DNA of 57,038 nt from Desulfobulbaceae bacterium UBA2262. Lineage in GTDB: Bacteria > Desulfobacterota > Desulfobulbia > Desulfobulbales > Desulfurivibrionaceae. The DNA is taken from contig DDXK01000102.1 of the NCBI GenBank assembly GCA_002347185.1, positions 1 through 57,038 of the forward strand. The letters are read 5' to 3'. The notes under the pieces are model-generated. The model searched no databases, was not told where the DNA came from, and worked only from the letters and a program-made list of their open reading frames with translations. This document shows positions 1 through 57,038 of the stretch, piece by piece (positions within the stretch are counted from its first letter, which is position 1; the number at the start of each line of letters is the position of its first letter). Made by a program: the position numbers and the translations under genes.

Positions 1-238
1 CATCTCACCTCACCCTACTCGATTTCGATCGTCCGGCAGGGGACCATGGGCGGAACCCTGTGGCTGCGCAACCCGTTGATTCTGGTAATCCTGCTTGCAA
101 TGGCGGTGGAACTTGGTAAGCTGCAGCAGCGTTTCGTCGTTGTCCGTGGAGCTGTTGAACAGACGGGGCCCTTCGTGGCCGGAAGGGCTTTAGGCATGGC
201 CTGCCCGGTCGATCGTTTTTGCCAGGAAGGAGAAGAGC

Positions 239-1078
239 ATGGCTTTACAGGGTAAGCTTGGTTTTGTTGGGGGCGGAAGGATGGCGGAGGCCCTGATCAA
301 GGGTGTCATGGCTGCCGGGCTTGTGAAGGTGGAGGATATCATTGCCGCCGATCCCAGCCCGGAGCGCAGGGAGTTACTGCGAAAGGAATTTCGCATCACC
401 GTGACGGAAGACTCCTCACCTGTCTGGGCCGAATGCGATCTGGTGGTCCTGGCCGTCAAGCCCCAGATCCTTGGCACGCTCCTCGAGCGTTATCGGGGGG
501 AGATCAAGCCCCGGCACCTGCTGATCTCCATCGCCGCCGGCATCCCCCTCGCCCTTATGGAAGAATGCCTTGAGGGCAGCGGCTGCCGGGTGATCAGGGT
601 CATGCCGAACACCCCGGCCCTGGTGCTGAAGGGAGCCTCCGTCCTGAGTCCCGGCCGGGGCGTCAGCGACCAGGATCTGGCAACAGCGAAGGCGATTTTT
701 GACGCGGTGGGGAGCAGTGTGGTCCTCGACGAATCTTATCTTGACGCGGTGACCGGCCTGAGCGGCAGCGGTCCGGCCTATGTGTTCACCTTTCTCGAGG
801 CCCTCACCGATGCGGGGGTCAAGGTGGGTCTGCCTCGGCCGGTTGCCGAGTCGCTGGTCCTGCAAACCATGCTCGGCTCGGTGCTCCTCGCCCTGGAGAG
901 TAGGGAGCATCCCGCCTCGCTGCGGGCCATGGTCACCTCCCCTGGCGGCACCACCATTGCAGGCCTGCACGAACTTGAGAAGGGCGCCCTGCGCGCCACT
1001 CTGATGAATTGCGTGGAGGCGGCCACCAACCGCTCCGGCGAGCTGGGCAGGCTGCTTCTTGCCGGCGGCGGGAAATGA
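239..1078 (+). CDS. proC: pyrroline-5-carboxylate reductase
   Basis: 279-aa ORF; N-terminal Rossmann motif GFVGGGRMAEAL and C-terminal SPGGTTIAGL are typical of ProC; AGGAG lies 7 nt upstream of the ATG. Confidence 0.9.
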   Translation: MALQGKLGFVGGGRMAEALIKGVMAAGLVKVEDIIAADPSPERRELLRKEFRITVTEDSSPVWAECDLVVLAVKPQILGTLLERYRGEIKPRHLLISIAAGIPLALMEECLEGSGCRVIRVMPNTPALVLKGASVLSPGRGVSDQDLATAKAIFDAVGSSVVLDESYLDAVTGLSGSGPAYVFTFLEALTDAGVKVGLPRPVAESLVLQTMLGSVLLALESREHPASLRAMVTSPGGTTIAGLHELEKGALRATLMNCVEAATNRSGELGRLLLAGGGK

Positions 1079-1151
1079 ATTCTTTGCATTTTCTCCCCAA
1101 CAAAACGCCGGAGGGCTTTCTTTCTTTTCCGGAGAAGCGGAGCGTACTGCC

Positions 1152-1997
1152 GTGAGGAAGATCAGGAAGGTTGGCATAGTCTGTCGAAAGAATTCTCCGC
1201 CGGCCCAGCGGATGAGCGGAGAGCTGCTCTCCTGGCTGGCAGGCAGGGGGGTCGCGGCCGAGGTCGATGTCATCCGCGCGGGCATGGATTTGCTGATCAT
1301 TCTGGGTGGGGACGGCACGCTGCTCCATGTGGCGGATCAGGCGAGTCAGCTCGCCATTCCGGTGGTGGGGGTGAACTTGGGCGATCTTGGTTTTCTCACC
1401 GAGATCGCCGTCTCCGAACGCTACGAGGTGCTCGATCGCATCCTGAGCGGCCAGGCGATCATCGAGGAGCGGATGATGCTCAAGGTGAGGCTGCGGCGGC
1501 CGGGGGAGGGGGAGGAGGCCTGGCGTTACGCCCTCAACGACGTGGTGGTCAGCAAGGGCAGCAGCGATCAGCTTGTCCAGCTCAGCACCTGGGCCGATCG
1601 CGAGTACATCACAACCTATCGAGCGGATGGGCTGATTTTCTCCACCCCCACCGGTTCGACAGCCTACAATCTCTCGGCGGGCGGGCCCATTGTCAATCCG
1701 GCCCTCCATTCCATCCTGGTTACCCCCATCTGCCCGTTCATGCTGGAAAGCCGGCCGGTGCTTCTTCCGGCCCGGGTCTGTCTCACCACCCGTCTTGCCG
1801 GGCGGGCCAAAGCGGTGCAGGTGATCGTGGATGGCCAGTTTGCCTGGAAAATGGAGGCGGAGGGGGAGCTGGAGGTGCTGGCCTCGGAGAAGAATCTCCT
1901 CCTCATCTCCTCGCCGCAGAAGGATTATTTCGAGATTCTCCGCAGTAAGCTCAACTGGGGTGGGCGCCCGGGCCAGGCGGCCGGGGGCCGGCCCTAG
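1152..1997 (+). CDS. nadK: NAD(+) kinase
   Basis: GGDGTLL and TPTGSTAYNLSAGGPIV motifs. The ORF is open from 1059, but that start overlaps proC by 20 nt, so GTG at 1152 (VRKIRKVGIV...) is preferred; start uncertain. Confidence 0.85.
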   Translation: MRKIRKVGIVCRKNSPPAQRMSGELLSWLAGRGVAAEVDVIRAGMDLLIILGGDGTLLHVADQASQLAIPVVGVNLGDLGFLTEIAVSERYEVLDRILSGQAIIEERMMLKVRLRRPGEGEEAWRYALNDVVVSKGSSDQLVQLSTWADREYITTYRADGLIFSTPTGSTAYNLSAGGPIVNPALHSILVTPICPFMLESRPVLLPARVCLTTRLAGRAKAVQVIVDGQFAWKMEAEGELEVLASEKNLLLISSPQKDYFEILRSKLNWGGRPGQAAGGRP

Positions 1998-2010
1998 GCC
2001 GGCCTGGGGC

Positions 2011-2050
2011 AAAAAAAAGGCGGGCACCCCTGGCAAGGGGCTCCGCCTTT
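2011..2050. terminator. bidirectional intrinsic terminator between convergent nadK and the ytxH-like gene
   Basis: A8 - GGCGGgcaCCCC tggcaa GGGGctCCGCC - TTT; GC-rich stem flanked by an A-run and a T-run. Confidence 0.6.
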
Positions 2051-2074
2051 GGGCAAGGAATGGCTCCCGGCCTT

Positions 2075-2464
2075 TCAGTCGCTTTCGCCAAGCTTCTGGG
2101 AAAGCGCCTCCCGCTCCTCTTCCATGGCGATCTTGCCTGCCTCGATGGCCTCGCTCAACGCCCGTTTCTTCTCGTCGAGGAACTCCTTGCCCTGATTGGC
2201 CAGCTCCGTGCCCCGGCTGATCATTGCCTTTCCCCGTTCAATCATTTCCATGCCCCGTTCCAGAGAGGTTTCCCGGTATTCCTTGAGCTCTTCCGGAAGC
2301 TTGGCAACCCGCTCCTTGAGGTCTGCTCCGTAGCCGGAAAGCAGTTCTCTCGCCTCCGGCCCGGTTTTGGGGGTGGTGAGGAGGGCGATCGCCGCCCCGA
2401 CCACGGTGCCGGCCAAAAAGGACAACACCGCAACGCTGGAATCACTGCAGTTGTCATTGCTCAT
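2075..2464 (-). CDS. YtxH domain-containing protein
   Basis: 129 aa; N-terminal hydrophobic segment AVLSFLAGTVVGAAIALLTTPKTG followed by Lys/Glu-rich helices, the typical YtxH pattern. Confidence 0.7.
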   Translation of the reverse strand: MSNDNCSDSSVAVLSFLAGTVVGAAIALLTTPKTGPEARELLSGYGADLKERVAKLPEELKEYRETSLERGMEMIERGKAMISRGTELANQGKEFLDEKKRALSEAIEAGKIAMEEEREALSQKLGESD

Positions 2465-2479
2465 CTGTGGGGTACCTCC

Positions 2480-2908
2480 TTAGGGGTTTTTCCATACTTT
2501 GCCGAGAATATGGGTAAAGGTGCGGACTCCGGCGCTGACGCCACCCATATTGCTTATCAATGGTCTTGCTATCTGCTTGAGGGTATTGCTGGTGGCAAGC
2601 AGGGTGTCGGCGGATTTCTGCACCGTTCGCAGTATGGTGTCGGTGCGCTCGACCTTGTCGTTGAGGGTGAGGGTGAGGATCTGCAGCTCCTTGCCTGCCT
2701 CGGTGAGTGACTTGCAGAGGGGATCGACATGCCGGTTGAGTGACTGAATGAGCAGCTCGACCTCCGCGAGGGAGCGTCTGAGCTGGAGAATGGCCGGGAT
2801 GACCGCCATGGCAATGGCGAACAGACTGAGCGCGCCGAGTAATGTCAGTATTTCCGTTAAGGTCACGGTTTCTTCCCCCTTGTCCAGGAAAATAGGAGTG
2901 AATTCCAA
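2480..2908 (-). CDS. DUF948-like membrane-anchored coiled-coil protein
   Basis: 142 aa; single TM (LTLLGALSLFAIAMAVIPAIL) then helical repeats; commonly paired with YtxH genes. Confidence 0.55.
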   Translation of the reverse strand: MEFTPIFLDKGEETVTLTEILTLLGALSLFAIAMAVIPAILQLRRSLAEVELLIQSLNRHVDPLCKSLTEAGKELQILTLTLNDKVERTDTILRTVQKSADTLLATSNTLKQIARPLISNMGGVSAGVRTFTHILGKVWKNP

Positions 2909-2990
2909 TAATTCATAATAAAGATCTCGGCTGGGCGCCGCAAGCGGAAAAGGAAAGGGCTGCGCCCCGCTTATCTTTCGGGCGTGCCGA

Positions 2991-4376
2991 CTACCGTTTG
3001 AAGAGGCCGTGTTTTTTCATTTTGTATTGCAGGAGGCTTTTGGTGATCCCCAGGGCCTCGGCGGCCTTGGTCTGCACATTGTCCGCTCTTTCCAGGGCGG
3101 TGAGCACCATCTTTTTTTCAATCCCATCGAGAACGTCGGGCAGGGGGGTGTTGGCCGGGATGGCCTGCTCCACGTCGAAACCGTCAAGCCATTGCATGCC
3201 GTCCTTGTCGCTCACCCTGTCGGGCTGAACATCCTCCGGCAGGATCAGGTTGCCGGAGCAGAGGATGGCGGCCCGTTCGATGGTGTTTTCCAGCTCGCGG
3301 ATATTTCCCTCCCAGGGCAGGGTGGTGAGGAAGCGGACGGTTTCCGGCGCGATCTCCAGCTTTGGCTTGTTGAGCTCCCTGGAGAATTTGCCGACGAAAT
3401 GGGCGGCAAGCATGGGGATGTCGTCCGCCCGTTCCCGCAGGGGGGGGAGATGGATATGGAGGACGTTGAGCCGGTAGTAGAGATCCTCCCGGAAATTGCC
3501 CCGATCCACCTCTTCCCTGATATCCTTGTTTGTGGCGGCGATGATCCGCACATCGACATGCAGGGTCTGGTTGCCGCCCACCCTTTCGAAGGAGCGTTCC
3601 TGGAGCACCCGCAGGAGCTTTGCCTGCAGCGGCATGGCCATTTCGGCGACCTCGTCGAGGAAGATGCTGCCGGTGTCCGCCAGTTCAAAACGGCCCTTGC
3701 GCAGGGCGATGGCGCCGGTAAAGGCGCCTTTTTCGTGGCCGAAGAGTTCGCTCTCCAGGAGGTTTTCAGGCAGCCCCGCGCAGTTGATGGAAATGAAGGG
3801 GGCCTTTTCCCTGGGGCTGTTGAAATGGATGGCCCTGGCCACCAGTTCCTTGCCGGTGCCGGATTCTCCGGTAATCAAAACAGAGGTCGAGGTGGGGGAG
3901 ACCTTCTCGATCAGGTTGTAGATGCTCTGCATCTTCTTGCTTCTGCCGACCATGTTGGCAAAGGAGGCCCGGTGGCGCATCTCCTCGCGCAGCCTGCTGT
4001 TTTCGCGCAAGACCGAGTAGTGTTCTATGGCCTTCCTGGCGTTCAGGACCAGTTCGTCGTTGTTGAAAGGCTTGGTCAGATAGTTGTAGGCGCCGGCCTT
4101 CATGGCGGCCACCGCCTTCTCAACCTCCCCGAAGGCAGTGACCATGATGACGGGCAGGTCAGGGTTGCTGGTCTTGACCGCCTTGAGCAGGCCCAGGCCA
4201 TCGAGGCCAGGCATGCGCATGTCGGTGATGATCAGATCGAGGTCCGTTTCCGCGACGGTCTTCAGCGCCTCCTCGCCATTGCCGGCGGTGAAGATTTCAT
4301 ACCCTTCCTCGCGCAGCAGTTCGGAAAGGACGATCTGGTAGTTGGGCTCGTCATCGACAATCAATACGGTATGCAT
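2991..4376 (-). CDS. sigma-54-dependent response regulator (NtrC family: REC + AAA+ + Fis-type HTH)
   Basis: REC (MHTVLIVDDEP...DLIITDMRMPG), Walker A GESGTGKE, GAFTGA loop and a C-terminal HTH. The ORF is open to 4460, but ATG at 4376 gives the canonical N-terminus. Confidence 0.9.
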   Translation of the reverse strand: MHTVLIVDDEPNYQIVLSELLREEGYEIFTAGNGEEALKTVAETDLDLIITDMRMPGLDGLGLLKAVKTSNPDLPVIMVTAFGEVEKAVAAMKAGAYNYLTKPFNNDELVLNARKAIEHYSVLRENSRLREEMRHRASFANMVGRSKKMQSIYNLIEKVSPTSTSVLITGESGTGKELVARAIHFNSPREKAPFISINCAGLPENLLESELFGHEKGAFTGAIALRKGRFELADTGSIFLDEVAEMAMPLQAKLLRVLQERSFERVGGNQTLHVDVRIIAATNKDIREEVDRGNFREDLYYRLNVLHIHLPPLRERADDIPMLAAHFVGKFSRELNKPKLEIAPETVRFLTTLPWEGNIRELENTIERAAILCSGNLILPEDVQPDRVSDKDGMQWLDGFDVEQAIPANTPLPDVLDGIEKKMVLTALERADNVQTKAAEALGITKSLLQYKMKKHGLFKR

Positions 4377-4456
4377 GGGGCGGCAGCCTTGGAGCGGGTA
4401 AGGATTTCTTCGGGGAAAGACCCGAGGAGTGGGAAGGCGGGAGTTCGTGCCGTTCG

Positions 4457-6745
4457 TCAATCGCTTTCGGCAATCTTCTTCACATCGGCGATGAGGATGA
4501 CGTCCTCATTGCCCATGATGGTGTAGCCGGAAATCCCCTCGACCTGGCGGAGTTTTTTGTAGCCTTCGCCAAAACCCTTCGCGACGATCTTCTGGTGCGA
4601 AAGGATGTTGTCGACCATCAACCCCACGCCATGCTCCTTGCAGACAACGATGACTTTCTGGGCCACCTCGGTGATCGTTGAGGACGCCGAGGGATAAAAG
4701 AAGGTGTTGAGCTCAACAAGACGCAGGATCGCGTCATCATATGCGATACAGTTGCTTTTCGCAAGCAGCGGGATGATGTTTTCCGTCTCCAGCACCGTGG
4801 TGATGTCGTCGGAGGGAATGGCATAGGTCTCGCTCCCCCCCTTGACAATCATTGCGTCCATGGTGACCAGGGTCTTGGTAAGCGGGATGGTGAAGGAGAC
4901 GGTGGTTCCCTGGCCGGAGACCGAATCGAGCTGTATTCTGCCGTTGCATTCCTTGAGGCCGGAGAGCACCACATCCATGCCCACTCCGCGTCCGGAAACA
5001 TCGCTGATCTTTTCCGCCGAACTGAAGCCGGGCCTGAAGATGAGATTGATCAGGTCCCGATCGCTGAGCAGAGCGAGCTCCTCCTCGCTCAGGAAGGATT
5101 TCCGTCGGGCTACTTCCTTCATTTTTGCCGGATCGATGCCCTTGCCGTCATCGGCAATGGTGATGTAGACATTGTTTTCATCGGCCCGGGCCGCCAGGGT
5201 CAGGTTGCCCTGTTCCGGTTTTCCCGCCTTTCTGCGCGTGGACGGCGTCTCGATCCCGTGATCGAGGGAGTTGCGCAGGATGTGGACCAGGGGGTTTTCG
5301 ATCTTTTCGAGCAGATCCTTGTCGATGACCGTTTCCTCGCCCTCGATGGTGAATTTGACGTTTTTTTCCAGGGAGTTGGCGAGTTGCCGCACCACCTTGG
5401 GGAACCTCTGGAAGAGCGATTTCACCGGCACCCGCCGGATGCGCATGATATTGGTGTGCAGCTCTTCGAGTTGTTCGTCGAGGGAGTGGATGGTGGAGTC
5501 GAAGCGGGCAATGAGATTGAAATCCACATTGTGGCTTTCGAGCTGTTTCTTGAGGAAATTGAGCGAGTCGAGATTGATGTAGAGCCCACCCACCGAATTG
5601 GCGAAAGTGTCGAGCTTGGCCTGGTCGATGCGGATGGTTTTTGCCTGCTCCAGCCCCTTGCCTTCCTTGAGGTGCGCTTCCAGAGCGCGCTTGTTCTGGA
5701 TCTCCAGGGCTTTTTTCAGATCGGTTTCCTGGATGGTGCCCTGTTCGAGGAGCAGTTCGCCGATCTTCTTCTGTTTTTCAAGCACCGAGGCGATCTGATC
5801 CTCGGAGACAAGCTTCTGTTCCACCAGGATTTCGCCGAGCCGGGCGCTGCCGCCCCTGGGCTTAGCCTCGAAAGCGCCGATGACCGCATTGAGCAGCTTC
5901 CTGCAGATGCCGTTGTACTCGTCGCTGGCCACCATCAGGGCATCGTCGAGGAAGTTGCGCATCGACTCCAGTTCTTCAAGCTCTTTCGCAATCTTTTTGT
6001 TGCCCGAAAGCGCGGCGGCCACTTCGTCGTAAGCCTTGGCGAAGGAGAGGAGCTGCTCCTGGCTCAGCGCCCTTTTCTCCTGCAGTGCCTGGATGGCCAT
6101 GCCGAATTGGCCGATCTGGACACTGAAATCCTCCTTGCCGAGGAGGTAGCTGCACTCGGTCGAATAGGCGCTGGCGATCTCCTGGTCGCATTTGGCTGCC
6201 ACCAGCTTCTTGAGCTCGATGTTGGCTTTTTCGATCTGGTCGAGTAGCCCAGGGATCAGGGAGTGGCGATGGATGTTTTCGCCGAGGTCGATGAGGGAGT
6301 TGAGCAGGCCTTCGAAGGTGATCACGCTCTGGAGTGAGCCGGTGGCCACCGTTGGCTGCACCGCCTCGACCCGGGCGAGGAACTCCTTCTCATCCGGCCG
6401 AAAGGCGACATCCTGTGGGTTTTCCTGGGCCCGGTCCAGCATGCTCTGGAGATATTCGACGCCACTGAGGAGGATGTCGATGATCTCGCGGTTGACGGCA
6501 ATCTGGTTCTTGCGGCAGGCATCGAGAAGGTTTTCCAGCCGGTGGGAAAACTTGTTGATGTTGGTCAGGCCGAAAAAGCCGGAATTGCCCTTCAGGCTGT
6601 GGACCGGCCGGAAGATTTTGTTGATGATGTCGATATTGCCCGGTTCGTTTTCAAGGGCAATGAAGTCCGCCTCGATTCCCTGCAGGGAATCGTTGGACTC
6701 GTCAATAAAACCGCGGAGGGCGTCAAGATCGTTCTCTTCGGCCAT
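4457..6745 (-). CDS. cheA: CheA-like chemosensory histidine kinase (Hpt - long linker - HATPase - CheW-like)
   Basis: 762 aa; Hpt motif FRPVHSLKGNSGFFG, HATPase boxes (HILRNSLDHGIE, DDGKGID, GRGVGMDVV) and a C-terminal CheW-like domain. Confidence 0.85.
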   Translation of the reverse strand: MAEENDLDALRGFIDESNDSLQGIEADFIALENEPGNIDIINKIFRPVHSLKGNSGFFGLTNINKFSHRLENLLDACRKNQIAVNREIIDILLSGVEYLQSMLDRAQENPQDVAFRPDEKEFLARVEAVQPTVATGSLQSVITFEGLLNSLIDLGENIHRHSLIPGLLDQIEKANIELKKLVAAKCDQEIASAYSTECSYLLGKEDFSVQIGQFGMAIQALQEKRALSQEQLLSFAKAYDEVAAALSGNKKIAKELEELESMRNFLDDALMVASDEYNGICRKLLNAVIGAFEAKPRGGSARLGEILVEQKLVSEDQIASVLEKQKKIGELLLEQGTIQETDLKKALEIQNKRALEAHLKEGKGLEQAKTIRIDQAKLDTFANSVGGLYINLDSLNFLKKQLESHNVDFNLIARFDSTIHSLDEQLEELHTNIMRIRRVPVKSLFQRFPKVVRQLANSLEKNVKFTIEGEETVIDKDLLEKIENPLVHILRNSLDHGIETPSTRRKAGKPEQGNLTLAARADENNVYITIADDGKGIDPAKMKEVARRKSFLSEEELALLSDRDLINLIFRPGFSSAEKISDVSGRGVGMDVVLSGLKECNGRIQLDSVSGQGTTVSFTIPLTKTLVTMDAMIVKGGSETYAIPSDDITTVLETENIIPLLAKSNCIAYDDAILRLVELNTFFYPSASSTITEVAQKVIVVCKEHGVGLMVDNILSHQKIVAKGFGEGYKKLRQVEGISGYTIMGNEDVILIADVKKIAESD

Positions 6746-6746
6746 C

Positions 6747-7169
6747 TCAGTTTCCTTTCTCGCTGGCCAGCATTTTCAAAATCTCATTGATCCGGTTCAA
6801 CTTCCTGGCCGCGGCATCGACAGCGGCAAGGATCTCCCCCATGTCCTTGAAGGGCTTGAAGAAGATGTCGTTGGCCCCGTACCTGAAGGCGTTGAGCGTG
6901 TTGTTGATGGTGATGTAGCCGGTGATCATGATCACCTGGATGGTGCCGTTGTAGTTTTTGATCTTCCGGAGGAGAGAGAGGCCGTCGAGCTCCGGCATCA
7001 TGATGTCGCTGATCACGATGTCGAAATGTTCATCCTCGATCATGCTGTAGGCCTTGAGCGAGTCGTCGCAGGTCTTTACCTCGTAGGGGGTTCCCGCGAA
7101 GGCCCTGGCCAGGGTTTTCAATATGCTTGACGAGTCGTCGACGATGAGGAGCTTGTATTTGCGTGCCAT
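6747..7169 (-). CDS. single-domain response regulator (CheY-like)
   Basis: 140 aa; LLIVDDS...DIVISDIMMPELDG...KP receiver signature; lies directly upstream of the cheA-like gene. Confidence 0.85.
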   Translation of the reverse strand: MARKYKLLIVDDSSSILKTLARAFAGTPYEVKTCDDSLKAYSMIEDEHFDIVISDIMMPELDGLSLLRKIKNYNGTIQVIMITGYITINNTLNAFRYGANDIFFKPFKDMGEILAAVDAAARKLNRINEILKMLASEKGN

Positions 7170-7313
7170 GGAATCGAAAATCCTTCATCAGAATGAGGCG
7201 GTTGGAAGAGCTGTCGGGGTCTGTCTCCTGGGTGTTTTTGGCAGGGAGCAATGGGCTGACAGCAGTATGATATGTTTTTTCCTTCCGGGCGGGCAAGAAA
7301 AAAAGGCGGGTGG

Positions 7314-8171
7314 TCACTGTCCTTTCTGGAGGGCAAGGCGTTGGCTGATCGCCAGCCACACCTCCTGCGGGACGCGGATGGTTTTGGCGCTGCCCCCGAG
7401 GGGGGCGGCGGAATGGTTGTCGCCATGGAAGTCAGTACCTCCGCTGGCGAGCAGCCCCTCCTCCCGGGCCAGGGTCAGCAGGGCGCGGCAGACTTTGCTG
7501 GAATGGGTCGGGTAGTAGGCTTCCAGCCCGTCCAGGCCGTAGCCTTTGAGGCGCGCCACCAGGGCGGGGATCTGCTCCAGGCCCGGGTCCAGGCAGGCCG
7601 GATGGGCGAGCACGGCCAGGCCGCGCGCCCGATGGATCTCGGCGATGACCTCCTCGGCCGGGGGGCGTTCGTGCTCGACAAAGGCCGGGCCACCCCGTTT
7701 GAGGTAGCAGGTGAAGGCATCGGCCGGGCACCGGCAGATCCCTTTTTTCACCAGCAGCCGGGCGAAGTGCGGCCGGCCGATCTGGTCGCCCGCCTGGGAG
7801 AGAAGCTCGCTTTCCTCAATGGGAATGCCCAGCTGGCAAAAACGCTCCCGCATTTCCTGGTTGCGCCGCTCCCTGGCTTTCTGCAGCTTTTGCACAAAGG
7901 CAAGAAAAACAGGATGTTCATACTGGATGCCATAGCCCAGAATATGCAGGGAGGTGTTGTCGAGTCGGCTGCTCACCTCGATGCCTGGAAGCACCTGCAC
8001 TCCTTTTTCCGCTCCCCTGGCCGCCGCAGCCGCCACTCCGGCAACCGTGTCGTGATCGGTGAGGGAGATCGCCAGCAGATGCCGGCGGGCGGCAAGGTCG
8101 ACAAGGGCGGTGGGCGTGAGGATGCCGTCGGAACAGCTGGAGTGGGTATGGAGGTCGATATGGCGGGTCAT
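7314..8171 (-). CDS. PHP-domain metal-dependent phosphoesterase (TrpH/YciV-like)
   Basis: 285 aa; N-terminal IDLHTHSSCSDG and LTDHDT motifs. Confidence 0.8.
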   Translation of the reverse strand: MTRHIDLHTHSSCSDGILTPTALVDLAARRHLLAISLTDHDTVAGVAAAAARGAEKGVQVLPGIEVSSRLDNTSLHILGYGIQYEHPVFLAFVQKLQKARERRNQEMRERFCQLGIPIEESELLSQAGDQIGRPHFARLLVKKGICRCPADAFTCYLKRGGPAFVEHERPPAEEVIAEIHRARGLAVLAHPACLDPGLEQIPALVARLKGYGLDGLEAYYPTHSSKVCRALLTLAREEGLLASGGTDFHGDNHSAAPLGGSAKTIRVPQEVWLAISQRLALQKGQ

Positions 8172-8371
8172 TGACTCGTGAGCTGGTAACTGGCTGAATT
8201 TAATTTGAAAAAAATAGATTTGTCCTGCAGGGGCAAGCTTTTTTTATCTGGAATAGCCTGCACTGTTTCGGTATAGTAACATCACTGCACGAGAAATGCT
8301 GTATGGTTTCCTGCTCTTTTCCCGTGGCTGGCGATTTTCCTTATGCCGTTTTCCTGGAGGGCTTTTGAGCT

Positions 8372-9454
8372 ATGGCGCAGATTGATGCTTTTTTCAAACT
8401 GATGAATGAACAGGGGGCCTCCGACCTGCACATGGTCTCCGGCCAGCAGCCCATCCTGCGCATCCGCGGCGAGATGGAGCGGGTCAAGTACAAGGTGCTT
8501 GAAAATGATGATCTGAAGGCCATGCTCTATGAGATCGTTTCCGAGGAAAAGGTCAAGATCTTCGAGGAAACCGGGGACGTGGACTTCGGTTACGAGATTC
8601 CTGGCCTTGCCCGCTACCGCGGCAACCTTTTCATGCAGAAATACGGGATCGGCGCCGTTTTCCGCGAGATTCCCAGCAACATCCTCAGTTGCGAGCAGCT
8701 GGGACTCCCCTCGGTGGTCTCCAAGCTCGCCACCCTGCCCAAGGGGATGGTGCTGGTGACCGGGCCGACGGGCAGCGGCAAGTCGACGACCCTGGCCGCC
8801 ATCGTCGATCAGGCCAACAAGGTGCGCAAGGACCATATCCTCACCATCGAGGACCCCATCGAGTTTGTCCACAAGAGCCAGAACTGCATCGTCAACCATC
8901 GCGAGGTCGGCCTGCACACCAAGAGTTTTTCCGCCGCCCTGCGCGGTGCCCTCCGTGAGGATCCGGACATCATTCTGGTCGGCGAAATGCGCGACCTCGA
9001 AACCATTGCCCTGGCCATGGAGGCGGCCATGACCGGCCATCTGGTTTTCGGAACCCTGCACACCCTGAACGCCAACAAGACCGTGGACCGTATCATCGAA
9101 ATTTTTCCTTCCAGCCAGCAGGCCCAGGTGCGTTCAACCCTGGCCGACGCCCTGAAGGCGGTGGTTTCGCAAACCCTCTTCAAGCGGGTAGATATCAAAG
9201 GCCGCTGCGCCGCTCTGGAGATCCTCATCTGTACTCCGGCGGTGCGCAACCTCATCCGGGAAGGCAAGACCTACCAGATTCCTTCCGCCATGCAGACCGG
9301 CAAGAAGTTCGGCATGCAGACCCTGGACGACGCCATCATGGAGCTCCTGAAAAAAGGCTGGATTTCCGGGGAGTCCGCCTACATCAACTGCATCGAAAAG
9401 GCCAAGTTCGTGCCCTTCCTGAAAAAGCCGCCCACCGATTTCACCGATATTTAG
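8372..9454 (+). CDS. pilT: type IV pilus twitching-motility ATPase PilT
   Basis: 360 aa; Walker A GPTGSGKSTT, Asp box, EDPIEF, GHLVFGTLHT and the AIRNLIREGK-type motif. Confidence 0.9.
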   Translation: MAQIDAFFKLMNEQGASDLHMVSGQQPILRIRGEMERVKYKVLENDDLKAMLYEIVSEEKVKIFEETGDVDFGYEIPGLARYRGNLFMQKYGIGAVFREIPSNILSCEQLGLPSVVSKLATLPKGMVLVTGPTGSGKSTTLAAIVDQANKVRKDHILTIEDPIEFVHKSQNCIVNHREVGLHTKSFSAALRGALREDPDIILVGEMRDLETIALAMEAAMTGHLVFGTLHTLNANKTVDRIIEIFPSSQQAQVRSTLADALKAVVSQTLFKRVDIKGRCAALEILICTPAVRNLIREGKTYQIPSAMQTGKKFGMQTLDDAIMELLKKGWISGESAYINCIEKAKFVPFLKKPPTDFTDI

Positions 9455-11976
9455 GAGGTCGGCACAAGGCCTTCCCGCCTTGCGTCCTGCGTCTCCGCCC
9501 CTCCGTTCTCCGCATTTTTCGCACCGCCAGGACTGTAGTAGGTCCTGGCGGTTATTTTTTCGCCATCGGAGACGAGGAATATGGTGCCGGCCACCGAGGT
9601 CAGGTGCCACTCTCCTTGCTTCCCGTCGGGTGCTTGTCCCGGTCTGCCCGCCCTCCTGCCGGCAGAAACTATGTGCTGCCTTGCGGCGACGGCGGCCAGA
9701 AATTCCCGGCTGCCGGAGGAGGGGAGGCCGTGATGGGGCATGAGCAGCGCCTGCGCCCGCAGCGGCAGGCCTGCCTCAACGAGCATTTTTTCGGCCGGGC
9801 GTTCGATGTCGCCCGGGAAGAGGAAGCTGTTTGCGCCGTGGCTCAGCTTGAGCACCAGGCCGAGGTCGTTTGCTCTGCCAGGCCCCTTGCCTCCCCGTTC
9901 TGCCCCCGGCGGCTTTCCCTCTGCCGCCAGGTTTGCCAGGCAGGCGATGGTTGCACTCCCCCTTCCGCTTTCTCCATGGAGAAGGTCACCGGCGTGGGCA
10001 ATCTGCACCCGGCAGCCAGCCTCCTCGGCGGCATGGAGAAGCGCGGCGAACTCCGGGTTGTCGGACTCGGTGGTGGCGAGCCAGAGAAGGCGCGGGGAAA
10101 AGCGTTTGAGAAGGAAGGGGATGCCGTTGAAGTGGTCGGCATGGTTGTGGGTGAGGATAATCTGGTCCAGGCGGCGGATATGTCTCTGCCAGAGAAAGGG
10201 GGCGATGATGGCCTCGCCGGCATTGAAGGTTTCCGAGCCGGTGCCGCCGCCGTCGATGAGGGTGACGCTGCCGTCCGGCATTTCGATGACGGTGGCGCTG
10301 CCCTGGCCGACGTCGAGGTAGGAAACCTCGAGCCTGCCCGGCTCTTTTCCTCCCGACGGAGAGGGTTTCCAGCCCGAAAGGAGAAGGAGGAAGGCGCAGG
10401 CGAAGGCGGCCGCCAGCCGCCAGCTTTTCACGGTGAGCAGGGCCAGCGCCAGTGCGAAGGCGGCAAGGAGGGCCAGGGGGGCGGGGGTGGGCAGCCAGAG
10501 GGAGGCGTGGGGAATGGTGGCGAGAAGGGCGGCGCTTTTTTGCGCGGCAAGGAGTGCTGCCGCGCCAATTTTCAGCAGCAACAGGGCCGTGGTCGTGGAG
10601 AGGGGTTCAACGGCCAGGGCCACGAGCCCCAGGGGAAGGGCGCAGAAGCAGAGCAAGGGGGAGACCAGAAGGGTGCTTATCGGGCCAAGGAGGGAGAGAC
10701 GGTTGAAGTGAAAAAGAGAAAAAGGGGCAGTGGCGACAAAGGCGGCCAGGGAAACAACCAGGCCGGAGGCAAGCCACAGTCCTGCTTTTTTTGCCATGTT
10801 CCACTTTTGTTCTGGTTCCAGGTGGAAAAGCCGCAGGCGGGGCGCGGTAAGGACAATTGCCGTGGTCGCCGCGAAGGAGAGCTGGAAAGAGGCGGTGAAG
10901 ATGCTCAGGGGGCTGACGAAGAGGATCAGGCCGGCGGCAAAGGCGACATTGTTGAGGCTTGACCACTGACGGTCCAGGAGGATGGCCGCCATGAAAACCG
11001 TGGTCATGAGCAGGGCTCTGAGCACCGGGGGCTGGAAGCCGGCAATGCCGGCATAGAAGAGCAGCAGGGGCAGGGTCAGGCCGAGGCTCAATTTTCGGGA
11101 AGGGAAATAAAGAAATATTTTCGGAACCAGGCGCAACCCAGCCTTGAAAAGGGAGGAGGCGAGAAGGGCAAGCACGGCGAGGTGCATTCCGGAAATGGCC
11201 AGCAGGTGCATCAGCCCGGTCTCCTTGAACAATTCAAGGGTGGTCTCGTCGATGCCGCTGCGGTCGCCGATGAGAAGGGCGCTGTAGAGGCCGGCCGTTT
11301 CCGGGGGGAGCCCATGCTTGAGAAATGTCGCGCTGCGCTGCCGCCGCTCTTCGAAAAAAGAGAGATTCGTCCCGACTCCCCCTGCGGGAAGGGGAAGGAT
11401 GGGGAGTATGGCTGCCTGGTCGGCAATCCAGCCGGTCACGTGAATGTTGTCGGCGGCAAGGTAGCCCTGGTAGTCAAAGGCGCCCGGGGTGCCGAAGTTT
11501 CTGGGCCGGGAAAGACGGCAGCGGGCCAGGTACTGCTCGCCGGGCCTGAGCCCGGGCAGCTCGGCCGCGTTGACGGTCAGACGGGCCAGGCCGGTGGCCG
11601 GCAGAATGCGCGGCTCTCCCGGGGGCAGCACACCGGTGGCGGCCACGATGATTCTGGTTTTTCCCTGGCGGGATACCGGCATGTCGCGCAATCGGAATGT
11701 TAGGCTAATTTCCTGATTTTCCAGGATAAAATTTTGCAGATGGTGGGGGGGCCAGCTGGGAAGGGCGACGCCTGCGCCGGCGCCGAAGCCGGCGCAGGCG
11801 AAGAGACAGAAGAGGGAAAGGACGCGCGGGCCGGGGGAGCGGAGGCGCAGGAAGGCGGCGGCCAGGAGGAGCGACGACAGCGCTGTCAGCCAGGAGAGGT
11901 GCAGGGCGGCCGGCCAGGACTGACTGCAGAGAATTCCGGCGGCCAGGCCGCAAACCGCGGTGGAAAAGGAGAGCAT
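9451..11976 (-). CDS. comEC: DNA internalization-related competence protein ComEC/Rec2
   Basis: 841 aa; polytopic membrane core plus C-terminal metallo-beta-lactamase motif (ILTHNHADH); overlaps the convergent pilT stop by 4 nt. Confidence 0.85.
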   Translation of the reverse strand: MLSFSTAVCGLAAGILCSQSWPAALHLSWLTALSSLLLAAAFLRLRSPGPRVLSLFCLFACAGFGAGAGVALPSWPPHHLQNFILENQEISLTFRLRDMPVSRQGKTRIIVAATGVLPPGEPRILPATGLARLTVNAAELPGLRPGEQYLARCRLSRPRNFGTPGAFDYQGYLAADNIHVTGWIADQAAILPILPLPAGGVGTNLSFFEERRQRSATFLKHGLPPETAGLYSALLIGDRSGIDETTLELFKETGLMHLLAISGMHLAVLALLASSLFKAGLRLVPKIFLYFPSRKLSLGLTLPLLLFYAGIAGFQPPVLRALLMTTVFMAAILLDRQWSSLNNVAFAAGLILFVSPLSIFTASFQLSFAATTAIVLTAPRLRLFHLEPEQKWNMAKKAGLWLASGLVVSLAAFVATAPFSLFHFNRLSLLGPISTLLVSPLLCFCALPLGLVALAVEPLSTTTALLLLKIGAAALLAAQKSAALLATIPHASLWLPTPAPLALLAAFALALALLTVKSWRLAAAFACAFLLLLSGWKPSPSGGKEPGRLEVSYLDVGQGSATVIEMPDGSVTLIDGGGTGSETFNAGEAIIAPFLWQRHIRRLDQIILTHNHADHFNGIPFLLKRFSPRLLWLATTESDNPEFAALLHAAEEAGCRVQIAHAGDLLHGESGRGSATIACLANLAAEGKPPGAERGGKGPGRANDLGLVLKLSHGANSFLFPGDIERPAEKMLVEAGLPLRAQALLMPHHGLPSSGSREFLAAVAARQHIVSAGRRAGRPGQAPDGKQGEWHLTSVAGTIFLVSDGEKITARTYYSPGGAKNAENGGAETQDARREGLVPTS

Positions 11977-12093
11977 CTGGGTCCCGCGCGCTTTCCTGTT
12001 GAGAGGTAGACCTTGGGCGACCGGGCAGCGGCCCTTCTCGTGCCGATACCCGGTCCTGCCCTGACTGCTGGCGAAAAAAAGAGAGGCCCTGGT

Positions 12094-13500
12094 TCAGTCG
12101 AGAAAATGCTTGAGCTTTTCCCTGCGGCTGGAGTGGCGCAGGCGATTGAGGGCCTTTTTCTCGATCTGCCGGATGCGCTCCCTGGAAACATTGAAGCGCT
12201 TGCCGATCTCTTCCAGGGTGTACTCGGCGTCCTCTCCTATGCCGAAGCGGAGGCGGATGATCTTTTCCTCCCTGGGGCTCAGGGTGTTGAGGATGCAGGT
12301 GACCCGATCGGAGAGCTGCTGATTCTGCACCGCCTCGTAGGGAGAAACCGATTCCTGGTTTTCCAGAAAATCACCGAGGGTGGAGTCGTCGTCGCCCACT
12401 GGGGTCTCCAGGGAGATCGGCTCGCGGGAGGCCTCGAGGATGGCCAGGATCTTGTCCATGGGCAGCCCGGTCTTCTCGGAGATCTCGATGGGGGTCGGCT
12501 CGCGGCCCAGCTCCTTGAGCAGGGAGTAGAAGGCCTTGAAAAACTGGCTCCGCAGCTCGAGAAAGTGGACAGGCAGGCGGATCGTCCGCGTCTTGTCCAG
12601 GATGGCCCTGGTGATGGCCTGACGGATCCACCAGCTTGCGTAGGTGCTGAACTTGTTGCCCTTGGTGTAGTCGAAGCGGAACACCGCCCGCATCAGGCCA
12701 AGGTTGCCCTCCTGGATGAGGTCGGCCAGGGTGAGACCCTGGTGCATGTAGCGCTTGGCGATGCTCACCACCAGGCGCAGGTTCGCCTTGATCATGGCGT
12801 CCTTGGCCACCTCGATGGAGCGATGGAACAGCTCAAGCTTGCAGTACATTCCCTGCAGCTTCTTGTTGCGGGGATGGGTCTGGCAGGCCTTGGCCACCGC
12901 GCGCATCATGAAGTTCAGGTGCTGCTTCTTGGGTTTCAGGGTGGGGTCGCGCTTTTCCCAGAGGTCGATGCGTTCGACGAGCTGCTGCAGCTCCTGGGTG
13001 CCGTACTGGTCATGGCGCACCGCCCGGATGATGGCGTCGAAGCCCTCCCGGATCGTCTTGCTGTATTTTTCCTCCTCCTCCGGGGTGAGCAGCTCGAACT
13101 TGCCCATTTCCCGCAGGTAGGTGGTGGTGGTTTCCTCGGGCTCCGGCGTGTCGTCCTTGGAGATGAGGGCCGCGTCCATGAGCTTGTCGTCGTCATCGTC
13201 AAGGGAGACTTCGTCGGGCTGGCCGTCGCCGCCGTCCCAGTTTTTCCCGTCCAGGGTCTTTTTCTTGCCAGACTTTTCCTGGCTGACGATCTCGATGTTG
13301 TTCTCGTTCAGAAAGTCGAAAATGCCATCGATGGTGTCGGCATCCTTCCCCTCGGGGATCAGGTCGTTGAGGAAGGAAATCGTCACGCATCCTTCATCCT
13401 TTCCGGCTTCGAGCAATCGGGCTTTTATATCGGCAGGCACGAGTGAATCACTCCTGGTCGCAAGGTTTTTCCGTTTGCACCCATCCCTGATGCGCGTCAT
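12094..13500 (-). CDS. rpoD: RNA polymerase sigma-70 factor RpoD
   Basis: Regions 1.2-4.2 are recognisable (YLREMG, DLIQEGNLGLMRAV, STYASWWIRQAI, TLEEIGKRFNVSRERIRQIE). The ORF is open to 13647, but the upstream part is hydrophobic junk, so ATG at 13500 is preferred. Confidence 0.9.
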   Translation of the reverse strand: MTRIRDGCKRKNLATRSDSLVPADIKARLLEAGKDEGCVTISFLNDLIPEGKDADTIDGIFDFLNENNIEIVSQEKSGKKKTLDGKNWDGGDGQPDEVSLDDDDDKLMDAALISKDDTPEPEETTTTYLREMGKFELLTPEEEEKYSKTIREGFDAIIRAVRHDQYGTQELQQLVERIDLWEKRDPTLKPKKQHLNFMMRAVAKACQTHPRNKKLQGMYCKLELFHRSIEVAKDAMIKANLRLVVSIAKRYMHQGLTLADLIQEGNLGLMRAVFRFDYTKGNKFSTYASWWIRQAITRAILDKTRTIRLPVHFLELRSQFFKAFYSLLKELGREPTPIEISEKTGLPMDKILAILEASREPISLETPVGDDDSTLGDFLENQESVSPYEAVQNQQLSDRVTCILNTLSPREEKIIRLRFGIGEDAEYTLEEIGKRFNVSRERIRQIEKKALNRLRHSSRREKLKHFLD

Positions 13501-13679
13501 GGGCAGGGTGGTAAAACACGATAATATACAAATGATAGCAAAGAAAGGCAAGGTGAAGTGAGGAAAAAATATGGGGGCGAATTTTTCTTGGTCACTCAGG
13601 TGCCCCTCTGTATAAGAGAAATAAGCATTGTTTTTTTTCTTCTCCATCCCGCTTGCAAAAAAATATTGGAGTTTTTTTT

Positions 13680-15227
13680 ATGCTTGCCCGCCGAAGCAGC
13701 GGAGTTCTTCTGCATCCAACCTCCCTCCCCGGCCCCCACGGCATCGGAACCCTGGGGCGCTCCGCCTGCGAGTTTGTCGATTTTCTCAAGGCCGCCGGGC
13801 AGAAGTACTGGCAGATACTGCCTTGCGGCCCGGTGAGCAGGGTCTTTGACAATTCTCCCTACATGAGCCTTTCCGCCTTTGCCGGCAACCCCCTGCTCAT
13901 CGATCCCGCCCAGCTGGCCGGGGATGGCCTGCTGGGCCGCGAGGCCGCCCAGCCCCCGGCCCATTTTTCCGAATATGCCGTTGATTTTTCGCAGGTGGTC
14001 GCCTCCCAGCAGGCCATCCTTGCGCAGGCCTTCCAGGAATTCCAGGCAAGCGGTGGCTCCGAAGAGTTCACCGCCTTCCGGGTCAGGGCGCACTGGCTGG
14101 ATGATTATGCCCTGTTCCGCAGCCTGCGGGAGGAGTTTCAATTCCGCCCCTGGTGCGCCTGGCCCGGGGAGCTTGTCCGCAGGGAGGCCGATGCCCTGGC
14201 CCTCTGGCGGCAGCGCCTCAAGGCGCGCATTGCCTACCATGAATTCGTGCAGTTCTGTTTTTTCAGGCAATGGCAAAGGGTGCGGCGCTATGCCAACCTG
14301 CACTCCATCGAGATCATCGGCGACATGCCGATCTATGTTGCCTACGACAGCGCCGACGTCTGGGCGAATCAGGAGTGCTTTCTCCTTGACGAAGAATCGC
14401 GCCTGCCGACCCATGTGGCCGGGGTCCCTCCTGACTATTTCAGCGCCACCGGTCAGCGCTGGGGCAATCCCCTCTTCGTCTGGCAAAAGGAAAACGCCTT
14501 CAACCCCTCGCTGCTCACCTGGTGGGCAAACCGCTTCCGGCAGGTGTTCGAGGCGGTCGACATGGTGCGCATCGATCATTTCCGCGGCTTTGAATCCTTC
14601 TGGTCCATTCCGGCCGCGGAGGAGACCGCTGTCAACGGTTCCTGGGTGCAGGGGCCCGGTCTGCCTTTTTTCAGGGAAATGCAAAAGGTGATCGGCGATC
14701 TGCCCATCATTGCCGAAGATCTTGGCGTCATCACCCCGGAGGTGGAAGCCCTGCGCGACGCCCTGGGCCTTCCCGGCATGAAGATCCTCCAGTTCGCCTT
14801 TGACTCGGACGCGGAGAACGCCTACCTGCCCCACAATTTTTCCACGCCAAACTGCGTGGTCTACACCGGCACCCACGACAACGACACCACCCTGGGCTGG
14901 TTTTTCAGCGACAAGGTTTCCCGGGCCGGCAAGGAAAAGGCCCTGCGCTACGCGCACAGTGCGGTGGGCAGCCCGGTGCATTGGGATTTCATCCGCATGG
15001 CCTACGCCTCGATAGCGGCCCTGGCGATCGTTCCCCTCCAGGATGTTCTCGGTTTTGGCAGCGACTGCCGGATGAATGTGCCGGGTACTTCCGAGGGCAA
15101 CTGGCGTTGGCGCTGCGCCCCCCGCTTTTTGACCCCGGAGGTTGCCGCGGCCCTCAGGGAGGAGGCGCTTTTCTACAACAGGCTGCCCGGGGCCGAAGAT
15201 GGCGGGGGAGGCGCGAGCGGAGCATGA
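13680..15227 (+). CDS. malQ: 4-alpha-glucanotransferase (amylomaltase)
   Basis: SSGVLLHPTSLPGPHGIG N-terminus, DHFRGF, IAEDLG and TGTHDNDT motifs of GH77. Confidence 0.9.
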   Translation: MLARRSSGVLLHPTSLPGPHGIGTLGRSACEFVDFLKAAGQKYWQILPCGPVSRVFDNSPYMSLSAFAGNPLLIDPAQLAGDGLLGREAAQPPAHFSEYAVDFSQVVASQQAILAQAFQEFQASGGSEEFTAFRVRAHWLDDYALFRSLREEFQFRPWCAWPGELVRREADALALWRQRLKARIAYHEFVQFCFFRQWQRVRRYANLHSIEIIGDMPIYVAYDSADVWANQECFLLDEESRLPTHVAGVPPDYFSATGQRWGNPLFVWQKENAFNPSLLTWWANRFRQVFEAVDMVRIDHFRGFESFWSIPAAEETAVNGSWVQGPGLPFFREMQKVIGDLPIIAEDLGVITPEVEALRDALGLPGMKILQFAFDSDAENAYLPHNFSTPNCVVYTGTHDNDTTLGWFFSDKVSRAGKEKALRYAHSAVGSPVHWDFIRMAYASIAALAIVPLQDVLGFGSDCRMNVPGTSEGNWRWRCAPRFLTPEVAAALREEALFYNRLPGAEDGGGGASGA

Positions 15228-15835
15228 GGATTTTTGCCGTCAATGGAAGCCCGCGGAAGAAGGGCAACACCGAGACGCTGGTGCGCGCTTTTTTGCGGGG
15301 GGCCGAACAGGCCGGCGCCGATTTCGAGCTTGTCCGCCTGACGGACCTTCATATCCAGCCCTGCATAGGCTGCGGCGGCTGCGAAAAAACTGGGGAATGC
15401 GTCCTGCAGGACGCCATGCAGGAGCTCTATCCGAAGATCCAGGCGGCCGACCGGGTGGTGCTCGCTTCGCCCATCTATTTTTATGGGATCACCGCCCAGG
15501 CCAAGGCCTTTGTCGACCGCTGCCAGGCGCTGTGGAGTTACCGGCGGCTGCGCGAGCGGAAAGGGGAGTGGCGGGATGATCCCCTTCGGGCCGGCTTTCT
15601 GCTCTCGGTGGCCGCCACCCGAGGCCAGAAGGTTTTCGATGGCGCCATCCTCACCGCCAGATACGCCTTCGAGGCCATGGGCCTGCCCTATGGCGGAGAG
15701 TTTCTGGTCAGGGGCAAGGACGGGCGTGGAGAACTGGCCCTGGACAGCGGAACCCTTGCCCGGGCCGAGGAGGCGGGGAGAAAAATGGCTGCCGGGGGCG
15801 ACGAGGAAGGCTATTTCTCGAAAAACCAAGAATAA
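15224..15835 (+). CDS. iron-sulfur flavoprotein / NADPH-dependent FMN reductase family protein
   Basis: 203 aa from an ATG overlapping the malQ stop (ATGA); NGSPRKKGNT flavodoxin-like loop and a CIGCGGCEKTGEC cysteine cluster. Confidence 0.75.
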   Translation: MRIFAVNGSPRKKGNTETLVRAFLRGAEQAGADFELVRLTDLHIQPCIGCGGCEKTGECVLQDAMQELYPKIQAADRVVLASPIYFYGITAQAKAFVDRCQALWSYRRLRERKGEWRDDPLRAGFLLSVAATRGQKVFDGAILTARYAFEAMGLPYGGEFLVRGKDGRGELALDSGTLARAEEAGRKMAAGGDEEGYFSKNQE

Positions 15836-15881
15836 AGATTGACAAATCCCCTTCCATCACGTAAAAGATGGCGCACAACAT

Positions 15882-15957
15882 GGCCCCTTCGTCTAGCGGT
15901 CTAGGACGCTGGCCTCTCACGCCGGTAACACGGGTTCGAGTCCCGTAGGGGTCACCA
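15882..15957 (+). tRNA. tRNA-Glu (anticodon CUC)
   Basis: 76 nt. The cloverleaf folds by eye: acceptor GGCCCCT/AGGGGTC, anticodon loop C-T-CTC-A-C, T-arm GGGTTCGAGTCCC, encoded CCA. Close to the E. coli tRNA-Glu scaffold. Confidence 0.9.
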
Positions 15958-15970
15958 AGTGAGAATTTAA

Positions 15971-16006
15971 AGGGAATCAACTGTTTTCAGTTGGGTCCCT
16001 TTTTTT
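15971..16006 (+). terminator. intrinsic terminator after tRNA-Glu
   Basis: AGGGAatCAACTG tttt CAGTTGggTCCCT followed by TTTTTT. Confidence 0.7.
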
Positions 16007-16059
16007 CGTTGCTGTGGGCCGCACTCTCTGGATGGGGCTTTTCCTTCCGGGGACCACTC

Positions 16060-16064
16060 GTAAA
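16060..16064. repeat. putative 5-bp target-site duplication (left copy), GTAAA
   Basis: GTAAA immediately outside the TGTAAATTTGCA... terminus; an identical pentamer lies at 53673..53677. Confidence 0.5.
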
Positions 16065-16072
16065 TGTAAATT

Positions 16073-16115
16073 TGCACGTAAAATCAGAAAATTTGCAAAT
16101 GAAACCAGAAAATTC
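16073..16115 (+). repeat. attR-type end: two adjacent transposase-binding-site repeats
   Basis: TGCACGTAAAATCAGAAAATT followed directly by TGCAAATGAAACCAGAAAATT. The second copy matches the reverse complement of 53465..53483 at nearly every position. Confidence 0.6.
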
Positions 16116-16192
16116 AAACCACGGGAAACTCCAAAAAATAAGCGTTGGCACAAAATTTGCTTTAAGAGAAAATTGCGCCTAACAAAACTAGG

Positions 16193-16762
16193 TCACCACT
16201 CCACCACAGATACTTCTTCCGTTGTGGCCGCAGCCTCCAAGGCATCCTCGCGCGCCTGTCTCCTGCCGATAAGCTGGCCGCTCACCACGGAAAACGCCGC
16301 AGCCTTGGCGAGCACGCGGCCGGCTAAATCGGAGACGGCAAGGCCGCGCTCGGATGCCAGGGCGGCCAGCAAGGGGGCGTCCGCAGATGGGTCGACAGAG
16401 AGCGCCTGTGCCTCTTGTACCTGCTGTGGCCAGCTGCTGATCTCGCCGCGCGGGTACATCGAGGTGATCGCCGCCAACGATGCGTCGCAGGCGACATTTA
16501 TTGCCGCCAGGCGCTCGGCTTTGGCCTGGGCAAGCTGCTCCTCAGCAGCGGCCGAAAGTGGCAAAGAACCAACCAGAACAACGCTGGCGCCATCACAGGC
16601 AGGCAAGGTGGCCGGGGCGCCAGCAGGGTCCACCGCGACGAAGTAGCCACTGGGCTGGTATTCGGCCGGCACCTGCCAAACCGTAACAATAGCCTCTTTC
16701 GCCAAGCGCGGCAACTCCTGGGTGTGTGCGCCGACGCTCAAGACATGATCGCTGATCTGCAT
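16193..16762 (-). CDS. tail fibre assembly / chaperone-like protein (DUF4376-like C-terminus)
   Basis: 189 aa; C-terminal pattern SSWPQQVQEAQAL...LAGRVLAKAAAFSVVSGQLIGRRQAREDAL..TEEV resembles phage tail-fibre assembly proteins; last gene before the phage end; its start overlaps the RT stop by 25 nt. Confidence 0.55.
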   Translation of the reverse strand: MQISDHVLSVGAHTQELPRLAKEAIVTVWQVPAEYQPSGYFVAVDPAGAPATLPACDGASVVLVGSLPLSAAAEEQLAQAKAERLAAINVACDASLAAITSMYPRGEISSWPQQVQEAQALSVDPSADAPLLAALASERGLAVSDLAGRVLAKAAAFSVVSGQLIGRRQAREDALEAAATTEEVSVVEW

Positions 16763-17790
16763 GGGACTCCTCCTTTATAATTGATGTCGTTCAGGATGCC
16801 CGCCGTGGTCCGGTGGGCGTTGCAATGCTTCGCATACGCCAGAAAACTATCCACCCGCAACGGGACGGCGGCGGGCGAAACCTGGCCTTCGTCGGTAAGC
16901 CGCGCCAAAGTCCGCAGCTCTCGCCTGGCCCTGGCGATATTCTTCTTCCGCGGCAGGATATGGGTCGGCCAGGTCCTGTAGCCGCAAAAGTCCACCCCCC
17001 GGGCGACCGGGAAGATGGCCGTTTTCGGGTTCAGCGTCAACCCGTGCCGACCGGCAACCTCGCGCATGGCCGCAAGGCTCTCGCTGGCCGCAGTCTTGTT
17101 TGGCGCCACAACCACCGTGTCGTCCATATAGCGGACGTACCCCCGCACCCCCATGCCGTCGTTCAACTCATGGTCAACCTGATTCAGCAGGATATTGGCG
17201 GACAGCTGGCTGGTCAAGGCGCCGACCGGCAGGCCAACCCCGCCATCGTGCCCATAGGCGGCAGAGATCCGGCGCCACAAGGCCAGCGTCTTCTCGCAGG
17301 AGATAACCCGCTCGATGGCGGCAAAAAGCACGTCGTGGCGGATGCTGGCGAAATAGCTCTTGATGTCCGCCTTCAATATATAAGGGCTTGGGTTGTTTCG
17401 GCATGAGGCGCGCAAGAGTGCCTGAACCGCGGCAACCGCCCGCTGCGCTCCCTTCCCGCGCCGACAGGCATAGCTGTGGCAAATAAAGGTTTTCTCGAAA
17501 AGCGGTTCCACAACCCGTACCAGCGCGTGATGAACGATACGATCCGCAAACGGTGGCGCCTGAATATCCCGCTGCTTTGGTTCAAACACCCTAAAGCTTC
17601 TGGCCTTGCCTGGCTGCCAGCTCTCCCACACCAGATGGTTATGGATATTCAGCAGGTTCTCCTCTAGCCGCGTCGAAAATTCCGCCACCTCTCTGCGATA
17701 ACGTTTTCCTTTGCGGGCAGCTAGGTAGGCCTGCCACAGGTTGTCGAAGTCCACAATTCTTGCGTACAGGTTGTTATGCGTCTTTGGCAT
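16738..17790 (-). CDS. DGR reverse transcriptase
   Basis: 350 aa from ATG 17790 (MPKTHNNLYARI...). RT motifs include YMDD (GYVRYMDDTVV) and the DGR-type VGALTSQ ([ILV]GxxxSQ) motif. The ORF-track extension to 18021 is just the TR read in frame. Confidence 0.9.
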   Translation of the reverse strand: MPKTHNNLYARIVDFDNLWQAYLAARKGKRYRREVAEFSTRLEENLLNIHNHLVWESWQPGKARSFRVFEPKQRDIQAPPFADRIVHHALVRVVEPLFEKTFICHSYACRRGKGAQRAVAAVQALLRASCRNNPSPYILKADIKSYFASIRHDVLFAAIERVISCEKTLALWRRISAAYGHDGGVGLPVGALTSQLSANILLNQVDHELNDGMGVRGYVRYMDDTVVVAPNKTAASESLAAMREVAGRHGLTLNPKTAIFPVARGVDFCGYRTWPTHILPRKKNIARARRELRTLARLTDEGQVSPAAVPLRVDSFLAYAKHCNAHRTTAGILNDINYKGGVPCRSAIMS

Positions 17791-17952
17791 GCTGTTCCTT
17801 TTTTTATGAAAAATGGTGCCGTCAACCACGTTCGCAAGTGCTACTTGCCGCTGGCGGCTGTTTATCTTTGGCCTTTTAGGCCGGGACGAAAACCCCGAAG
17901 GACAGGCTCTGGATGAGCGCCCTTGAGCGCCACAACTACTGGCCGTTCTGTC

Positions 17953-18074
17953 TTTCGCCAGACGAGCCCCGACGTTCGTGCTCGTGTTCGACGCTGCGTT
18001 GTTGCAATTGACGTTCCACAACCCCGCATTCAGGTCGTTGTTCCAATTGCCACCGACGATCGGGAAATACTCGC
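17953..18074 (-). repeat. DGR template repeat (TR)
   Basis: About 122 bp, non-coding, between avd and RT. Collinear with 18508..18629 at a constant offset of 555. Read in the VR frame it gives EYFPIVGGNWNNDLNAGLWNVNCNNAASNTSTNVGARLAK (10 AAY Asn codons). Ends are +/-3 bp. Confidence 0.9.
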
Positions 18075-18095
18075 GTTAACAGGTTCTCTCCCCCA

Positions 18096-18488
18096 CTACT
18101 GGTGCACTGCTCGTATCCAGCCGCCCACCATTCTGCCTATTTCGTTTACATGCTCCGTCCACACCTGGTACCTGTGGGGGTTGATATACTTGAGGCGCAC
18201 CGACTTGCGAATCCAGATCCGCAGCACCTCTATTTCGACATCAAGATCCTGTAGCGTGGTTTTCTTGTGGTAGCGTTTCCATGCCACCACGGCTAGGCGT
18301 TGAATCTCGGCCAGTGTTCTCCTTATGTCATGGCACAACAGGTGGCGTTCTGCCCTCGAATACTGCTGCAACACCGTGTGGGTGTATGCCTCCAACTCTT
18401 CTATCTTCGCCAGCAGCACCGCGTACGATTCCGGGGGAGCATGGCGTGGCTTGTACCCCCGGCTCTCGCCGGGGGTTTCATTACCCAC
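18096..18488 (-). CDS. avd: DGR accessory variability determinant (Avd-like four-helix-bundle protein)
   Basis: C-terminal part ...IEELEAYTHTVLQQYSRAERHLLCHDIRRTLAEIQRLAVVAWKRYHKK...LRIWIRKSV...HVNEIGRMVGGWIRAV resembles Avd / 23S-IVS-type proteins and sits between VR and TR. Start uncertain: GTG at 18488 or GTG at 18419; the ORF-track start at 18584 overlaps the VR. Confidence 0.7.
   Translation of the reverse strand: MGNETPGESRGYKPRHAPPESYAVLLAKIEELEAYTHTVLQQYSRAERHLLCHDIRRTLAEIQRLAVVAWKRYHKKTTLQDLDVEIEVLRIWIRKSVRLKYINPHRYQVWTEHVNEIGRMVGGWIRAVHQ
18456..18475 (-). other. GC-rich hairpin downstream of VR (candidate DGR homing-enhancer cruciform)
   Basis: On the coding strand: CCCCCGGC GAGA GCCGGGGG, a perfect 8-bp stem with a 4-nt GRNA-type loop, 27 nt past the fibre stop codon. 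Confidence 0.6.
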
Positions 18489-18501
18489 AAGACATGACAC
18501 A

Positions 18502-21072
18502 TTACACCTTCGCCAGACGAGCCCCGACGCTCGTGCTCGCGTCCGACGCCGCGCCGCCGCAACTGACGTTCCACAACCCCGCACTCAGGCCGTTGCTCCA
18601 ACTGCCACCGACGATCGGGAAATACTCGCCAAGGGCAAAATACTGATAATCCGGCGCGGTTGCGTCTGCGTTGCTGGTTGGTCCAGTGTCTCCAATAAAC
18701 ACATCATCGTAGTTGAACCCGGCCCCTACCCCATCCATAAAGGTTGTGGGGTAGATGGTTCCGTCCGCAGCAGCCCGTTTGCGACCGGTATCCACCCAGG
18801 TTTTATTGCCGTTGCGGTCCCACAGGTTAATATAGCCGGTGGTGGGCACGGTCTTCAGACCATCCATCCACTGCCAGACATTCCCCCATAGCCCCACGAT
18901 ACCGCGATAGGTGGCCTGGGCCACATCGGCGGCATCCACATTGGCTGCGCTTGAGGTGCTTACCCGGCCCATTCCGGTTTTCTCCTGGCTGTCCATGGTG
19001 GCGTTTTCCACCAGATACAGCCACTGAATAGCGGACCATTGAAAAATGGACCAGAGCATAAACCCGGTTACCCCACCGGTATTGCGGGCCGCCGCCTCAG
19101 TCTGAAAGGTTGTGAGGCTCTTTGATACTGCAGGCAGTACCCCAGACACTGATTTCAGCTTGGTGCCGTCGGAACTGGCCTGGTATTTGCCGACGTAGAT
19201 CTGATCGATGTCGGCTCCTGCATTGCGGAAAGCCGGGTGGATCTCAAAGCCGGACACCGGCTGATCGCTAACCCACCACGCTTCCTTGCCGGCGTTGACG
19301 CCCGAGGCGATCACCTCCCGCTTATAGTAGAACTTCGGCACCTTGACCATGGCCTGGCCGTCGATGGTCACGTCCTGCATCCCGCCAAAGACCGGGTGGG
19401 CGGCAAAGTAGGCGCTGCCCGGTGCGGCGATGGTGCCGCCGGCCTCGTCCACCCAGACCCAGGTGCCTCCGTCACCGCCGGTGGCAGTGCAGCAGACCCC
19501 GACAATGTTGGCGAACACCTGTTTGGTGGTGATCTTGACTTCCGGCGAATACTCGGACCAGCCCGTGGTCGCGCCCTTATGTCTGGCTCGCAGGAAGTAG
19601 ACCGACTGCCCGGCCGCCAGCACCCCGGCCGGCACCACCTTGCTGAGCAGATTCGCGGCATCCTCGCCAGAATCCCAGTGCGGCAGATCCCAGGCGCCGG
19701 CGGCGGTGCGGATCTGCCACTGGCTGGCGGCATGGGTATCGGTGCCGCCGCTCACCGCGAAGGCCCCGGTTTGCATGGTGGGCTGCTCGACGACATCGAC
19801 GGCGTTGTTGGCAGGGCTCACCAGGGCCGGGGCCTGCACGTAGACGTAGCTGGCCGCGGTGCTGAAGCTGGTGGCGGCCGACCAGGCGGACCAGAGGCCG
19901 GCGACATCCTGCACCCGGGCGCGGAGGTAAAAGGTCGTCCCCTCGGCGAGCACCCCGGCTGGCATGGCGTAGGTAAGCGCAGCGGGCAAATAGCCGGTGT
20001 CGCGCACCAGGCTGGCAAAGGCGGAGTCGAGGGCCACCTGAAACTGCACCGACTGCTGGGCGGTGCCGCCTGGGCTGAAATATCCAGCGATGGCGAGGGT
20101 GGGGGTTTCCATGACCCCGGTCGCCAGATCGGCCGGGGCGGAGACGGTTGGGGCGGAGGGGGCCATGGCCGGGTTGATGTAGCCGCCCAGGCCGGTGGGG
20201 GCGGAAAGCGCCACGATGTGCTGGACCGTCATGTCTTCAGCCGCGACATCGAGCCGCAGGCGGGTCTCTCCTTGAAAGGGGACGATGTACTCATAGTCGG
20301 CCATCCCGGCGGCAATGTCGCCGCCCTGCCGGCGCAGCGACCAGATAACCTCGGTCCAGGCCGTATGGCTGGCATCGCGGAAATAGAGCCGCGCCTCGCC
20401 GCTGTTGAGGCTGCGGCGAACCACCACCGCGCCGCCGGTCTGGTCGTCCTCCAGGATTACCAGGCCGGACAGCCAGATGTTGCCGACGGCCGCCTGGGCG
20501 ACATGGTCGATGCGCGGCATGGAGCAACGGGTCACCACCCCGGCGCCCAGGGTGCGCGGCAGGTTCTGTGAGATCCGGATCCGCTGGGCGCTGAGCTTTT
20601 CGGTCACCAGGACCAGGAAGTCATCCCCGGCGTCGTCCGCCACCACGTAATATTCGCCGGTGCGGATGGCGCTGGTGTCGGCGACATCTATGGAGTCGTC
20701 GCCGCTCACCCCCTGGACGATGGCGACATCCGCCATGTCGATCAGGGTGTAGCCGGGTCGGAACAGCTCGAACTCGATCTTGTTGTCGCGGTAGAGCCAG
20801 TCCAGGCTCACCGCCTGCTGCACGGAGATGGCCGAGGCCTCCTCAAGCGTGCCGGTGATCTCCTCGATGGTGTCGATCCGCGCGCCAAGCGAGGAGGCCA
20901 TGCCCCGAGCCTCCTCCACCTCGTCGGCGAATTGCTTGAGGTAGGTGGTGCGGTTGGCCAGTTGTTTGGCCTGCACGTTGGCGATGCCGTTTTCTCCACC
21001 CAAAACCGGGTCGGTGGTCTCGATCTGGTAGATTCCTTCCTCGTAGACTGAACTCTCTGTCACGTTTGCCAT
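18502..21072 (-). CDS. tail fibre / receptor-binding protein, DGR target (C-terminal CLec/FGE-sulfatase-like fold)
   Basis: 856 aa. It has a P2 gpH-like N-terminus (GIANVQAKQLANRTTYLK), two tandem ~90-aa repeats (..FYLRARVQDVAGLWSAWS.. / ..YFLRARHKGATTGWSEYS..) and a C-terminal WGNVWQWMDG...GGSW motif typical of DGR variable proteins. Confidence 0.85.
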   Translation of the reverse strand: MANVTESSVYEEGIYQIETTDPVLGGENGIANVQAKQLANRTTYLKQFADEVEEARGMASSLGARIDTIEEITGTLEEASAISVQQAVSLDWLYRDNKIEFELFRPGYTLIDMADVAIVQGVSGDDSIDVADTSAIRTGEYYVVADDAGDDFLVLVTEKLSAQRIRISQNLPRTLGAGVVTRCSMPRIDHVAQAAVGNIWLSGLVILEDDQTGGAVVVRRSLNSGEARLYFRDASHTAWTEVIWSLRRQGGDIAAGMADYEYIVPFQGETRLRLDVAAEDMTVQHIVALSAPTGLGGYINPAMAPSAPTVSAPADLATGVMETPTLAIAGYFSPGGTAQQSVQFQVALDSAFASLVRDTGYLPAALTYAMPAGVLAEGTTFYLRARVQDVAGLWSAWSAATSFSTAASYVYVQAPALVSPANNAVDVVEQPTMQTGAFAVSGGTDTHAASQWQIRTAAGAWDLPHWDSGEDAANLLSKVVPAGVLAAGQSVYFLRARHKGATTGWSEYSPEVKITTKQVFANIVGVCCTATGGDGGTWVWVDEAGGTIAAPGSAYFAAHPVFGGMQDVTIDGQAMVKVPKFYYKREVIASGVNAGKEAWWVSDQPVSGFEIHPAFRNAGADIDQIYVGKYQASSDGTKLKSVSGVLPAVSKSLTTFQTEAAARNTGGVTGFMLWSIFQWSAIQWLYLVENATMDSQEKTGMGRVSTSSAANVDAADVAQATYRGIVGLWGNVWQWMDGLKTVPTTGYINLWDRNGNKTWVDTGRKRAAADGTIYPTTFMDGVGAGFNYDDVFIGDTGPTSNADATAPDYQYFALGEYFPIVGGSWSNGLSAGLWNVSCGGAASDASTSVGARLAKV
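18508..18629 (-). repeat. DGR variable repeat (VR)
   Basis: Last ~41 codons of the fibre gene (EYFPIVGGSWSNGLSAGLWNVSCGGAASDASTSVGARLAK). There are 14 mismatches to TR, all at TR adenines. Confidence 0.9.
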
Positions 21073-21084
21073 GGTCGGCTCCTT

Positions 21085-21525
21085 TTAGAAAATGATGGTC
21101 CAGACCCCGTCCAGGGAGAGGTCCGCGTCCTTGTTGATCACGCCGCGCACCTTGCGGGCAAACAGCGTGCCGTCCTCGCAGAGCAGGCCCAGCTCGGCGA
21201 TAGCCAGGCCGTTCGCCTCGCTGATCCCGAGGCTCCAGGCGAACGAGACCCGGCCGGGGGCCGGATAATCGACCGCGGCGAGCGCCCGGCTGTATTGGTT
21301 GGCAAGTGCCGTGTCGTCCGGGGTGGGGCCGGAGCCGTCCGTGCCGAAGCCGATGGCGGCCACGGCCTTGCCGGCCCCCGCCCCGCCGATCAGCATGGCC
21401 ATGGCGGTCTTGGCCGCGACCATGATCATGTTGCGCTCGCGTTGCTCCTCGACCAGCTCGCCGCCCCGCCAGATCCGCAGCAGAAACTCGCCGCGCATCG
21501 CCACCTGCTCGGTGTCCCTCGTCAT
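21085..21525 (-). CDS. hypothetical tail/baseplate-associated protein
   Basis: 146 aa, between gpI-like and fibre genes, ATGA-type coupling upstream; no family recognised. Confidence 0.5.
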   Translation of the reverse strand: MTRDTEQVAMRGEFLLRIWRGGELVEEQRERNMIMVAAKTAMAMLIGGAGAGKAVAAIGFGTDGSGPTPDDTALANQYSRALAAVDYPAPGRVSFAWSLGISEANGLAIAELGLLCEDGTLFARKVRGVINKDADLSLDGVWTIIF

Positions 21526-22532
21526 ATCCTGATCTCCTCTATAGTGTGTACGCCCGCGTAGCTCATCCAGGGCGCGGGGTTGAACGAGCCGTCAAACGCC
21601 CGGGCGCCGTCGTATACCGGGGCGCCGTAGCTCTTGTGGCCGTTGAAAACATAGTGCCTGCGCGCGGCCACCGTCATCCTGGCGTCACGCACCGGCTCCC
21701 CGGTCGCGCCCAGGTCGAGCAGACCGTCATAATCGGCCTGGCCGTCGAAAAGAGCCAGGGCAGCCTGGGTGTCGCTGGCCGTCGCGTGCAACACGGATTC
21801 GGCCCGATCCCAGGCGGTGTCGTAGCGCCGCTCACCGCCCAGGACCAGGGCATGGCTGACAGTGCCGTCAAAGCTGTCCGTGCCGTCATAGACCAGGGCC
21901 CGTCCCGAGTCATGGAGCATGGTCCCGTCGTAGCGTGCCCCCCAGGGCAGCACCTCGGCCTGACCGTCATGGGCCGCCAGCGTCTCCGCCTCGGCCATCT
22001 CGACCAGGTCGCTGACCGTGGCGGAAAAGACAATGGCGGCCAGGTGGCTCCGCTCCGGCTTCCATCTTTCGACATGACGGACCAGCTTGGCGGTCTCCTC
22101 ACGAGAGACGCCCATGGCCTCCCCCAGGTCGAGCCCCACGGAAAACCGCGCCCAGCCGGCGCCGTCTCCGTACCCGTTCGCGCCGCTGTATATCTCCTGG
22201 CCGTCATAGGAGAGCGACGGCAGCCGCTCGCTCAGACTCGCCTCCGCATAGCCGATCGCCCTCAGGCCCTCCTTCACCGCCCAGGGGGTGCCCTTGCGGC
22301 GATGGATGGCGATACTGCGCGCGCAGGCGGCCCTCTTCGCCGCCTCGCTCCAGGAACTGTCCCAGGAGTCAACCGACAGCGCCCAGGCCAGCCAGGGCAA
22401 CGCCTCGGCCGGGCAGGTCGCCGGATCCCACAGGGAGCCGATCGGGCAGGACACCCCGGCGGCCCTGGCAATCGCCTCGGAAAGCGCCCGCTCCTGCGGG
22501 GTGGCGCTCAAGGGGAGCAGATCGTTACCCAT
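21522..22532 (-). CDS. P2 gpI-like tail/baseplate protein
   Basis: 336 aa; N-terminal LLPLSATPQERALSEA...ALPWLAWALSVDSWDSSWSE...IAIHRRKGTPWAVKEGL is the phage tail protein I signature. Confidence 0.8.
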   Translation of the reverse strand: MGNDLLPLSATPQERALSEAIARAAGVSCPIGSLWDPATCPAEALPWLAWALSVDSWDSSWSEAAKRAACARSIAIHRRKGTPWAVKEGLRAIGYAEASLSERLPSLSYDGQEIYSGANGYGDGAGWARFSVGLDLGEAMGVSREETAKLVRHVERWKPERSHLAAIVFSATVSDLVEMAEAETLAAHDGQAEVLPWGARYDGTMLHDSGRALVYDGTDSFDGTVSHALVLGGERRYDTAWDRAESVLHATASDTQAALALFDGQADYDGLLDLGATGEPVRDARMTVAARRHYVFNGHKSYGAPVYDGARAFDGSFNPAPWMSYAGVHTIEEIRI

Positions 22533-23418
22533 CCACCACCCCCGCCTCGGTCACCGTCAGGCTTTGACACCAGGGGGCCTGCCCGGCCCCGACAACGACA
22601 TCGCCCACCGGCGAGGACAACAGCACGTTCTGCACGCCAGGCTGATGCAGGGCGGCATGGAGGCCGCTGATGGTGACGGCCCGACCCAGGGCGTGACTCT
22701 CTGCCACATAGCCCAGAGCGGCCGATTGGGCGGCAGCCAGGACCGTGGAGGCGTCCGGGCCGCTGAACATAGTCAGCCCGGCGGTAACCGTGTAGGGGAC
22801 GATCTCGGCGGCAGCCACGGTGACGGCGTCGCACAAGGGCCGCACCGTCTCCGCCGAAACAGCGGACTCCACCAGGGCCAACAGCTCCTGCGCCGGCGTC
22901 CCGTCGCCAACCGTGGAAAGCACGGTGACCAGCACCTCGCCAGGGGCCGGGCTCGACACCGCCACGTCCTTCACCAGGGCGGAGGCGGAAAGGGTATGGT
23001 ATTCGTAGCTGCCCCGGCTGCCGGCGGTGGTCCATCCCTCCGGAGCCATCTGCACCCGGCGGCGCAGGGCGTCGTCGCTCTCGTAGGTTGGGGCGAGGGG
23101 CGGCAAGGCCACCGGGTCGCCGGGGTCAACGATCAGGCGGACAACCCCATAGAGGGCAGCCAAATGATCGAGATCGGAGCCGGCGGCATAGGCGAGCAGC
23201 ACCGAGCGGGCGGCGTCGTTGATCCGCTGCCGGAGCAGCAGCTCCCGGTAGGCGGCCACCTCCAAAATCTTATAGGCCGGGTCGCTCTCCAGCAGAGCAT
23301 CGAAGGCGGCGTCCCGACTTTGCAGGTCGGCGAGCATGTCGGCCAGGATCGACTCGTAATCCAAAATTTCTACCACGCGCGGGGCGGCGAGCAGCGACAG
23401 GTCAATCGGGGTGCTCAT
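22525..23418 (-). CDS. baseplate assembly protein J
   Basis: 297 aa from ATG 23418 (ATGA overlap with the W stop); ...DPAYKILEVAAYRELLLRQRINDAA... is typical of gpJ. Confidence 0.85.
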   Translation of the reverse strand: MSTPIDLSLLAAPRVVEILDYESILADMLADLQSRDAAFDALLESDPAYKILEVAAYRELLLRQRINDAARSVLLAYAAGSDLDHLAALYGVVRLIVDPGDPVALPPLAPTYESDDALRRRVQMAPEGWTTAGSRGSYEYHTLSASALVKDVAVSSPAPGEVLVTVLSTVGDGTPAQELLALVESAVSAETVRPLCDAVTVAAAEIVPYTVTAGLTMFSGPDASTVLAAAQSAALGYVAESHALGRAVTISGLHAALHQPGVQNVLLSSPVGDVVVGAGQAPWCQSLTVTEAGVVDG

Positions 23419-23750
23419 ATCACTATGCCCTCCAGGGTGATGGGTTTTCCGGTTGGCCGGTAGCGGCCGGTCAGGGTCAGACTTACCCGGCCCGGGCCGA
23501 CGGTATCGGCGCGAACAGTGTCCACCAGCAGCCGCGGCTCCCACTTAATCAGGGCTTCGACGGTGGCGGCGTAGATCTCCACCAGCAGCGCCGGGGTGAG
23601 CGGGCGGTCCACCAGTTCAAAGAGGCGGCTGCCGTAGTCTCGCCGCATCACCCGGCTCCCGAGCGGGGTGGCGAGGATGTCGCGCACGCTCTGGCGCAGG
23701 TGATCGATCCCGGCCAGGCTTTTGCCCGTGGTGGAACTGATGCCGCTCAT
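23415..23750 (-). CDS. baseplate assembly protein W (GPW/gp25 family)
   Basis: 111 aa; GIDHLRQSVRDILATPLGSRVMRRDYGSRLFELVD motif; ATGA overlap with the gpD stop. Confidence 0.85.
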   Translation of the reverse strand: MSGISSTTGKSLAGIDHLRQSVRDILATPLGSRVMRRDYGSRLFELVDRPLTPALLVEIYAATVEALIKWEPRLLVDTVRADTVGPGRVSLTLTGRYRPTGKPITLEGIVI

Positions 23751-24727
23751 GCCGGGTCCTCCTTCGGCGTCTCCGCCTCGATCTCGCAGCTGTACCCGCC
23801 GCCATCCAGACGATGCGCCACCCGTCTGACGCTCCACTCCCCATCGACGCCAGGGCGTAGGCCGGAGAGCGTCAGGCGGCTTTCCGCGGCCAGCCTGGGG
23901 TTGCCGGGGCAGGTCAGGCGCAGGGTGGCCACCCCCCTGGCGAAGGCGGAAAGGCGAGCCTTTGCCGCGCTTGCGGCGGTGGCCTGGTCCGGGTAACGGC
24001 GGCCGAGGGTGAACACCGGCTCACCAGCGCCGGCGGTCACGGTTTGCTCGCTTGCGCTGCCCGGATCGAACCACTTGGCCGTGACGGCCGGATACTTGCC
24101 GCGCTCGGCCACGGTGACCTCCCAGCGGCTGATCTGGCCGGCGGCAAGAGAGACGGCGGGCAGATCCTTGCCGCCGGCGCTTTTGGCTTCGCCCTCGGGC
24201 ACGAAAAGCAGCAGGCCGCCGGCCGGCTTGGCGATGGCGCCCCGGTCCCTGGCCAGCCTGGTCAGGAAGTGCAGGTCGCTCTCGTCCACCTGGTCGAGGT
24301 GGGGGACAACCTCCGCCGCCAGGGCGGCGGCAACCTTCGCCTGGTAGCCGTGTTCCCCGGCGATGCTGGCGACGATCCCCTCAATGTTCAGATTTTCCCA
24401 GGGCCGGGTGCGCGGCTTTTTCAGCCCCTGGCGCAGATCGGCGGCATGGCCGCGGATGACCAGGGCCAGGGGCGGGCCGGAGAGGGAGAGTTCATCCACC
24501 ACATAGCGGCCCATGGCCATCACTCCCGCCTCCCGATACCCGATACTCACGGCCAGCTCCGCGCCGGTGCGCGGCAAAGCAATGGTTCCGCCCCTGTCAT
24601 CCAGGGCAATCTCTACGGTGTCGCTCTCGGTGCCGGCCGCGTCCGTCACCGAGAGGGAGAGCAGGCGGGAGCGGATGGCGGAGGTGATATCGGCGGAGTC
24701 GGCCAGGATGCGGAAGTCGGGCGTCAT
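23747..24727 (-). CDS. P2 gpD-like tail protein (late control D family)
   Basis: About 326 aa from ATG 24727 (MTPDFRILAD...), 4 nt after the gpX stop; ...DESDLHFLTRLARDRGAIAKPAGG... motif. Confidence 0.85.
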   Translation of the reverse strand: MTPDFRILADSADITSAIRSRLLSLSVTDAAGTESDTVEIALDDRGGTIALPRTGAELAVSIGYREAGVMAMGRYVVDELSLSGPPLALVIRGHAADLRQGLKKPRTRPWENLNIEGIVASIAGEHGYQAKVAAALAAEVVPHLDQVDESDLHFLTRLARDRGAIAKPAGGLLLFVPEGEAKSAGGKDLPAVSLAAGQISRWEVTVAERGKYPAVTAKWFDPGSASEQTVTAGAGEPVFTLGRRYPDQATAASAAKARLSAFARGVATLRLTCPGNPRLAAESRLTLSGLRPGVDGEWSVRRVAHRLDGGGYSCEIEAETPKEDPA

Positions 24728-24731
24728 TGCG

Positions 24732-24935
24732 TCAGTCCCACAGCCTGACAACTTTCTCTACCGGAGCGCTCGGCAGCTCCGGCAGCTCGATCACCACCCC
24801 GGCCTCGTACTCCGGACCCAGGCCAGCCAACCCCTGGTTCGCCTCAAGCACCGCCTCGACGGCCCCCTCGACGCGGCCGTAGTGCCGATAACAGATCCAG
24901 TCAAGCAGGTCGCCTTCCCTGGTGCGGTAGCGCAT
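24732..24935 (-). CDS. P2 gpX-like tail protein (LysM-like)
   Basis: 67 aa; MRYRTREGDLLDWICYRHYG...LEANQGLA.. is typical of gpX. Confidence 0.8.
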   Translation of the reverse strand: MRYRTREGDLLDWICYRHYGRVEGAVEAVLEANQGLAGLGPEYEAGVVIELPELPSAPVEKVVRLWD

Positions 24936-24937
24936 GG

Positions 24938-25330
24938 TCACACCTCTTCCCCGTAAGCGGAGAGCTGCATGGTGAACTCGACCCGCTGCGGGTCGCCGTT
25001 GGCGAAGAACACGGTGCGGCCCTCCTCGATGCGCTCGATACACCAGCGGCCCCAAACCATACCCCGCCCATCCACCAGGGAGAGGGGAACGCCACGGCCG
25101 GCCAGCTCCCGCAGCTTCCCGATCTGCGACAGGCCGCCGGCGTAATGCGGGTAAATCACCCCGGATAGAGTGACGCTGTCGGCGCCAGGGCCAACAAATT
25201 GCCGGGCCGGGGCGCGGCCGAGACGTTCCTGCGCGGGCCAGCGGTATTCGCTGGTGCGGCGCAGCGACTCGTAGGCGGCTGTGCTCACCGCAAAACGATA
25301 CGGCCCCAGAGCCAGCATGGTCTCAATCAT
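24938..25330 (-). CDS. P2 gpU-like tail protein
   Basis: 130 aa; MLALGPYRFAV...DSVTLSGVIYP...L..LA..G.PL.LVDG.G.V.G.W gpU pattern. Confidence 0.8.
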   Translation of the reverse strand: MIETMLALGPYRFAVSTAAYESLRRTSEYRWPAQERLGRAPARQFVGPGADSVTLSGVIYPHYAGGLSQIGKLRELAGRGVPLSLVDGRGMVWGRWCIERIEEGRTVFFANGDPQRVEFTMQLSAYGEEV

Positions 25331-27437
25331 GGAGAGCCCCCCGCCGGCGGGCCTCGGCCTGTCGCTCGCGCTCGCTCAGGGCGCGGCTCACCTCTGCGGC
25401 GACCAGCTTCTCGTCCATCCCCGGCGCGGCGTTGATGGTTATGGGCGCGTTGACCGTGCTGGCGGCGGAAACCGGCGCCGGCCGGGGTTGCAGCTGGGCC
25501 GCATCCGTTGGTAGCCCGGCAACGGGGGTGGCGGCAACCGCCGCGCCAAGGGTGGCGGCGGCAACAGCCTGGCGGGCGGGGGCGGCCGTGCGCCCCCTCA
25601 GGTCGCCGACAAAGCCGGCCAGCTTCTGGCCCGCCTTGAAGAGCATCCCCAGGGGGCTCAGCTCCCAGACCTTGGTCAGGAATTTCACCCCGGCACTAAA
25701 CAGCTCCTTGATGGTGCCCCACAACCCCTTGAAAAAGCCGGTGATCGGTCCCCAGAAGGTGATTATCGCGGCCGCGCCAGCCACCACGGCGCCGACCACC
25801 CAGGTCATGGGGTTGGCGAGCAGGGCCGCGTTCCACAACCAGGTAGCCCCGGCGGCGATGGCCATGCCGCCGGCGACGCTGCCGAGGCCGATGGCGAAGT
25901 AGCCGAGCATCGTGCCGATGGCTGGATATTTGTCGATCGCCTCCGCAGCCCATTTCACCATCGGCGCGAGATTGGCCAACACCGCGCTGGCGGCCGGAAG
26001 CAAGGTTTTGCCCAAGACCTCCCCCAGGCGGCCGGCGGCCAGGGTAAAGCCCTTCAGGCTCTCCTTGCCGGTCTTGAGCATGGCCTGGAAGTCTTCGTCA
26101 ACCGCGCCCTTGGCGGAAAGCACACCCCGTTTGATGCGGCCGAACTCTTCGAGATTCTGCAACATCGGGTTCAAAAAGTTGACAACCTGCATATCTCCGA
26201 ACAGCTCGCCAACGCGGAACTTGTCGCCGCCGGTCAGTTCGCCGATCAACCGGATCATCTCTTCCACGGGATTTTGCCCAGCCGCCATGGCGTCTTTCAT
26301 GGCAGCCTCTATATCGACTCCCATCTTCGCGAACCTGGCGACGGTTTCCGGCCTGGTCAGATTGGCCAGGAAGTTTTGGAAGTTGTTTGCGGCCTGCGAC
26401 GGGTCAGAGGCCCCCTTCATGGCGATCTGCAGGGCGCTGCCCAAGGTGGCTATCCCCTCCATGCCGACCAGGCCCAGCGACTTGGCCTGGGCCGTCAACA
26501 TGGGGAAGTATTGGGCCATGTCGCGCAACTCGAAGCTCCCTTCCTTACCGGCCTTGGCCAGCATGTCCATGGCCACCGGCAACTCATCCGGGGAAAGCCC
26601 CATGGCATCAATCAGAGTGAAAGCGGTGGCGGCCAGGTCTCCGATGTTGGCCCCGGATGCGGTCGCCGTCTTGCCGAGGACCCCAAGGGAGGCCACGGCG
26701 CGGTCGGGGTCGAGGCCTTTGGCGGTCAGGTCATTCAGGGCGACGAGCAACTCCCCGGGGGCCTGGTTGGTGACAGCGGAAAGGGCGTTGATCTGTTTCC
26801 GGATCTCGGCCAGCATGTCGTTGGACAGCCCGGCGACGTTGCCGAACATGCGCATTTCGTGCTCGAAATCCATGGCCTGACTGACCAGGCGCCCGGCCCC
26901 ATACACGGCGCCGATGGCGCCAGCGGCCGCGCCCTGCAACTCCCCAAGCCGTTCCCCGGCCGCCGCTTTCTTGTCCATCCTGGCCTGCAGCCGGTCGCGC
27001 TTGGCGTTGGCCTGGTCGACGGCGGCGCCCAGCCTGGCGTACTGCTCGCGGAGTTTGTTCACCGACAAGCCGGCACGGTCCAGCTCAGCCCTCGACGCCG
27101 CCAGGCTGGCCCGTTGCTTTTCCACTGCCGCCCCGAGGCGGAGAGCCTTCCCTTGCGTGTCCGCCAGGGCCCTCGCCAGGCCTTCGTCCCCTGGGGCGCG
27201 GCGCAGAGCCAGTTTCAGCTCCGCGACCCGCCTCTGGGTTTTTTCGAGGGCGAGGCTGGCTTTTGCCAGCGCAGACTCGTCCCGCTCGAACCGCTCCACA
27301 AGGCCGCGCTTGTTCCCCAGCTCTTGTATTTCTCGGCCCAAGGCGCTAAAATGTTCTCTGGCGCCGCCGATCGCGCGGCCGAATGTGCCGCCCAGGGCCG
27401 CGCCGATAACAACACCGATAGCCAGGTCTTTCGCCAT
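25323..27437 (-). CDS. tail tape measure protein
   Basis: 704 aa; Ala/Gly-rich, N-terminal coiled coils, central TP901-type core (..AGKEGSFELRDMAQYFP..) and C-terminal hydrophobic stretches. Confidence 0.9.
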   Translation of the reverse strand: MAKDLAIGVVIGAALGGTFGRAIGGAREHFSALGREIQELGNKRGLVERFERDESALAKASLALEKTQRRVAELKLALRRAPGDEGLARALADTQGKALRLGAAVEKQRASLAASRAELDRAGLSVNKLREQYARLGAAVDQANAKRDRLQARMDKKAAAGERLGELQGAAAGAIGAVYGAGRLVSQAMDFEHEMRMFGNVAGLSNDMLAEIRKQINALSAVTNQAPGELLVALNDLTAKGLDPDRAVASLGVLGKTATASGANIGDLAATAFTLIDAMGLSPDELPVAMDMLAKAGKEGSFELRDMAQYFPMLTAQAKSLGLVGMEGIATLGSALQIAMKGASDPSQAANNFQNFLANLTRPETVARFAKMGVDIEAAMKDAMAAGQNPVEEMIRLIGELTGGDKFRVGELFGDMQVVNFLNPMLQNLEEFGRIKRGVLSAKGAVDEDFQAMLKTGKESLKGFTLAAGRLGEVLGKTLLPAASAVLANLAPMVKWAAEAIDKYPAIGTMLGYFAIGLGSVAGGMAIAAGATWLWNAALLANPMTWVVGAVVAGAAAIITFWGPITGFFKGLWGTIKELFSAGVKFLTKVWELSPLGMLFKAGQKLAGFVGDLRGRTAAPARQAVAAATLGAAVAATPVAGLPTDAAQLQPRPAPVSAASTVNAPITINAAPGMDEKLVAAEVSRALSERERQAEARRRGALHD

Positions 27438-27651
27438 GCGTAAAAATTCCCCGGTAAGACTGATCTATGCCGCCCTGTGGGTTATCCTCTCCTGGGCGTC
27501 CTGGTCGCTGTCGGGCAACCTCGCCGCCGCCATCCTCGCCGGGGCAATCCTGGCGACCATCCTGCTGATCCCCGCGACCATACTGGTCGCAGGCCTGGCA
27601 GCGCCCTTCATCTGGATTCGCGACCTTATCGCTTCGGGTAAACGCCCCTGA
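27436..27651 (+). CDS. candidate small two-TM membrane protein, antisense orientation inside the tail module
   Basis: 71 aa (MRKNSPVRLIYAALWVILSWASW...ILLIPATILVAGLAAPFIWI...). It fills the 188-nt gap between the E' stop and the TMP start. GC3 is very high, but a minus-strand ORF (27465..27665) shares its third codon positions, so strand assignment is unresolved. Confidence 0.35.
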   Translation: MRKNSPVRLIYAALWVILSWASWSLSGNLAAAILAGAILATILLIPATILVAGLAAPFIWIRDLIASGKRP

Positions 27652-28011
27652 CCGCCTCCAGCCACGCAACCAGCTCGTCCACCGTCAAATCCAACAGCTC
27701 GCCATGCCCCCAGCTGGTATAGCTGTTCAGGACCAGCACCGCCCGCCGCAGGGCCTCCGGGCTCAGGACAAAAAACCGGAGTAGGCCTCCTGGACCTGCC
27801 GATAATCGGCCAAGTCCAGCTCCTCGATCACCGCCGGCTCCACCTCGCAGAGGTTGGCGAAGAGGCGGATCTCCTTTTCAGCGTTGCCGCCGCTCGCCTT
27901 TTCCGCGGCGAGCTGGTCCTTGACCTTGGGCCGCCGCAGCGCAAGCGAAGCGATTTCGCGACCTGCCACGGTGACAGGGTGCTTCAATTCGATGGTCGTC
28001 ATCTCTTCCAC
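27626..28011 (-). CDS. tail assembly chaperone -1 frameshift product (gpE+E'-like)
   Basis: A -1 slip at T TTT TTG continues in an open frame: ..FLVLSPEALRRAVLVLNSYTSWGHGELLDLTVDELVAWLEAVRGVYPKR*, protein-like with high GC3. Confidence 0.6.
27763..28011 (-). CDS. tail assembly chaperone (P2 gpE-like)
   Basis: 82 aa between tube and TMP; ends ...GGT TTT TTG TCC TGA with a slippery heptamer. Confidence 0.75.
   Translation of the reverse strand: MEEMTTIELKHPVTVAGREIASLALRRPKVKDQLAAEKASGGNAEKEIRLFANLCEVEPAVIEELDLADYRQVQEAYSGFLS
27769..27775 (-). other. programmed -1 ribosomal frameshift slippery site TTTTTTG
   Basis: The plus strand reads caaaaaa, 3 nt before the gpE-like stop; same heptamer class as P2 E/E'. 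Confidence 0.6.
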
Positions 28012-28056
28012 TACTCCTCGTCAAGAAAGGGCGCGGGCGACCGCGCCCGGTGATGG

Positions 28057-28560
28057 CTACAGGCCGAGATTGGCCCTCGTCGCGGCGAGCTGATCCACTC
28101 CGGCGATGACCCGCTTCATTCCCGGCACGTCGATCTCGTGGACCACCTCGCCGTCATGGGTCAGCTTGTAGTAGCGCAGGGAGACCACGGCCTTGAGTGT
28201 GGCCTTGTCGCCGGCCTTCCAGGTGCCGTAGTCGATCTCGCGGGCCTTGCCGCGCAGGTTGATCACCACCGGCGCCGTGGTGCCGTCGTCGCTCTCGATG
28301 TGGCCGCGCATGGTCATGTTGGTGACATTGCCGGCGGCCAGGCCGAAGAGCTTCAAGATCTCCTTGTCGAACTTGGTCAGGGTGAACTCGCATTCGAGCT
28401 TCTCCATGCCCATCTCAACATCCACCGGCGCGTCCATGCCGCCGCCCCGGAACTCCTCCGTCTTCATGGTGAGCTTGGGCGGGGTCAGCTCCTCGACGTT
28501 GCCGGCGTAGCCTCGGCCGTCAACAAACAGGCTCATGTTTTTCAGGATCTGGTCGAGCAT
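28057..28560 (-). CDS. tail tube protein (P2 FII-like)
   Basis: 167 aa; MSLFVDGRGYAGNVEELTPPKL...EFRGGGMDAPV.. is the typical FII N-terminus. Confidence 0.85.
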   Translation of the reverse strand: MLDQILKNMSLFVDGRGYAGNVEELTPPKLTMKTEEFRGGGMDAPVDVEMGMEKLECEFTLTKFDKEILKLFGLAAGNVTNMTMRGHIESDDGTTAPVVINLRGKAREIDYGTWKAGDKATLKAVVSLRYYKLTHDGEVVHEIDVPGMKRVIAGVDQLAATRANLGL

Positions 28561-28561
28561 C

Positions 28562-29770
28562 TTAGATCACCTCCTCGAAGTAGTCGTTCACCAGGCGGCT
28601 CCGGAAGGTCACATGCTCGGCCGGGGCCGGCGGCGTGAAGTCGAAGTCGAAATAAACCTTGCCGGCGGCCAGGGATGTGGGGGTATTCAGGTCCGGGTCG
28701 GCCCAGCACTTGCCGCCCAGGATGGCCCCGATCTGGGTGAGGTGCGAAAGGTAGGCGTTCACCCCCTCCACCACGTCCTCCAGGTAGGTCTTGGTGATGT
28801 TGCGGTCCACGGCCCACAGGTGCGCGCGCAGCAGGCTCTCGTTGATCATGTCTGCGGTGCGCACCACCGAGAGGAAGGCCCACACCGGGTCGCTCGACAG
28901 GGTGCGGTTGCCCCAGAGACGATAGCCGTTCTGGCGAATGATGGTGGCCACGTTCTGCTCGTTGAGCAGGTTGGCGCGGGCGTTGGCGTCGCCCAGGGCG
29001 AAATCGACGCTGCGGGTGGTGCCGACAATGCCGTACACCTCGCGATTGGACGGGCTCCACCAGAAGCCCCGCTCGGCGTCGCTCTTGGCGATGATGCCCG
29101 CCACCCGGGCCGAGGCCGGATCGGTGGCGATGCTGCCGTCGGCGGCGATGACCTTCACGCCGGGGTCCACCACATAGACCCGCTTGCTGCCGAAATCTCC
29201 GGCATAGGCAATGGCGTCGGCGTCGTTGCTGTCCGGGCCATCGGCGATGATCACCGCCCGCAGCCGGTCGGCGATGCCGAGCAGTTCGGAAACCACCGGG
29301 TTGGCCAGGTAGGTGCCGGGAGTGAGCGGGTCTTCCGGCCGCTCCGAGGTAAAGCCCGGGGCGCAGAGGATGCGCGGGGCGGCACCCAGTACGCTTTCGG
29401 CGGCCAGGAAGGCATGTACGCCGGTGTAAGCGCCGGTGGCGGCGTCCACTCCGCCCAGGACATTGACCAGGGTGGCGGCGGCGTCGGCACCTTCCTCGAC
29501 CCGAACCACCACCACCACGGCGCCGGCCTGGTCGAAGATGGCGTCGATGGCGTCGGGCAGGGTACCGAGTCCGGTGCCGACCGTGTCGAGCTTGGCCGCC
29601 TCCAGGCGGCTGCCGGCCACAAGCACCGGCGTGTCCACGGGGAAGGCGGCGGGGTCGGCGTTGGGGGCGGTGCCGATCAAGCCGATCACGCTGCTGCGAA
29701 CGGTTTGGATGGGGCGGGGGCCGTCGTCGATCTGGACGACCTCGACGCCGTGCAAAAAGGTCTCTGGCAT
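28562..29770 (-). CDS. contractile tail sheath protein
   Basis: 402 aa; MPETFLHGVEVVQIDDGPRPI..SSVIGLIGTAP.. sheath N-terminus; immediately upstream of the tube gene. Confidence 0.9.
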   Translation of the reverse strand: MPETFLHGVEVVQIDDGPRPIQTVRSSVIGLIGTAPNADPAAFPVDTPVLVAGSRLEAAKLDTVGTGLGTLPDAIDAIFDQAGAVVVVVRVEEGADAAATLVNVLGGVDAATGAYTGVHAFLAAESVLGAAPRILCAPGFTSERPEDPLTPGTYLANPVVSELLGIADRLRAVIIADGPDSNDADAIAYAGDFGSKRVYVVDPGVKVIAADGSIATDPASARVAGIIAKSDAERGFWWSPSNREVYGIVGTTRSVDFALGDANARANLLNEQNVATIIRQNGYRLWGNRTLSSDPVWAFLSVVRTADMINESLLRAHLWAVDRNITKTYLEDVVEGVNAYLSHLTQIGAILGGKCWADPDLNTPTSLAAGKVYFDFDFTPPAPAEHVTFRSRLVNDYFEEVI

Positions 29771-29773
29771 GGC

Positions 29774-29953
29774 TTAGTTCTCCTTCTTTCCGGCGGCCTT
29801 GGTCGCCTTGCTGGTTGCTTTTGCCCCGGGGACACGGACCTTGCCGGCCAGAAGCAGGTACTTGGCCTGCCGCTCGCTCAACTCGACCAGATCCCCGGCC
29901 TGCGCTACTCGCCCCTCCGCCTGGATGGGCTTGATTACGGTGTACTTGCTCAT
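29774..29953 (-). CDS. small gp38-like (DUF2635-like) protein, below the ORF-track cutoff
   Basis: 59 aa (MSKYTVIKPIQAEGRVAQAGDLVELSERQAKYLLLAGKVRVPGAKATSKATKAAGKKEN) translated by hand; GGGAGGAG RBS 4 nt upstream; position before the sheath gene matches Mu gp38. Confidence 0.5.
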   Translation of the reverse strand: MSKYTVIKPIQAEGRVAQAGDLVELSERQAKYLLLAGKVRVPGAKATSKATKAAGKKEN

Positions 29954-29965
29954 CGTGCTCCTCCC

Positions 29966-30184
29966 TTAGATGACCTTGCCGACATGCTCGGAGTCGGGCG
30001 CGCCGCTGGTGGTCTGCACCACGGCGTTGGCGTGGATCTCGTCAATGATCCCCTGGCAGAGCGCCTCCAGCACCAGGCGACGATAGGCCAGGGCCGCCTG
30101 GGCGTCGGAGCCCTGGACCAGGCCAACAGCCGCCACATGCGCCTCGATATAGTCGGCCATGCTTTGCTTGCTTAGCGCCATCAA
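29966..30184 (-). CDS. hypothetical protein
   Basis: 72-aa ORF between the gpV-like and gp38-like genes; start overlaps the gpV stop. Confidence 0.45.
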   Translation of the reverse strand: MMALSKQSMADYIEAHVAAVGLVQGSDAQAALAYRRLVLEALCQGIIDEIHANAVVQTTSGAPDSEHVGKVI

Positions 30185-30726
30185 AAGCTCTCCGTCACGG
30201 TGGGGCTGATGTGGGCATGCCTCTTGCCGGTGAACATGCAGAGGCAGTGGCCCTGCACCGCGCCCAGAATCTCGCCGCTGCCGCCGTCAATCTCCACGGT
30301 GCCGGCGCTCACAAGGGTGGTCTTGCCGCCCACCGTCACATCGGCGTTGCCCACCACGTTGATGGTCATGGCCCCGCTTTCGCGGTCGTACTCGCAAAAG
30401 CCCCCGTCCGCGAAGTCGATCCTGGCCACGGTCTGCCGGGCGCCGTTGGCCGGGTGGGCCGACTGATAGACGGCCGGCAGCACCACGCCCTGGGCAGGAT
30501 CGCCGCAGGGCGACAGGAGCAGCACCTGCTCCCCGACCTCCGGGGCCCACCAGCTCCGGTCATTGCTTGCCCTGGCGGTCAACCAGGGCAGCCAGGCGGT
30601 GAGCAGCTCGCCACTTTCCACCCTGACCCTGGCCGCGCCGTAGTCAGCCTCGGCCACGCTCCCGAGCCGCAGCAGGCTGTTGAGCCGCCGCTCAAGCTCG
30701 GCGAGGCGGTAATCGATCTCACTCAT
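30181..30726 (-). CDS. baseplate assembly protein V / spike (P2 gpV-like)
   Basis: 181 aa; LAELERRLNSLLRLGSV..DY..ARVRV.....T.WLPW...RAS.DRSWW.PEVGEQVLLLSP.GD...GVVL gpV signature. Confidence 0.8.
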   Translation of the reverse strand: MSEIDYRLAELERRLNSLLRLGSVAEADYGAARVRVESGELLTAWLPWLTARASNDRSWWAPEVGEQVLLLSPCGDPAQGVVLPAVYQSAHPANGARQTVARIDFADGGFCEYDRESGAMTINVVGNADVTVGGKTTLVSAGTVEIDGGSGEILGAVQGHCLCMFTGKRHAHISPTVTESF

Positions 30727-31270
30727 CGGAGGCCACCAGAAAATAGTCAGGTTCGTGCGGGATGCCGATCCGCGGCGTGAAGCCGATATACAGCTCGTGG
30801 GGCAGCACGCCCTCTCCGCTCCAGATGTCGCTGCCCAGGCGCACCAGCTGCTCCCAGGTCACCGCCCAGATCGCCACCGCCGCCCGGTCGAACTCCTGGC
30901 CGTAGAGGTTGTCGAGCCTGGTCACCCTGGCGCCGTGGCAACCGGTTTCCCCGAAGCGGCTGCCCTCGATGGCGGCAAGCACCGCCTCGGCCAGCTCCAT
31001 GGCTTGCACGCCCCGCTGGCTCCGCCCCCCGGCATGCCTGGTCAGGCAGTAGGCCGTATAGCGGCAGAGAAAATCGTACTCGCCGTTGCCGTGTTCGCCG
31101 CCCCTTGTCGCGCCCAGGCAGGCGACCAGCACCGCAGGGGCCGGCAGGCTTGCCCGCGAAAGCTCTGCGCCGGCAAACTCCCCGGCGTAGAGGTCGCAGG
31201 CCCGCAGGCCGGGCAGGGTGCTCTTCAGGTGGGACACTGCGGCCGCCTGCAACTGGGTGGGGGTGGTCAT
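30719..31270 (-). CDS. Mu gp37-like protein (DUF1834-like)
   Basis: 183 aa; position after the gp36-like gene; overall pattern only. Confidence 0.5.
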   Translation of the reverse strand: MTTPTQLQAAAVSHLKSTLPGLRACDLYAGEFAGAELSRASLPAPAVLVACLGATRGGEHGNGEYDFLCRYTAYCLTRHAGGRSQRGVQAMELAEAVLAAIEGSRFGETGCHGARVTRLDNLYGQEFDRAAVAIWAVTWEQLVRLGSDIWSGEGVLPHELYIGFTPRIGIPHEPDYFLVASDE

Positions 31271-31696
31271 CTAGAGAAACCCCTTGCTCTCGTCGCGGTT
31301 CCAGATCCGGCCGCCGCTGACCATCTGCGCCCCATCCTCGCCGGCCGGATCCTGGGCCAGGGCGTCAACGCCGAGGCTCACCTTGCCGGCGGCGATCTCG
31401 CGCAGGAGCTTGCGGGCATCATCCGCCTGCCTGCTCCAGCGCTCGTCGCTGACATCGGAGCCGGTGGCCAGCACGTCGCGGGTCAGCACGCAGGCGAGGC
31501 GGGCCACGGTCAGCGGCACGGTGGAGAGCGGCAGCGCGTAGCGGCCGGCAAGGTACATGTCGATCTCCGCCGAGGCGTCGGCGATGGCCGCGCCAAGCAC
31601 GGCGGCGTCGATGACGCCAGCCCCGGCCCGGTCGGTCAACTGGAGCACGACCTGCTCGCCGAACCGCTCCACCATCTGCGCCTGGTCGCAGTACAT
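31271..31696 (-). CDS. Mu gp36-like head-tail connector protein (DUF1320-like)
   Basis: 141 aa; MYCDQAQMVERFGEQVVLQLTDR.......VL..AI.DASAEID.YLAGRY.LPL pattern. Confidence 0.7.
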   Translation of the reverse strand: MYCDQAQMVERFGEQVVLQLTDRAGAGVIDAAVLGAAIADASAEIDMYLAGRYALPLSTVPLTVARLACVLTRDVLATGSDVSDERWSRQADDARKLLREIAAGKVSLGVDALAQDPAGEDGAQMVSGGRIWNRDESKGFL

Positions 31697-31699
31697 GGA

Positions 31700-31882
31700 C
31701 TACTCCTTGCTCTTCAGCAGGGGGTCGGCCATGATGGCGGCCGCCTGGGCGGGAGAAACCTCGACCTCCCTTGCCTCGGGGCCAAACTCCAGGCCGGCGC
31801 GGAAGCGGCGCCCGCCCGGGGCGGCCACTGTCAGCTTCGTCAGCTTCTTTTCTTCTTTTTTCGTTTCGCTTTTCTCAGCCAT
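31700..31882 (-). CDS. small hypothetical head-module protein
   Basis: 60 aa, Lys/Glu-rich N-terminus, directly after the major capsid gene. Confidence 0.45.
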   Translation of the reverse strand: MAEKSETKKEEKKLTKLTVAAPGGRRFRAGLEFGPEAREVEVSPAQAAAIMADPLLKSKE

Positions 31883-31943
31883 GGCCTACTCCTTTCCTTT
31901 ATCGTTCCACCAGGGCGGCGAGGCCGCCCTGGTCATGTCCTGA

Positions 31944-32858
31944 TTACATCACCCAGGGGCTCACCAGCACGTCCACCATCTCGCGGTTGACGTTGGTGGC
32001 GCCGTTGGCCAGGCGCTCCGCCTTCACCACCTCCAGGGCCGCGGCCCGCAGGGAGGGAGGCACCACCAGCAGGGTGGGGCGGATGCCCAGGGGCCGGCCA
32101 CCGTCGGCATGGCGCTCCTGCATGGCCTGCACGGCGGCGTTGAAGCTGGTGGCGTCCAGGGCCTGCTGGCTGCGGTGGGCCATCTGCCAGAAGCCGAAGC
32201 CCACGTTGCAGCGGCTGCGCACCCCGTAGCGGTAGGTGTCCGAGGTGAACACCGCCTCGTCGTCGGCGCTGGTCAGGGCCTGAAGCTCCGGCTGGGTGCG
32301 GCGCTGGAAGATGAGCGGCTTGAGGCTGCGGGAGGTGTCGAGCAGATACCACGGAGTCTGCGGGTCCACGCCGGGCACGTCGTTGTTGCTCACCGTGCCC
32401 GCGGTGCCGGTGCCGTCCACGTTGGGATAAACCGGGTGATCGGTGTCGAAGAAGTACTGCCCGTCGTAGCACAAAGTGGAGTTGCCCGCCTTGAGCAGGG
32501 CAAAGACCAGCTCGTCGGGCTGCACGCCGGCGGCGCGGCCCATCTCGGTGAAGAGCGGGCTGTAGATGCCGAGGTTGTCGTCCTCGATGTCGGTGCGGGC
32601 CACGCCCACGGTGGACTCCCAGAGCTTGTTGGTGATCTGATAGCCCTGGGCCGCCATGTCCTTGATCACCCGGTCGCCCACCCACTCGCGGAAGGTCGGG
32701 AATTGCCCGAGCCAACCGTAGGTGTTGCTGGCCGTTGTCGAGTTGATCTCGGTGGCGATTTTGTTCCAGGCGCTTTCCGCCGAGGCGAGGCCATCCTGGA
32801 ATTGCTTCATGAATCCGGTCTTGAGAGCGCTCAGAAGCGCCGGGGTGATGATGGCCAT
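31944..32858 (-). CDS. major head subunit (Mu T/gp34-like)
   Basis: 304 aa; MAIITPALLSALKTGF...F......S.W..IAT...S....N.Y.WLG.FP..REW.G.R Mu-like capsid N-terminus. Confidence 0.85.
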   Translation of the reverse strand: MAIITPALLSALKTGFMKQFQDGLASAESAWNKIATEINSTTASNTYGWLGQFPTFREWVGDRVIKDMAAQGYQITNKLWESTVGVARTDIEDDNLGIYSPLFTEMGRAAGVQPDELVFALLKAGNSTLCYDGQYFFDTDHPVYPNVDGTGTAGTVSNNDVPGVDPQTPWYLLDTSRSLKPLIFQRRTQPELQALTSADDEAVFTSDTYRYGVRSRCNVGFGFWQMAHRSQQALDATSFNAAVQAMQERHADGGRPLGIRPTLLVVPPSLRAAALEVVKAERLANGATNVNREMVDVLVSPWVM

Positions 32859-33869
32859 TTACTTGCCCTCCTCTTTGAGTTTGACGAAATCCTCCTCGGC
32901 GATGCCGAGCTGTCTGCATACGGCGAGCTCCTCGCTGGAGAGCGCCCCCTTCTTTTCTTCCGGCGCCCTGCCTCCGCTCTGCATGCCGGAGAGGGCCGCG
33001 ATGGGCTGGGCCTGCTCGACATAGCCACGGAGGGCGGCGAGATCCTTGCCGCCCAGCTCGCGCGCCCAGGTCTCCATGGCGGGCAGCAGGCGGCCGTCGG
33101 CCAGGGCCTGCGCCACCAGCTCGCTCACCGCCCGCTCCTGGGCCGAGGCCTTGAGGACGGCCAGCTCCTGACGGATCTGCTCCACCGTCTCCACCGGCAC
33201 ATACCTGGCCGGGTCCGCCTTGCCGGCCTGCTCGGCCCGCGACTTGAGGGCGGCGATTTCGTCCCGGTCGGCCTCAAGCCTGGCGCGCAGCGCGGCGACA
33301 GCCAATCCGAGATCGTCCTCGGAATGGTCCTCGGCCAGACCCAGCAACTCCAACAGCTCCTTGTTCATGTTCTTCTCCTTTGGTTTGGTGAATCTTGCCG
33401 CCGCCAGGGCGGCCATGCCATCCAGGGCAGGGTAGTTGGTGAGCGCCGCCATGTGCAGCTCGGTCACCCACCCCTGGGCGTCAAAACTGAACACCGGCGA
33501 GATGAACCGGTACTCGCCGGCGGCTATCATGGCCCGGGCCTTTTCGGTCCACTCCACATCCACGGCGAACAGGCCCAGGCCTTCGCGCCACTCAAGCCGG
33601 GTGAACCAGCCGGCCGCCGGGGCGGGCTGGCCGTTGTGCTCGCTGTTGAGGGTCTGGTGCTCATAGTCCACCACGTAAGGCGTCTTGCGGGCGGCGGCCT
33701 GGGTCAGCAGGCGGGACGCGCTCACGGCATCCAGCCGCCATGCCTTGCCGTTTCCGGGCCGGCCGTCGCGGGCCGCGAACTCGCCGGATGGGAGGAGCTG
33801 CAACTCCCTGCCCGCGTCCGATAGCTCCAGGGTGCAAACCGCAAATTGTTTTTTCACATCTCCCTCCAT
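32859..33869 (-). CDS. head maturation protease / scaffold (Mu I/gp32-like)
   Basis: 336 aa; LLPSGEFAARDGRP...VDYEHQTL........PAAGW...LEWRE.GL.A.V.WT..A...I...EYRFISPVF signature of Mu protein I. Confidence 0.85.
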   Translation of the reverse strand: MEGDVKKQFAVCTLELSDAGRELQLLPSGEFAARDGRPGNGKAWRLDAVSASRLLTQAAARKTPYVVDYEHQTLNSEHNGQPAPAAGWFTRLEWREGLGLFAVDVEWTEKARAMIAAGEYRFISPVFSFDAQGWVTELHMAALTNYPALDGMAALAAARFTKPKEKNMNKELLELLGLAEDHSEDDLGLAVAALRARLEADRDEIAALKSRAEQAGKADPARYVPVETVEQIRQELAVLKASAQERAVSELVAQALADGRLLPAMETWARELGGKDLAALRGYVEQAQPIAALSGMQSGGRAPEEKKGALSSEELAVCRQLGIAEEDFVKLKEEGK

Positions 33870-33974
33870 GCCGGAACCGCGTTCAAAACCCGTTCAGAAT
33901 CTCTCAGATTCAACGCTCGCCATGTCGCCCATACCTGGGCATGGTTTTTTGTCGAAAATCAAACCTTGGGCCGT

Positions 33975-34433
33975 TTACGGCGCTTTTTCCAAAAACGCCT
34001 CCGAAAGGTGCTCTCCGATCAGTCGCAGCACCTCGTCCCCATCGGTGGCGGACAGCCCCAGGAAGGGCCGGGCCGGGATGTTGCGCTCGTCGCGCCCGAA
34101 CTGGTGGCTGGCTCCGTAAACCCGGTCGGTGCCGAAAAGCACCGACTCGGCGGTGGCCTGGTAGCGCAACGTGCCGGCCAGCACGTCGTCGAGCACCAGG
34201 ATCTTGCCCTTGTTGCGCTTCTTGCGCGCCTTGTACATCTCCGAGAGCGGCGCCCACGGGTCGCCCTCCGGGCTCTCCTGGGCCTTGAACCGCTCGTCAT
34301 GGGCCAGGAGCAGGTGCTCGCCGATATCGCGGAAGACCGGGAGCAGATTGCCGGCGGCCTGTTGCAGCCGCTCCAGGGCGGCGCCAATCTCATCCAGGCC
34401 CTGTACTTCGATGTTGATATTCGCGCCGGCCAT
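33975..34433 (-). CDS. virion morphogenesis protein (Mu G/gp31-like)
   Basis: 152 aa from ATG 34433 (AAGGA RBS); ...ESPEGDPWAPLSE.Y...K.......IL...G.L......Q.....V.FGT...YGA.HQFG. Confidence 0.8.
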   Translation of the reverse strand: MAGANINIEVQGLDEIGAALERLQQAAGNLLPVFRDIGEHLLLAHDERFKAQESPEGDPWAPLSEMYKARKKRNKGKILVLDDVLAGTLRYQATAESVLFGTDRVYGASHQFGRDERNIPARPFLGLSATDGDEVLRLIGEHLSEAFLEKAP

Positions 34434-34519
34434 GGTATCCTTTGTTTGTGGGGTGGCGGGTGGCTTGCGGGCCAAAACCCTCCCCTCCTGCGCACGGCGC
34501 CGCGACGCCGTGACGTCCC

Positions 34520-35746
34520 TTACTCTCTCCCGTACACCAGCATCCCCACGCGCTGTTTTTGCAGGTATCCCGGACGAACGGCCATCACCGTCCAGGCCTC
34601 CATCTGCCCCCTGCGCGCCTGGGCCACCAAGAGTTTGCCCGCCAGCTTCCCCGTCTCGACAGCCTTGATAACTCGCGTCCTCAGCACCACCTGCCCTGTC
34701 CCCTTGTGCTGCTCGAACGCTGTCCAGACCTCGAACGGGTCTAAAAAAAGCTCCCAGAGAAACGGCAGGTATTGCGATCTTGCCGGGTCGATGTGCAGGG
34801 CCAGGGCTTCGGCGTTGACATTGATCGCGCCCCCGCCAGGCAGGCGGAACACCTGCTCGGCGCCGCCGATCTCCGCCGCGATGAGGCGCCTGAGCTCCTG
34901 CCTGTCCGTGACCTTGCGCCCGATGCTTGCCCTGGCTTTATCCAGGGGGATCATCGTCGGCCGGCCATGGCTCGACCAGTCGCCGTCCGTGAGCCTGCTC
35001 CAGGCTCCCGCCTTGGCTGCCTGCCATGTTTCCATCGCTTCCGCCGACAACCGCCGCCCCCAGGCCGCGGTGCCCGGGTTGTAGGCGAACCCGGGGTCAA
35101 TGCCTTTCGGCACCCGTACCGTGCGCGGGCTCGGGCCGCGCACGCCGACAGCCTTCTCCTCCCACTCGATCTTGGGCGCCTGGCTCACGGCGAGGCCCAT
35201 CCGTTCGGCGTCCGCCGCGCTGATCATCCGCTTGCGGCACTTGCAGCCCCACCCGTTCTGTGGGGTATGCGTGTCCCACCATGGGTCGTCCAGGGGCAGG
35301 ACCAGACCATCCCAGGCAAGATGTTCCGGGCGGGGGTCCTGGCTGCCGCCGTGCCGGTAGAGGCCGTAGGGCCGCCGTTTGCGCAGCTCCGGGTCCGCCA
35401 TCTGCGCTTCACGGCCAGCCGAGTAGCTTTGCCGCAGGTTGGTTTCGTAAATGACGCGGGTGCGCCAGTTGCGGCCGCCCTTGTAGCTCCAGCCCCGGCG
35501 CTCGACAATGGCGTCGAAGTCCCGGCGGAACTCCTGGAGCGTCGCGCCATCGGCGATGGCCTTATCCACCGCGGCCCGCAGATCGGCGAGCAAATCGTCC
35601 TTCATCGCCCCGGCCACGACAAAGGCCCGGCTGTGCATGCCTTCCCAGAGGTCGGTCCAGGCCCTGGTCGGCAAGTTGACCTTGTCCCGGAAAAACTCGA
35701 TCTGCTCCGCAAAGGGCAGGCTGCCGTAGCGCGCTTCCCCGGCCAT
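34520..35746 (-). CDS. Mu F-like minor head protein (gp30 / SPP1 gp7 family)
   Basis: 408 aa; LPFAEQIEFFRDKVNLPT..W.D......H..AF.VAGA......L.DL..A...A...G.TL..FR.DF. Confidence 0.85.
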   Translation of the reverse strand: MAGEARYGSLPFAEQIEFFRDKVNLPTRAWTDLWEGMHSRAFVVAGAMKDDLLADLRAAVDKAIADGATLQEFRRDFDAIVERRGWSYKGGRNWRTRVIYETNLRQSYSAGREAQMADPELRKRRPYGLYRHGGSQDPRPEHLAWDGLVLPLDDPWWDTHTPQNGWGCKCRKRMISAADAERMGLAVSQAPKIEWEEKAVGVRGPSPRTVRVPKGIDPGFAYNPGTAAWGRRLSAEAMETWQAAKAGAWSRLTDGDWSSHGRPTMIPLDKARASIGRKVTDRQELRRLIAAEIGGAEQVFRLPGGGAINVNAEALALHIDPARSQYLPFLWELFLDPFEVWTAFEQHKGTGQVVLRTRVIKAVETGKLAGKLLVAQARRGQMEAWTVMAVRPGYLQKQRVGMLVYGRE

Positions 35747-35749
35747 GGC

Positions 35750-37294
35750 CTACAGGCCCTCCAGGATTTCGTAACGTCCGGCCAGGGCGGCGGCGGTCAA
35801 GGCCTGGGCCATCACCTCGGCCAGGGCGGCGGAATCCATCTCCGGCCAGGCTTCGATGAGCGAATCGCGCAGCCCTTCGAGGCTTTCGGCCTGCTCGACC
35901 AGGCGGCGGATCGCGTCCACCATCCCGGCGAGGGGCTGGGCGGCAAGGCCCTCCAGTTGCGCGAGCTGGGCGTCCTGCTCGTCCCCCTGCCCTGACGCCT
36001 GGGCGGTCATGGCGATCTGTCCGGGCGCGGCCTTCAGCGCCGCGGCCGTCTGCGGCATCCCCATCGTCAACACCTCCTCCCCTTCCTGCGCCTCCGGAAT
36101 CTTGAGCTTCTCCCGCACCCAGCGGGCGGGCACCTTCAGCCCGGCCCGCACCAGTTCGGGCAGGCTCTCGGCGTAGAGCTTGATATCATCCGGCTCCTCG
36201 GCGTCGAAGACCAGGGCCGGCAGCCGCGTGAGGCTGGTGTTGAGGCGCGCCAGCGGCTCCACCAGCTGCCGGGTCAGGGTCTGCGCGATCTGTCTGAGAT
36301 CGGCGCGACGGATCTCCAGGCGCTGCCGGTCATGGATCTCACCCAGGGCATAGGCCCCGCCGTCGTCGGCCTGGCTGCCCAGGGTGCCGCCGAGAATGGC
36401 CTTGCTCATCGACTTTTCCGCCCACCCCATCATGGCGACGAAGGGATCGGAAGCGCCCTTGGCCGCCTCCTGGAACTCGATGCGCATGCCCTCGGGGATG
36501 ATCCCGGCGGCGGCGTGGCCGATGCCGGCCACCGCCCGCATCAGGGTCGCCTTCTCCTCGGCGCTGCTGCCCGGCGGATAATGGCCCAGGCGCAGGGGCA
36601 GGCCGTATATTTCCAAAAACTCGGCCAGGTCACGGGCCGCGAAGTTGCGGAAAAGGAAGGGCCAGGCCAGCACCCGCACCAGGCCACCCCTGGCCACGTA
36701 ACCGCTTTTGGCGCGGTGGCGGTGCAGGATCCAGCCCCAGGGCCGCAGGGGCTCACCCTGGCCATCCAGACTGCGCAGCAGCAGGGTGTCGCGCTCGCCA
36801 TCGGCGGTGGTGAACCAGTCCGCCGGACGGTAGTGCAGCCCGGCCGGCAGCCACTGGCCGCCGGCAAAGTCCCAGTCTATTTCGATGGCCGCGTAGCCGG
36901 GCAGGATGGCGGCGGCCATGTCGAGGAGCAGGTCGTCGAAGGGCAGAGCCCGCAGCATGGCCTCAAGCCTGGCGGTCTCGTCAAGCTCCTTGGCCGTGGC
37001 CTCCACCGGCGGGCGCAGGTCCCAGTCCACCGCCAGCACGGCCAGCTTGCGCTTTTGCAGCTCCGCGAAGAGGTGGGCGTCCTTCTCTTCCATGTCCTCG
37101 GCCAGCCGGGCCTGGGCGATCAGATCGCCCCGCTCCGCCTCCTCGAAGATGGTGGCCAACGCGGCGGGGGTGAGACCCCGGCTTGGATGCTCGGCGAACT
37201 CGCGGTGCAGGTGGCCCAGGCGGGCGGTTTGCGGCTCGCCTTTCAGCTCGCCGGTCTTCACCGGGCGGCCGGCGTGGTCGAACAGGGTCACCAT
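35750..37294 (-). CDS. portal protein (Mu gp29, DUF935-like)
   Basis: 514 aa; ...GLTPAALATIFEEAERGDLIAQARLAEDMEEKDAHLFAELQKRKLAV... is typical of Mu-like portals. Confidence 0.85.
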   Translation of the reverse strand: MVTLFDHAGRPVKTGELKGEPQTARLGHLHREFAEHPSRGLTPAALATIFEEAERGDLIAQARLAEDMEEKDAHLFAELQKRKLAVLAVDWDLRPPVEATAKELDETARLEAMLRALPFDDLLLDMAAAILPGYAAIEIDWDFAGGQWLPAGLHYRPADWFTTADGERDTLLLRSLDGQGEPLRPWGWILHRHRAKSGYVARGGLVRVLAWPFLFRNFAARDLAEFLEIYGLPLRLGHYPPGSSAEEKATLMRAVAGIGHAAAGIIPEGMRIEFQEAAKGASDPFVAMMGWAEKSMSKAILGGTLGSQADDGGAYALGEIHDRQRLEIRRADLRQIAQTLTRQLVEPLARLNTSLTRLPALVFDAEEPDDIKLYAESLPELVRAGLKVPARWVREKLKIPEAQEGEEVLTMGMPQTAAALKAAPGQIAMTAQASGQGDEQDAQLAQLEGLAAQPLAGMVDAIRRLVEQAESLEGLRDSLIEAWPEMDSAALAEVMAQALTAAALAGRYEILEGL

Positions 37295-38631
37295 GCGCCC
37301 CTCCCTTGGTCGGTCTCGCGGCTGTTGTTACCCCTGGCCCTGCCCCAGGGGCTGCTCTTGCCCGGGGCCAGCTCGTATTCCATGGGCGCGTGCCCGCCGC
37401 CGGCGGCCCCTGCCGCCAGGGCCAGCGCCCAGAAGCGGTCCGCGTGGCTGCCCGCTTCCCGCTCCGCCGTGAGGCGGGGGGCGCCGGTGGCTCCCACCGT
37501 GCGTTTGACGCTGTGCAGGTCGTCGCGCAGCTCCCGACGGGGCGGGATGAGCAGGGCGCGGTCTTCCATTTTTTCCTTGAGGGCCGTGGCCAGGTCGAGC
37601 TTTCTGGCCTGGGTGAAGAGCACCCCTTCCATGCGATAATTGCCGTGCCGGCGGCGGGCCTCTTCCACCGGCATCTCGCCCAGGCCGGTCTGGTCCAGGG
37701 CGCAGCGGATCACCCGGTACTCCTTCATCACCCGGTCGATCTCGGCGAGCTGGGCCGCGAAGGTCGAGCGGGAAAGCTCGACCAGCTCGCGCAGCCAGAG
37801 CGCGCCGGCCACCTCCTCAAGCACCGCGATCACGGTGAGGTCGCCCCTGGCCGCGAAATCGACCCCCGCGAAACAGGGGCCGCCGGCGTAGCGCTCCGGC
37901 TCCCCGGCCCGCTCGTCCTCGCAGGCGGCGATCAGGTCGTAGCTGAGCCAGGAGGACGCTTCATCGACAAAGGCGCACTCGAACTCCTGGGCCCAGGCCT
38001 CGGCGTCATTCATCGCCGCCCGCAGCTCCTCGATATTGCGGGGCAGGCCGTCGGCCACCGCGTCGTAGATGGTCACGATATGGCGGCTGAAGGTCTTGCT
38101 CAGGTCGGGGCTGGTCATGATCTCGTGGAACTTGTCGCCCTTGCCGGCCGGGGTGGAGATCACCCGCAGCTTGAGGTCCTGGCGGCTCACCACCGGCAGC
38201 AGCGCGGTCCAGATGGCCCGGTTGTCTTTGTGGTGGGCGAACTCGTCCAGAATCAGGTTTTCGGTCATGCCGCGGGCCGTGGATGGGTTGGCCGCCACGC
38301 AGCGGATGCGGGAGCCGTGCGGCAGCCGCACCTCGTAGGCCAGCACGTCGGCGGCCAGAGGGATGGCGGCGGCCTCGAAGACCGCCCGCATGGCGTTCAG
38401 ATGCAGCTTGACCCCGTTTTCCATGGCGTCCTGGGCCCGGGCCTGACTCACGGACAGGATGGTCCAGCGCCGGGCCTTGCCCTCCGCCTCGGCGGCCAGG
38501 CAATCGAGCACCGCCTCCAGGGTGGTGGTGAAGGTCTTGCCGGTCTGCCGGCTCATCATCGCCGCCTTGAAGCGGCTCCGGTCCGCCAGCCAGCGGCGCT
38601 GGTAGGGGTAGAGGATGGGCTCAGACACCAT
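37288..38631 (-). CDS. terminase large subunit (Mu gp28-like)
   Basis: 447 aa; YPYQRRWLADRSRFK..MMSRQTGKTF (Walker A-like); position upstream of the portal gene. Confidence 0.85.
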   Translation of the reverse strand: MVSEPILYPYQRRWLADRSRFKAAMMSRQTGKTFTTTLEAVLDCLAAEAEGKARRWTILSVSQARAQDAMENGVKLHLNAMRAVFEAAAIPLAADVLAYEVRLPHGSRIRCVAANPSTARGMTENLILDEFAHHKDNRAIWTALLPVVSRQDLKLRVISTPAGKGDKFHEIMTSPDLSKTFSRHIVTIYDAVADGLPRNIEELRAAMNDAEAWAQEFECAFVDEASSWLSYDLIAACEDERAGEPERYAGGPCFAGVDFAARGDLTVIAVLEEVAGALWLRELVELSRSTFAAQLAEIDRVMKEYRVIRCALDQTGLGEMPVEEARRRHGNYRMEGVLFTQARKLDLATALKEKMEDRALLIPPRRELRDDLHSVKRTVGATGAPRLTAEREAGSHADRFWALALAAGAAGGGHAPMEYELAPGKSSPWGRARGNNSRETDQGRGAW

Positions 38632-39223
38632 AGCCCTCCCGCACGATCTCCTTCAGGCGCTCCGGAGTGAGCCGGGCCGCTTCGTCGTCGGCGCCGACCT
38701 CGCCCTGGGCGACCTGGGCCGAGAGCTTCTCAAGCATTTCCAGGGCCTGCCGCATCTCCTTGATGCCGGCCAGAGACACCGCGCCGGGTTGGGCGAGCAT
38801 GGCGTTGACCCTGCGCTCCACCGCCTCCCGCAGGGCGGCCACCGCGTCGGCGGCGGTCCTGATCGGCCGCTCGATGCTGCCCAGGGCGGGGGCGGGCGCG
38901 GTAGCCCTGGCCTCGCGGGCCTCCTCCTCGATGATCTTGCCGGAGCTGACCAGGCTGGAGAAGGCGTAAGCGGTCTGCGGGTCCATGGACTCGATGACCG
39001 CGTTGATCGCCTTGGCCTTGGCCAGCATCACCCCGCGCCGAATCGAGGTCTGGGCCTGGCGGTACTCCTTGCGGCGGCCCGACCAGTCCGAGTCCGCGCC
39101 CCAGCGTTTGAGCTGGGAAAGGGAGACGCCGGTGCGCTCCGCCGCCTGCTCGTAGGTGAGCCCATCTATGATGTAGAGCTCTTCCGCCTGCTCGCGGATC
39201 TCCCAGGAGTACGATTCCGGCAT
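38621..39223 (-). CDS. terminase small subunit-like protein (Mu gp27, DUF1804-like)
   Basis: 200 aa; N-terminal HTH (..AEELYIIDGLTYEQAAERTGVSLSQLKRWGADSDW..); position before TerL. Confidence 0.7.
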   Translation of the reverse strand: MPESYSWEIREQAEELYIIDGLTYEQAAERTGVSLSQLKRWGADSDWSGRRKEYRQAQTSIRRGVMLAKAKAINAVIESMDPQTAYAFSSLVSSGKIIEEEAREARATAPAPALGSIERPIRTAADAVAALREAVERRVNAMLAQPGAVSLAGIKEMRQALEMLEKLSAQVAQGEVGADDEAARLTPERLKEIVREGYGV

Positions 39224-39471
39224 CAGCCCAGGGCCTTCTTGAGCGCCTTGATTTCGGCAAGCAGGCCGAGATACTCTGCGTGCTTGCCGGCCAGCCCCAC
39301 GGCCTGCCCGGCGGCCAGCTCGGCCCGCAGGTCGGCGATGGGCTCGAAGGGGTCCAGGAGGTCGCGGATCGACAGCATGTCGCCCTCTATGCTCATTTCG
39401 AGCCGGCGAGCCGCCGCCAACGCCTCGGCCAGCCGGCCCCGGTGCTTCAGTCGTTCGCTGTCAAGCCCCAT
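39223..39471 (-). CDS. hypothetical protein
   Basis: 82 aa, helical, ATGA-coupled to the gp27-like gene. Confidence 0.45.
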   Translation of the reverse strand: MGLDSERLKHRGRLAEALAAARRLEMSIEGDMLSIRDLLDPFEPIADLRAELAAGQAVGLAGKHAEYLGLLAEIKALKKALG

Positions 39472-39899
39472 TTTTTCGCCCCTCCGTCCCGCACTATCGG
39501 GCAGTGCATGTTGTTTTCTATCTTCTCGGCCAGCCTGGTCTGGGTCTGGGTGTTGAGGTGGATGATGTTGGCCAGGTCTCCGGCCAGCCGCTCATACCCC
39601 TTGACCAGGAGGACGTTGTCCTCGTACATCCTCACCACCGCCTCGAAACGCTTTTCGGCCACGACCATGGAGGCGTCGAAGCGCTTGCCGGCGGCCAGGG
39701 CCGAGGCCGCGCTCTGCTCCTTGAGGGCGGCCATCTCGGCGGTGTGCCGCTGCTCGGCAGCTATCAGCGCCTCTTTGTGGTTGCGCTGCTCCTGGTCGAG
39801 GCGTCGCTGGTCCACATACCAGAAGATCAGCACCAGGCCGGGCAGCCCCAACATGGAGACGATGGGCGTTATCGTCGAGAGCGACAGGCCTTCCAGCAT
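39447..39899 (-). CDS. membrane-anchored coiled-coil protein (Mu gp25/DUF2730-like?)
   Basis: 150 aa from ATG 39899 (ATGA overlap with the TraR stop); N-terminal TM ITPIVSMLGLPGLVLIFWYV then coiled coil. Confidence 0.5.
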   Translation of the reverse strand: MLEGLSLSTITPIVSMLGLPGLVLIFWYVDQRRLDQEQRNHKEALIAAEQRHTAEMAALKEQSAASALAAGKRFDASMVVAEKRFEAVVRMYEDNVLLVKGYERLAGDLANIIHLNTQTQTRLAEKIENNMHCPIVRDGGAKKWGLTAND

Positions 39900-40144
39900 C
39901 ACGCCCCCGCCGCCCGTTCGGCCCCGGCCTGGCAATCGACGCAGAGCACGCAGCCCGGCACCGCCTCCCGACGGCGGGGCGGGATCTCGTCGCCGCATTC
40001 GGTGCAGATGCCGGTGGCCGGCCCCCGATTCGCCGCCATGGCGTGACGGTGGGCGGCGATGGCCGCCGCGTTGCTCCTGGCCTGCCAATCCTGGGCCAGG
40101 TCTCCTTCGTCCATCGGTTCCCGCTGTGTCACTGTTTGCCGCAA
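39899..40144 (-). CDS. TraR/DksA-family C4 zinc-finger protein
   Basis: 81 aa; CTECGDEIPPRRREAVPGCVLCVDC four-Cys motif. Confidence 0.8.
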   Translation of the reverse strand: MRQTVTQREPMDEGDLAQDWQARSNAAAIAAHRHAMAANRGPATGICTECGDEIPPRRREAVPGCVLCVDCQAGAERAAGA

Positions 40145-40359
40145 TCCTTCAAGCGCTCGGCCTGCCGGCGCTCCAGCCGGTAGCGCTCCTGGAGCCAGGC
40201 CGGCGTCACTTCGTAGTTGCCATTGTCAAGCGGGCGGATCATCCGGTCCGCCGGGATCACCATCACCTGTCGGCTCGCGCAGCCGCTCGAAAGCAACGCT
40301 GAGAGCATCAGCGTCGCCAGCGGCAAGAGCCTGGTCAAAAGCCTGGTTGTCCGCTTCAT
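40129..40359 (-). CDS. o-spanin-like outer-membrane lipoprotein
   Basis: 76 aa from ATG 40359; signal peptide plus lipobox LLSSGC; lies in a different frame overlapping the preceding 72-aa gene. Confidence 0.6.
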   Translation of the reverse strand: MKRTTRLLTRLLPLATLMLSALLSSGCASRQVMVIPADRMIRPLDNGNYEVTPAWLQERYRLERRQAERLKDCGKQ

Positions 40360-40444
40360 GGTCGTCCGTCTCCCGCATGGCCGCCAGGTATTCCCGGAGC
40401 AGCATGGCGGCGATGGCCAGCAGGGCGGCAAGGGCTTCCCACAT
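40226..40444 (-). CDS. i-spanin-like / small TM lysis protein
   Basis: 72 aa; N-terminal TM WEALAALLAIAAMLL and an acidic C-terminus. It is short for an i-spanin, so the call rests on position and the overlap with the lipoprotein gene. Confidence 0.35.
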   Translation of the reverse strand: MWEALAALLAIAAMLLREYLAAMRETDDHEADNQAFDQALAAGDADALSVAFERLREPTGDGDPGGPDDPPA

Positions 40445-40445
40445 C

Positions 40446-40628
40446 TCAGCTCCAGACGATCTCTTCCTTGGTGACCAGGCGCAGGGCCACGTTGACCGCC
40501 GCCAGGATCGAGGCCTGGGCCTCGGCGGAGACCGCGAAGCCGAAGTGCATCTGGCCGACCAGGGCCGCGATGGCCAGCAGGTTCACGTAGAAGGTTTTGG
40601 AGTGCCAGAATTTCTTGCCGTTGGTCAT
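40446..40628 (-). CDS. holin-like small membrane protein
   Basis: 60 aa, two hydrophobic segments, immediately downstream of the endolysin gene. Confidence 0.5.
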   Translation of the reverse strand: MTNGKKFWHSKTFYVNLLAIAALVGQMHFGFAVSAEAQASILAAVNVALRLVTKEEIVWS

Positions 40629-40631
40629 GGG

Positions 40632-41057
40632 TCATCCCTCCCGCATCATGGCCGCCAGGGCGCGGGCGCGCTGCCCCACCTGTTCGGCCCATTTTGAATT
40701 GAGCATCTCGTCGGCGGCCCGCTGGCAATCGCCGGCGGCGATGGCGGCGAGCAGCCTCTTGAACGAAAGAAACCTGGGCAGCCCCAGGTTGAAGCACATG
40801 TCGATGAGCGCCCGCCTGCGGGGCGCGGAAAGGGCGAGGAAGCCGGGCACCGCCCTGGTCAGGGCCAGCCTGGTCAAGAGGATGTCGTTGCGCAGCAGCA
40901 CCATGGCCTCGGCCTTGCTGATGCCGTTGTCGTCGAGATTGCGGCCGACGCCGATGGTGAGCTTGCCGGCGGTGCAGCGGTACGGCTTGAGCCTGAGCCC
41001 CTCATGTCGGATGAGCTGGTCCTCCAGGGCCGGGTCGTCAAGGGCGGGGTCGGTCAT
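40632..41057 (-). CDS. endolysin, T4-type lysozyme (GH24)
   Basis: 141 aa; LIRHEGLRLKPYRCTAGKLTIGVGRN catalytic-Glu motif; GGAGGTG RBS. Confidence 0.9.
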   Translation of the reverse strand: MTDPALDDPALEDQLIRHEGLRLKPYRCTAGKLTIGVGRNLDDNGISKAEAMVLLRNDILLTRLALTRAVPGFLALSAPRRRALIDMCFNLGLPRFLSFKRLLAAIAAGDCQRAADEMLNSKWAEQVGQRARALAAMMREG

Positions 41058-41086
41058 GCGCGGCTCACCTCCGGTCTTGGGGGTAC

Positions 41087-41115
41087 GGGCCGCCGAGAGA
41101 AACGCCCGGCGGCCC
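41087..41115 (-). other. 9-bp GC hairpin in the 227-bp gap upstream of the lysis cassette
   Basis: GGGCCGCCG - 11 nt - CGGCGGCCC; no U-tract on either strand, so it is not a classical terminator; function unknown. Confidence 0.3.
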
Positions 41116-41284
41116 GCTGGGGGAGAAAGAGGGCTCTTGTGGGGTTGAATCTACAGGGGTTTTGCGTGGCTGGGGGAGCTGTGGCGGTTCAGTGCGTTGA
41201 CTGCGGTGGGCTGATGCTGGGAGGGAGAAGCGCCGCCGGCCACCTTGCCGGTGTCGGCAGGATGGTCGGCGGCGCGGGGCGAGG

Positions 41285-41485
41285 CTACAGGCCGGAAACG
41301 GCCTGGTTGATGGTGTTTTCCACGGCGGTGAGGATCAGGCAGAGGCCGTTGGCGGCGTCGTTGCTCAGGCCGGACTGGCGGCCGTCGGCGGCCAGCTCGC
41401 CGGCCATGTCGGCCAGGAAGCGCACCACCGAGGCGGCGTTGCCCAGCAGGTCGGCCGGGTTGTCGTTGGGGTGGATGAAGTTCAT
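41285..41485 (-). CDS. hypothetical small protein
   Basis: 66 aa from ATG 41485 with a GGAGG RBS; MNFIHPNDNPADLLGNAASVVRFLADMAGEL... Confidence 0.5.
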   Translation of the reverse strand: MNFIHPNDNPADLLGNAASVVRFLADMAGELAADGRQSGLSNDAANGLCLILTAVENTINQAVSGL

Positions 41486-41487
41486 GG

Positions 41488-41895
41488 CTAGGCCTCCGCG
41501 CCAGGGAGGCGCTGCTGGTAGCAGGCGTGTTCGGGCACGATGCCGCGCACCAGCTGCATGCGCCCGCCTTCGGCCATGCGGCGCTCGCTCTTGCGGGACG
41601 GCGAGGCCTGGTAGAGCAGCTTGAAAAAAGAAGCCTTGCCGTAGGGCAGCGCCCCGCGCTCGCGGCACCAGGCGCGATAGTGGCTGTAGACCGTGTCCTT
41701 GCGGCAGATGGCAGATGCGGAGAGGCGGCAAGCCGAGGCGACAAAGGCCGCCACCTGGCGCACACCGCTGCTTGTGGCCGGGGCGCGGCCGGGGGCCGGC
41801 AGGGCCTGGGCGGCTTCCAGGCGGTCGAGCCGCTGCTCGAAGCGCTCCAGGACCCGGCCCACCGAATCCATGGTCTTGGCCAATCCCTCGGCCAT
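41488..41895 (-). CDS. hypothetical protein with P4-primase C-terminal-like motif
   Basis: 135 aa. The segment DTVYSHYRAWCRERGALPYGKASFFKLLYQ...GGRMQLVRGI resembles the Y..Y..WC...G......F...L.....R..G....Y.GI pattern at the C-terminus of D5/P4-type primases. Recognition by eye only. Confidence 0.35.
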   Translation of the reverse strand: MAEGLAKTMDSVGRVLERFEQRLDRLEAAQALPAPGRAPATSSGVRQVAAFVASACRLSASAICRKDTVYSHYRAWCRERGALPYGKASFFKLLYQASPSRKSERRMAEGGRMQLVRGIVPEHACYQQRLPGAEA

Positions 41896-41928
41896 CTGGA
41901 GCAGCAGGCGGGATTCGGGGGCGGCGAT

Positions 41929-42294
41929 CTACTCCGCCGCCGGGTGGGTGTAGGTGCCGGTGCGGCGGATGGCGGGGAGGACTTCGTGATTGACCCAGCG
42001 CTTGAACGCCTTGGCCTGCGGTTTGCGCGAAGTGTTGACCAGGGAGTATAGGCCAGACTCGTTGACGCCCCATACTTTCTGCACACCGCCAGGGGTGTTC
42101 AGTTGAATCGAACCCCTTTCGTCATCGTCCAGCCGACCCATCGCGTCCGAAATGTTACCTATCCCCAGGATGTCGCAGACATCCCTGGCCACCCACCAGG
42201 GCTCGCCATGCTCGTCCTTGATGATTCTGGCCGGCACGTCGCCGAAGAACAGATTGTGGTGCTCAACTACCTCGATCTCATGCTGCTTGTTCAT
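41929..42294 (-). CDS. BRO-N domain protein (antirepressor-like N-terminal DNA-binding domain only)
   Basis: 121 aa from ATG 42294; ...WWVARDVCDILGIGNISDAMGRLDDDE......GG.Q....VNESGLYSLV..SRKP.AK.F..WV..EVLP.IR.TG BRO-N signature. Confidence 0.8.
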   Translation of the reverse strand: MNKQHEIEVVEHHNLFFGDVPARIIKDEHGEPWWVARDVCDILGIGNISDAMGRLDDDERGSIQLNTPGGVQKVWGVNESGLYSLVNTSRKPQAKAFKRWVNHEVLPAIRRTGTYTHPAAE

Positions 42295-42450
42295 GGTACT
42301 CCTCCTGTTTTGGAATTTTCCCGCCCATGCGCTTCCAAACGCAAAAAGGGCGGAACCGTGCGGGTTGGAAGACCGGGGAGACAGGCAACCCGGCGAGCCC
42401 GAAGGCTCCCCGCACGGCCCGCCCAAAGGGGTTTGCCGTGCCGTGGACGC

Positions 42451-42533
42451 AAAAAAAACGCCGAACAAAAAGTGGCGGTGCGTCCGCCTGTCCCATTCTG
42501 GCTTCCAAACCCGGCCACGGATTTTGCCGTGGC
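42451..42533 (-). ncRNA. candidate small RNA or terminated leader upstream of the BRO-N operon
   Basis: Minus strand: TTGACA (42564..42569) - 18 nt - TACTCT (42540..42545). Then a 5' hairpin GCCACGG caaaat CCGTGGC (42514..42533), then GGCGG acgca CCGCC (42474..42488) followed by ACTTTTTGTTCGGCGTTTTTTTT. Confidence 0.3.
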
Positions 42534-42618
42534 ATGGGTAGAGTAGTCCGAATGGCGGACGTTTGTCAAATCTTTTTCGCCCCACTGGCCTGGACAAGGG
42601 CCATGGGGAGCGGTTATC

Positions 42619-43518
42619 ATGTCCGGCATGAGCAAGGCATCATTCAAAGTTTTTTATTGCGGGCCCGAGCTGGACAGCGGCCAGATGGACGTCAAGGAGC
42701 TGGCCCCGGCGCTGCTGGCCGCGGGGGCGGTGCTCGACGAGGCCAACCGCGTCCTGAACGGCAACCGCTCGTCCGTGAGCGTCAAAGTCAAGAAGTTCGA
42801 GGACGGCTCCTTCGGGGTATCCTTCGACGTCTGGCAATCACTCACCGCCCAGGCGGTATCCCTTTTCTCCGGCAACGAGGTGACGGCGGCGCTCAACATC
42901 ATCGCCGTTCTGGGCTTTGCCGGCGGCGGCGCGGCCGGGCTGGTCAAGCTGATCAAAATGTCCAAGGGCCGAAAGCCGCGCCGGGCAAAAACCCTGGACA
43001 ACGGCAACATCGAGCTCGACTTCGACGAGGGGCTGATCGAGGTGAGCAAGCAGGTTTGCGACCTTTATCTGGACATGAAGGTCCGGGTTGAGCTGCACAA
43101 CTTCTCTCTTCCCCTGGCCAGGCGAGGGGTGGACCGAATAGGCATCTATCATGGCCGCGAAATGGTCGAATCCATAACCAAGGACGAGGCGGCGTACTTC
43201 CTGCCGCCGGCGGCCGAGGACGACCTTCTTGACGAGCGGGAGATTACCGCCACCTATTTCATCCACTCCTTGAGCTTCAAGGACGACAACAAGTGGCGGT
43301 TCACCGACGGCGCGGTGACCTTTTTCGCGACAATCCAAGACCAGCTCTTCCTCGACAGAGTGAACCAAAACCTGGTTTCGTTCGCAAAGGGCGACATCAT
43401 GCGGGTGCGGATGCGGACCAAGACCTGGAACACCGCCGCCGGCCCCAGGAGCGAGTACGAGATCCTTGAGGTTCTCGAACACCGCAGCGCCGCTGTGCAA
43501 CTCCGCCTGCCTGTTTAG
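42619..43518 (+). CDS. orphan protein of unknown function, opposite strand to all neighbouring phage genes (moron candidate)
   Basis: 299 aa; very high GC3 (checked by hand), GGAG upstream; central hydrophobic stretch VTAALNIIAVLGFAGGGAAGLV; no family recognised; its stop overlaps the convergent mor stop by 4 nt. Confidence 0.75.
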   Translation: MSGMSKASFKVFYCGPELDSGQMDVKELAPALLAAGAVLDEANRVLNGNRSSVSVKVKKFEDGSFGVSFDVWQSLTAQAVSLFSGNEVTAALNIIAVLGFAGGGAAGLVKLIKMSKGRKPRRAKTLDNGNIELDFDEGLIEVSKQVCDLYLDMKVRVELHNFSLPLARRGVDRIGIYHGREMVESITKDEAAYFLPPAAEDDLLDEREITATYFIHSLSFKDDNKWRFTDGAVTFFATIQDQLFLDRVNQNLVSFAKGDIMRVRMRTKTWNTAAGPRSEYEILEVLEHRSAAVQLRLPV

Positions 43519-43853
43519 CCCCACAACCGCCCCTGCCGCTCGTCCGGCTCGGCCGAGCCGAGGATGTTCCAGATCTGCCGCTCGCCGAGCTTGTACTTGC
43601 GGCCCAGCTCGATGGCGGTAATGTCGCCCTGGTCGTAGTCGCGGCGGATACAGCGGTCCCGGTGGCGGCGCAGCCACTTGCCCACCCCGTAGATCCTGAT
43701 GGGGGTGCCGCCGAAAACCTGGGCTATGCGCAGGGCCACGGCCACCCCCACGATCTCGGCCAGCAGGCGCAGGTCGCCGGTCAACTCCTCGATCCCAGGC
43801 AGGGCGTCGTCGGGCAGCTCCACGACACCGAACTCGTTCACCTCGTCGCTCAT
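43515..43853 (-). CDS. mor: Mor-family transcriptional activator
   Basis: 112 aa from ATG 43853; ..LRIAQVFGGTPIRIYGVGKWLRRHRDRCIRRDYDQGDITAIELGRKYKLGERQIWNIL matches the Mor/C family pattern. Confidence 0.8.
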   Translation of the reverse strand: MSDEVNEFGVVELPDDALPGIEELTGDLRLLAEIVGVAVALRIAQVFGGTPIRIYGVGKWLRRHRDRCIRRDYDQGDITAIELGRKYKLGERQIWNILGSAEPDERQGRLWG

Positions 43854-44287
43854 CACTTCCCCTCCCTTGCCCTGCGCAGGCGCGCTTCCAGGTCGGTGAT
43901 GAGCACATGCAGGCTGGCGTGCTCCGTGAGCCACTCGAAGCGGTCCACCCCGAACTGCCTTTTGCAGCGGGCGTGGAGCTTGGCCATGTCGTAACCCAGG
44001 GCCGCCCACATGGCCAGCACCTTGCGCTGCTGGGCGGCGGACGGGCCGGGAGCGACGCGGATGAAGCCATCGTCGCCGGTGGGATTGCGGCGGGGCGCGG
44101 CCCTGCGGGTCTTGGGCTGCCAGCCCCTGGCCCGGAACTTGTTGAGCAGGACGGTGACCTGGCGCGGGGCGAGCTCCTTGGCGCTGGACACCCCGAAGTG
44201 CAGGTGCAGCATGTCCCGGTAGGCCTCGTCGGAAAGGCCCAGCTCCTTCTTGGCGATGTGGATCTTGGCGAGATCGCTCCTGGTCAT
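43853..44287 (-). CDS. gemA: GemA-like regulatory protein (Mu gp16, DUF1018-like)
   Basis: 144 aa from ATG 44287; MTRSDLAKIHIAKKELGLSDEAYRDMLHLHFGVSSAKELAPRQV..LL..F...GW. Confidence 0.8.
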   Translation of the reverse strand: MTRSDLAKIHIAKKELGLSDEAYRDMLHLHFGVSSAKELAPRQVTVLLNKFRARGWQPKTRRAAPRRNPTGDDGFIRVAPGPSAAQQRKVLAMWAALGYDMAKLHARCKRQFGVDRFEWLTEHASLHVLITDLEARLRRAREGK

Positions 44288-44778
44288 TCGTCGTACCCCA
44301 TCAATTTGGCCAGCGGGCTGACGCTGGTCGGGCGTCCGGCCGGGCGGGCGGCATTGCCGGCCAGGGCCTCTTCGTGTTTGCGCTTTTCGCCCTGGGCGTC
44401 CGCCTGATCGGCGAGCTGCCAGGCCACCTGGCGCAGGTAATTGTGGTTGGGCATGGGCAGGCTGAGCCGCTCGCGGCGCTCCACCATCTGGGACATTGCT
44501 TCGGCCCAGAGCCTGGGCGGGCATGGCCGGGCCGGCTGACCCTGGGTCTGGACATGACCGGAGCCGGTCAGTTCGGCCAGTTCGGCGAGCAGGCGGGCCG
44601 CCTTCTTCCAGGAGAGCGCCCGCTTCTCGGGGCGGAACAGGCCCAGGTACGGCAACACCGCGCCTTGCAGCCCTTGGGGCAATCTGGTCATGGCCAGCAT
44701 CGTCTCCCGAGCCTCGGCGTCGTTGAGCCACGCCTCGGCCGAGGCGGTGAGGCCGCAGCCTGGGCAAATCATCCGCAT
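44284..44778 (-). CDS. hypothetical zinc-ribbon protein
   Basis: 164 aa from ATG 44778 (MRMICPGCGLTASAEAWLND...); ATGA-coupled to gemA. Confidence 0.5.
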   Translation of the reverse strand: MRMICPGCGLTASAEAWLNDAEARETMLAMTRLPQGLQGAVLPYLGLFRPEKRALSWKKAARLLAELAELTGSGHVQTQGQPARPCPPRLWAEAMSQMVERRERLSLPMPNHNYLRQVAWQLADQADAQGEKRKHEEALAGNAARPAGRPTSVSPLAKLMGYDE

Positions 44779-45032
44779 ACCACGAAACCTCCGGTCTCGG
44801 CGGTCCGGACGTACTCGTCCAGCCTGGCGAAGATCCGCTCCAGCTCGTCCAGCTCCTGGCCGATCACCGTGGCGTAGGCCACCTCGTATCCCATGGTGGG
44901 CTTCATGTTCCGCAGGCATTGCCTGATATGCTCTATTCTCGCTGTCGGGGTCATTCTCTCGTCCATGCACTTGATTTGTATCTTCACCGGGCACCAGTCG
45001 CACCAGCCGCCGGGGCAGCGCATCATCTCCAC
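44769..45032 (-). CDS. hypothetical early protein
   Basis: 87-aa ORF; the true start may be an internal ATG (MMRC.. or MDERM..). Confidence 0.45.
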   Translation of the reverse strand: MEMMRCPGGWCDWCPVKIQIKCMDERMTPTARIEHIRQCLRNMKPTMGYEVAYATVIGQELDELERIFARLDEYVRTAETGGFVVCG

Positions 45033-45163
45033 CGGCTCACCATCAGCGGCCCGAGCATGAGGTTCCAGCGCAGCGGCGACCAGGCCGGACAGCGCTCAAA
45101 ACCCCAGGCCCGCCAAAATCGCCGGCTCCAGGTGAAGCCGTATTTGCTCCACGGCACGATCAT
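45023..45163 (-). CDS. candidate 46-aa Trp/Arg-rich micro-ORF (not in ORF track)
   Basis: MIVPWSKYGFTWSRRFWRAWGFERCPAWSPLRWNLMLGPLMVSRWR by hand translation; ATGA overlap with the upstream 71-aa gene and TGATG overlap with the downstream gene; high GC3. Confidence 0.3.
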   Translation of the reverse strand: MIVPWSKYGFTWSRRFWRAWGFERCPAWSPLRWNLMLGPLMVSRWR

Positions 45164-45375
45164 GTCTTGCTCCACTTGCATTTTTCACAGGCAGCCATCC
45201 TGCCTCTGTTCCTCCGGCACCACTCAACCGTTGCTCCGGCAAGATAGCCGGTGGCGGGGTAGGCCTGGCAGCCGATCAGTCGCACCCCGGTTTCGCGCGG
45301 GCGCGGCTTGACCACCACCGGCCGGGGCCTGGCCGGTCTTGCTTCCTCGTCTCGCTCGATTGGTTCCGCGCTCAT
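45160..45375 (-). CDS. hypothetical small early protein
   Basis: 71 aa; basic/Pro-rich N-terminus and a Cys-containing C-terminus. Confidence 0.4.
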   Translation of the reverse strand: MSAEPIERDEEARPARPRPVVVKPRPRETGVRLIGCQAYPATGYLAGATVEWCRRNRGRMAACEKCKWSKT

Positions 45376-45395
45376 GTCACCTGACTTATCATCTG

Positions 45396-45764
45396 TTAGC
45401 CGCCATGAATCACACGCCCTACAGGCTTGAGTCCATAGAGCTGTTTTGCCGTTGCCGCCTTCACTGCCCGGTCATGGCACAGAATCTTGTTGTGCATCAG
45501 CTTCACCAGGGCAGAAACCCGTCCATGCGCCGCACTTCCGAGTGCGTTATCGCTATCCTCAGCCAAATTAAGCAAATGTTCGGTTGCCTCTCCCATCAGT
45601 TCAAAAGCCTGGTTTATTTGCTGGGTGGCGGTCTCCCATCGCGTAATTGCTCGCTCCATTTTTGTGAGCGCCCATTCCAGCTCTGCCGCCTGGTGCCGCA
45701 CTTCATCATCCTCGCGGGCTTCTGCCGGGCCAATGCCTTGTTGCATCAAGTCTGCACGGTCCAT
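45396..45764 (-). CDS. hypothetical early protein
   Basis: 122 aa, helical. Confidence 0.5.
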   Translation of the reverse strand: MDRADLMQQGIGPAEAREDDEVRHQAAELEWALTKMERAITRWETATQQINQAFELMGEATEHLLNLAEDSDNALGSAAHGRVSALVKLMHNKILCHDRAVKAATAKQLYGLKPVGRVIHGG

Positions 45765-45925
45765 AAGTACCTCCAGCAGCGGCTAACAAATCAATCAACT
45801 CGGACAGGCATTCCGCTGCGCTCCATGCCTGCCGGTTATTTCAGTCGTTATAAGCGGCTGCTCGTCAGACCCAGGCCGCCACGCCTGGATGACCTGGGCA
45901 CAAGCCCAGGTTTCGCGGGGGGGGG

Positions 45926-46192
45926 TTAGAGCATCCGGAGTTCCGGCTTGCCGGCCGCCTGGGCCACCGAATTGACGACGACTGCCGCCCTTGCCAGCTC
46001 CTGGTGCGAGGCGATCGCCTTTTCGAGCAGCTCGGATGCCTGGCCGCAATCGAAATCCATGGCCGCCACGCCGCTGACGCTGGTGTCGATGGTTTGCCGG
46101 ATCAGCCGGGAGAGGTCGCCGAGAATACGATTGCGCTCCCTGGCCGCTATTTCAAGCTCCGCCGTGTATCTGCCCAATGCTTCATAGTCCAT
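45926..46192 (-). CDS. hypothetical early protein
   Basis: 88 aa, helical. Confidence 0.5.
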   Translation of the reverse strand: MDYEALGRYTAELEIAARERNRILGDLSRLIRQTIDTSVSGVAAMDFDCGQASELLEKAIASHQELARAAVVVNSVAQAAGKPELRML

Positions 46193-46203
46193 GCCGGTCT
46201 CCT

Positions 46204-46989
46204 TTATATGCCCGAAAAATCAAGCGGTATCTGCTGGTAGTTGCCGCGCTCGTCCCGCTCATAGAGGCGGAAGTAGGTGCGGCTGCCGGTGACGGTGAGG
46301 GCGTCGCCGATGGCCTCCATGGCCCGCAGCCAGGTGGGATCCTTGATGTTGAGCTTGCGCAGGCCCAGGATGCGCTTGGCGTTGATCTTGCCCTTCTTGT
46401 CCACCTGGAAGGCCTGGTCGATGAGGGCCTTGATCTCCACCCGGCTGTCGCGGGTCCACTCGCGCAGACACTCGTCGATCAGGGCCTTGGCCGCCTGGAG
46501 GTTTTCGTCGAAGTCGAGCTGGTCGCTGATGGCCCGCAGCACCTGGTACTTGCCGTCGAAGCTGGTCAGGGTCACGTTGCCCCTGGCCCCGCCCAGCCTG
46601 GCCTGGTACTTCTCGGCGGCCAGCTCCAGGAAGGCCTGCATGTCGTCGGAGAGGGACAGCTTGAAGGCCGCCACCTGCTCGGCGATCCTGCGGGCCTGCT
46701 CGATGCTGGCCAGCACGAACTCGTCGCGGGCCAGGTCCTCCTCCTTGATCGCCTCGATGGGCACCAGGTGCCCCACGGCGTTCTTCTTGTACCCCTCGGG
46801 GGTCTGCTCTTCCATGCTCTTGCCTCCGTAGATTTCGAGCACCTTGGCCGCTATCGCCTCGGTGCCGCCGTTGTAGTTGCCGGTCAGGGCCGCGCTCACG
46901 GCCGCCGGCGAATACCCTATCCTGCGGGCCACAGCCGCCTGGCTGCCCTCGGCCCAGGCCGCCTTACGCAGCAGGCTTTTCCAGCCCAT
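46204..46989 (-). CDS. HTH segment fused in frame to a DUF3164-like Mu early protein
   Basis: 261 aa from ATG 46989 (GGGAGGGG RBS). The first 58 aa look like a separate HTH protein (..QAAVARRIGYSPAAVSAALTGNYNG..). An internal ATG at 46815 has its own GGAGG RBS and starts the DUF3164-like part (MEEQTPEGYKKNAVGHLVPIEAIKEEDLARDEFV...). Confidence 0.65.
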   Translation of the reverse strand: MGWKSLLRKAAWAEGSQAAVARRIGYSPAAVSAALTGNYNGGTEAIAAKVLEIYGGKSMEEQTPEGYKKNAVGHLVPIEAIKEEDLARDEFVLASIEQARRIAEQVAAFKLSLSDDMQAFLELAAEKYQARLGGARGNVTLTSFDGKYQVLRAISDQLDFDENLQAAKALIDECLREWTRDSRVEIKALIDQAFQVDKKGKINAKRILGLRKLNIKDPTWLRAMEAIGDALTVTGSRTYFRLYERDERGNYQQIPLDFSGI

Positions 46990-47323
46990 CGGCCACCCCT
47001 CCCAAATGCCTCTTGATCTTGGCGGCCGCCACCTCGATGGTGACCAGGGTCTGCCGGAGCTCGTTGACTCGGATCGGCTCACCATTCTCCATCCTGGTGA
47101 TCAGCTCCACCAGGCCGTCGAGCCGGTGCGCCGCCTGGCGCTCCTCGACGCCCAGCATCTGCCGGGCCTGGCGCTGGATGTTGCACAGCGCCCTGGCCGC
47201 ATCCTCGCGGCCCTGGATCAGGCCGCCGAAACCGGCCTGGGCGGCGAGCACGTCGTCGATGATCTGCCGGGCGATCTCGCCCACGCTGCGTTCCGGCCTG
47301 TATAAAACCTTGCATGCACCCAT
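46964..47323 (-). CDS. hypothetical early protein
   Basis: 119 aa. Confidence 0.45.
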   Translation of the reverse strand: MGACKVLYRPERSVGEIARQIIDDVLAAQAGFGGLIQGREDAARALCNIQRQARQMLGVEERQAAHRLDGLVELITRMENGEPIRVNELRQTLVTIEVAAAKIKRHLGGVADGLEKPAA

Positions 47324-47355
47324 ATCAATCCTCCATTGTTATCCGTTGTCAGCCG

Positions 47356-47808
47356 TTACTGGCCGTTGTTATCCGTTGCCTGCCGCAGCTCAGCCTCTAT
47401 CTCGACCGCCGCCCGGTAGTCGCGGATCTCTTCCGCGCAGATCCCGAACATGGCGACCAGCTCGTCCAGCTCCTGGCCGGCGATGGCCGGGGCATCGAGC
47501 TTTGCGGCCAGGTGGTCGCAGGCGGCGGTGAGGATACCGTACATTCGCAGGCGGCGACGATCGGCGACCGACCCCTCGGCGGGCTCCGGCAGCGGCCCCT
47601 GCTCCTCGCCCGTGGCCAGGAAGACAACCCCGGCCTCGATCTTTTCCAGGTGGCTCCGGAGCCATTTGCCCCACGGCGGGGTCAGGGTGCCGTTGAGGGC
47701 GTGCCGCACGGCCTGCATGTCCTCCTGCACACCCTTCGCCACCCGTTCATACTTCTCGCGGCAGGAGGGCGCCAGGCTGATCGGGGTTATCATCTTTTTG
47801 TCGCCCAT
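47356..47808 (-). CDS. hypothetical early protein
   Basis: 150 aa from ATG 47808 (GGAGGA RBS); the longer ORF-track frame to 48630 is a shadow of the genes upstream. Confidence 0.55.
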   Translation of the reverse strand: MGDKKMITPISLAPSCREKYERVAKGVQEDMQAVRHALNGTLTPPWGKWLRSHLEKIEAGVVFLATGEEQGPLPEPAEGSVADRRRLRMYGILTAACDHLAAKLDAPAIAGQELDELVAMFGICAEEIRDYRAAVEIEAELRQATDNNGQ

Positions 47809-47810
47809 GT

Positions 47811-48374
47811 TCAGTCCTCCATTTCTTTCAATATGGTTCGCACCCTGCCCATGGCCTCGCTGATGTCGTCCAGGGCGGTGGTGATCTGCTGCTTCTTCTT
47901 TCTGCGCAGCAGCTTGAGCGCCTCGGCCTTCTCGGTGTCTTCCGGCATTTCCACGCTGTCTTTGAGCAGTTGCCAGAGGCGGGGCTTGTTGCCGCCGCCC
48001 TGGTAGTGCTTGCGCACCACCCCGCGCCGCTCCAGCATGTACAGCCACTCGGCCGCATACTCCCGCGAGGCTCCGGCCATCTCCATGAGGTCCTCCAGCG
48101 TGACGCTGCGGCGCATCCGCAAGATCCGCCACATCACGGCCCGGATCTCCGCCGGCCTCTTGCGGTCGGCTGGGGAGTAAACCCCCTGCCGCACCCGGGC
48201 GACCCGGCCGGAGAGCTTGAGGTCCGAGAGGGTGTTGAGCATCCGCTTGTGTTCGAGGGTGGTCTGGAGCATCAGCGCGTCGGAGAGGTCGGTTACCGTC
48301 ACCTCGCCGGATCCGTCCTGGGCCAAAACGACAAGGGTGTCGAGCACCTTCTGTGCAAATGAGGCATTCGCCAT
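47811..48374 (-). CDS. hypothetical early protein (possible tandem winged-helix)
   Basis: 187 aa directly downstream of the B-like gene. Confidence 0.5.
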   Translation of the reverse strand: MANASFAQKVLDTLVVLAQDGSGEVTVTDLSDALMLQTTLEHKRMLNTLSDLKLSGRVARVRQGVYSPADRKRPAEIRAVMWRILRMRRSVTLEDLMEMAGASREYAAEWLYMLERRGVVRKHYQGGGNKPRLWQLLKDSVEMPEDTEKAEALKLLRRKKKQQITTALDDISEAMGRVRTILKEMED

Positions 48375-48377
48375 GGC

Positions 48378-49100
48378 TCACCCCCTCAGGCTCTGTTTGA
48401 TCGCCAGCTTGGTCAGCTCCAGGTTCGGAGCCGCCGCCCGCTTGGCGTTCATGATGTTGGCCAGGTTTTGCAGGTCGCGCTTGATCACCCGGAAGCAGCC
48501 CGCTGAGTTCCGCAGGAGCAGTTCGGCCACGTCTTCCGGCAGGCCGAGGCCGGCCGCTTCCCTGGCGAAGACCACCGTGTCCGCCACGTCCAGCGCCTCG
48601 AACTGCAACAGCTGGAAGGTGCGGTTCCACATGCGGCGCACCTGTTTCAGGTGGTGCTCAAGCTCCTCCTCGCCGATCAGGACGAAGGGGGCGGTGGAGA
48701 TGTCTGACAGGTCGCGGACCAGCTCCAGGTGCATCCTGGGCAGCTTTTCGATCTCCTCGATGAACACCGGCCGGCCGCCCTGCTGGTTGAGCGCCTCGAT
48801 CACCGCCGCGAAGGCCGGGTCCTTCCGGTGCGGGATCCTCTTGACTCCCAGCTCGTAGCAGAGCTTCTGCAAAAAGCCCAGTTCGCTGTGGCGCCAGATC
48901 GAAAGGCAGCGCACGAAGGTGCATTCGTTGTTACCTGCATACCATTGCGCCGTCCTGGTCTTGCCGCGCCCGGCCGGCCCGACCACCGCCGCCAGTCTGC
49001 CCTCCCCGGCGGAGAGGGCCAAGGCGTCGGCCATGGCCAGAAAGTTGCGGACATTGCGAACCTTGTTGACAAATTTCGGCGAAACACTTACTTCTTTCAC
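48378..49100 (-). CDS. MuB-like AAA+ ATPase / DNA transposition protein B
   Basis: 240 aa; Walker A GPAGRGKT; position immediately after the transposase. Confidence 0.8.
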   Translation of the reverse strand: MKEVSVSPKFVNKVRNVRNFLAMADALALSAGEGRLAAVVGPAGRGKTRTAQWYAGNNECTFVRCLSIWRHSELGFLQKLCYELGVKRIPHRKDPAFAAVIEALNQQGGRPVFIEEIEKLPRMHLELVRDLSDISTAPFVLIGEEELEHHLKQVRRMWNRTFQLLQFEALDVADTVVFAREAAGLGLPEDVAELLLRNSAGCFRVIKRDLQNLANIMNAKRAAAPNLELTKLAIKQSLRG

Positions 49101-49129
49101 TCATACCTCCTTGCAAAATGGTTAAGGGG

Positions 49130-51301
49130 TTACTCTTCGGCGGCTGCGTCACCAGCCGCCTTTTCTTTTTGCCCGTAGACGATGGCCAGCGCCGCGCGGC
49201 GGCTGGTCCAATAATCATCGCGCTTGTATTCGTCGCTCTGCTCGTACAGCCGCAGGAATGTCCGGTGCTCTGCGGAAAGCTCCTCGCCCTTCATCTCCAT
49301 CTCCATCAACCGCCCGTAGCGGTCGGACTCGCTCAGGTAGGCCAGCTCCTCATTGAGCGCCGCCTGCTCGGCCTCGGCAAACATCCGCCCGGCCTCTTCC
49401 GCTTCTTCTATCCTCGCCGCGATCTCTTCCCGGCTGAGCTGCTTGTGCTCTATGGATTTCGGCTCAGCCTTCGGCGTCATGCCAAGCATGCCGATCTGCT
49501 CCATCTGGAGCTGATGGGCCGGCATGACCTCCTGTTCCAGCAACGCCTTGGCGCTGCCGGCCGCGGCCCGCTCCTGGCCGCGCTTCTGCTCGATGTGCCG
49601 GCGCAGGGCCGCTTTGTCGTCCTCGTCGCCCAGATGGGCCGCCGCCGGGTGAACCTTCTCCATGGGCGTCGCCTCGCAGAGGTATTCCCCGTCCTGGTCG
49701 TACACATATATGGATGCCTGGTCGAGCAGGTCGAAGCGAATGGTCACCTTGTGGCGGCGGTTGGCGAGGGCCGGGTGGTAGTAGTGGCGGCCCTGGAAGG
49801 TGATGCCGTTGCGGTGGATGTGCTTGATCTCCACGCTCATCATCAGGAAGGCCAGCTCCGCCTTGTCCACCCCAGGTCCCCGCCCAGCCTCGAATACTTC
49901 CTGGGGGCAGGCTCCGGCCAGGTGGCCGCGCTGGGGACGGCTGGCGTAAACGTCGAACCAGGCCGCAATGGCCATGTGCGCCTGCTCCATGGTGACACAG
50001 AAGCCCTCGCCGTGCGCCTTCTCATGGATGCGGCGGTGGACCGTCTCGCCGCGCATCATCCTGGGCGGCTTGCGCTCGATGGACGTGCCGGTGTAGGTCG
50101 GGCACCAGCGCTCCAGCTCGGCGAAGGTGCCGAAGAAGCGCTCCACGGTCTTGCTCTGCCCGTGGTAGGGCCAGGCGAAGATGGTCTGGCAGCCGATCCG
50201 CTCGTAAAGGCCCGAGTAACCGGCCTCGTCGAACCCGGCCGACCCGGCGAAAAACCTGCTCTTGAAGGCCTTGCCGTTGTCCAGATAGACCACCCTCGGG
50301 TATTTGCCCAGGCGCAGGATGGCGCGGCGCAGGGCGCTGGAGATGGCCTGCGTGTTTTCGGTGGGCATCAGCTCCCAGCCCAGGGGCATGTTGCTGGCCA
50401 TATCATAAAAGAGAATCATGGCCATGCGTTTTGGCTTGCCTGTCCAGGGATTCAGGATTTCAAAATTGAGGTTGTGGCCGTCCGCCACGATCACGTCGCC
50501 CACATTGAGCAGGCTCATGTCGCGCTCGATGTACATGGCGCACTTGTCGTTCCAGGCCTTGGCCCCTTCGCGGGTAAAAACCCAGAGGTCGTAGTGGGTC
50601 GAGACCCAGCCGCGCAGCCAGCGGCGATAGGTGGCGGCGCTGTGGCCGTTGGCGATCCCCTTCACCCGCATGGCCGCGTGTGCCATACGGATTGCCTCGG
50701 AGACGCGGGGGCGGTTTGGCCGCAACACGCAGCGCAGCAGGATGTCGGTCTGCTCAGGAGTGAGGCCACAAGAGCCACGGCGGGCGCGGCCGCGCAGGTC
50801 CGCCAGGGCGAATATGTCGCCGCCGTGCGTGGCCAGCTTCCGCCGCCACTCCTCGATGGTCTTCCAGGAGGCCACCGGCCCGAGCTGCTTATAGAGATGC
50901 GGCCATGGTACACCTGAGTTGTAGGCGACCACGAACTCGTCGCGGGCCTGGCCCCGCCTCCCCCATGGGGATGAGGCCAAGTGTCTCGTGTAGAGGCGCA
51001 GCAGGTCGGCCCTGGCTATGGCCCCCTGGATGCGGGTTTCGTCCAGGGCGGGCAGCGGGGCCGGGGGAGCGGCAGGGTCTTTCTCGGCGGCCAGGGCCAC
51101 GGGCAAGGGTTGGGCGGCGAGCTGACCGCGGACCTTGCGCAGCTCGATCTTGGAGAGCGGCAGGGAGGCAAGCTCGTAGACGTTGCCGCCGCCCTTGACG
51201 CGATCGACCGGCTCCGACCAGGATGACGCCGAGGCCCTTTTGCGGACGGCACGCTCTGATATCCCAAGGGCGGCTGCTATCTCTGCGGTGGTGACCTTCA
51301 T
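49130..51301 (-). CDS. MuA-like DDE transposase
   Basis: 723 aa; N-terminal HTH (TTAEIAAALGISERAVRKRA), rve-type core (..VIVADGHNLNF...ILFYDMASNMPLGWEL...VVYLDNGKAFKS..) and a Mu-transposase C-terminal region. Confidence 0.9.
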   Translation of the reverse strand: MKVTTAEIAAALGISERAVRKRASASSWSEPVDRVKGGGNVYELASLPLSKIELRKVRGQLAAQPLPVALAAEKDPAAPPAPLPALDETRIQGAIARADLLRLYTRHLASSPWGRRGQARDEFVVAYNSGVPWPHLYKQLGPVASWKTIEEWRRKLATHGGDIFALADLRGRARRGSCGLTPEQTDILLRCVLRPNRPRVSEAIRMAHAAMRVKGIANGHSAATYRRWLRGWVSTHYDLWVFTREGAKAWNDKCAMYIERDMSLLNVGDVIVADGHNLNFEILNPWTGKPKRMAMILFYDMASNMPLGWELMPTENTQAISSALRRAILRLGKYPRVVYLDNGKAFKSRFFAGSAGFDEAGYSGLYERIGCQTIFAWPYHGQSKTVERFFGTFAELERWCPTYTGTSIERKPPRMMRGETVHRRIHEKAHGEGFCVTMEQAHMAIAAWFDVYASRPQRGHLAGACPQEVFEAGRGPGVDKAELAFLMMSVEIKHIHRNGITFQGRHYYHPALANRRHKVTIRFDLLDQASIYVYDQDGEYLCEATPMEKVHPAAAHLGDEDDKAALRRHIEQKRGQERAAAGSAKALLEQEVMPAHQLQMEQIGMLGMTPKAEPKSIEHKQLSREEIAARIEEAEEAGRMFAEAEQAALNEELAYLSESDRYGRLMEMEMKGEELSAEHRTFLRLYEQSDEYKRDDYWTSRRAALAIVYGQKEKAAGDAAAEE

Positions 51302-51777
51302 TTCTCCATCTCCCGCAAAAAGAGTTCACGCTTGCGCTTCTCGCGGCCGATCTGCCGAGCTTCTTCGTCCAGTTTTTGTATCTCGGCCCGCAGCGCGTCC
51401 GGCCCCGGCAACGCGAACAGCCCGGCGACCTCGGCCAGCACCCGGAGCGGGCCGTTATCCTCGGTAACCATGCAGAAAGTCGGAAGGAATTCAGCCGGCA
51501 TCCGGTGCCCGTCCTTTGATTCCGCTGTCCAGGCGTCCACCATGAACTTGCTGACCTCTTGCCCCAGCAAGTGGCTCATCTTTCCGGCTATCTCCCAGCG
51601 GGACAAAGGACACTGCTTGATCGCCGAGCACAAAGCCGTCCGCAGCCGCTCGCGCACGTTCCCGGAGCCTTCGCATGGCTGATCCCTCCTGGCCGACTCT
51701 GCCGCCTGTGTCAACAGTGCGAACAGGCTCAATTGCTCCTGCCTTTTCATGTCTACTTTTTTGCGGTTTTTAGCCAT
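51298..51777 (-). CDS. hypothetical early protein between ner and transposase
   Basis: 159 aa; overlaps the ner stop and the A start. Confidence 0.5.
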   Translation of the reverse strand: MAKNRKKVDMKRQEQLSLFALLTQAAESARRDQPCEGSGNVRERLRTALCSAIKQCPLSRWEIAGKMSHLLGQEVSKFMVDAWTAESKDGHRMPAEFLPTFCMVTEDNGPLRVLAEVAGLFALPGPDALRAEIQKLDEEARQIGREKRKRELFLREMEK

Positions 51778-52084
51778 TGACCGCTTTCCGCCGCGCTGAT
51801 ACTGTGTGATTATTCAGAAACCTGGCCTTGAGTTTGCTCTCGTAATCGCCGCGCTTCCGGTTGATCTCGCATTCGATCAATGGCCGCAGGTGCCGGGCCG
51901 CGCGCGGGCCGAAGCATTGCTCAACCGCCAGGCCGAGATAAGCGGCGACCGCCGCCTGAATGTGCGCGGTCGCGCGGGTGCCCTTCACGGTCTTCTGAAC
52001 CGCGTGCCAGTTGAGGCTCAATGTCTCGCCCAGCGCGCGCATGCTGATGCCGCGCGCCTTAAAGAGTCGTTGGAGGTCGTTCAT
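51770..52084 (-). CDS. ner: Ner-like HTH regulator
   Basis: 104 aa; ..LFKARGISMRALGETLSLNWHAVQKTVKG......IQAAVAAYLG.. Ner/Nlp-type HTH; first recognisable gene of the leftward early operon. Confidence 0.7.
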   Translation of the reverse strand: MNDLQRLFKARGISMRALGETLSLNWHAVQKTVKGTRATAHIQAAVAAYLGLAVEQCFGPRAARHLRPLIECEINRKRGDYESKLKARFLNNHTVSARRKAVNG

Positions 52085-52493
52085 GGTGTTGGGTTCTCCT
52101 GCCGGCAGACCTGAAAATGTAAAAACCGAACTGGGTGCGATCGCCGTGTGTATCGCATCAATGGTGGCTTTTTTGTCCGTCTCCGCCTGGACTCGGACAT
52201 TGTTCGCCGTCTCCTATGAGTGGTGGGGCCTTCTTCTCGGCGGCGTGGTGTGGTTGACCATCGTTGCCCAGCGCATGATGAAGCTGCATATTGAGCGCAT
52301 GGAGCTGGCGAATCATCTCCTGATAGCCGAGAATCAAGGCAAGACTGTGGACAGATACCGCACGCAGGTGGAGCTCCAGATCAAGACGCTGGAGATCCTG
52401 AATGCCAACATGCTTGCGCTGAACTCTGTGCAACAGCCAAATACAGAAGAAGGCCACGGCGAAAATCAAACGCCCAATCCAGGCGTCGGGTAG
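52083..52493 (+). CDS. candidate membrane/coiled-coil protein in the immunity region, co-directional with the repressor
   Basis: 136 aa from ATG 52083 (GGAGG 6 nt upstream). It has two TM-like segments and then heptad-like MMKLHIERMELANHLLIAENQG...VELQIKTLEILNANML. By hand count GC3 is about 70 percent, against about 58 percent for the antisense ORF 52158..52514. Confidence 0.45.
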   Translation: MVLGSPAGRPENVKTELGAIAVCIASMVAFLSVSAWTRTLFAVSYEWWGLLLGGVVWLTIVAQRMMKLHIERMELANHLLIAENQGKTVDRYRTQVELQIKTLEILNANMLALNSVQQPNTEEGHGENQTPNPGVG

Positions 52494-52572
52494 ACCTGTT
52501 GATTGCATATCCATGGCGGCTCCTTTTTTTGGGCGGGATCGTCTAGCCGTGTTTTAATTGCAGACATAGCAT

Positions 52573-52757
52573 AAAACCGAATTCTGGTTTTTGCAATCTA
52601 AAATTCGGTTCCGAATTGGAAAAAGCAAAACGGAACCGAATTTCTATACCAGCACCATATTTGCACTGTTATATCGGATGGTTAAACAACTCGGAACCGC
52701 GCTGATAAAAATGCAACATTGGTGCCGAATTGAAAAAAACGAAAACGGAACCGGAAT
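52573..52757. promoter_or_regulatory. immunity/operator region with repeated CGGAACCGAAT half-sites
   Basis: Sites seen: AAAACCGAATTCTGGTTTT (52573..52591); perfect inverted repeat AATTCGG-TT-CCGAATT (52602..52617); AACGGAACCGAATTT (52629..52643); CGGAACCG (52692..52699); CCGAATT (52725..52731); AACGGAACCGGAAT (52744..52757), which abuts the repressor ATG. Confidence 0.65.
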
Positions 52758-53342
52758 ATGGATATAGCCGATCGCATAAAGCAAGTTCGCGGCGAGATGC
52801 GCCAGGTCGATTTTGCGACAAAAATCGATGCCCCAAAAAATACGGTCGGACGGTGGGAGCGGGGCGAGCAGGTGCCAGGTCATGACGATCTCTGCAATAT
52901 CCTTGACGCTTTCGCCGATATAGAGCCATTGTGGCTCTTATTGGGCGAAGGCCCGATGCGGCGCAAAGAGACCGTTCCCGCGCCCATGCCCTCCGCAGCG
53001 CCAAGTGTCCCGATAGCCGCAGCCACGGAAATACCGCTCCAGGCCGCGGCCCACGCCCATTTCGACGCCCTGGGCGCGGTGGAGGGCATGGGCCTGCTCA
53101 CCAAGATATACACCTCCGGCGATCAGGTATTCATCCGCGCCATCAACGCCAATCTGCTGGCCTTCTCGGACGCCATCGAAAACCGTGCCAGGGCCGAAAA
53201 CACCTTCAACGCCATAAAGGAGATGCGAGAGCAAATGGACGAAATGAAAGGAGAAATCAATGAGTTACGACAAGAGAACCTGGCCCTGCAGCGACGACTG
53301 CAAGACAAGGGCGATCAGGACAAAAAGCAGGCGGTGGGATAA
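52758..53342 (+). CDS. phage repressor (XRE-family HTH, C-terminal coiled coil)
   Basis: 194 aa; IKQVRGEMRQVDFATKIDAPKNTVGRWERGEQVPGHDDL HTH_3 motif; divergent from ner/A/B; no obvious SD. Confidence 0.8.
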   Translation: MDIADRIKQVRGEMRQVDFATKIDAPKNTVGRWERGEQVPGHDDLCNILDAFADIEPLWLLLGEGPMRRKETVPAPMPSAAPSVPIAAATEIPLQAAAHAHFDALGAVEGMGLLTKIYTSGDQVFIRAINANLLAFSDAIENRARAENTFNAIKEMREQMDEMKGEINELRQENLALQRRLQDKGDQDKKQAVG

Positions 53343-53464
53343 GGGAAAGGTGGGCGGGTAATATCGCGGCAAACCGCTCATTATCAAGCTCGCCAGTTAC
53401 CAGTGGCATCGCAGCCGCGACGGAAAAATAATCTACCCATTCATGGCCGTTTATTGATCACAAA

Positions 53465-53658
53465 TTTTCTGATTTCATTTGCAAAAAAAGGCGTTTTTGA
53501 GGCCAAAACCGAAAAAGTTTCTGGTATTTAATTTTTCACGAAATTTTTTTATTCACCAGCACGCCGCCCCCAAGCAAACCCGCGCCAGTCCTCAAAAAGT
53601 CCCACAAAAAACTCATAAAAGTTTCATCAAATCCAGCAAAATAAAGTTTCTGGTTTCA
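53465..53658 (-). repeat. attL-type end: three spaced transposase-binding-site repeats
   Basis: Reverse complements: TGCAAATGAAATCAGAAAATT (53465..53483), AAATACCAGAAAC (53517..53530) and TGAAACCAGAAAC (53646..53658). One terminal site plus two internal sites about 120-190 bp inside, Mu attL-like spacing. Confidence 0.6.
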
Positions 53659-53672
53659 TCTGTCCCCCTATA

Positions 53673-53677
53673 GTAAA
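53673..53677. repeat. putative 5-bp target-site duplication (right copy), GTAAA
   Basis: Identical to 16060..16064; immediately outside the ...CCCCCTATA terminus. Confidence 0.5.
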
Positions 53678-53814
53678 GCTGGCCGAATTGAATCCAGCCG
53701 CCGAATATGCCTTTCTGTAGTCGATAAATTTATAATTCAGACATCGGATCAGCAATGATCCGCCGAGGAGATCAACTCCAGGATCGAAACTGACTGGGGC
53801 CCAAAACGGCTTTT

Positions 53815-55332
53815 TTAGCGCGTTCCCTCCCCTTCCGGCCGTTCGGGGAGGGGGATGAAGGGGAGGAGCAGCATCCCAGGCAGCGAGAGCAGAAAGCTCA
53901 GGCCGAAAAAATGGCCGTAGCCGAGCCAGGAGGCAAGGTAGCCGCTTGCGGTGCCGGCGAAGAGGCTGCTGGCGCTCATCAGCCCGGTGCCGATGGCATA
54001 GTGGGCGGCCTTGAAATTCGGAGCGCAGAGTCGCATCAGATAGGTCATGAGCACGGCGGTGCCCAGGCCGCCGGCGAACTGGTCAAAGGCGTTCGCCATG
54101 GCGACCAGGGCGAGATTGCCGGCGCCGAGGCCGGCCGGAGCGGGGTTGCCTGTGTTGACGGCGAGGAAGTCGCCCAGGAAGAAGGCGAGCAGCATGTAGA
54201 GCAGGTTGGTGCCGTTCTGGGCGAGCAGGAAAGGCAAGATCATTTTCTTGAGGGAGTATCTGGCGATGAGCCAGCCGCCGAGCATGGCGCCGGCGATGGA
54301 GCAGGGCAGGCCGATGCCGCCGGAAATCCAGCCATAATGGGCCTTGAGCCCCAGATCGACCAGGAAGGGTGCGGTCATGGCGGAAAGGAGGTACTCCCCG
54401 GTTCTGACCAGCATGATAAAGGCGATGACCGGCCCGATTTGCTCGCGGTCGAGGAAGGTCAGAAATGCCCTGCCGAAGAAGGCCTGTTGCTTGTTTTGCA
54501 ACCAGGCCTTTATTTTTTTACGCAGCAGGGCGAAGCCGAGGAGCAGGAGCAGCAGGCCGCCACCAGCCCAGGCAGTGGGGTTGCCTTTTGCCAGAAGGGG
54601 GAGGAGGGAGGATTGCTCCCTGGCCCCCACGGGCCGGGGGAGGGTCGGCGCCAGGGCGGCGAAGGCAAGGACCAGGCCTGCGGCGGCAAGAGAGATGATG
54701 AGGAGTGCCCGCCGGGAAAGCTGGCCGTCCGCCCCCTTTGCCGCTTCGCAGCGGGGAAGCCAGAGGAGATGAAAGAGAAAGAGGGTGGCCAGCAGCAGGG
54801 CCGAGCCGAAAAATGCGCTTGGCCAGCCCCGGGTGGCGCCGACAGTGACCACGATGCCGGCCCCGGCCATCATGGCGATACGGTAGGCCATGGCCCGGTA
54901 GCCGACAAACCTTGCCTGCCCGGAGCTGTCCAGGGCCTCCATATAGTAGCCGTCGATGGCCACGTCGTGGGTGGCGGCGATGAAGCTGGCCCCGAAGAAG
55001 AGCAAGGCGATGAGGGTGGGGCCGTTGCCCAGGCCGGCAAGGGGGGCGGCCAGGGCAAAGAGCAGAACAAGGATGCCCTGCATGACGAGCAGCCACTCTC
55101 TTTTGCTGGCAACAGCATCCACGGCCGGGGCCCAGAGGAATTTCAGGAACCAGGGCAGACCGAAGAGGGAGGTGAGGCCAATGGCCTCAAGGCTCATGCC
55201 GCGGTCGCGAAAAAAAACCGCGGAAACCGTCCGGATCAGCGAATAGGGAAAGCCCTCGCTGAAATAGGTGGTGAAAGACCAGAGAAAGGGCGGGCACTCC
55301 CCGCGCCCAGGCGGCTTTGCCTCGGCGGCCAC
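53815..55332 (-). CDS. ampG: AmpG-family MFS transporter
   Basis: FSEGFPYSLIRTVSAVFFRDRGMSLEAIGLTSLFGLPWFLKFLWAPAVD signature plus about 12-14 TM segments. Start uncertain: GTG 55332 or TTG 55374; the ORF-track start at 55629 overlaps the neighbouring gene. Confidence 0.75.
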   Translation of the reverse strand: MAAEAKPPGRGECPPFLWSFTTYFSEGFPYSLIRTVSAVFFRDRGMSLEAIGLTSLFGLPWFLKFLWAPAVDAVASKREWLLVMQGILVLLFALAAPLAGLGNGPTLIALLFFGASFIAATHDVAIDGYYMEALDSSGQARFVGYRAMAYRIAMMAGAGIVVTVGATRGWPSAFFGSALLLATLFLFHLLWLPRCEAAKGADGQLSRRALLIISLAAAGLVLAFAALAPTLPRPVGAREQSSLLPLLAKGNPTAWAGGGLLLLLLGFALLRKKIKAWLQNKQQAFFGRAFLTFLDREQIGPVIAFIMLVRTGEYLLSAMTAPFLVDLGLKAHYGWISGGIGLPCSIAGAMLGGWLIARYSLKKMILPFLLAQNGTNLLYMLLAFFLGDFLAVNTGNPAPAGLGAGNLALVAMANAFDQFAGGLGTAVLMTYLMRLCAPNFKAAHYAIGTGLMSASSLFAGTASGYLASWLGYGHFFGLSFLLSLPGMLLLPFIPLPERPEGEGTR

Positions 55333-55479
55333 CGGCTCTTTCCGCGTTGTCTTGAAAATATTTTTTTGTATCAAAGCGGAAAAACCGTATATAATTTTTT
55401 CTGATTGCTGCCTCCACCGGGCAGAGAATCCGGCAGTCCACGCGGAAAGAGAGAACCACAAAACGACACGGGGTAGGCA

Positions 55480-56235
55480 ATGGCGAGAAATATCATGATT
55501 CTGGACAGATCGGCCAGCATGCGCAAGATAATCAAAACCATGATTCAGGCCACTGTCAACGATGCGGCCATCTCCGAGGCCCAGGATGCCGAGGACGCCA
55601 TGCAGCTCGTGGAGGAGGGCCAGTTCCACCTGGTTCTTTTCACCAAGGAGTCGAGCAACACCGGCTGGCTTGAGTTCGCCCAGAAACGACTCGCCCTGCC
55701 CGATCCCCAGAAAACGAATTTTGTCCTGCTTTCTTCAAGCAGCAGGCAGGACTATTTCAAAAAGATCAAGGCCTACGGGATCCAGGAGCATCTGCAGATC
55801 CCCTGTTCCCCCAATATGCTGGGCGAGTTGATCACCAGGATCTGCAACCCCTTCATCCTGCGGGGCGCCAGGCGCTACAGCTCCCCGAACTCCGTGGCCG
55901 TCATCGAGCAGGGGGCCGGCGCCAGCGAGGCGGAGGTGATCAACATCAGCGGCGGCGGTTTCCTCTGCGAACTCGATAGCCCGGAGCATTTCAACTGGGC
56001 AGCCCCGTTCATGGTCACCCTCGAGTTCGAAACCGAGAGCGGGCCCATGAATATCAAGGGGCTCTTTTCTGTCCTCAGTCGGCTTATCGTCGTCGACTCC
56101 AATGCCGACTACACCCCCCGGCGGGTGCGGCTGGCCTGCAGGTTCATCAATGTGCCGGAGGAAGGCCGGGCCCGGCTCGACCAGCTCTTCAGCCAGATCG
56201 AGCGGCAGGAGGAGACCCTGGTCGGCAGCTATTAG
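55480..56235 (+). CDS. pseudo-receiver + PilZ domain protein (c-di-GMP effector candidate)
   Basis: 251 aa. The N-terminal REC-like fold lacks the phospho-acceptor Asp (..[10 protein letters not shown]..) and the conserved Lys (..LQIPCSP..). The C-terminal PilZ motifs are RGARRYS and NISGGGF. Confidence 0.75.
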
Positions 56236-57038
56236 CCCTGCCGGCCGATCACCCTCAGGGCCTCGGCAATGATGGCCGGGGTGTCGATTTTTGCCTTCTG
56301 GCGCAGCTGCTCCTGGCTGCCGTGTTCGATGAAGGTGTCGGGCAGGCCGAGGATGGAGGTTTCCAGGCCGTGCAGCCGTTTTTTCGCGAAGAGTTCGAGA
56401 ACCGCGCTGCCAAATCCCCCTTTTTTCGCGTTGTCTTCAATGGTGATGACCTTCCCGGTCTTTTGCGCCCAGTCGCAGAGCAACTCCTCGTCCAGCGGTT
56501 TGATGAAGCGCGGGTTGATGACCGCGGCGTCTATCCCCAGTTTTTCCAGCCCTTCCGCCGCCTCCAGCGCTGGATAGACCCGGTTGCCCACGGGCAGCAG
56601 CAGCAGATCCTTGCCTTCCCGCAGCAGCTCTCCGGTGCCGATGGGAATTCTGCGCAGCTCCCCCCCCAGGGATATCCCTTCGCCGTTGCCGCGCGGGTAG
56701 CGGACAGCTGCGGGCCCCGGATGGAGGATGGCGGTGTGGAGGAGGTGCCGAAGCTCCTCTTCGTCCTTGGGCGCCATGAGCACCAGATTGGGGATGAAGC
56801 GGAGAAAGGAGAGGTCGAAGACCCCGTGATGGGTGGGGCCGTCGTCGCCCACCAGGCCGCCGCGATCGATGGCCAGGGTCACGGGCAGCTTCTGCATGGC
56901 GACATCGTGCAGAACATTGTCGTAAGCACGCTGCAGGAAAGTTGAATAGAGCGCCACCACCGGGCGCAGTCCCTGACAGGCGAGCCCGGCGGCAAAGGTA
57001 ACGGCATGCTGCTCGGCGATGCCGACATCGAAAAACCG
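56232..57038 (-). CDS. dxs: 1-deoxy-D-xylulose-5-phosphate synthase, C-terminal part (5' end outside window)
   Basis: ..[31 protein letters not shown]...HDVA.Q.LPV..AIDR.GLVG.DGPTHHG.FDLS.LR.IPN.. DXS signature; the frame stays open to the window edge. Confidence 0.9.

Follow-up and report, generated by a model that had tools for sequence, protein, structure and literature searches.

Results

Gene content of the prophage. The window, that is, the whole stretch of 57,038 nucleotides that was analyzed, derives from an uncultured member of the Desulfobulbales, a bacterium of the sulfur cycle, and contains a Mu-like prophage of ~37.6 kb. This prophage encodes a MuA-like transposase (positions 49130-51301, minus strand; PF09299 Mu-transpos_C, 63.5 bits against a cutoff of 21.7) and a MuB-like AAA ATPase (48378-49100, minus strand; AAA_22, 54.1 bits), and it further carries Mu portal, F, I, T, and Mor genes as well as sheath and baseplate J/I genes. 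In a motif search, two tandem ~21-nt copies of TTTGCAnnTnAAAyCAGAAAATT were found at one end (16071-16114) and inverted copies at the opposite end (53461-53485 and 53644-53662, spanning 53461-53662); these arrays are putative transposase-binding sites. A sequence-only reading of the same DNA had recognized a Mu-like transposable prophage, with which the transposase, the ATPase, the Mu-type genes, and the inverted terminal motifs agree. The tail-fiber end of the prophage, at the tandem array, is occupied by a diversity-generating retroelement (DGR), all parts of which are present in the mtd-avd-TR-brt order that the sequence-only reading had given for a complete element.

Target gene. The DGR target gene (18502-21072, minus strand) encodes an 856-amino-acid tail fiber, as identified from its open reading frame, PHROG matches, and an AF2 model. 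The protein consists of an N-terminal fiber attachment region (residues 1 to 56) matched by PHROG tail-fiber families, a middle part of Ig-like repeats, and a C-terminal receptor-binding domain (residues ~520 to 856) of predicted CLec/FGE fold; phrog_5302 (tail protein) matches residues 571 to 854. Its translation contains WGNVWQW and VGGSW, in keeping with the 856-residue target with WGNVWQW...GGSW described before. Because the Pfam FGE-sulfatase model does not match the target protein, the fold assignment relies on the AF2 model of residues 520 to 856 (pLDDT 96.9) and Foldseek, together with a weak match to 5vf4 (E = 8e-4), the sole one in a sequence search of the PDB. With the domain model as query, the best Foldseek match was Thermus aquaticus TaqVP (5vf4; E = 2e-14, probability 1.00, TM 0.55-0.57), followed by PvdO, TvpA, and Mtd; of these, TaqVP, TvpA, and Mtd are DGR variable proteins. 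The modeling thus supports the CLec/FGE-like fold suggested earlier. TaqVP resembles the target in having its VR at the C-terminal end of the CLec/FGE fold, but it shares only ~21% sequence identity with it and is a cellular DGR target rather than a phage fiber.

TR and VR. A repeat search of the window returned TR (17954-18074, minus strand) and VR (18509-18629, minus strand) as one collinear direct repeat of 121 nt with 89% identity and a spacing of 555, the offset that had been read from the letters. VR comprises the final ~41 codons of the target gene, the repeat ending exactly at the C terminus of the CLec-fold variable domain, while TR is non-coding and begins 21 nt past the avd stop codon. 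Base-by-base comparison yielded mismatches at TR positions 17953, 17975, 17985, 17988, 17995, 17999, 18000, 18002, 18003, 18008, 18029, 18035, 18041, and 18047 (14 in all), a list identical to the earlier one; each has T in TR and C in VR on the plus strand, corresponding to an A-to-G change when the coding (minus) strand is read. Over the 121 nt there are no gaps and no non-adenine differences. Because 17950 and 17951 differ as well, the mismatch at 17953, on the outermost edge of the TR/VR homology, is a boundary case, and the other 13 differences are secure. TR has 31 adenines among 122 positions, and the hypergeometric probability that all 14 mismatches fall on them is 3e-10. Read in the VR frame, TR contains 10 AAY codons, as counted before, and the hypervariable columns over 46 homologs fall on these codons. 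Both third-position TR adenines are changed in VR, synonymously, which, with the lack of non-adenine differences, points to a recent mutational event rather than to selection alone. The 3' end of VR is a GC-rich stretch without adenine, GTCGGGGCTCGTCTGGCG, that is common to TR.

Avd, RT, and the adjoining gene. The avd gene (accessory variability determinant; 18096-18488, minus strand) is called from a GTG codon and then encodes 130 amino acids, although its precise start is uncertain. Its product scores above the curated cutoffs of both PF22296 bAvd (89.6 bits; cutoff, 40) and NF033474 DivGenRetAVD (109.5 bits; cutoff, 80), so that the Avd-like protein noticed between VR and TR can be named as such. 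The reverse transcriptase (RT) gene (16738-17790, minus strand; 350 amino acids; RVT_1, E = 1.6e-21) lies downstream of TR and has intact YMDD (17119-17130, minus strand) and VGALTSQ (17206-17226, minus strand; [ILV]GxxxSQ motif) sequences, both seen previously. The best PDB match of the RT is 8ub7 (E = 1.8e-53), an entry labeled only "Reverse transcriptase" that we take to be the BPP-1 RT, and group II intron RTs are far behind (6.6e-23); by this comparison the window's RT appears nearer to that of BPP-1 than to those of group II introns by ~30 orders of magnitude. With the annotated BPP-1 brt it shares 37.8% identity. A gene for a 189-amino-acid protein of unassigned function (16193-16762, minus strand; PF27318 HI1402_helical, phrog_2618) overlaps the RT 3' end and is associated with the fiber module. 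In one clade, homologs of this gene follow the RT; in another, they sit between target and avd. The gene is probably not a DGR component.

Conserved structures. A GC-rich hairpin, ACCCCCGGC-GAGA-GCCGGGGGT (18455-18476, minus strand), lies 31 nt downstream from where VR ends, in the 5' end of avd as called, and has a GNRA-like loop and a predicted free energy of -21.7 kcal/mol. Most relatives have, at the same position, a stem of 7 to 9 bp with other sequences and a 4-nt loop (GAGA, GATA, GAAA, or GGGA), so that structure but not sequence is conserved; we regard the hairpin as a candidate target-recognition hairpin or cruciform. The spacer between TR and the RT start (17791-17953, minus strand), the Sp-like part of the DGR RNA, is a structured RNA by covariation. 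In an alignment of 22 relatives, 19 of the 25 predicted pairs show compensatory changes, 89% of cells pair (42-49% in slid controls), and the covariation score is 0.558 (0.10-0.15 in slid controls); none of 500 shuffles matched the observed values.

Relatives. A TR/VR pair with differences overwhelmingly at A adjoins the RT in ~46 of 50 homologous loci, and the relatives' VRs carry A-to-C and A-to-T changes besides A-to-G. Five loci (L001 and L038-L041) have essentially one TR in common, yet their five VRs all differ, with alterations confined to TR adenines. The RTs of these five and of L002, L043, L044, L046, and L054, which come from Alphaproteobacteria and Phycisphaerae MAGs and IMG/VR contigs, are 67-68% identical to that of the window. 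Such uncultured relatives share with the window the TR scaffold, the hairpin position, the spacer RNA structure, and the 189-amino-acid gene after the RT, at a VR-TR offset of 544-553 nt (555 in the window), but they differ in host taxa and in having VRs with mixed A-to-G/C/T changes. A Logan contig (L077; SRR943327) has 85% DNA identity to the window over the fiber 3' end and avd, with an identical hairpin. No near-identical copy of the element was present in the collections searched. The changed sites of the window are A in the TRs of relatives, where the TR adenines are conserved; the TR adenines are therefore ancestral, and the change happened in VR.

Known systems. The DGR of BPP-1 has the same order (target with 3' VR, avd, TR, spacer, RT), adenine-specific TR-to-VR differences, a tail-fiber target whose C-terminal variable domain has the CLec fold, and a GC hairpin after VR. 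In contrast to BPP-1, the window's phage is a Mu-like myovirus (sheath, baseplate J/I), and its single observed VR carries A-to-G changes only; the CLec domain of the 856-residue fiber is also nearer to TaqVP than to Mtd (Foldseek E, ~1e-2). In Chromohalobacter phage YPCBV-1, whose annotation was checked, the left side has repressor/HTH genes, a Mu transposase, and an AAA ATPase, Mu-type head genes are present, and the rightmost genes encode an FGE/CLec-type target, Avd, and RT in the order seen in the window. Bacillus phage BalMu-1, Pseudoalteromonas phages ACA1/ACA2, and Vibrio phage vB-Vv-ZX4290, compared by RT position only, have an RT homolog at the extreme right end of ~36-40-kb records; a homologous RT thus occupies the same far-right genome end in at least four isolated phages of this size. 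However, the RTs of YPCBV-1 and these phages are merely 37-40% identical to that of the window, their hosts (Gammaproteobacteria and Bacillota) are different, the YPCBV-1 target is short (349 amino acids), and the window has the extra 189-amino-acid gene after the RT.

Discussion

Our analysis indicates that the locus is very probably a bona fide, complete BPP-1-type DGR on the tail-fiber end of the Mu-like prophage. All TR/VR differences are the same kind of transition on the same strand, a pattern that could in principle also arise in an ordinary duplication if the TR copy diverged by strand-biased C-to-T deamination, the RT being an unrelated enzyme of retron, group II intron, or defense type; in NCBIfam, models for group II introns, Drt, and retrons match the RT, although below threshold, and no model reaches its cutoff. 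That explanation is effectively refuted by the RT match to BPP-1, by the A-to-C and A-to-T changes in relatives, and by the ancestral TR adenines, which place the change in VR; the curated Avd between the repeats and the coincidence of the repeat end with the domain end also argue against it, and we give it almost no credence.

Whether the DGR is at work now is a separate matter. The sequence-only reading spoke of a "working tropism-switching DGR", of which the complete DGR stands, while "working" meets with a single VR: this RT is on record on four contigs, all with an identical target protein and the same VR, and the 90% cluster of the target has one member. No JGI metagenome contig contains the spacer DNA, expression is beyond proof from sequence, and a consensus promoter scan upstream of avd/TR returned nothing convincing. 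VR might thus be the frozen product of past retrohoming in a quiescent DGR or recent fossil, which we consider unlikely, though less so than the other alternatives. The four contigs may be re-assemblies of one population consensus; every ORF is intact, with catalytic motifs present, the spacer RNA and hairpin match conserved structures, and close relatives are demonstrably diversifying. The lack of non-adenine mismatches over 121 nt further implies no decay since the last event. The intact parts, this mismatch pattern, and diversification in relatives suggest that the DGR is active.

The changes in the window's VR are exclusively A-to-G, with no A-to-C or A-to-T, a detail absent from the sequence-only reading. 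Among relatives, G makes up 52.5% of the pooled changes at A, so that 14 of 14 has P = 1.2e-4 (only ~6e-3 allowing for 47 loci), and L043 is likewise A-to-G in 9 of 9. A mechanistic variant could account for this, in which the RT pairs template A with dC alone or in which adenosines of the TR RNA are deaminated and inosine is read as G; either would limit each AAY codon to Asn, Asp, Ser, or Gly. Yet L077, the closest relative, differs from the window's TR by 7 A-to-G and 7 A-to-T changes, other members of the 68% clade have mixed G/C/T changes, and no deaminase gene was noticed among those of the cassette. C misincorporation (A-to-G) by the BPP-1 RT in cells has already been reported to dominate in most sequence contexts (bioRxiv 10.1101/2025.08.18.670894). 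Such a variant is therefore quite improbable; because a close relative shows A-to-T too, the pattern probably reflects sampling, or selection, acting on a G-leaning spectrum.

The pairing of a DGR with replicative transposition, singled out earlier as deserving attention, is already published: Mu-like Firmicutes phages with DGRs are credited to Toussaint 2013 (as reference 30 of PMC5883640), the Bacteroides hankyphage is a transposable temperate phage with a DGR (PMC6199706, PMC12135933), and YPCBV-1 is a Mu-like phage with a DGR (PMC9769972); BalMu-1 is a further published case. The hankyphage and the Firmicutes phages belong to distant lineages, with other hosts and morphotypes, and are precedents for the combination rather than close relatives. 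Both the DGR and its transposable-phage setting thus have described counterparts, and the locus adds a clean new example without amounting to a discovery.

By homology with BPP-1, we infer that the avd-TR-spacer-RT region would be transcribed and that an RT-Avd complex would bind the structured spacer RNA and reverse-transcribe TR, faithfully except for misincorporation opposite adenines. The cDNA would then replace VR in the 3'-terminal part of the tail-fiber gene, guided by the adenine-free GC-rich VR 3' end shared with TR and by the downstream GC hairpin. The ten Asn (AAY) codons and a few other A-containing codons recoded in this way would lie on the ligand-binding face of the C-type-lectin/FGE-fold domain, and their recoding may alter the receptor specificity of the phage and hence its host range, with tropism switching as the likely outcome.

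A complete diversity-generating retroelement on a prophage tail fibre

Our analysis supports the view that the cassette at 16738-21072 is a complete diversity-generating retroelement (DGR) on the tail fibre of a Mu-like prophage. This had been proposed in a sequence-only reading of the DNA, and its parts (the repeat pair, Avd, reverse transcriptase [RT], CLec target, and Mu genes) were all found.

A repeat search of the window returned a single long direct repeat, consisting of positions 17954-18074 and 18509-18629, with a spacing of 555 nt and an identity of 89%. The former is the template repeat (TR); the latter, the variable repeat (VR), forms the 3' end of the target gene. Base-by-base comparison over 121-122 nt gave 14 differences, with no gaps and no difference at a non-adenine position. 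At all 14 sites the plus strand has T in TR and C in VR, i.e., A to G on the coding (minus) strand. With 31 adenines per 122 positions on the coding strand of TR, the probability of all 14 differences landing on adenines by chance is 3e-10. Thirteen of the differences are secure; the one at position 17953, at the margin of the homology, is a borderline case. The comparison reproduced exactly the 14 mismatch positions listed in the sequence-only reading, as well as its count of 10 AAY codons in TR when read in the VR frame. Twelve of the differences change the amino acid (N to S, G, or D; D to G; T to A). Just two third-position adenines exist, and both are changed synonymously, which argues that the pattern is mutational and not merely a result of selection. 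VR ends in an 18-nt GC-rich stretch that is free of adenine, a candidate IMH; in DGRs, directionality is set by the difference between IMH and IMH*. When TR was slid over both strands with any change at A allowed, no further VR-like copy or remote target was found in the window.

Every component reads on the minus strand, the target coming first, followed by avd, TR, spacer, and RT. The avd open reading frame (18096-18488), which lies between VR and TR and is called at 130 aa in the sequence collection, exceeds the curated cutoffs of both PF22296 (bAvd; 89.6 bits, cutoff 40) and NF033474 (109.5 bits, cutoff 80), in agreement with the Avd-like protein recognized earlier. The RT (16738-17790) matches RVT_1 (Pfam) and is 37.8% identical to the annotated brt product of Bordetella phage BPP-1, the reference DGR. 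Both motifs that had been named for an RT downstream of TR were located intact: YMDD (17119-17130), the catalytic YxDD, and VGALTSQ (17206-17226), which corresponds to [I/L/V]GxxxSQ. The best PDB match is 8ub7 (E value, 1.8e-53), an entry labeled only "Reverse transcriptase" in the PDB table, which we take to be the BPP-1 RT; group II intron RTs match at 6.6e-23. Retron, group II intron, and defence RTs were rejected as identities, given that none of the NCBIfam models for these groups reaches its cutoff on this protein and that the presumed BPP-1 RT outscores all other solved relatives by a wide margin. Judged by its PDB match, its motifs, and the TR/VR pairs at homologous loci, the RT is predicted to belong to the DGR clade.

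The RT frame is also open upstream, across the spacer and most of TR (16738-18021, minus strand), yielding a mechanical 427-aa open reading frame with a TTG at 18021. This extension over TR is probably a high-GC artefact, but it could lead gene callers to extend the RT wrongly.

The variable domain of the tail fibre and neighboring proteins

Residues 1 to 56 of the 856-aa target protein (18502-21072) match tail-fibre PHROG families, and its C-terminal part matches a tail-protein family; no Pfam match to an FGE-sulfatase domain was obtained in the target. An AlphaFold2 model of residues 520 to 856, built with 46 homologs, has a pLDDT of 96.9 and a pTM of 0.95. A Foldseek search with this model returned as its top match the Thermus aquaticus DGR variable protein TaqVP (PDB 5vf4; E value, 2e-14), followed by PvdO, Treponema TvpA, Bordetella Mtd, and EgtB. 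As modeled, the C-terminal domain is the CLec/FGE fold used by DGR targets; the confident model and the matches to TaqVP, TvpA, and Mtd back the CLec/FGE-like fold suggested before. Among homologs the C-terminal scaffold is fixed (VGGxWxxxxxAGLWxVxCxxAASxxxxxxGARLAKV), and the columns that vary across homologs are the AAY codons of the window's TR.

Elsewhere in the fibre gene, an internal repeat (19593-19634 and 19923-19964; spacing, 330 nt; 71% identity over 42 nt) falls in the region of a sub-threshold Ig-like Pfam match (PF25788, aa 336 to 406). Tandem Ig-like modules of about 110 aa seem to make up the central part of the fibre. A CLec domain 76% identical to the C-terminal domain of the target also occurs in an unrelated phage (loci L078 to L080; ENA ERZ925102 and related contigs). 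In L078 it is carried by a 347-aa protein (10001-11044) whose gene adjoins that for a 3813-aa SLT/LPD38 protein, and no Avd or RT is present within 10 kb downstream of the CLec gene. Different phage lineages thus share this receptor-binding domain, whether or not a DGR is nearby.

A gene for a 189-aa protein (16193-16762, minus strand; PF27318 HI1402_helical, phrog_2618) overlaps the RT stop by 25 nt. Its homologs directly follow the RT in the clade with 68% RT identity, whereas the Bordetella/Castellaniella clade has them between the target gene and avd. These differing positions indicate that the gene travels with the fibre module, and it may encode a fibre chaperone.

Hairpin and spacer RNA

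A hairpin, ACCCCCGGC-GAGA-GCCGGGGGT, with a predicted free energy of -21.7 kcal/mol, is located at 18455-18476, 31 nt beyond the end of VR. Most relatives have a hairpin in the same place, with a GC stem of 7 to 9 bp and a GAGA, GATA, GAAA, or GGGA loop. Since the stem sequences differ among relatives, it is the hairpin structure that is conserved. We infer a role in target recognition for the hairpin at 18455-18476, which presumably corresponds to the hairpin/cruciform needed by BPP-1 for that step; the BPP-1 hairpin is reported to lie nearer to VR than the one described here.

The spacer that separates TR from the RT start (17791-17953; 163 nt) contains conserved blocks in an alignment of 22 relatives. 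In its RNA helices, 19 of 25 pairs show compensatory changes, and pairing is found in 89% of cells versus 42 to 49% when the partners are slid. The covariation score is 0.558 versus 0.10 to 0.15, and all 500 shuffles fell short of the observed values. The covariation indicates that selection acts on the structure of the DGR RNA in this clade, a structure to which the copy in the window conforms. The spacer is thus a structured RNA, with a putative role in priming cDNA synthesis. A scan for promoters and terminators near the cassette gave nothing above the shuffled expectation.

Direction of transfer and mutation spectrum

Homologs of the RT were collected from 37 loci in genomes and 36 in viral sequences, the best of them 68% identical. 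Of the 50 loci that could be analysed, about 46 have a TR immediately upstream of the RT and a matching VR farther upstream, and TR adenines account for the great majority of the differences between the two. Loci L001 and L038 to L041, the five closest, have essentially one TR and five different VRs, with changes confined to TR adenines. It had been set beforehand that an invariant VR accompanied by a varying TR would speak against a DGR; the relatives show one TR with differing VRs, which favors it. The same comparison bears on the direction of change. Deamination of C to T in a TR copy would produce the observed differences in reverse, from VR to TR, but this is ruled out by the relatives, whose TRs mostly keep A at the sites changed in the window. 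The shared TR, the differing VRs, and the retained adenines establish that transfer runs from TR to VR.

All 14 changes between TR and VR (17953-18074 versus 18508-18629) are A to G, whereas the pooled relatives have 282 changes to G, 113 to C, and 142 to T (52.5% G). The probability of 14 of 14 is 1.2e-4, or about 6e-3 when 47 loci are allowed for. One other locus, L043, has only A-to-G changes (9 of 9). One reading is a natural transition-only DGR, in which RT-Avd, in its Desulfobulbales host, yields A-to-G changes alone, either by exclusive dC misincorporation or by A-to-I editing of the TR RNA, and in which each AAY codon would be limited to Asn, Asp, Ser, or Gly. The closest relative, a Logan SRR943327 contig (L077) with 85% DNA identity and the same hairpin, differs from the window's TR by seven A-to-G and seven A-to-T changes, which weakens the case for an RT that is intrinsically restricted to A to G. 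So does the report that the BPP-1 RT in Escherichia coli mostly misincorporates C, giving A to G in most sequence contexts (2025 preprint, 10.1101/2025.08.18.670894). We consider a transition-only DGR very improbable, and we read the pattern as sampling from, or selection on, a G-leaning spectrum.

It is plausible, on the evidence of intact sequence features and of sister elements that have a common TR and different VRs, that the DGR is currently working, as was claimed in the sequence-only reading. Exact-protein look-ups found four contigs with an identical target protein and no second VR allele of this element, the 90% protein clusters of the element have one member each, and the spacer DNA (53-nt query) was absent from JGI metagenome contigs. 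With a single VR allele on record, current activity is inferred.

The Mu-like prophage and its host

The earlier assignment to a Mu-like prophage holds. The element shows hallmarks of Mu-like transposable phages (proposed "Saltoviridae"), with a Mu transposase, Mu head genes, and Mor above cutoffs and with an AAA ATPase. The transposase has a Mu C-terminal domain (PF09299; 63.5 bits, cutoff 21.7) and a weak rve match, and the adjoining gene encodes a MuB-like ATPase (AAA_22, 54.1 bits). The head and regulatory genes comprise Portal_Mu (344 bits), Phage_Mu_F (47.9 bits), Mu-like_Pro (347 bits), Mu-like_gpT (426 bits), and Mor (34.5 bits). DUF3164 is likewise above its cutoff, and sheath, tape measure, and baseplate J/I genes are also present. 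The Mu F-like minor head protein (34520-35746, minus strand) has a C-terminal PBECR2 domain (70.4 bits, cutoff 27.1), a Barnase/EndoU/colicin-like nuclease domain; its domain matches suggest a virion protein joined to a putative nuclease or toxin domain.

Arrays of a motif of about 21 nt (TTTGCAnnTnAAAyCAGAAAATT), inverted at the two ends (about 16068-16114 versus 53461-53485 and 53644-53662), bound about 37.6 kb and are probably transposase-binding sites. GTAAA at 16060-64 and 53673-77 is a candidate target site duplication; chance alone would yield about 12 5-mer matches of this kind, and no clean TG...CA pair is seen at the termini. The prophage occupies a tRNA-Glu/MFS-transporter interval; the tRNA-Glu(CTC) gene (15882-15957) lies about 100 nt outside the prophage end, and no att-type repeat connecting the two was found. 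RpoD, encoded in the flanking DNA, shares 93% identity with its counterpart in a Desulfurivibrionaceae metagenome-assembled genome, indicating that the host is an uncultured Desulfobulbales bacterium.

Two structured RNAs were matched within the prophage. A type II hammerhead ribozyme (45852-45918, minus strand; RF02276, 59.3 bits, gathering score 37) lies in the early region and has an intact core (CUGAnGAG, GCGAAAC, and GUC). Because it is situated between minus-strand early genes, the predicted ribozyme could cleave the early polycistronic transcript. The second match (42345-42429, minus strand; RF01695, 53.5 bits, gathering score 45) is to C4 antisense RNA, the family of P1/P7-type immunity RNAs; it overlaps an approximately called open reading frame on the minus strand (41929-42597).

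Comparison with known systems

The sequence-only reading held that the pairing of replicative transposition with a DGR deserves attention. However, precedents exist. DGRs in Mu-like phages of Firmicutes are on record from Toussaint 2013 (reference 30 of PMC5883640), and a DGR is also present in the hankyphage, which infects Bacteroides and is transposable (PMC6199706, PMC12135933). In Desulfovibrio piger, prophages belonging to a group that has Mu-like proteins encode Avd and an RT, together with a fibre target that has an FGE domain (PMC12724379). Further precedents were compared through annotated phage isolates; a search by peptide patterns found no MuA relatives in IMG/VR viral contigs. The isolates BalMu-1, YPCBV-1, ACA1/ACA2, and vB-Vv-ZX4290 (about 36 to 40 kb) have a homologous RT at the far right of their genomes. 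The annotation of YPCBV-1 matches the map of the window: it starts at the left with a Mu transposase and an AAA ATPase, and its last three genes, at the right, encode an FGE-type target, Avd, and RT (PMC9769972).

Fibre diversification by DGRs and the presence of DGRs in Mu-like transposable phages are both established, so no new question is opened by this element. Only the VR with its exclusively A-to-G changes merits a brief follow-up, as it is relevant to the influence of host context on the mutation spectrum of DGRs. With this element, an uncultured Desulfobulbales (Desulfurivibrionaceae-like) host contributes a well-formed phage DGR in which the cis elements (TR, VR, the post-VR hairpin, and the covarying spacer RNA) are all readable. 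It could serve as a point of comparison for the BPP-1 model and for the annotation of prophages in sulfur-cycling bacteria.

Follow-up and report, generated by a model that had tools for sequence, protein, structure and literature searches.

Every internal difference between the TR and the VR of the prophage DGR described here is an A→G change. The locus therefore raises the question of whether its reverse transcriptase has an error spectrum of its own, or whether ordinary DGR mutagenesis with a bias shared across the family can yield such an allele. The DNA analysed, referred to below as the window, is a 57,038-nucleotide contig from Desulfobulbaceae bacterium UBA2262. We compared its TR/VR pair with those of relatives and weighed the explanations against each other.

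The TR/VR pair and its substitutions

A repeat search finds two collinear repeats of 121 nt, 89% identical and offset by 555, at the place where the original prediction had put the TR and the VR. These repeats, and the base at which their homology ends, are as follows.

17954-18074, minus strand: TR, 121 nt, non-coding, with 30 adenines on the coding strand
18509-18629, minus strand: VR, formed by the final 41 codons of the target gene and differing from the TR by 13 A→G changes
17953, minus strand: base just beyond the end of the TR/VR homology, paired with VR position 18508

Read on the coding (minus) strand, each of the 13 internal mismatches pairs an adenine of the TR with a G of the VR, and G→A, C→T and T→C mismatches are all absent from the 121-nt pair. 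Adenine forms 25% of the TR, and with 13 of 13 changes falling on this base the specificity for it greatly exceeds chance expectation. The changed adenines, 13/30 or 43%, compare with 44% in relatives, and the VR is the sole TR-like copy across the 2.85-Mb genome. Within the repeat the codon changes are those listed originally, namely AAT→AGT three times, AAC→AGC and AAC→GGC twice each, and AAC→GAC, GAC→GGC, ACG→GCG and GCA→GCG.

The count itself has to be revised. The original prediction had given 14 changed adenines out of 31, all to G and two of them silent, and we recover 14/31 when the repeat is extended by two bases. The extra change (TR 17953 A, VR 18508 G, AAA→AAG) was rejected as a product of mutagenesis, being the first base outside the homology. 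At this end the VR side reads ...GCGAAGGTGTAA in every relative; on the TR side the base matching 17953 is A or C in relatives, and the sequence is wholly unrelated after it. Since this base lies outside the homology and is fixed in relatives on the VR side, the true count is 13 of 30 with a single silent change, the all-G character being retained. More generally, the base that closes a TR/VR homology on its 3' side should not count as a substitution. The silent change that stands, GCA→GCG, lies in an NAG context (GCA followed by G), in which the changes of relatives go to G in 17 of 20 cases. The common 3' end of the repeats, GTCGGGGCTCGTCTGGCGAA, is GC-rich.

The other parts of the element

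The rest of the element is encoded around the repeats on the same strand.

16738..17790, minus strand: DGR reverse transcriptase (RT) P0003, 350 aa, intact, carrying the signature motif VGALTSQ as well as YMDD
18096..18488, minus strand: Avd, 130 aa, GTG start, from the gene call on the identical contig L076
18455..18476, minus strand: GC-rich hairpin with a 9-bp stem and a GAGA loop (DNA folding, -17.6 kcal/mol, z -3.4)
18502..21072, minus strand: DGR target gene, encoding the 856-aa prophage tail-fibre protein P0002, assigned from its position after a P2-type tail module

RT P0003 matches Pfam RVT_1 (E 1.6e-21), and its best solved relative is a 328-aa chain named 'Reverse transcriptase' (8ub7, E 1.8e-53), which we take to be BPP-1 bRT. 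In the alignment with bRT, VGALTSQ (residues 189-195) and YMDD (221-224) are matched by IGSLTSQ and YMDD, V189 lies opposite I181 of bRT, and R74 is invariant. R74 and the first residue of the [I/V/L]GxxxSQ motif promote adenine mutagenesis (PMC7826257).

The avd gene adjoins the TR and is 94.8% identical at the nucleotide level to that of the relative L077; its product matches the bAvd profile PF22296 (E 2.2e-25) over positions 2-106 of 107. The hairpin begins 26 nt past the stop of the target gene, within the 5' end of avd, and with the GC-rich repeat boundary it represents a candidate feature for target recognition. The target gene directly follows the tube, tape measure, GpU, GpD, gp25, baseplate J and Tail_P2_I genes of the tail module. 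P0002 has 261 relatives of full length, which share the ending ...GARLAKV and are hypervariable at the residues that match Asn codons of the TR. In BPP-1-type DGRs the VR closes a target gene for a ligand-binding domain of the C-type lectin fold; for P0002 the sole sequence match to a solved chain is a weak one (5vf4, E 3e-4, residues 605-686). With RT, bAvd, TR, C-terminal VR and downstream hairpin all present and intact, the element is a canonical BPP-1-type DGR.

Substitution spectra of relatives and the origin of the all-G allele

The original prediction had measured the all-G pattern against three equally likely outcomes, (1/3)^14, a null that is wrong for this family. In 57 TR/VR pairs from RT relatives A→G accounts for 361 changes (53%), A→T for 193 (29%) and A→C for 122 (18%). 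A survey published in 2012 likewise found a G-favouring DGR spectrum (PMC3521204), and for BPP-1 bRT in E. coli misincorporation of C makes up 59.3% of errors (PMC12875486). The probability of 13/13 G is 2.9e-4 with the pooled family spectrum and 2.8e-4 with a context-aware one. Alleles nevertheless differ by more than binomial sampling (57 pairs, chi2 103.6, df 56, p 1e-4), and a beta-binomial fit, which assumes that this over-dispersion also holds for the present element, gives 5e-3, so that an all-G allele would be expected roughly once in 200. Measured against the uniform one-third null, G-rich VR alleles look three to four orders of magnitude more surprising than they are; an all-G allele is rare, yet expected somewhere among thousands of DGRs.

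Some observations count against sampling or selection as the origin of the allele. One is its improbability, at ~3e-4 under the pooled and context-aware models and more so beside the four nearest RT relatives (70-75% identity; 17 G, 14 C and 24 T, or 31% G), against which alone it is an extreme outlier (0.31^13 = 2e-7). Another is the RT itself, which is nearly identical to that of L077 over the first 100 residues and diverges from it over residues 100-350, leaving room for a private change of spectrum.

A search of 5.8 billion proteins returned no RT relative more than 75% identical, and a search with the exact RT for a second allele of this element returned only L076, which is 100% identical to the window over 10,053 bases and is probably the same sample re-assembled, not an independent one. 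In the source run, from a hydrocarbon metagenome, a single contig covers the VR, with no other letters; contigs drop rare variants, and as the four runs were compared as contigs only, this coverage does not serve as an argument for clonality. L077-like relatives, not the present element, occur in the remaining three runs, with several VR unitigs among them. The original prediction had named A→C and A→T changes at comparable frequency in other alleles of the element as the observation that would make the all-G allele an accident of sampling or selection: the closest relatives, L077/L078, have such changes, their repeats carrying 5 G, 4 C and 5 T, and for the exact element no second allele was found. 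The TR is 97% (96.7%) identical to those of L077/L078 and 87-90% identical to those of L080-L084, with adenines kept at the same positions. In 97 relatives with a VR of equal length, Tyr, His, Phe, Cys, Ile and other residues stand at the Asn codons, and changed Asn codons become Ser, Asp or Gly in only 46%. A further candidate, P0020, had looked at the protein level like a second all-G allele with a similar VR; its DNA has 9 G, 3 C and 2 T, two of the shared residues are TR-encoded, and the apparent convergence with the VR of the window was dropped.

How far, then, does the pattern call for an enzyme of its own? An RT/Avd pair, or host dNTP pools, that put C opposite template A almost exclusively would fit 13/13 G readily, with a likelihood of 0.25 at p(G)=0.9 against 3e-4 at p(G)=0.53. 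The lack of close RT relatives and the mosaic relation to L077 after about residue 100 are compatible with such a skew, as is the pooled G fraction of groups of near-identical RTs, which ranges from 0.30 to 0.74, and an influence of host or RT was already suspected in the 2012 survey (PMC3521204). We nonetheless regard an element-specific skew as unlikely, for the G fraction differs greatly from allele to allele under near-identical RTs. The VR of L045 has 9/9 G and that of its sister L046, whose RT protein is 96% identical, has 8 G, 1 C and 5 T; similarly, L004 has 11/14 G and L056, with an RT 99% identical to that of L004, 6/12. In addition, G is scarce among the changes of the nearest clade, RT P0003 has R74 and the VGALTSQ motif in common with relatives, and the case for a skew comes from one allele with 13 sites. 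Host G+C, as a proxy for dNTP pools, was dropped as a driver, locus G+C showing no correlation with the G fraction (rho 0.004); locus G+C shows weak trends with the C fraction (+0.31) and the T fraction (-0.32). Of the skewed misincorporation proposed originally, what holds is a G bias of the family as a whole, and we found no evidence for a special skew of the present RT/Avd. Under such a skew the element would be a transition-only A→G diversifier, whose AAY codons sample only Asn, Ser, Asp and Gly. It is quite improbable that the RT-Avd pair is a natural diversifier of this kind, inserting dCTP opposite A nearly exclusively. Were it one, it would represent a distinct and narrower mode of DGR diversification, offer a ready-made transition-only targeted mutator relevant to the engineering of DGR-based mutagenesis, and imply that lineages differ in how their RT error spectra are tuned.

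Two further routes were considered originally. Deamination of A to I in the TR transcript before reverse transcription, with inosine read as G, would yield A→G changes only, but nothing else speaks for it, and we consider it very improbable. A profile search for the cytidine/adenosine-deaminase fold (PF00383) had no match on the 57-kb contig (C10); five matches lie on other contigs of the genome, and matches also occur in 12 of 14 control genomes. The search for ADAR-type domains (PF02137) had no match here or in any control genome and is hence uninformative. Relatives with a 97% identical TR and a 95% identical avd show all three types of substitution, A→T and A→C included, and DGR RTs alone suffice for adenine mutagenesis (PMC6182149). 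If the repeats had drifted apart through ordinary mutation with a transition bias, or the TR had undergone G→A hypermutation, this would account for the changes all being transitions. Such non-DGR divergence is scarcely credible given that all 13 fall on TR adenines, a quarter of the bases, that C↔T and G→A changes are absent, and that relatives conserve the TR adenines while their VR sites vary freely.

We therefore think it likely that the all-G allele is a rare draw from a G-favouring spectrum, made by an ordinary DGR with no new mechanism, and we infer that sampling or selection, rather than a special enzyme, produced it. In such a scheme the DGR, which occupies the tail-fibre end of its Mu-head/P2-tail prophage, rewrites the fibre tip: the RT-Avd complex would copy TR RNA into cDNA with misincorporation opposite template adenines, and the mutated cDNA would replace the VR. 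In the enzyme family C opposite A, giving A→G, is the most frequent error and accounts for roughly half of the changes or more; single VR alleles scatter widely about the family mean, and the one allele captured in this metagenome-assembled genome would come from the tail of the biased spectrum. Selection favouring small polar residues (Ser, Gly, Asp, Asn) at the tip of the fibre may have contributed. On this sampling account the locus is one more prophage tail-fibre DGR, whose G-only allele fits the literature since 2012 and is of little biological import.

Comparison with known systems

The BPP-1 DGR (mtd VR1, avd/bbp7, TR, brt) has the same order of target-VR, avd, TR and RT, a VR at the C terminus of a phage tail-fibre protein, an Avd of the bAvd family and an RT with R74, [I/V/L]GxxxSQ and YMDD. 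Its TR is likewise built on AAY codons, and its GC-rich repeat 3' end is likewise followed by a GC hairpin with a 4-nt loop; the hairpin at 18455..18476 is similar to the hairpin/cruciform that BPP-1 has downstream of its VR. The preference of bRT for C misincorporation in E. coli (PMC12875486) is a further likeness. The two systems differ in that RT P0003 is only 36% identical to bRT, in the 856-aa fibre on a P2-type baseplate as against the 381-aa Mtd of a podovirus, and in the absence of A→T and A→C from the VR allele sampled here.

L045 is similar in having a single fixed VR allele with A→G only in an otherwise ordinary DGR. It belongs to another clade and host, and its 96%-identical sister RT gave T and C changes; RT P0003 has no such sister. 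The closest systems are L077/L078 (ENA assemblies) and L080-L084 (Logan/ENA), which share the tail module, an 855-aa fibre 83-93% identical over the C-terminal 257 residues, the same Avd and TR (87-97% nucleotide identity) and a conserved 189-aa gene after the RT. They differ in their RTs, which are 70-75% identical to RT P0003 (in L077, beyond the near-identical first 100 residues), and in their VR alleles, which carry the full palette of A→G, A→C and A→T changes.

The retroelement and its surroundings

The element is a textbook diversity-generating retroelement (DGR) with the following parts.

18502-21072, minus strand: DGR target gene, 856 aa, with the variable region (VR) at its end
18509-18629, minus strand: VR, 121 nt, end of the target gene, located by repeat search
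17954-18074, minus strand: template repeat (TR), 121 nt, non-coding, 555 bases downstream of the VR and 89% identical to it
Between TR and VR, minus strand: bAvd-family gene (PF22296, E 2.2e-25)
After the TR, minus strand: intact reverse transcriptase (RT), 350 aa (RVT_1, E 1.6e-21)
Beginning 26 nt past the target stop codon, minus strand: hairpin with a 9-bp GC stem and a GAGA loop

There are no further TR-like copies in the genome. The RT has its top solved relative in chain 8ub7, a 328-aa reverse transcriptase (E 1.8e-53), and alignment to BPP-1 bRT shows that R74 and YMDD are kept, with VGALTSQ as the DGR signature motif. Upstream of the target lies a P2-type tail module (tube, tape measure, GpU, GpD, gp25, baseplate J and Tail_P2_I); the target gene therefore encodes a prophage tail fibre. 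A 189-aa gene (16193-16762, minus strand) shares 25 nt with the end of the RT gene at its 3' side and is kept at the same position in the closest relatives, the metagenomic prophage DGRs L077 and L080-L084. Its precomputed Pfam label is HI1402_helical (PF27318), with no match in our hmmscan at E <= 0.001; its product could serve as a chaperone for the fibre or as an accessory factor of the DGR.

Adenine changes between TR and VR

Within the repeat, 13 of 13 mismatches are TR A to VR G on the coding strand. The original prediction, of 14 changes at 31 adenines, is reproduced by a two-base extension of the repeat, but the 14th change is not mutagenic and the real tally is 13 of 30 TR adenines (43%, compared with 44% in relatives). 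At this position (AAA→AAG), L077, L080, L081 and L083 have GCGAAAGAC in the TR and GCGAAGGTG in the VR, the same as the window; more distant relatives again have GCGAAGGTGTAA in the VR, with C in the TR and unrelated sequence beyond. By this comparison, AAA→AAG is the first base beyond the end of homology and not a mutagenesis product. In BPP-1, cDNA synthesis begins within the TR, at G117, and therefore always leaves the outermost 3' bases of the TR uncopied (PMC6182149). The codon changes listed earlier were matched exactly by codon comparison of TR and VR, although the two silent changes reduce to one, GCA→GCG, with AAA→AAG outside the homology. The observation stands, subject to two corrections.

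Ordinary TR/VR drift, and with it the suggestion of some other transition-biased route, is excluded, as every change falls on a TR adenine conserved in relatives and none on another base. The proposed A-to-I deamination found no backing when host and element were searched for deaminases: the contig has no deaminase-fold gene, and the five in the genome lie elsewhere, as in most control genomes.

The substitution spectrum in relatives

We tabulated the spectrum at TR adenines in 57 distinct TR/VR pairs. They come from relatives of the RT, drawn from collections of genomes and viral contigs, and from the closest target-gene relatives. The pooled counts are 361 A→G (53%), 193 A→T (29%) and 122 A→C (18%), and the equal-thirds null assumed earlier gives way to less extreme values.

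Probability of 13/13 G under different spectra
Uniform thirds: 6e-7
Pooled spectrum: 2.9e-4
Context-aware spectrum: 2.8e-4
High-GC loci only: 9e-4
Beta-binomial fitted to relatives: 5e-3

In these pairs, G makes up 66% of outcomes at the second A of AAC, 17 of 20 changes in NAG contexts and 25% in GAC. The NAG outcome agrees with findings on bRT, which is reported to misincorporate almost no G in that context (PMC12875486), and TR adenines before G are changed in 0-23%, below the overall 44%. Five DPANN/Nanoarchaeota DGR loci (L021, L023, L024, L026 and L035) gave 77 G, 2 C and 41 T, A→C being almost absent compared with its overall share of 18%; this seems to be a real error spectrum particular to the clade.

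The allele-to-allele spread exceeds binomial sampling (chi2 103.6, df 56, p 1e-4), and locus G+C bore no relation to the G fraction among the relatives' loci. For the 57 pairs the beta-binomial expects 0.7 alleles with G changes only, and L045 (9/9) is the one observed; several are expected given the thousands of DGRs in databases.

The only other contig with the exact RT, 100% identical to the window over 10 kb, is probably a second assembly of the same data. Sequencing runs were compared as assembled contigs. A mine drainage metagenome (X5) contains two 146-nt unitigs, of depth 105 and 55, that carry VR flanks and align to window 17954-18074 (TR) and 18500-18639 (VR) with 15 and 22 differences, suggesting that two or more VR alleles of an L077-like relative coexist in that sample. 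The probable source sample (X1) contains a 3.9-kb contig at depth 124, compared with ~10 for the window element, that matches only short pieces of the fibre C-terminal region (window 18498-19386). This points to another phage in that sample, more abundant than the present one and carrying a related DGR target.

Enzyme-specific skew or rare outcome

A special proneness of the window's own RT/Avd to A→G seems unlikely to us. The allele is a 2e-7 outlier against the four nearest elements alone, which are G-poor, with 17 G against 14 C and 24 T, and no RT closer than 75% identity exists among 5.8 billion proteins. However, L077/L078, with a TR 96.7% and an avd 94.8% identical to the window, show 5 G, 4 C and 5 T; the all-G L045 has a sister, L046, with a 96% identical RT and 8 G, 1 C and 5 T; and the RTs of L004 (11/14 G) and L056 (6/12 G) are 99% identical. 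Both residues shown to promote adenine mutagenesis (PMC7826257) are unaltered in the window RT, and 97 relatives with equal VR length carry Tyr, His, Phe, Cys and others at Asn codons, with Ser, Asp or Gly in only 46% of those changed. The L077 RT is itself only 75% identical overall (window 16738-17790, minus strand, against L077:5780-6832), with 2 differences in the first 100 residues and a diverged remainder, while TR and avd of this pair are 95-97% identical in nucleotides; the window RT is mosaic relative to that of L077, which suggests a recombination breakpoint within the RT gene.

The element is an ordinary DGR, and the best reading of its G-only allele is that a known process, biased towards G and over-dispersed, here gave a rare result. 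Equally high variability has been reported across 15 closely related Bacteroides RTs (PMC3521204), and BPP-1 bRT, when reconstituted in E. coli, misincorporates C in 59.3% of its errors, with a broader spectrum only in AAC and AC contexts (PMC12875486).

What the first reader, a model, noticed from the sequence alone, without database searches (positions are those of the whole stretch)
42619..43518. Orphan 299-aa gene on the opposite strand, converging on mor with a 4-bp stop-stop overlap
Almost every neighbouring phage gene is on the minus strand. This ORF is on the plus strand between the middle operon (gemA-mor) and the accessory/lysis genes.

Seen in sequence:
- Third-position GC is very high and there is a GGAG upstream, so it looks truly coding.
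- I recognise no family. The layout is an ~85-aa N-domain, a hydrophobic stretch (VTAALNIIAVLGFAGGGAAGLV) and an ~170-aa C-domain.
- Its TAG (43516..43518) overlaps the TAA of mor (43515..43517), leaving no room for a terminator.
- A TGGACA-18 nt-TATCAT promoter-like element overlaps the first ATG. This would predict a leaderless mRNA starting at the second ATG (42628), as for lysogenic repressor transcripts.

Inference:
- Transcription of this gene in a lysogen would run antisense into mor/gemA.
- It is a lysogeny-expressed moron and a candidate superinfection-exclusion or abortive-infection/defence effector.
- Its transcription may simultaneously damp the lytic middle operon.
Basis: partly seen in the sequence, partly recalled or inferred. 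Interest (0 to 1): 0.65.

Follow-up and report, generated by a model that had tools for sequence, protein, structure and literature searches.

The report
Prophage gene from untested anti-phage family
The "orphan" gene is real but not an orphan: it belongs to a large, catalogued and experimentally untested family of candidate single-gene anti-phage defence proteins (PADLOC PDC-S42) carried by prophages and other mobile elements, and it seems to be made from its own promoter as an mRNA with no leader.

Summary
The ORF, its strand, its high third-position GC (0.83), the overlapping stop codons with mor and the TGGACA-18-TATCAT promoter-like site are all present.

"Orphan / no family" is wrong. 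The protein matches three family models end to end:
- PADLOC PDC-S42 (E 2.6e-95)
- NCBIfam LAPAL_fam (E 8.5e-75)
- PHROG 3243 (E 7e-65)

A profile search finds 5,676 clusters of relatives across many bacterial phyla and some archaeal MAGs.

Relatives sit in lysogeny and accessory positions:
- directly downstream of CI-type repressors
- next to integrases
- in other Mu-like phages
- in a satellite-like element
- beside an Hma system and a BglII restriction-modification pair
- as lone genes among housekeeping genes

No partner gene is conserved, so the NCBIfam label "structural protein" is not supported.

The AlphaFold model (pLDDT 85) has ferredoxin-like N-terminal and middle modules, a glycine-rich hydrophobic helical hairpin that is not a clear membrane span, and a C-terminal SSB-like OB fold. 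No catalytic domain is recognisable.

Comparison with relatives puts the start at the second ATG (42628), 7 nt after the -10. Family-wide, a -10 hexamer abuts the start codon in 23 of 87 loci, against 4.6 expected.

Most likely this is a lysogen-expressed single-gene defence or exclusion candidate. Expression, phenotype and mechanism are untested. It is a new member of a known candidate family.

The parts
42591..42620 (+). Sigma-70-like promoter: -35 TGGACA (42591-96), 18-nt spacer, -10 TATCAT (42615-20). The -10 ends 7 nt before the probable start codon.
   Evidence: Only promoter-like hit in 2.4 kb, 10 of 12 matches. The closest relative has TTGTCA-17-TATCAT ending 6 nt before its ATG.
42605..42610 (+). 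GGGGAG, a possible Shine-Dalgarno sequence for the first ATG (42619). It would be used only if a longer, leadered transcript exists.
   Evidence: Sequence. The first ATG is not conserved in frame in the nearest relative.
42628..43518 (+). Probable coding sequence (296 aa, MSKASF...; 299 aa if read from 42619), a member of the PDC-S42 / LAPAL_fam / PHROG 3243 family.
   Evidence: Family profiles and most homologues begin at residue 4.
42700..42714 (+). LAPAL motif (residues 28-32) in the long, most conserved helix of the N-terminal module.
   Evidence: Alignment A1 shows L28, A29, P30, A31 and L32 conserved in at least 90% of sequences. Helix 25-47 in the model.
42880..42954 (+). Glycine-rich hydrophobic segment (residues 88-112, VTAALNIIAVLGFAGGGAAGLVKLI), followed by the basic stretch KMSKGRKPRR.
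   Evidence: Kyte-Doolittle 19-residue maximum is 1.97 here and at least 1.6 in 33 of 58 relatives. It is modelled as two short helices, 91-98 and 108-115, not one span.
43222..43485 (+). C-terminal OB fold (residues 202-289) carrying the invariant or near-invariant residues F220, K225, W226, D230, G231, D241, F244, F255, K257, D259 and H288.
   Evidence: Foldseek best PDB matches are SSB-type OB folds (Rim1, S. coelicolor SSB, PolC OB, ExoVII, LysRS). These matches disappear when only residues 4-200 are searched. Conservation.
43515..43853 (-). Mor-family activator gene, convergent with the target. Its TAA (43515-17) overlaps the target's TAG (43516-18).
   Evidence: PHROG 836 'late transcriptional activator', E 1.1e-13. 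Sequence.
42474..42488 (-). First terminator-like hairpin (GGCGGACGCACCGCC followed by a T run) that minus-strand transcripts leaving mor would meet, about 130 nt beyond the target's promoter.
   Evidence: The hairpin sequence is conserved in the relative L015.

Best explanation
The ORF is a genuine accessory gene ('moron') of a Mu-like prophage and belongs to the PDC-S42 / LAPAL family.

Most likely it is expressed in the lysogen from its own sigma-70-type promoter. The mRNA would be leaderless and begin at or next to the second ATG (42628). The protein would act alone as an anti-phage defence or superinfection-exclusion protein.

Proposed mechanism (inferred, not shown):
- The C-terminal SSB-like OB fold, with its conserved K/W/F/D surface, recognises a nucleic acid or protein made by an infecting phage, for example single-stranded DNA or replication intermediates.
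- The conserved N-terminal ferredoxin-like module and its glycine-rich hydrophobic hairpin then deliver the effect. This could be oligomerisation or membrane insertion that aborts the infection.

The gene converges on the early operon with no terminator between them. On induction, early transcription should therefore run antisense across the gene and its promoter and shut it off. That would spare the prophage's own lytic cycle.
For: Shown:
- Coding signature.
- Full-length family hits: PADLOC PDC-S42 E 2.6e-95, NCBIfam score 251.8 against a cut-off of 60, PHROG 3243.
- PDC families are candidates picked because they are embedded in BREX, DISARM or type I R-M systems (paper 10.1101/2024.01.29.577857).
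- Relatives lie in lysogeny and accessory slots. Two lambdoid phages carry the gene directly downstream of, and co-directional with, an S24 repressor. Listeria phage 188 has it in the repressor-to-integrase operon. It sits next to the integrase in phage A2, phage PMBT6 and an Acetobacter element. It occupies the same slot in two other Mu-like phages.
- Other relatives lie beside an Hma system (SNF2 helicase, DUF1156, DUF499) and beside a BglII R-M pair.
- No partner gene is conserved in 38 species genomes.
- GC is lower (0.61) than in core phage genes (0.66-0.70).
- Confident model with an OB fold.
- Promoter abutting the start. A -10 lies 4-9 nt upstream of the start in 23 of 87 loci against 4.6 expected, and a full -35/-10 in 12 of 88 against 1.2.
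- No terminator between the gene and mor. The first minus-strand terminator-like site lies beyond the gene's promoter.
Against: - No expression data exist. Only DNA metagenome runs hold the sequence.
- No paper names or tests PDC-S42, and the source paper calls these candidates untested.
- In a crude survey, few immediate neighbours were recognised defence genes: a retron RT, PD-T4-6 and mad6 headed the PADLOC list, which shows only the top matches. Many neighbours were housekeeping genes.
- No catalytic or pore-forming domain is recognisable.
- The hydrophobic hairpin is modelled as packed inside a compact N-terminal half (pTM 0.82), not as a membrane helix.
- In one Mu-like relative the gene is on the same strand as the phage genes, so convergent silencing is not general.
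- A GGGGAG precedes the first ATG, so a leadered transcript is possible.
Confidence: 0.45

Rival explanations
1. It is an accessory gene that serves the phage or element in some way other than defence. It could be an OB-fold nucleic-acid-binding factor for replication, transposition or lysogeny control. It could also be an anti-defence protein that binds or hides a nucleic-acid signal.
For: - The only recognisable fold is an SSB-like OB fold, with no effector domain.
- In the Mu-like relative L004 it lies on the phage's own strand at the end of the early region, next to a DCD gene.
- Phage accessory slots also hold counter-defence genes. An AcrIF11-like gene lies about 7 kb away in L010.
- Few neighbours are known defence genes.
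Against: - It occurs as a lone gene between housekeeping genes and beside R-M or Hma systems, outside any phage.
- It sits downstream of repressors in lysogeny operons, where genes expressed in the lysogen lie.
- PADLOC selected the family because it is embedded in defence systems.
Confidence: 0.3
2. It is a toxic or addiction-type gene that stabilises the mobile element. It would be a toxin kept in check by transcription-level or RNA-level control, without a specific anti-phage role.
For: - It is a solitary, self-promoted, widely transferred gene with no conserved protein partner.
- It has a hydrophobic hairpin.
- It converges on and overlaps a neighbouring transcription unit.
- A small structured-RNA-like unit lies in the divergent upstream region.
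Against: - No similarity to any known toxin family.
- The upstream RNA-like unit does not overlap a leaderless mRNA starting at 42628.
- Many copies sit as lone chromosomal genes with no visible antidote.
Confidence: 0.12
3. It is a phage structural (virion) protein, as the NCBIfam name suggests.
For: NCBIfam NF053583 is titled 'LAPAL motif-containing putative phage structural protein'. Many copies are in prophages.
Against: - It is never found inside head or tail gene blocks in the loci examined.
- It lies in lysogeny modules, beside integrases or repressors, in a satellite-like element and in phage-free chromosomal sites.
- Here it is on the strand opposite to all structural genes.
Confidence: 0.03

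Closest known systems
PADLOC phage defence candidate PDC-S42 (also NCBIfam NF053583 LAPAL_fam and PHROG 3243)
   Same: Full-length sequence membership, about 300 aa, a single gene, the LAPAL motif and the conserved FKEDNKWRxxDG motif.
   Different: Nothing at sequence level. This copy sits in a Mu-like prophage rather than embedded in a BREX, DISARM or R-M system. The family has no tested function.
Lambda RexAB (prophage exclusion genes co-transcribed with cI from PRM as a leaderless mRNA; from my knowledge)
   Same: - Prophage-borne, and expected to be expressed in the lysogen.
- Lambdoid relatives carry the gene directly downstream of the CI-type repressor.
- A leaderless-type promoter arrangement.
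   Different: - One gene, not two.
- No sequence or fold similarity was detected.
- No four-helix membrane channel partner.
- Here it has its own promoter, far from the repressor.
BstA (single-gene prophage abortive-infection protein next to the repressor locus in Salmonella phage BTP1; from my knowledge)
   Same: About 300 aa, a single gene, located in the lysogeny module of a prophage, with a nucleic-acid-binding domain. The carrier prophage needs some way to avoid self-targeting.
   Different: No KilA-N or anti-repressor domain (no Pfam hit). It has a C-terminal OB fold instead. No homology.
Bacterial and mitochondrial SSB-type OB folds (Rim1 6cqm, S. coelicolor SSB 4dam)
   Same: The topology of the C-terminal 90 residues (strand-strand-strand-helix-strand-strand), with conserved aromatic and basic residues.
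   Different: Foldseek E-values are only about 2e-3. There is no Pfam SSB hit and no acidic C-terminal tail. The fold is fused to a 200-residue N-terminal unit of unknown function.
DUF6575-containing phage protein (best BFVD fold match). DUF6575 is listed among new defence domains by Vassallo et al. 2022 (PMC9519451).
   Same: Foldseek matches the whole length: E 1e-9 over 301 columns.
   Different: TM-score is only 0.39-0.45. No Pfam DUF6575 hit in any of 58 family members. I could not establish which part of the target is DUF6575. This is a lead only.

Membership tests
PADLOC PDC-S42 | Match to the family HMM over its full length | tested here: met
   PDLC05015: E 2.6e-95, residues 4-298 against profile positions 1-299 of 302.
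PADLOC PDC-S42 | Single-gene system (no obligatory partner) | tested here: met
   No family recurs among 150 flanking ORFs from 38 species genomes. Contexts are heterogeneous.
PADLOC PDC-S42 | Embedded in or adjacent to known defence systems (the basis of the PDC call) | tested here: inconclusive
   Not the case for this locus, which is inside a prophage. It holds for the relatives L012/L013 (Hma) and L016/L017 (BglII R-M). The crude survey recognised few defence neighbours.
PADLOC PDC-S42 | Demonstrated anti-phage activity | not testable with these tools
   The source paper calls the 145 PDC systems untested. No paper names PDC-S42.
NCBIfam NF053583 LAPAL_fam | Score above the curated cut-off and presence of the LAPAL motif | tested here: met
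   251.8 bits against a cut-off of 60. LAPAL at residues 28-32, nt 42700-42714.
NCBIfam NF053583 LAPAL_fam | Being a phage structural protein (as named) | tested here: not met
   Gene positions are in lysogeny, accessory or chromosomal sites, never within virion modules. This is indirect evidence; no proteomics.
Leaderless mRNA gene | A -10 element a few nt upstream of the start codon, no usable SD for that start, and the arrangement conserved in relatives | tested here: met
   TATCAT ends 7 nt before ATG 42628. The same holds in L014/L015, where the first ATG is out of frame. Family-wide, 23 of 87 loci against 4.6 expected.
Leaderless mRNA gene | Mapped transcription start at the start codon | not testable with these tools
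   No RNA runs hold the sequence.
Lambda RexAB-like exclusion | Two-gene sensor plus membrane channel, with homology to RexA/RexB | tested here: not met
   It is a single gene, with no hit to any named PADLOC, Pfam or PHROG exclusion family. Only the genomic position is analogous.
BstA-like Abi | N-terminal KilA-N / anti-repressor-type DNA-binding domain | tested here: not met
   No Pfam hit at E up to 1. The N-terminal half has a ferredoxin-like fold.
SSB family | Sequence match to SSB models | tested here: not met
   No Pfam or PDB sequence hit. Only fold-level similarity: E 2.4e-3, target TM-score 0.63.
Integral membrane protein | A conserved membrane-spanning hydrophobic helix of about 19 or more residues | tested here: inconclusive
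   Kyte-Doolittle 19-residue maximum is at least 1.6 in 33 of 58 members. Others have K/E/D inside the segment. AlphaFold models two short helices packed in a compact unit.

The most novel reading that the evidence does not exclude
The PDC-S42/LAPAL family is a self-contained, universally portable immunity cassette. Its promoter fires directly at the start codon, giving a leaderless mRNA that bacteria, CPR bacteria and archaea can all translate. The product is a single OB-fold sensor-effector protein that aborts infection through a so far undescribed mechanism. In Mu-like prophages it is wired convergently to the early operon, so that induction silences it.
Probability: 0.2. Interest if true: 0.65.

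Novelty: new member of a known kind. Interest (0 to 1): 0.42.

Why it matters
The family is large (5,676 clusters at 50% identity) and is spread over many bacterial phyla and into archaeal MAGs. Three databases catalogue it, and it has never been tested.

This locus and its relatives support it as a lysogeny-module accessory gene rather than a virion part. The work also yields a foldable model with an OB fold and a set of invariant residues to mutate. The unusual promoter-at-the-start-codon arrangement could explain why the gene moves so widely.

If it proves to be a defence gene, it would add a single-gene system with no recognisable enzymatic effector. If not, the PADLOC and NCBIfam labels need correcting.

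Tried and rejected
- Pfam on the protein, on 58 relatives and on 9 longer relatives found no credible domain and no fusion. The only signal was a weak DUF7946 hit in 12 of 58 (best E 0.0056).
- A profile search against PDB sequences found nothing.
- Foldseek on residues 4-200 alone gave only generic ferredoxin-like matches, best E 0.011.
- Literature searches for PDC-S42, LAPAL motif, NF053583 and phrog_3243 found no paper on the family. The PDC assignment table in the source preprint is truncated where S42 would be.
- I tried to identify which Vassallo et al. system holds DUF6575 so I could compare sequences. It is not in the supplement text held.
- RNA-seq evidence is unavailable. Only four DNA metagenome runs were listed, and only one holds nearly all of the sequence.
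- The plasmid collection has only 6 hits, mostly on megaplasmids or chromids. This is not a plasmid gene.
- The repressor-operator core CGGAACCG is not near this promoter. Its nearest copy is at 42351, and window-wide there are 6 matches against 3.7 expected.
- A terminator after the stop was rejected. The fold z-score is -1.8 with no U run.
- The downstream gene in the nearest relative is not a Mor homologue. What is conserved is the slot at the end of the GemA-containing operon, not convergence on mor itself.

Full report
**Observation**

The ORF 42619..43518 (+) exists and encodes 299 aa.
- Its TAG (43516-18) and the TAA of the convergent Mor-family gene (43515-17, minus strand) both lie within the four bases TTAG and share two of them.
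- GC by codon position is 0.615/0.385/0.831. This is the same signature as mor, the GemA-like gene, the endolysin and the transposase gene. The overlapping 410-aa antisense ORF and a +1 ORF have the pattern expected of shadow frames.
- The consensus scan finds exactly one sigma-70-like site in 41800-44200, against 0.4 expected. It is TGGACA (42591-96), 18 nt, TATCAT (42615-20).
- No terminator-like site follows the stop on the + strand. The 121 nt around the stop fold no better than shuffles (z = -1.8) and have no U run.
- PHROG hits confirm a Mu-like setting. These are a Mor/C-type activator, phrog_286 (the GemA-like gene), a BRO-N anti-repressor-like gene, an endolysin, a DUF3164-like early protein and a repressor on the + strand at 52758.

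In phage Mu, gemA-mor is the end of the early operon rather than the middle operon (my knowledge).

**Not an orphan**

The protein matches three curated or semi-curated families from end to end:
- PADLOC PDC-S42 (PDLC05015, E 2.6e-95)
- NCBIfam NF053583 'LAPAL motif-containing putative phage structural protein' (251.8 bits, cut-off 60)
- PHROG 3243, function unknown (E 7e-65)

Pfam has nothing.

A word-indexed search found 92 homologues at 31-67% identity. A profile of 58 of them found 5,676 clusters at E up to 1e-3, of which 2,000 are at E up to 1e-30. Pattern scanning of one genome per species confirmed 390 loci. They fall in Alpha-, Beta-, Gamma- and Deltaproteobacteria, Nitrospinota, Anaerolineales, Melainabacteria, several CPR phyla and a Methanoregula MAG. 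Cultured phages of Lactobacillus (A2), Listeria (vB_LmoS_188) and Bifidobacterium (PMBT6) also carry it.

PDC systems are 145 untested candidates chosen because they are embedded in BREX, DISARM or type I R-M loci (bioRxiv 10.1101/2024.01.29.577857). No paper in the library names PDC-S42.

**Where relatives sit**

| Locus | Position of the relative |
|---|---|
| Phage A2 (ORF19) | between endolysin and integrase |
| Listeria phage 188 (ORF27) | last gene before the integrase in the repressor-ImmA-...-integrase operon |
| Phage PMBT6 | beside the integrase |
| Two lambdoid contigs (L010, L011) | directly downstream of, and co-directional with, the S24 (CI-type) repressor, the position of rexAB in lambda |
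| L008 | next to an HTH_3 repressor pair |
| Acetobacter senegalensis (L006) | beside the integrase of a primase-bearing integrative element |
| Mu-like phage L004/L005 | same slot, after the early region and before lysis, but on the phage's own strand and next to a DCD gene |
| L014/L015, closest relative (67% identity) | Mu-like phage, on the opposite strand, converging on the GemA-containing operon as here |
| L012/L013 | immediately upstream of an SNF2-helicase / DUF1156 / DUF499 (Hma-type) system |
| L016/L017 | beside a BglII endonuclease, an MT-A70 methylase and a resolvase |
| P0041 | lone gene with a divergent HTH_3 gene between recJ and bipA |
| L009 | among IS elements |

I also made a crude survey of the two ORFs on each side of the gene in 38 species genomes.
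- No partner gene recurs.
- A few mobile-element genes appear: 3 integrases, 2 S24 repressors, Mu F and portal genes, and IS1595.
- The named defence hits heading the PADLOC list are a retron RT, PD-T4-6 and mad6. The list shows only the top matches.
- Many neighbours are housekeeping genes.

The gene is therefore autonomous, horizontally mobile cargo, often in lysogeny modules, and never in virion modules. The NCBIfam label 'structural' is not supported. The defence association is real in some loci but not overwhelming.

In the window the gene (GC 0.61), the BRO-N gene (0.60) and the repressor gene (0.58) are less GC-rich than the core phage genes (0.66-0.70).

**Start codon and promoter**

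- The PADLOC profile begins at residue 4. Most homologues start with M-S-K/x... aligned to the second ATG.
- In L014/L015 the sequence TATCATGCCGACATG keeps the TATCAT. Its embedded ATG is 8 nt from the real start, so it is out of frame. A TTGTCA lies 17 nt upstream.
- The hexamer is therefore conserved as DNA, not as a codon, and the true start is the second ATG (42628). It lies 7 nt after the -10, the geometry of a leaderless mRNA.
- I chose start codons by alignment to the family N-terminus, blind to upstream sequence. On that basis 23 of 87 non-redundant loci have TANNNT ending 4-9 nt before the start. The expectation from all ATGs in the same loci is 4.6.
- For hexamers matching TATAAT in at least 5 of 6 positions, the count is 11 against 1.1 expected.
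- A -35 plus -10 scoring at least 8 of 12 is present in 12 of 88 loci against 1.2 expected.
- All but one of the -10-bearing loci lack a Shine-Dalgarno sequence, whereas the Gram-positive phage copies have GGAGG.

Caveats:
- The loci are related, so they are not independent.
- Some starts may be mis-assigned.
- In the window a GGGGAG 8 nt before the first ATG could serve a longer transcript.

**Structure**

AlphaFold with the 58-sequence alignment gives pLDDT 85 and pTM 0.69. Its parts are:
- a strand-helix-strand-strand N module (5-73), with LAPAL in its long helix
- three short helices (76-115) that include the hydrophobic glycine-rich stretch 88-112
- an alpha/beta middle module (122-194)
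- a C-terminal strand-strand-strand-helix-strand-strand barrel (202-289)

The best PDB matches are SSB-type OB folds:
- Rim1 6cqm, E 2.4e-3, target TM-score 0.63
- S. coelicolor SSB 4dam
- the PolC OB domain
- ExoVII
- the LysRS anticodon-binding domain

These matches vanish when only residues 4-200 are modelled (pLDDT 83, pTM 0.82) and searched. That search leaves only generic ferredoxin-like matches at E 0.011 or higher. So the OB fold is the C-terminal domain, and the N-terminal 200 residues form one compact unit with no recognisable enzyme fold.

Most invariant or near-invariant residues lie in the OB domain. They are F220, K225, W226, D230, G231, D241, F244, F255, K257, D259 and H288. The rest lie in the LAPAL helix.

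The hydrophobic segment reaches the classical threshold (Kyte-Doolittle 19-residue mean of at least 1.6) in 33 of 58 members. Others carry K/E/D inside it, and AlphaFold does not model a single span. A constitutive transmembrane helix is therefore unlikely, although a conditionally exposed hairpin is possible.

In the viral structure library the whole protein matches uncharacterised phage proteins. The best is annotated as DUF6575-containing (E 1e-9, TM-score 0.39-0.45). Vassallo et al. list DUF6575 among domains newly linked to defence (PMC9519451). No family member hits that Pfam model, so this is only a lead.

**Interpretation**

Shown:
- It is a real gene and a member of PDC-S42/LAPAL.
- It is autonomous accessory cargo that favours lysogeny-module positions.
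- It has an OB fold and no partner gene.
- Its promoter abuts the start codon.

Inferred:
- Expression in the lysogen.
- An anti-phage role.
- Sensing through the OB fold, with an effect delivered by the N-terminal unit and hairpin.

On antisense interplay, the first minus-strand terminator-like site after mor is at 42488-42474. That is beyond the whole gene and its promoter, and the hairpin is conserved in L015. Early-operon transcription on induction should therefore sweep antisense across this gene. Neither direction has been tested, and in L004 the gene is co-directional with the phage genes.

**Verdict**

The gene is a new member of a catalogued but functionally untested candidate defence family. 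Interest is moderate. It rests mainly on the size of the uncharacterised family, the OB-fold-only architecture and the family-wide leaderless-type promoter arrangement.

Noticed in passing
window 42472-42545 (minus strand) versus L015 1-75: The terminator-like hairpin GGCGGACGCACCGCC is conserved in the 67%-identity relative. A second hairpin changes on both sides of its stem: CCACGG...CCGTGG here, CACTGG...CCAGTG in L015. This fits a structured RNA upstream of the BRO-N gene, the subject of another first-stage note.
   Followed up: partly
window 43546-43559: A perfect 14-nt palindrome, GGCTCGGCCGAGCC, lies inside the 3' end of mor, 28 nt past the target's stop. No T or U run follows on either strand, so it is not an intrinsic terminator. 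It could be a pause or binding site.
   Followed up: partly
L004 7278-7949 and L005 2646-3302: In another Mu-like phage the gene immediately upstream of the PDC-S42 relative is a DCD-family (deoxycytidine deaminase-like, PF22769) gene. This Mu-like accessory slot may collect nucleotide-manipulating or defence-type cargo.
   Followed up: no
window 41929-42294; L012 1081-1479; L017 1431-1622; L011 10312-10986: BRO-N, ORF6N or pRha-type anti-repressor-like genes recur near family members in unrelated elements. This could be chance in phage accessory regions or a loose association.
   Followed up: no
L040 (Methanoregula MAG) about 5980-6006; L012 (contig binned as Methanoperedens): Family members occur on contigs assigned to archaea. 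In L040 a TATA-box-like TTATAAAT lies about 20-27 nt before the ATG and there is no SD, as expected for an archaeal leaderless gene. The binning of these contigs was not checked.
   Followed up: no
window 42351-42358 and 52606-52753: CGGAACCG occurs four times in the immunity region and once 57-64 nt upstream of the BRO-N start. Window-wide there are 6 matches against 3.7 expected. The clustering is suggestive, but the count alone is not significant.
   Followed up: partly
window 41929-43518 and 52758-53342: The three putative accessory or lysogeny genes (the target, BRO-N and the repressor) have GC of 0.58-0.61 against 0.66-0.70 for core phage genes. This suggests separate acquisition.
   Followed up: partly
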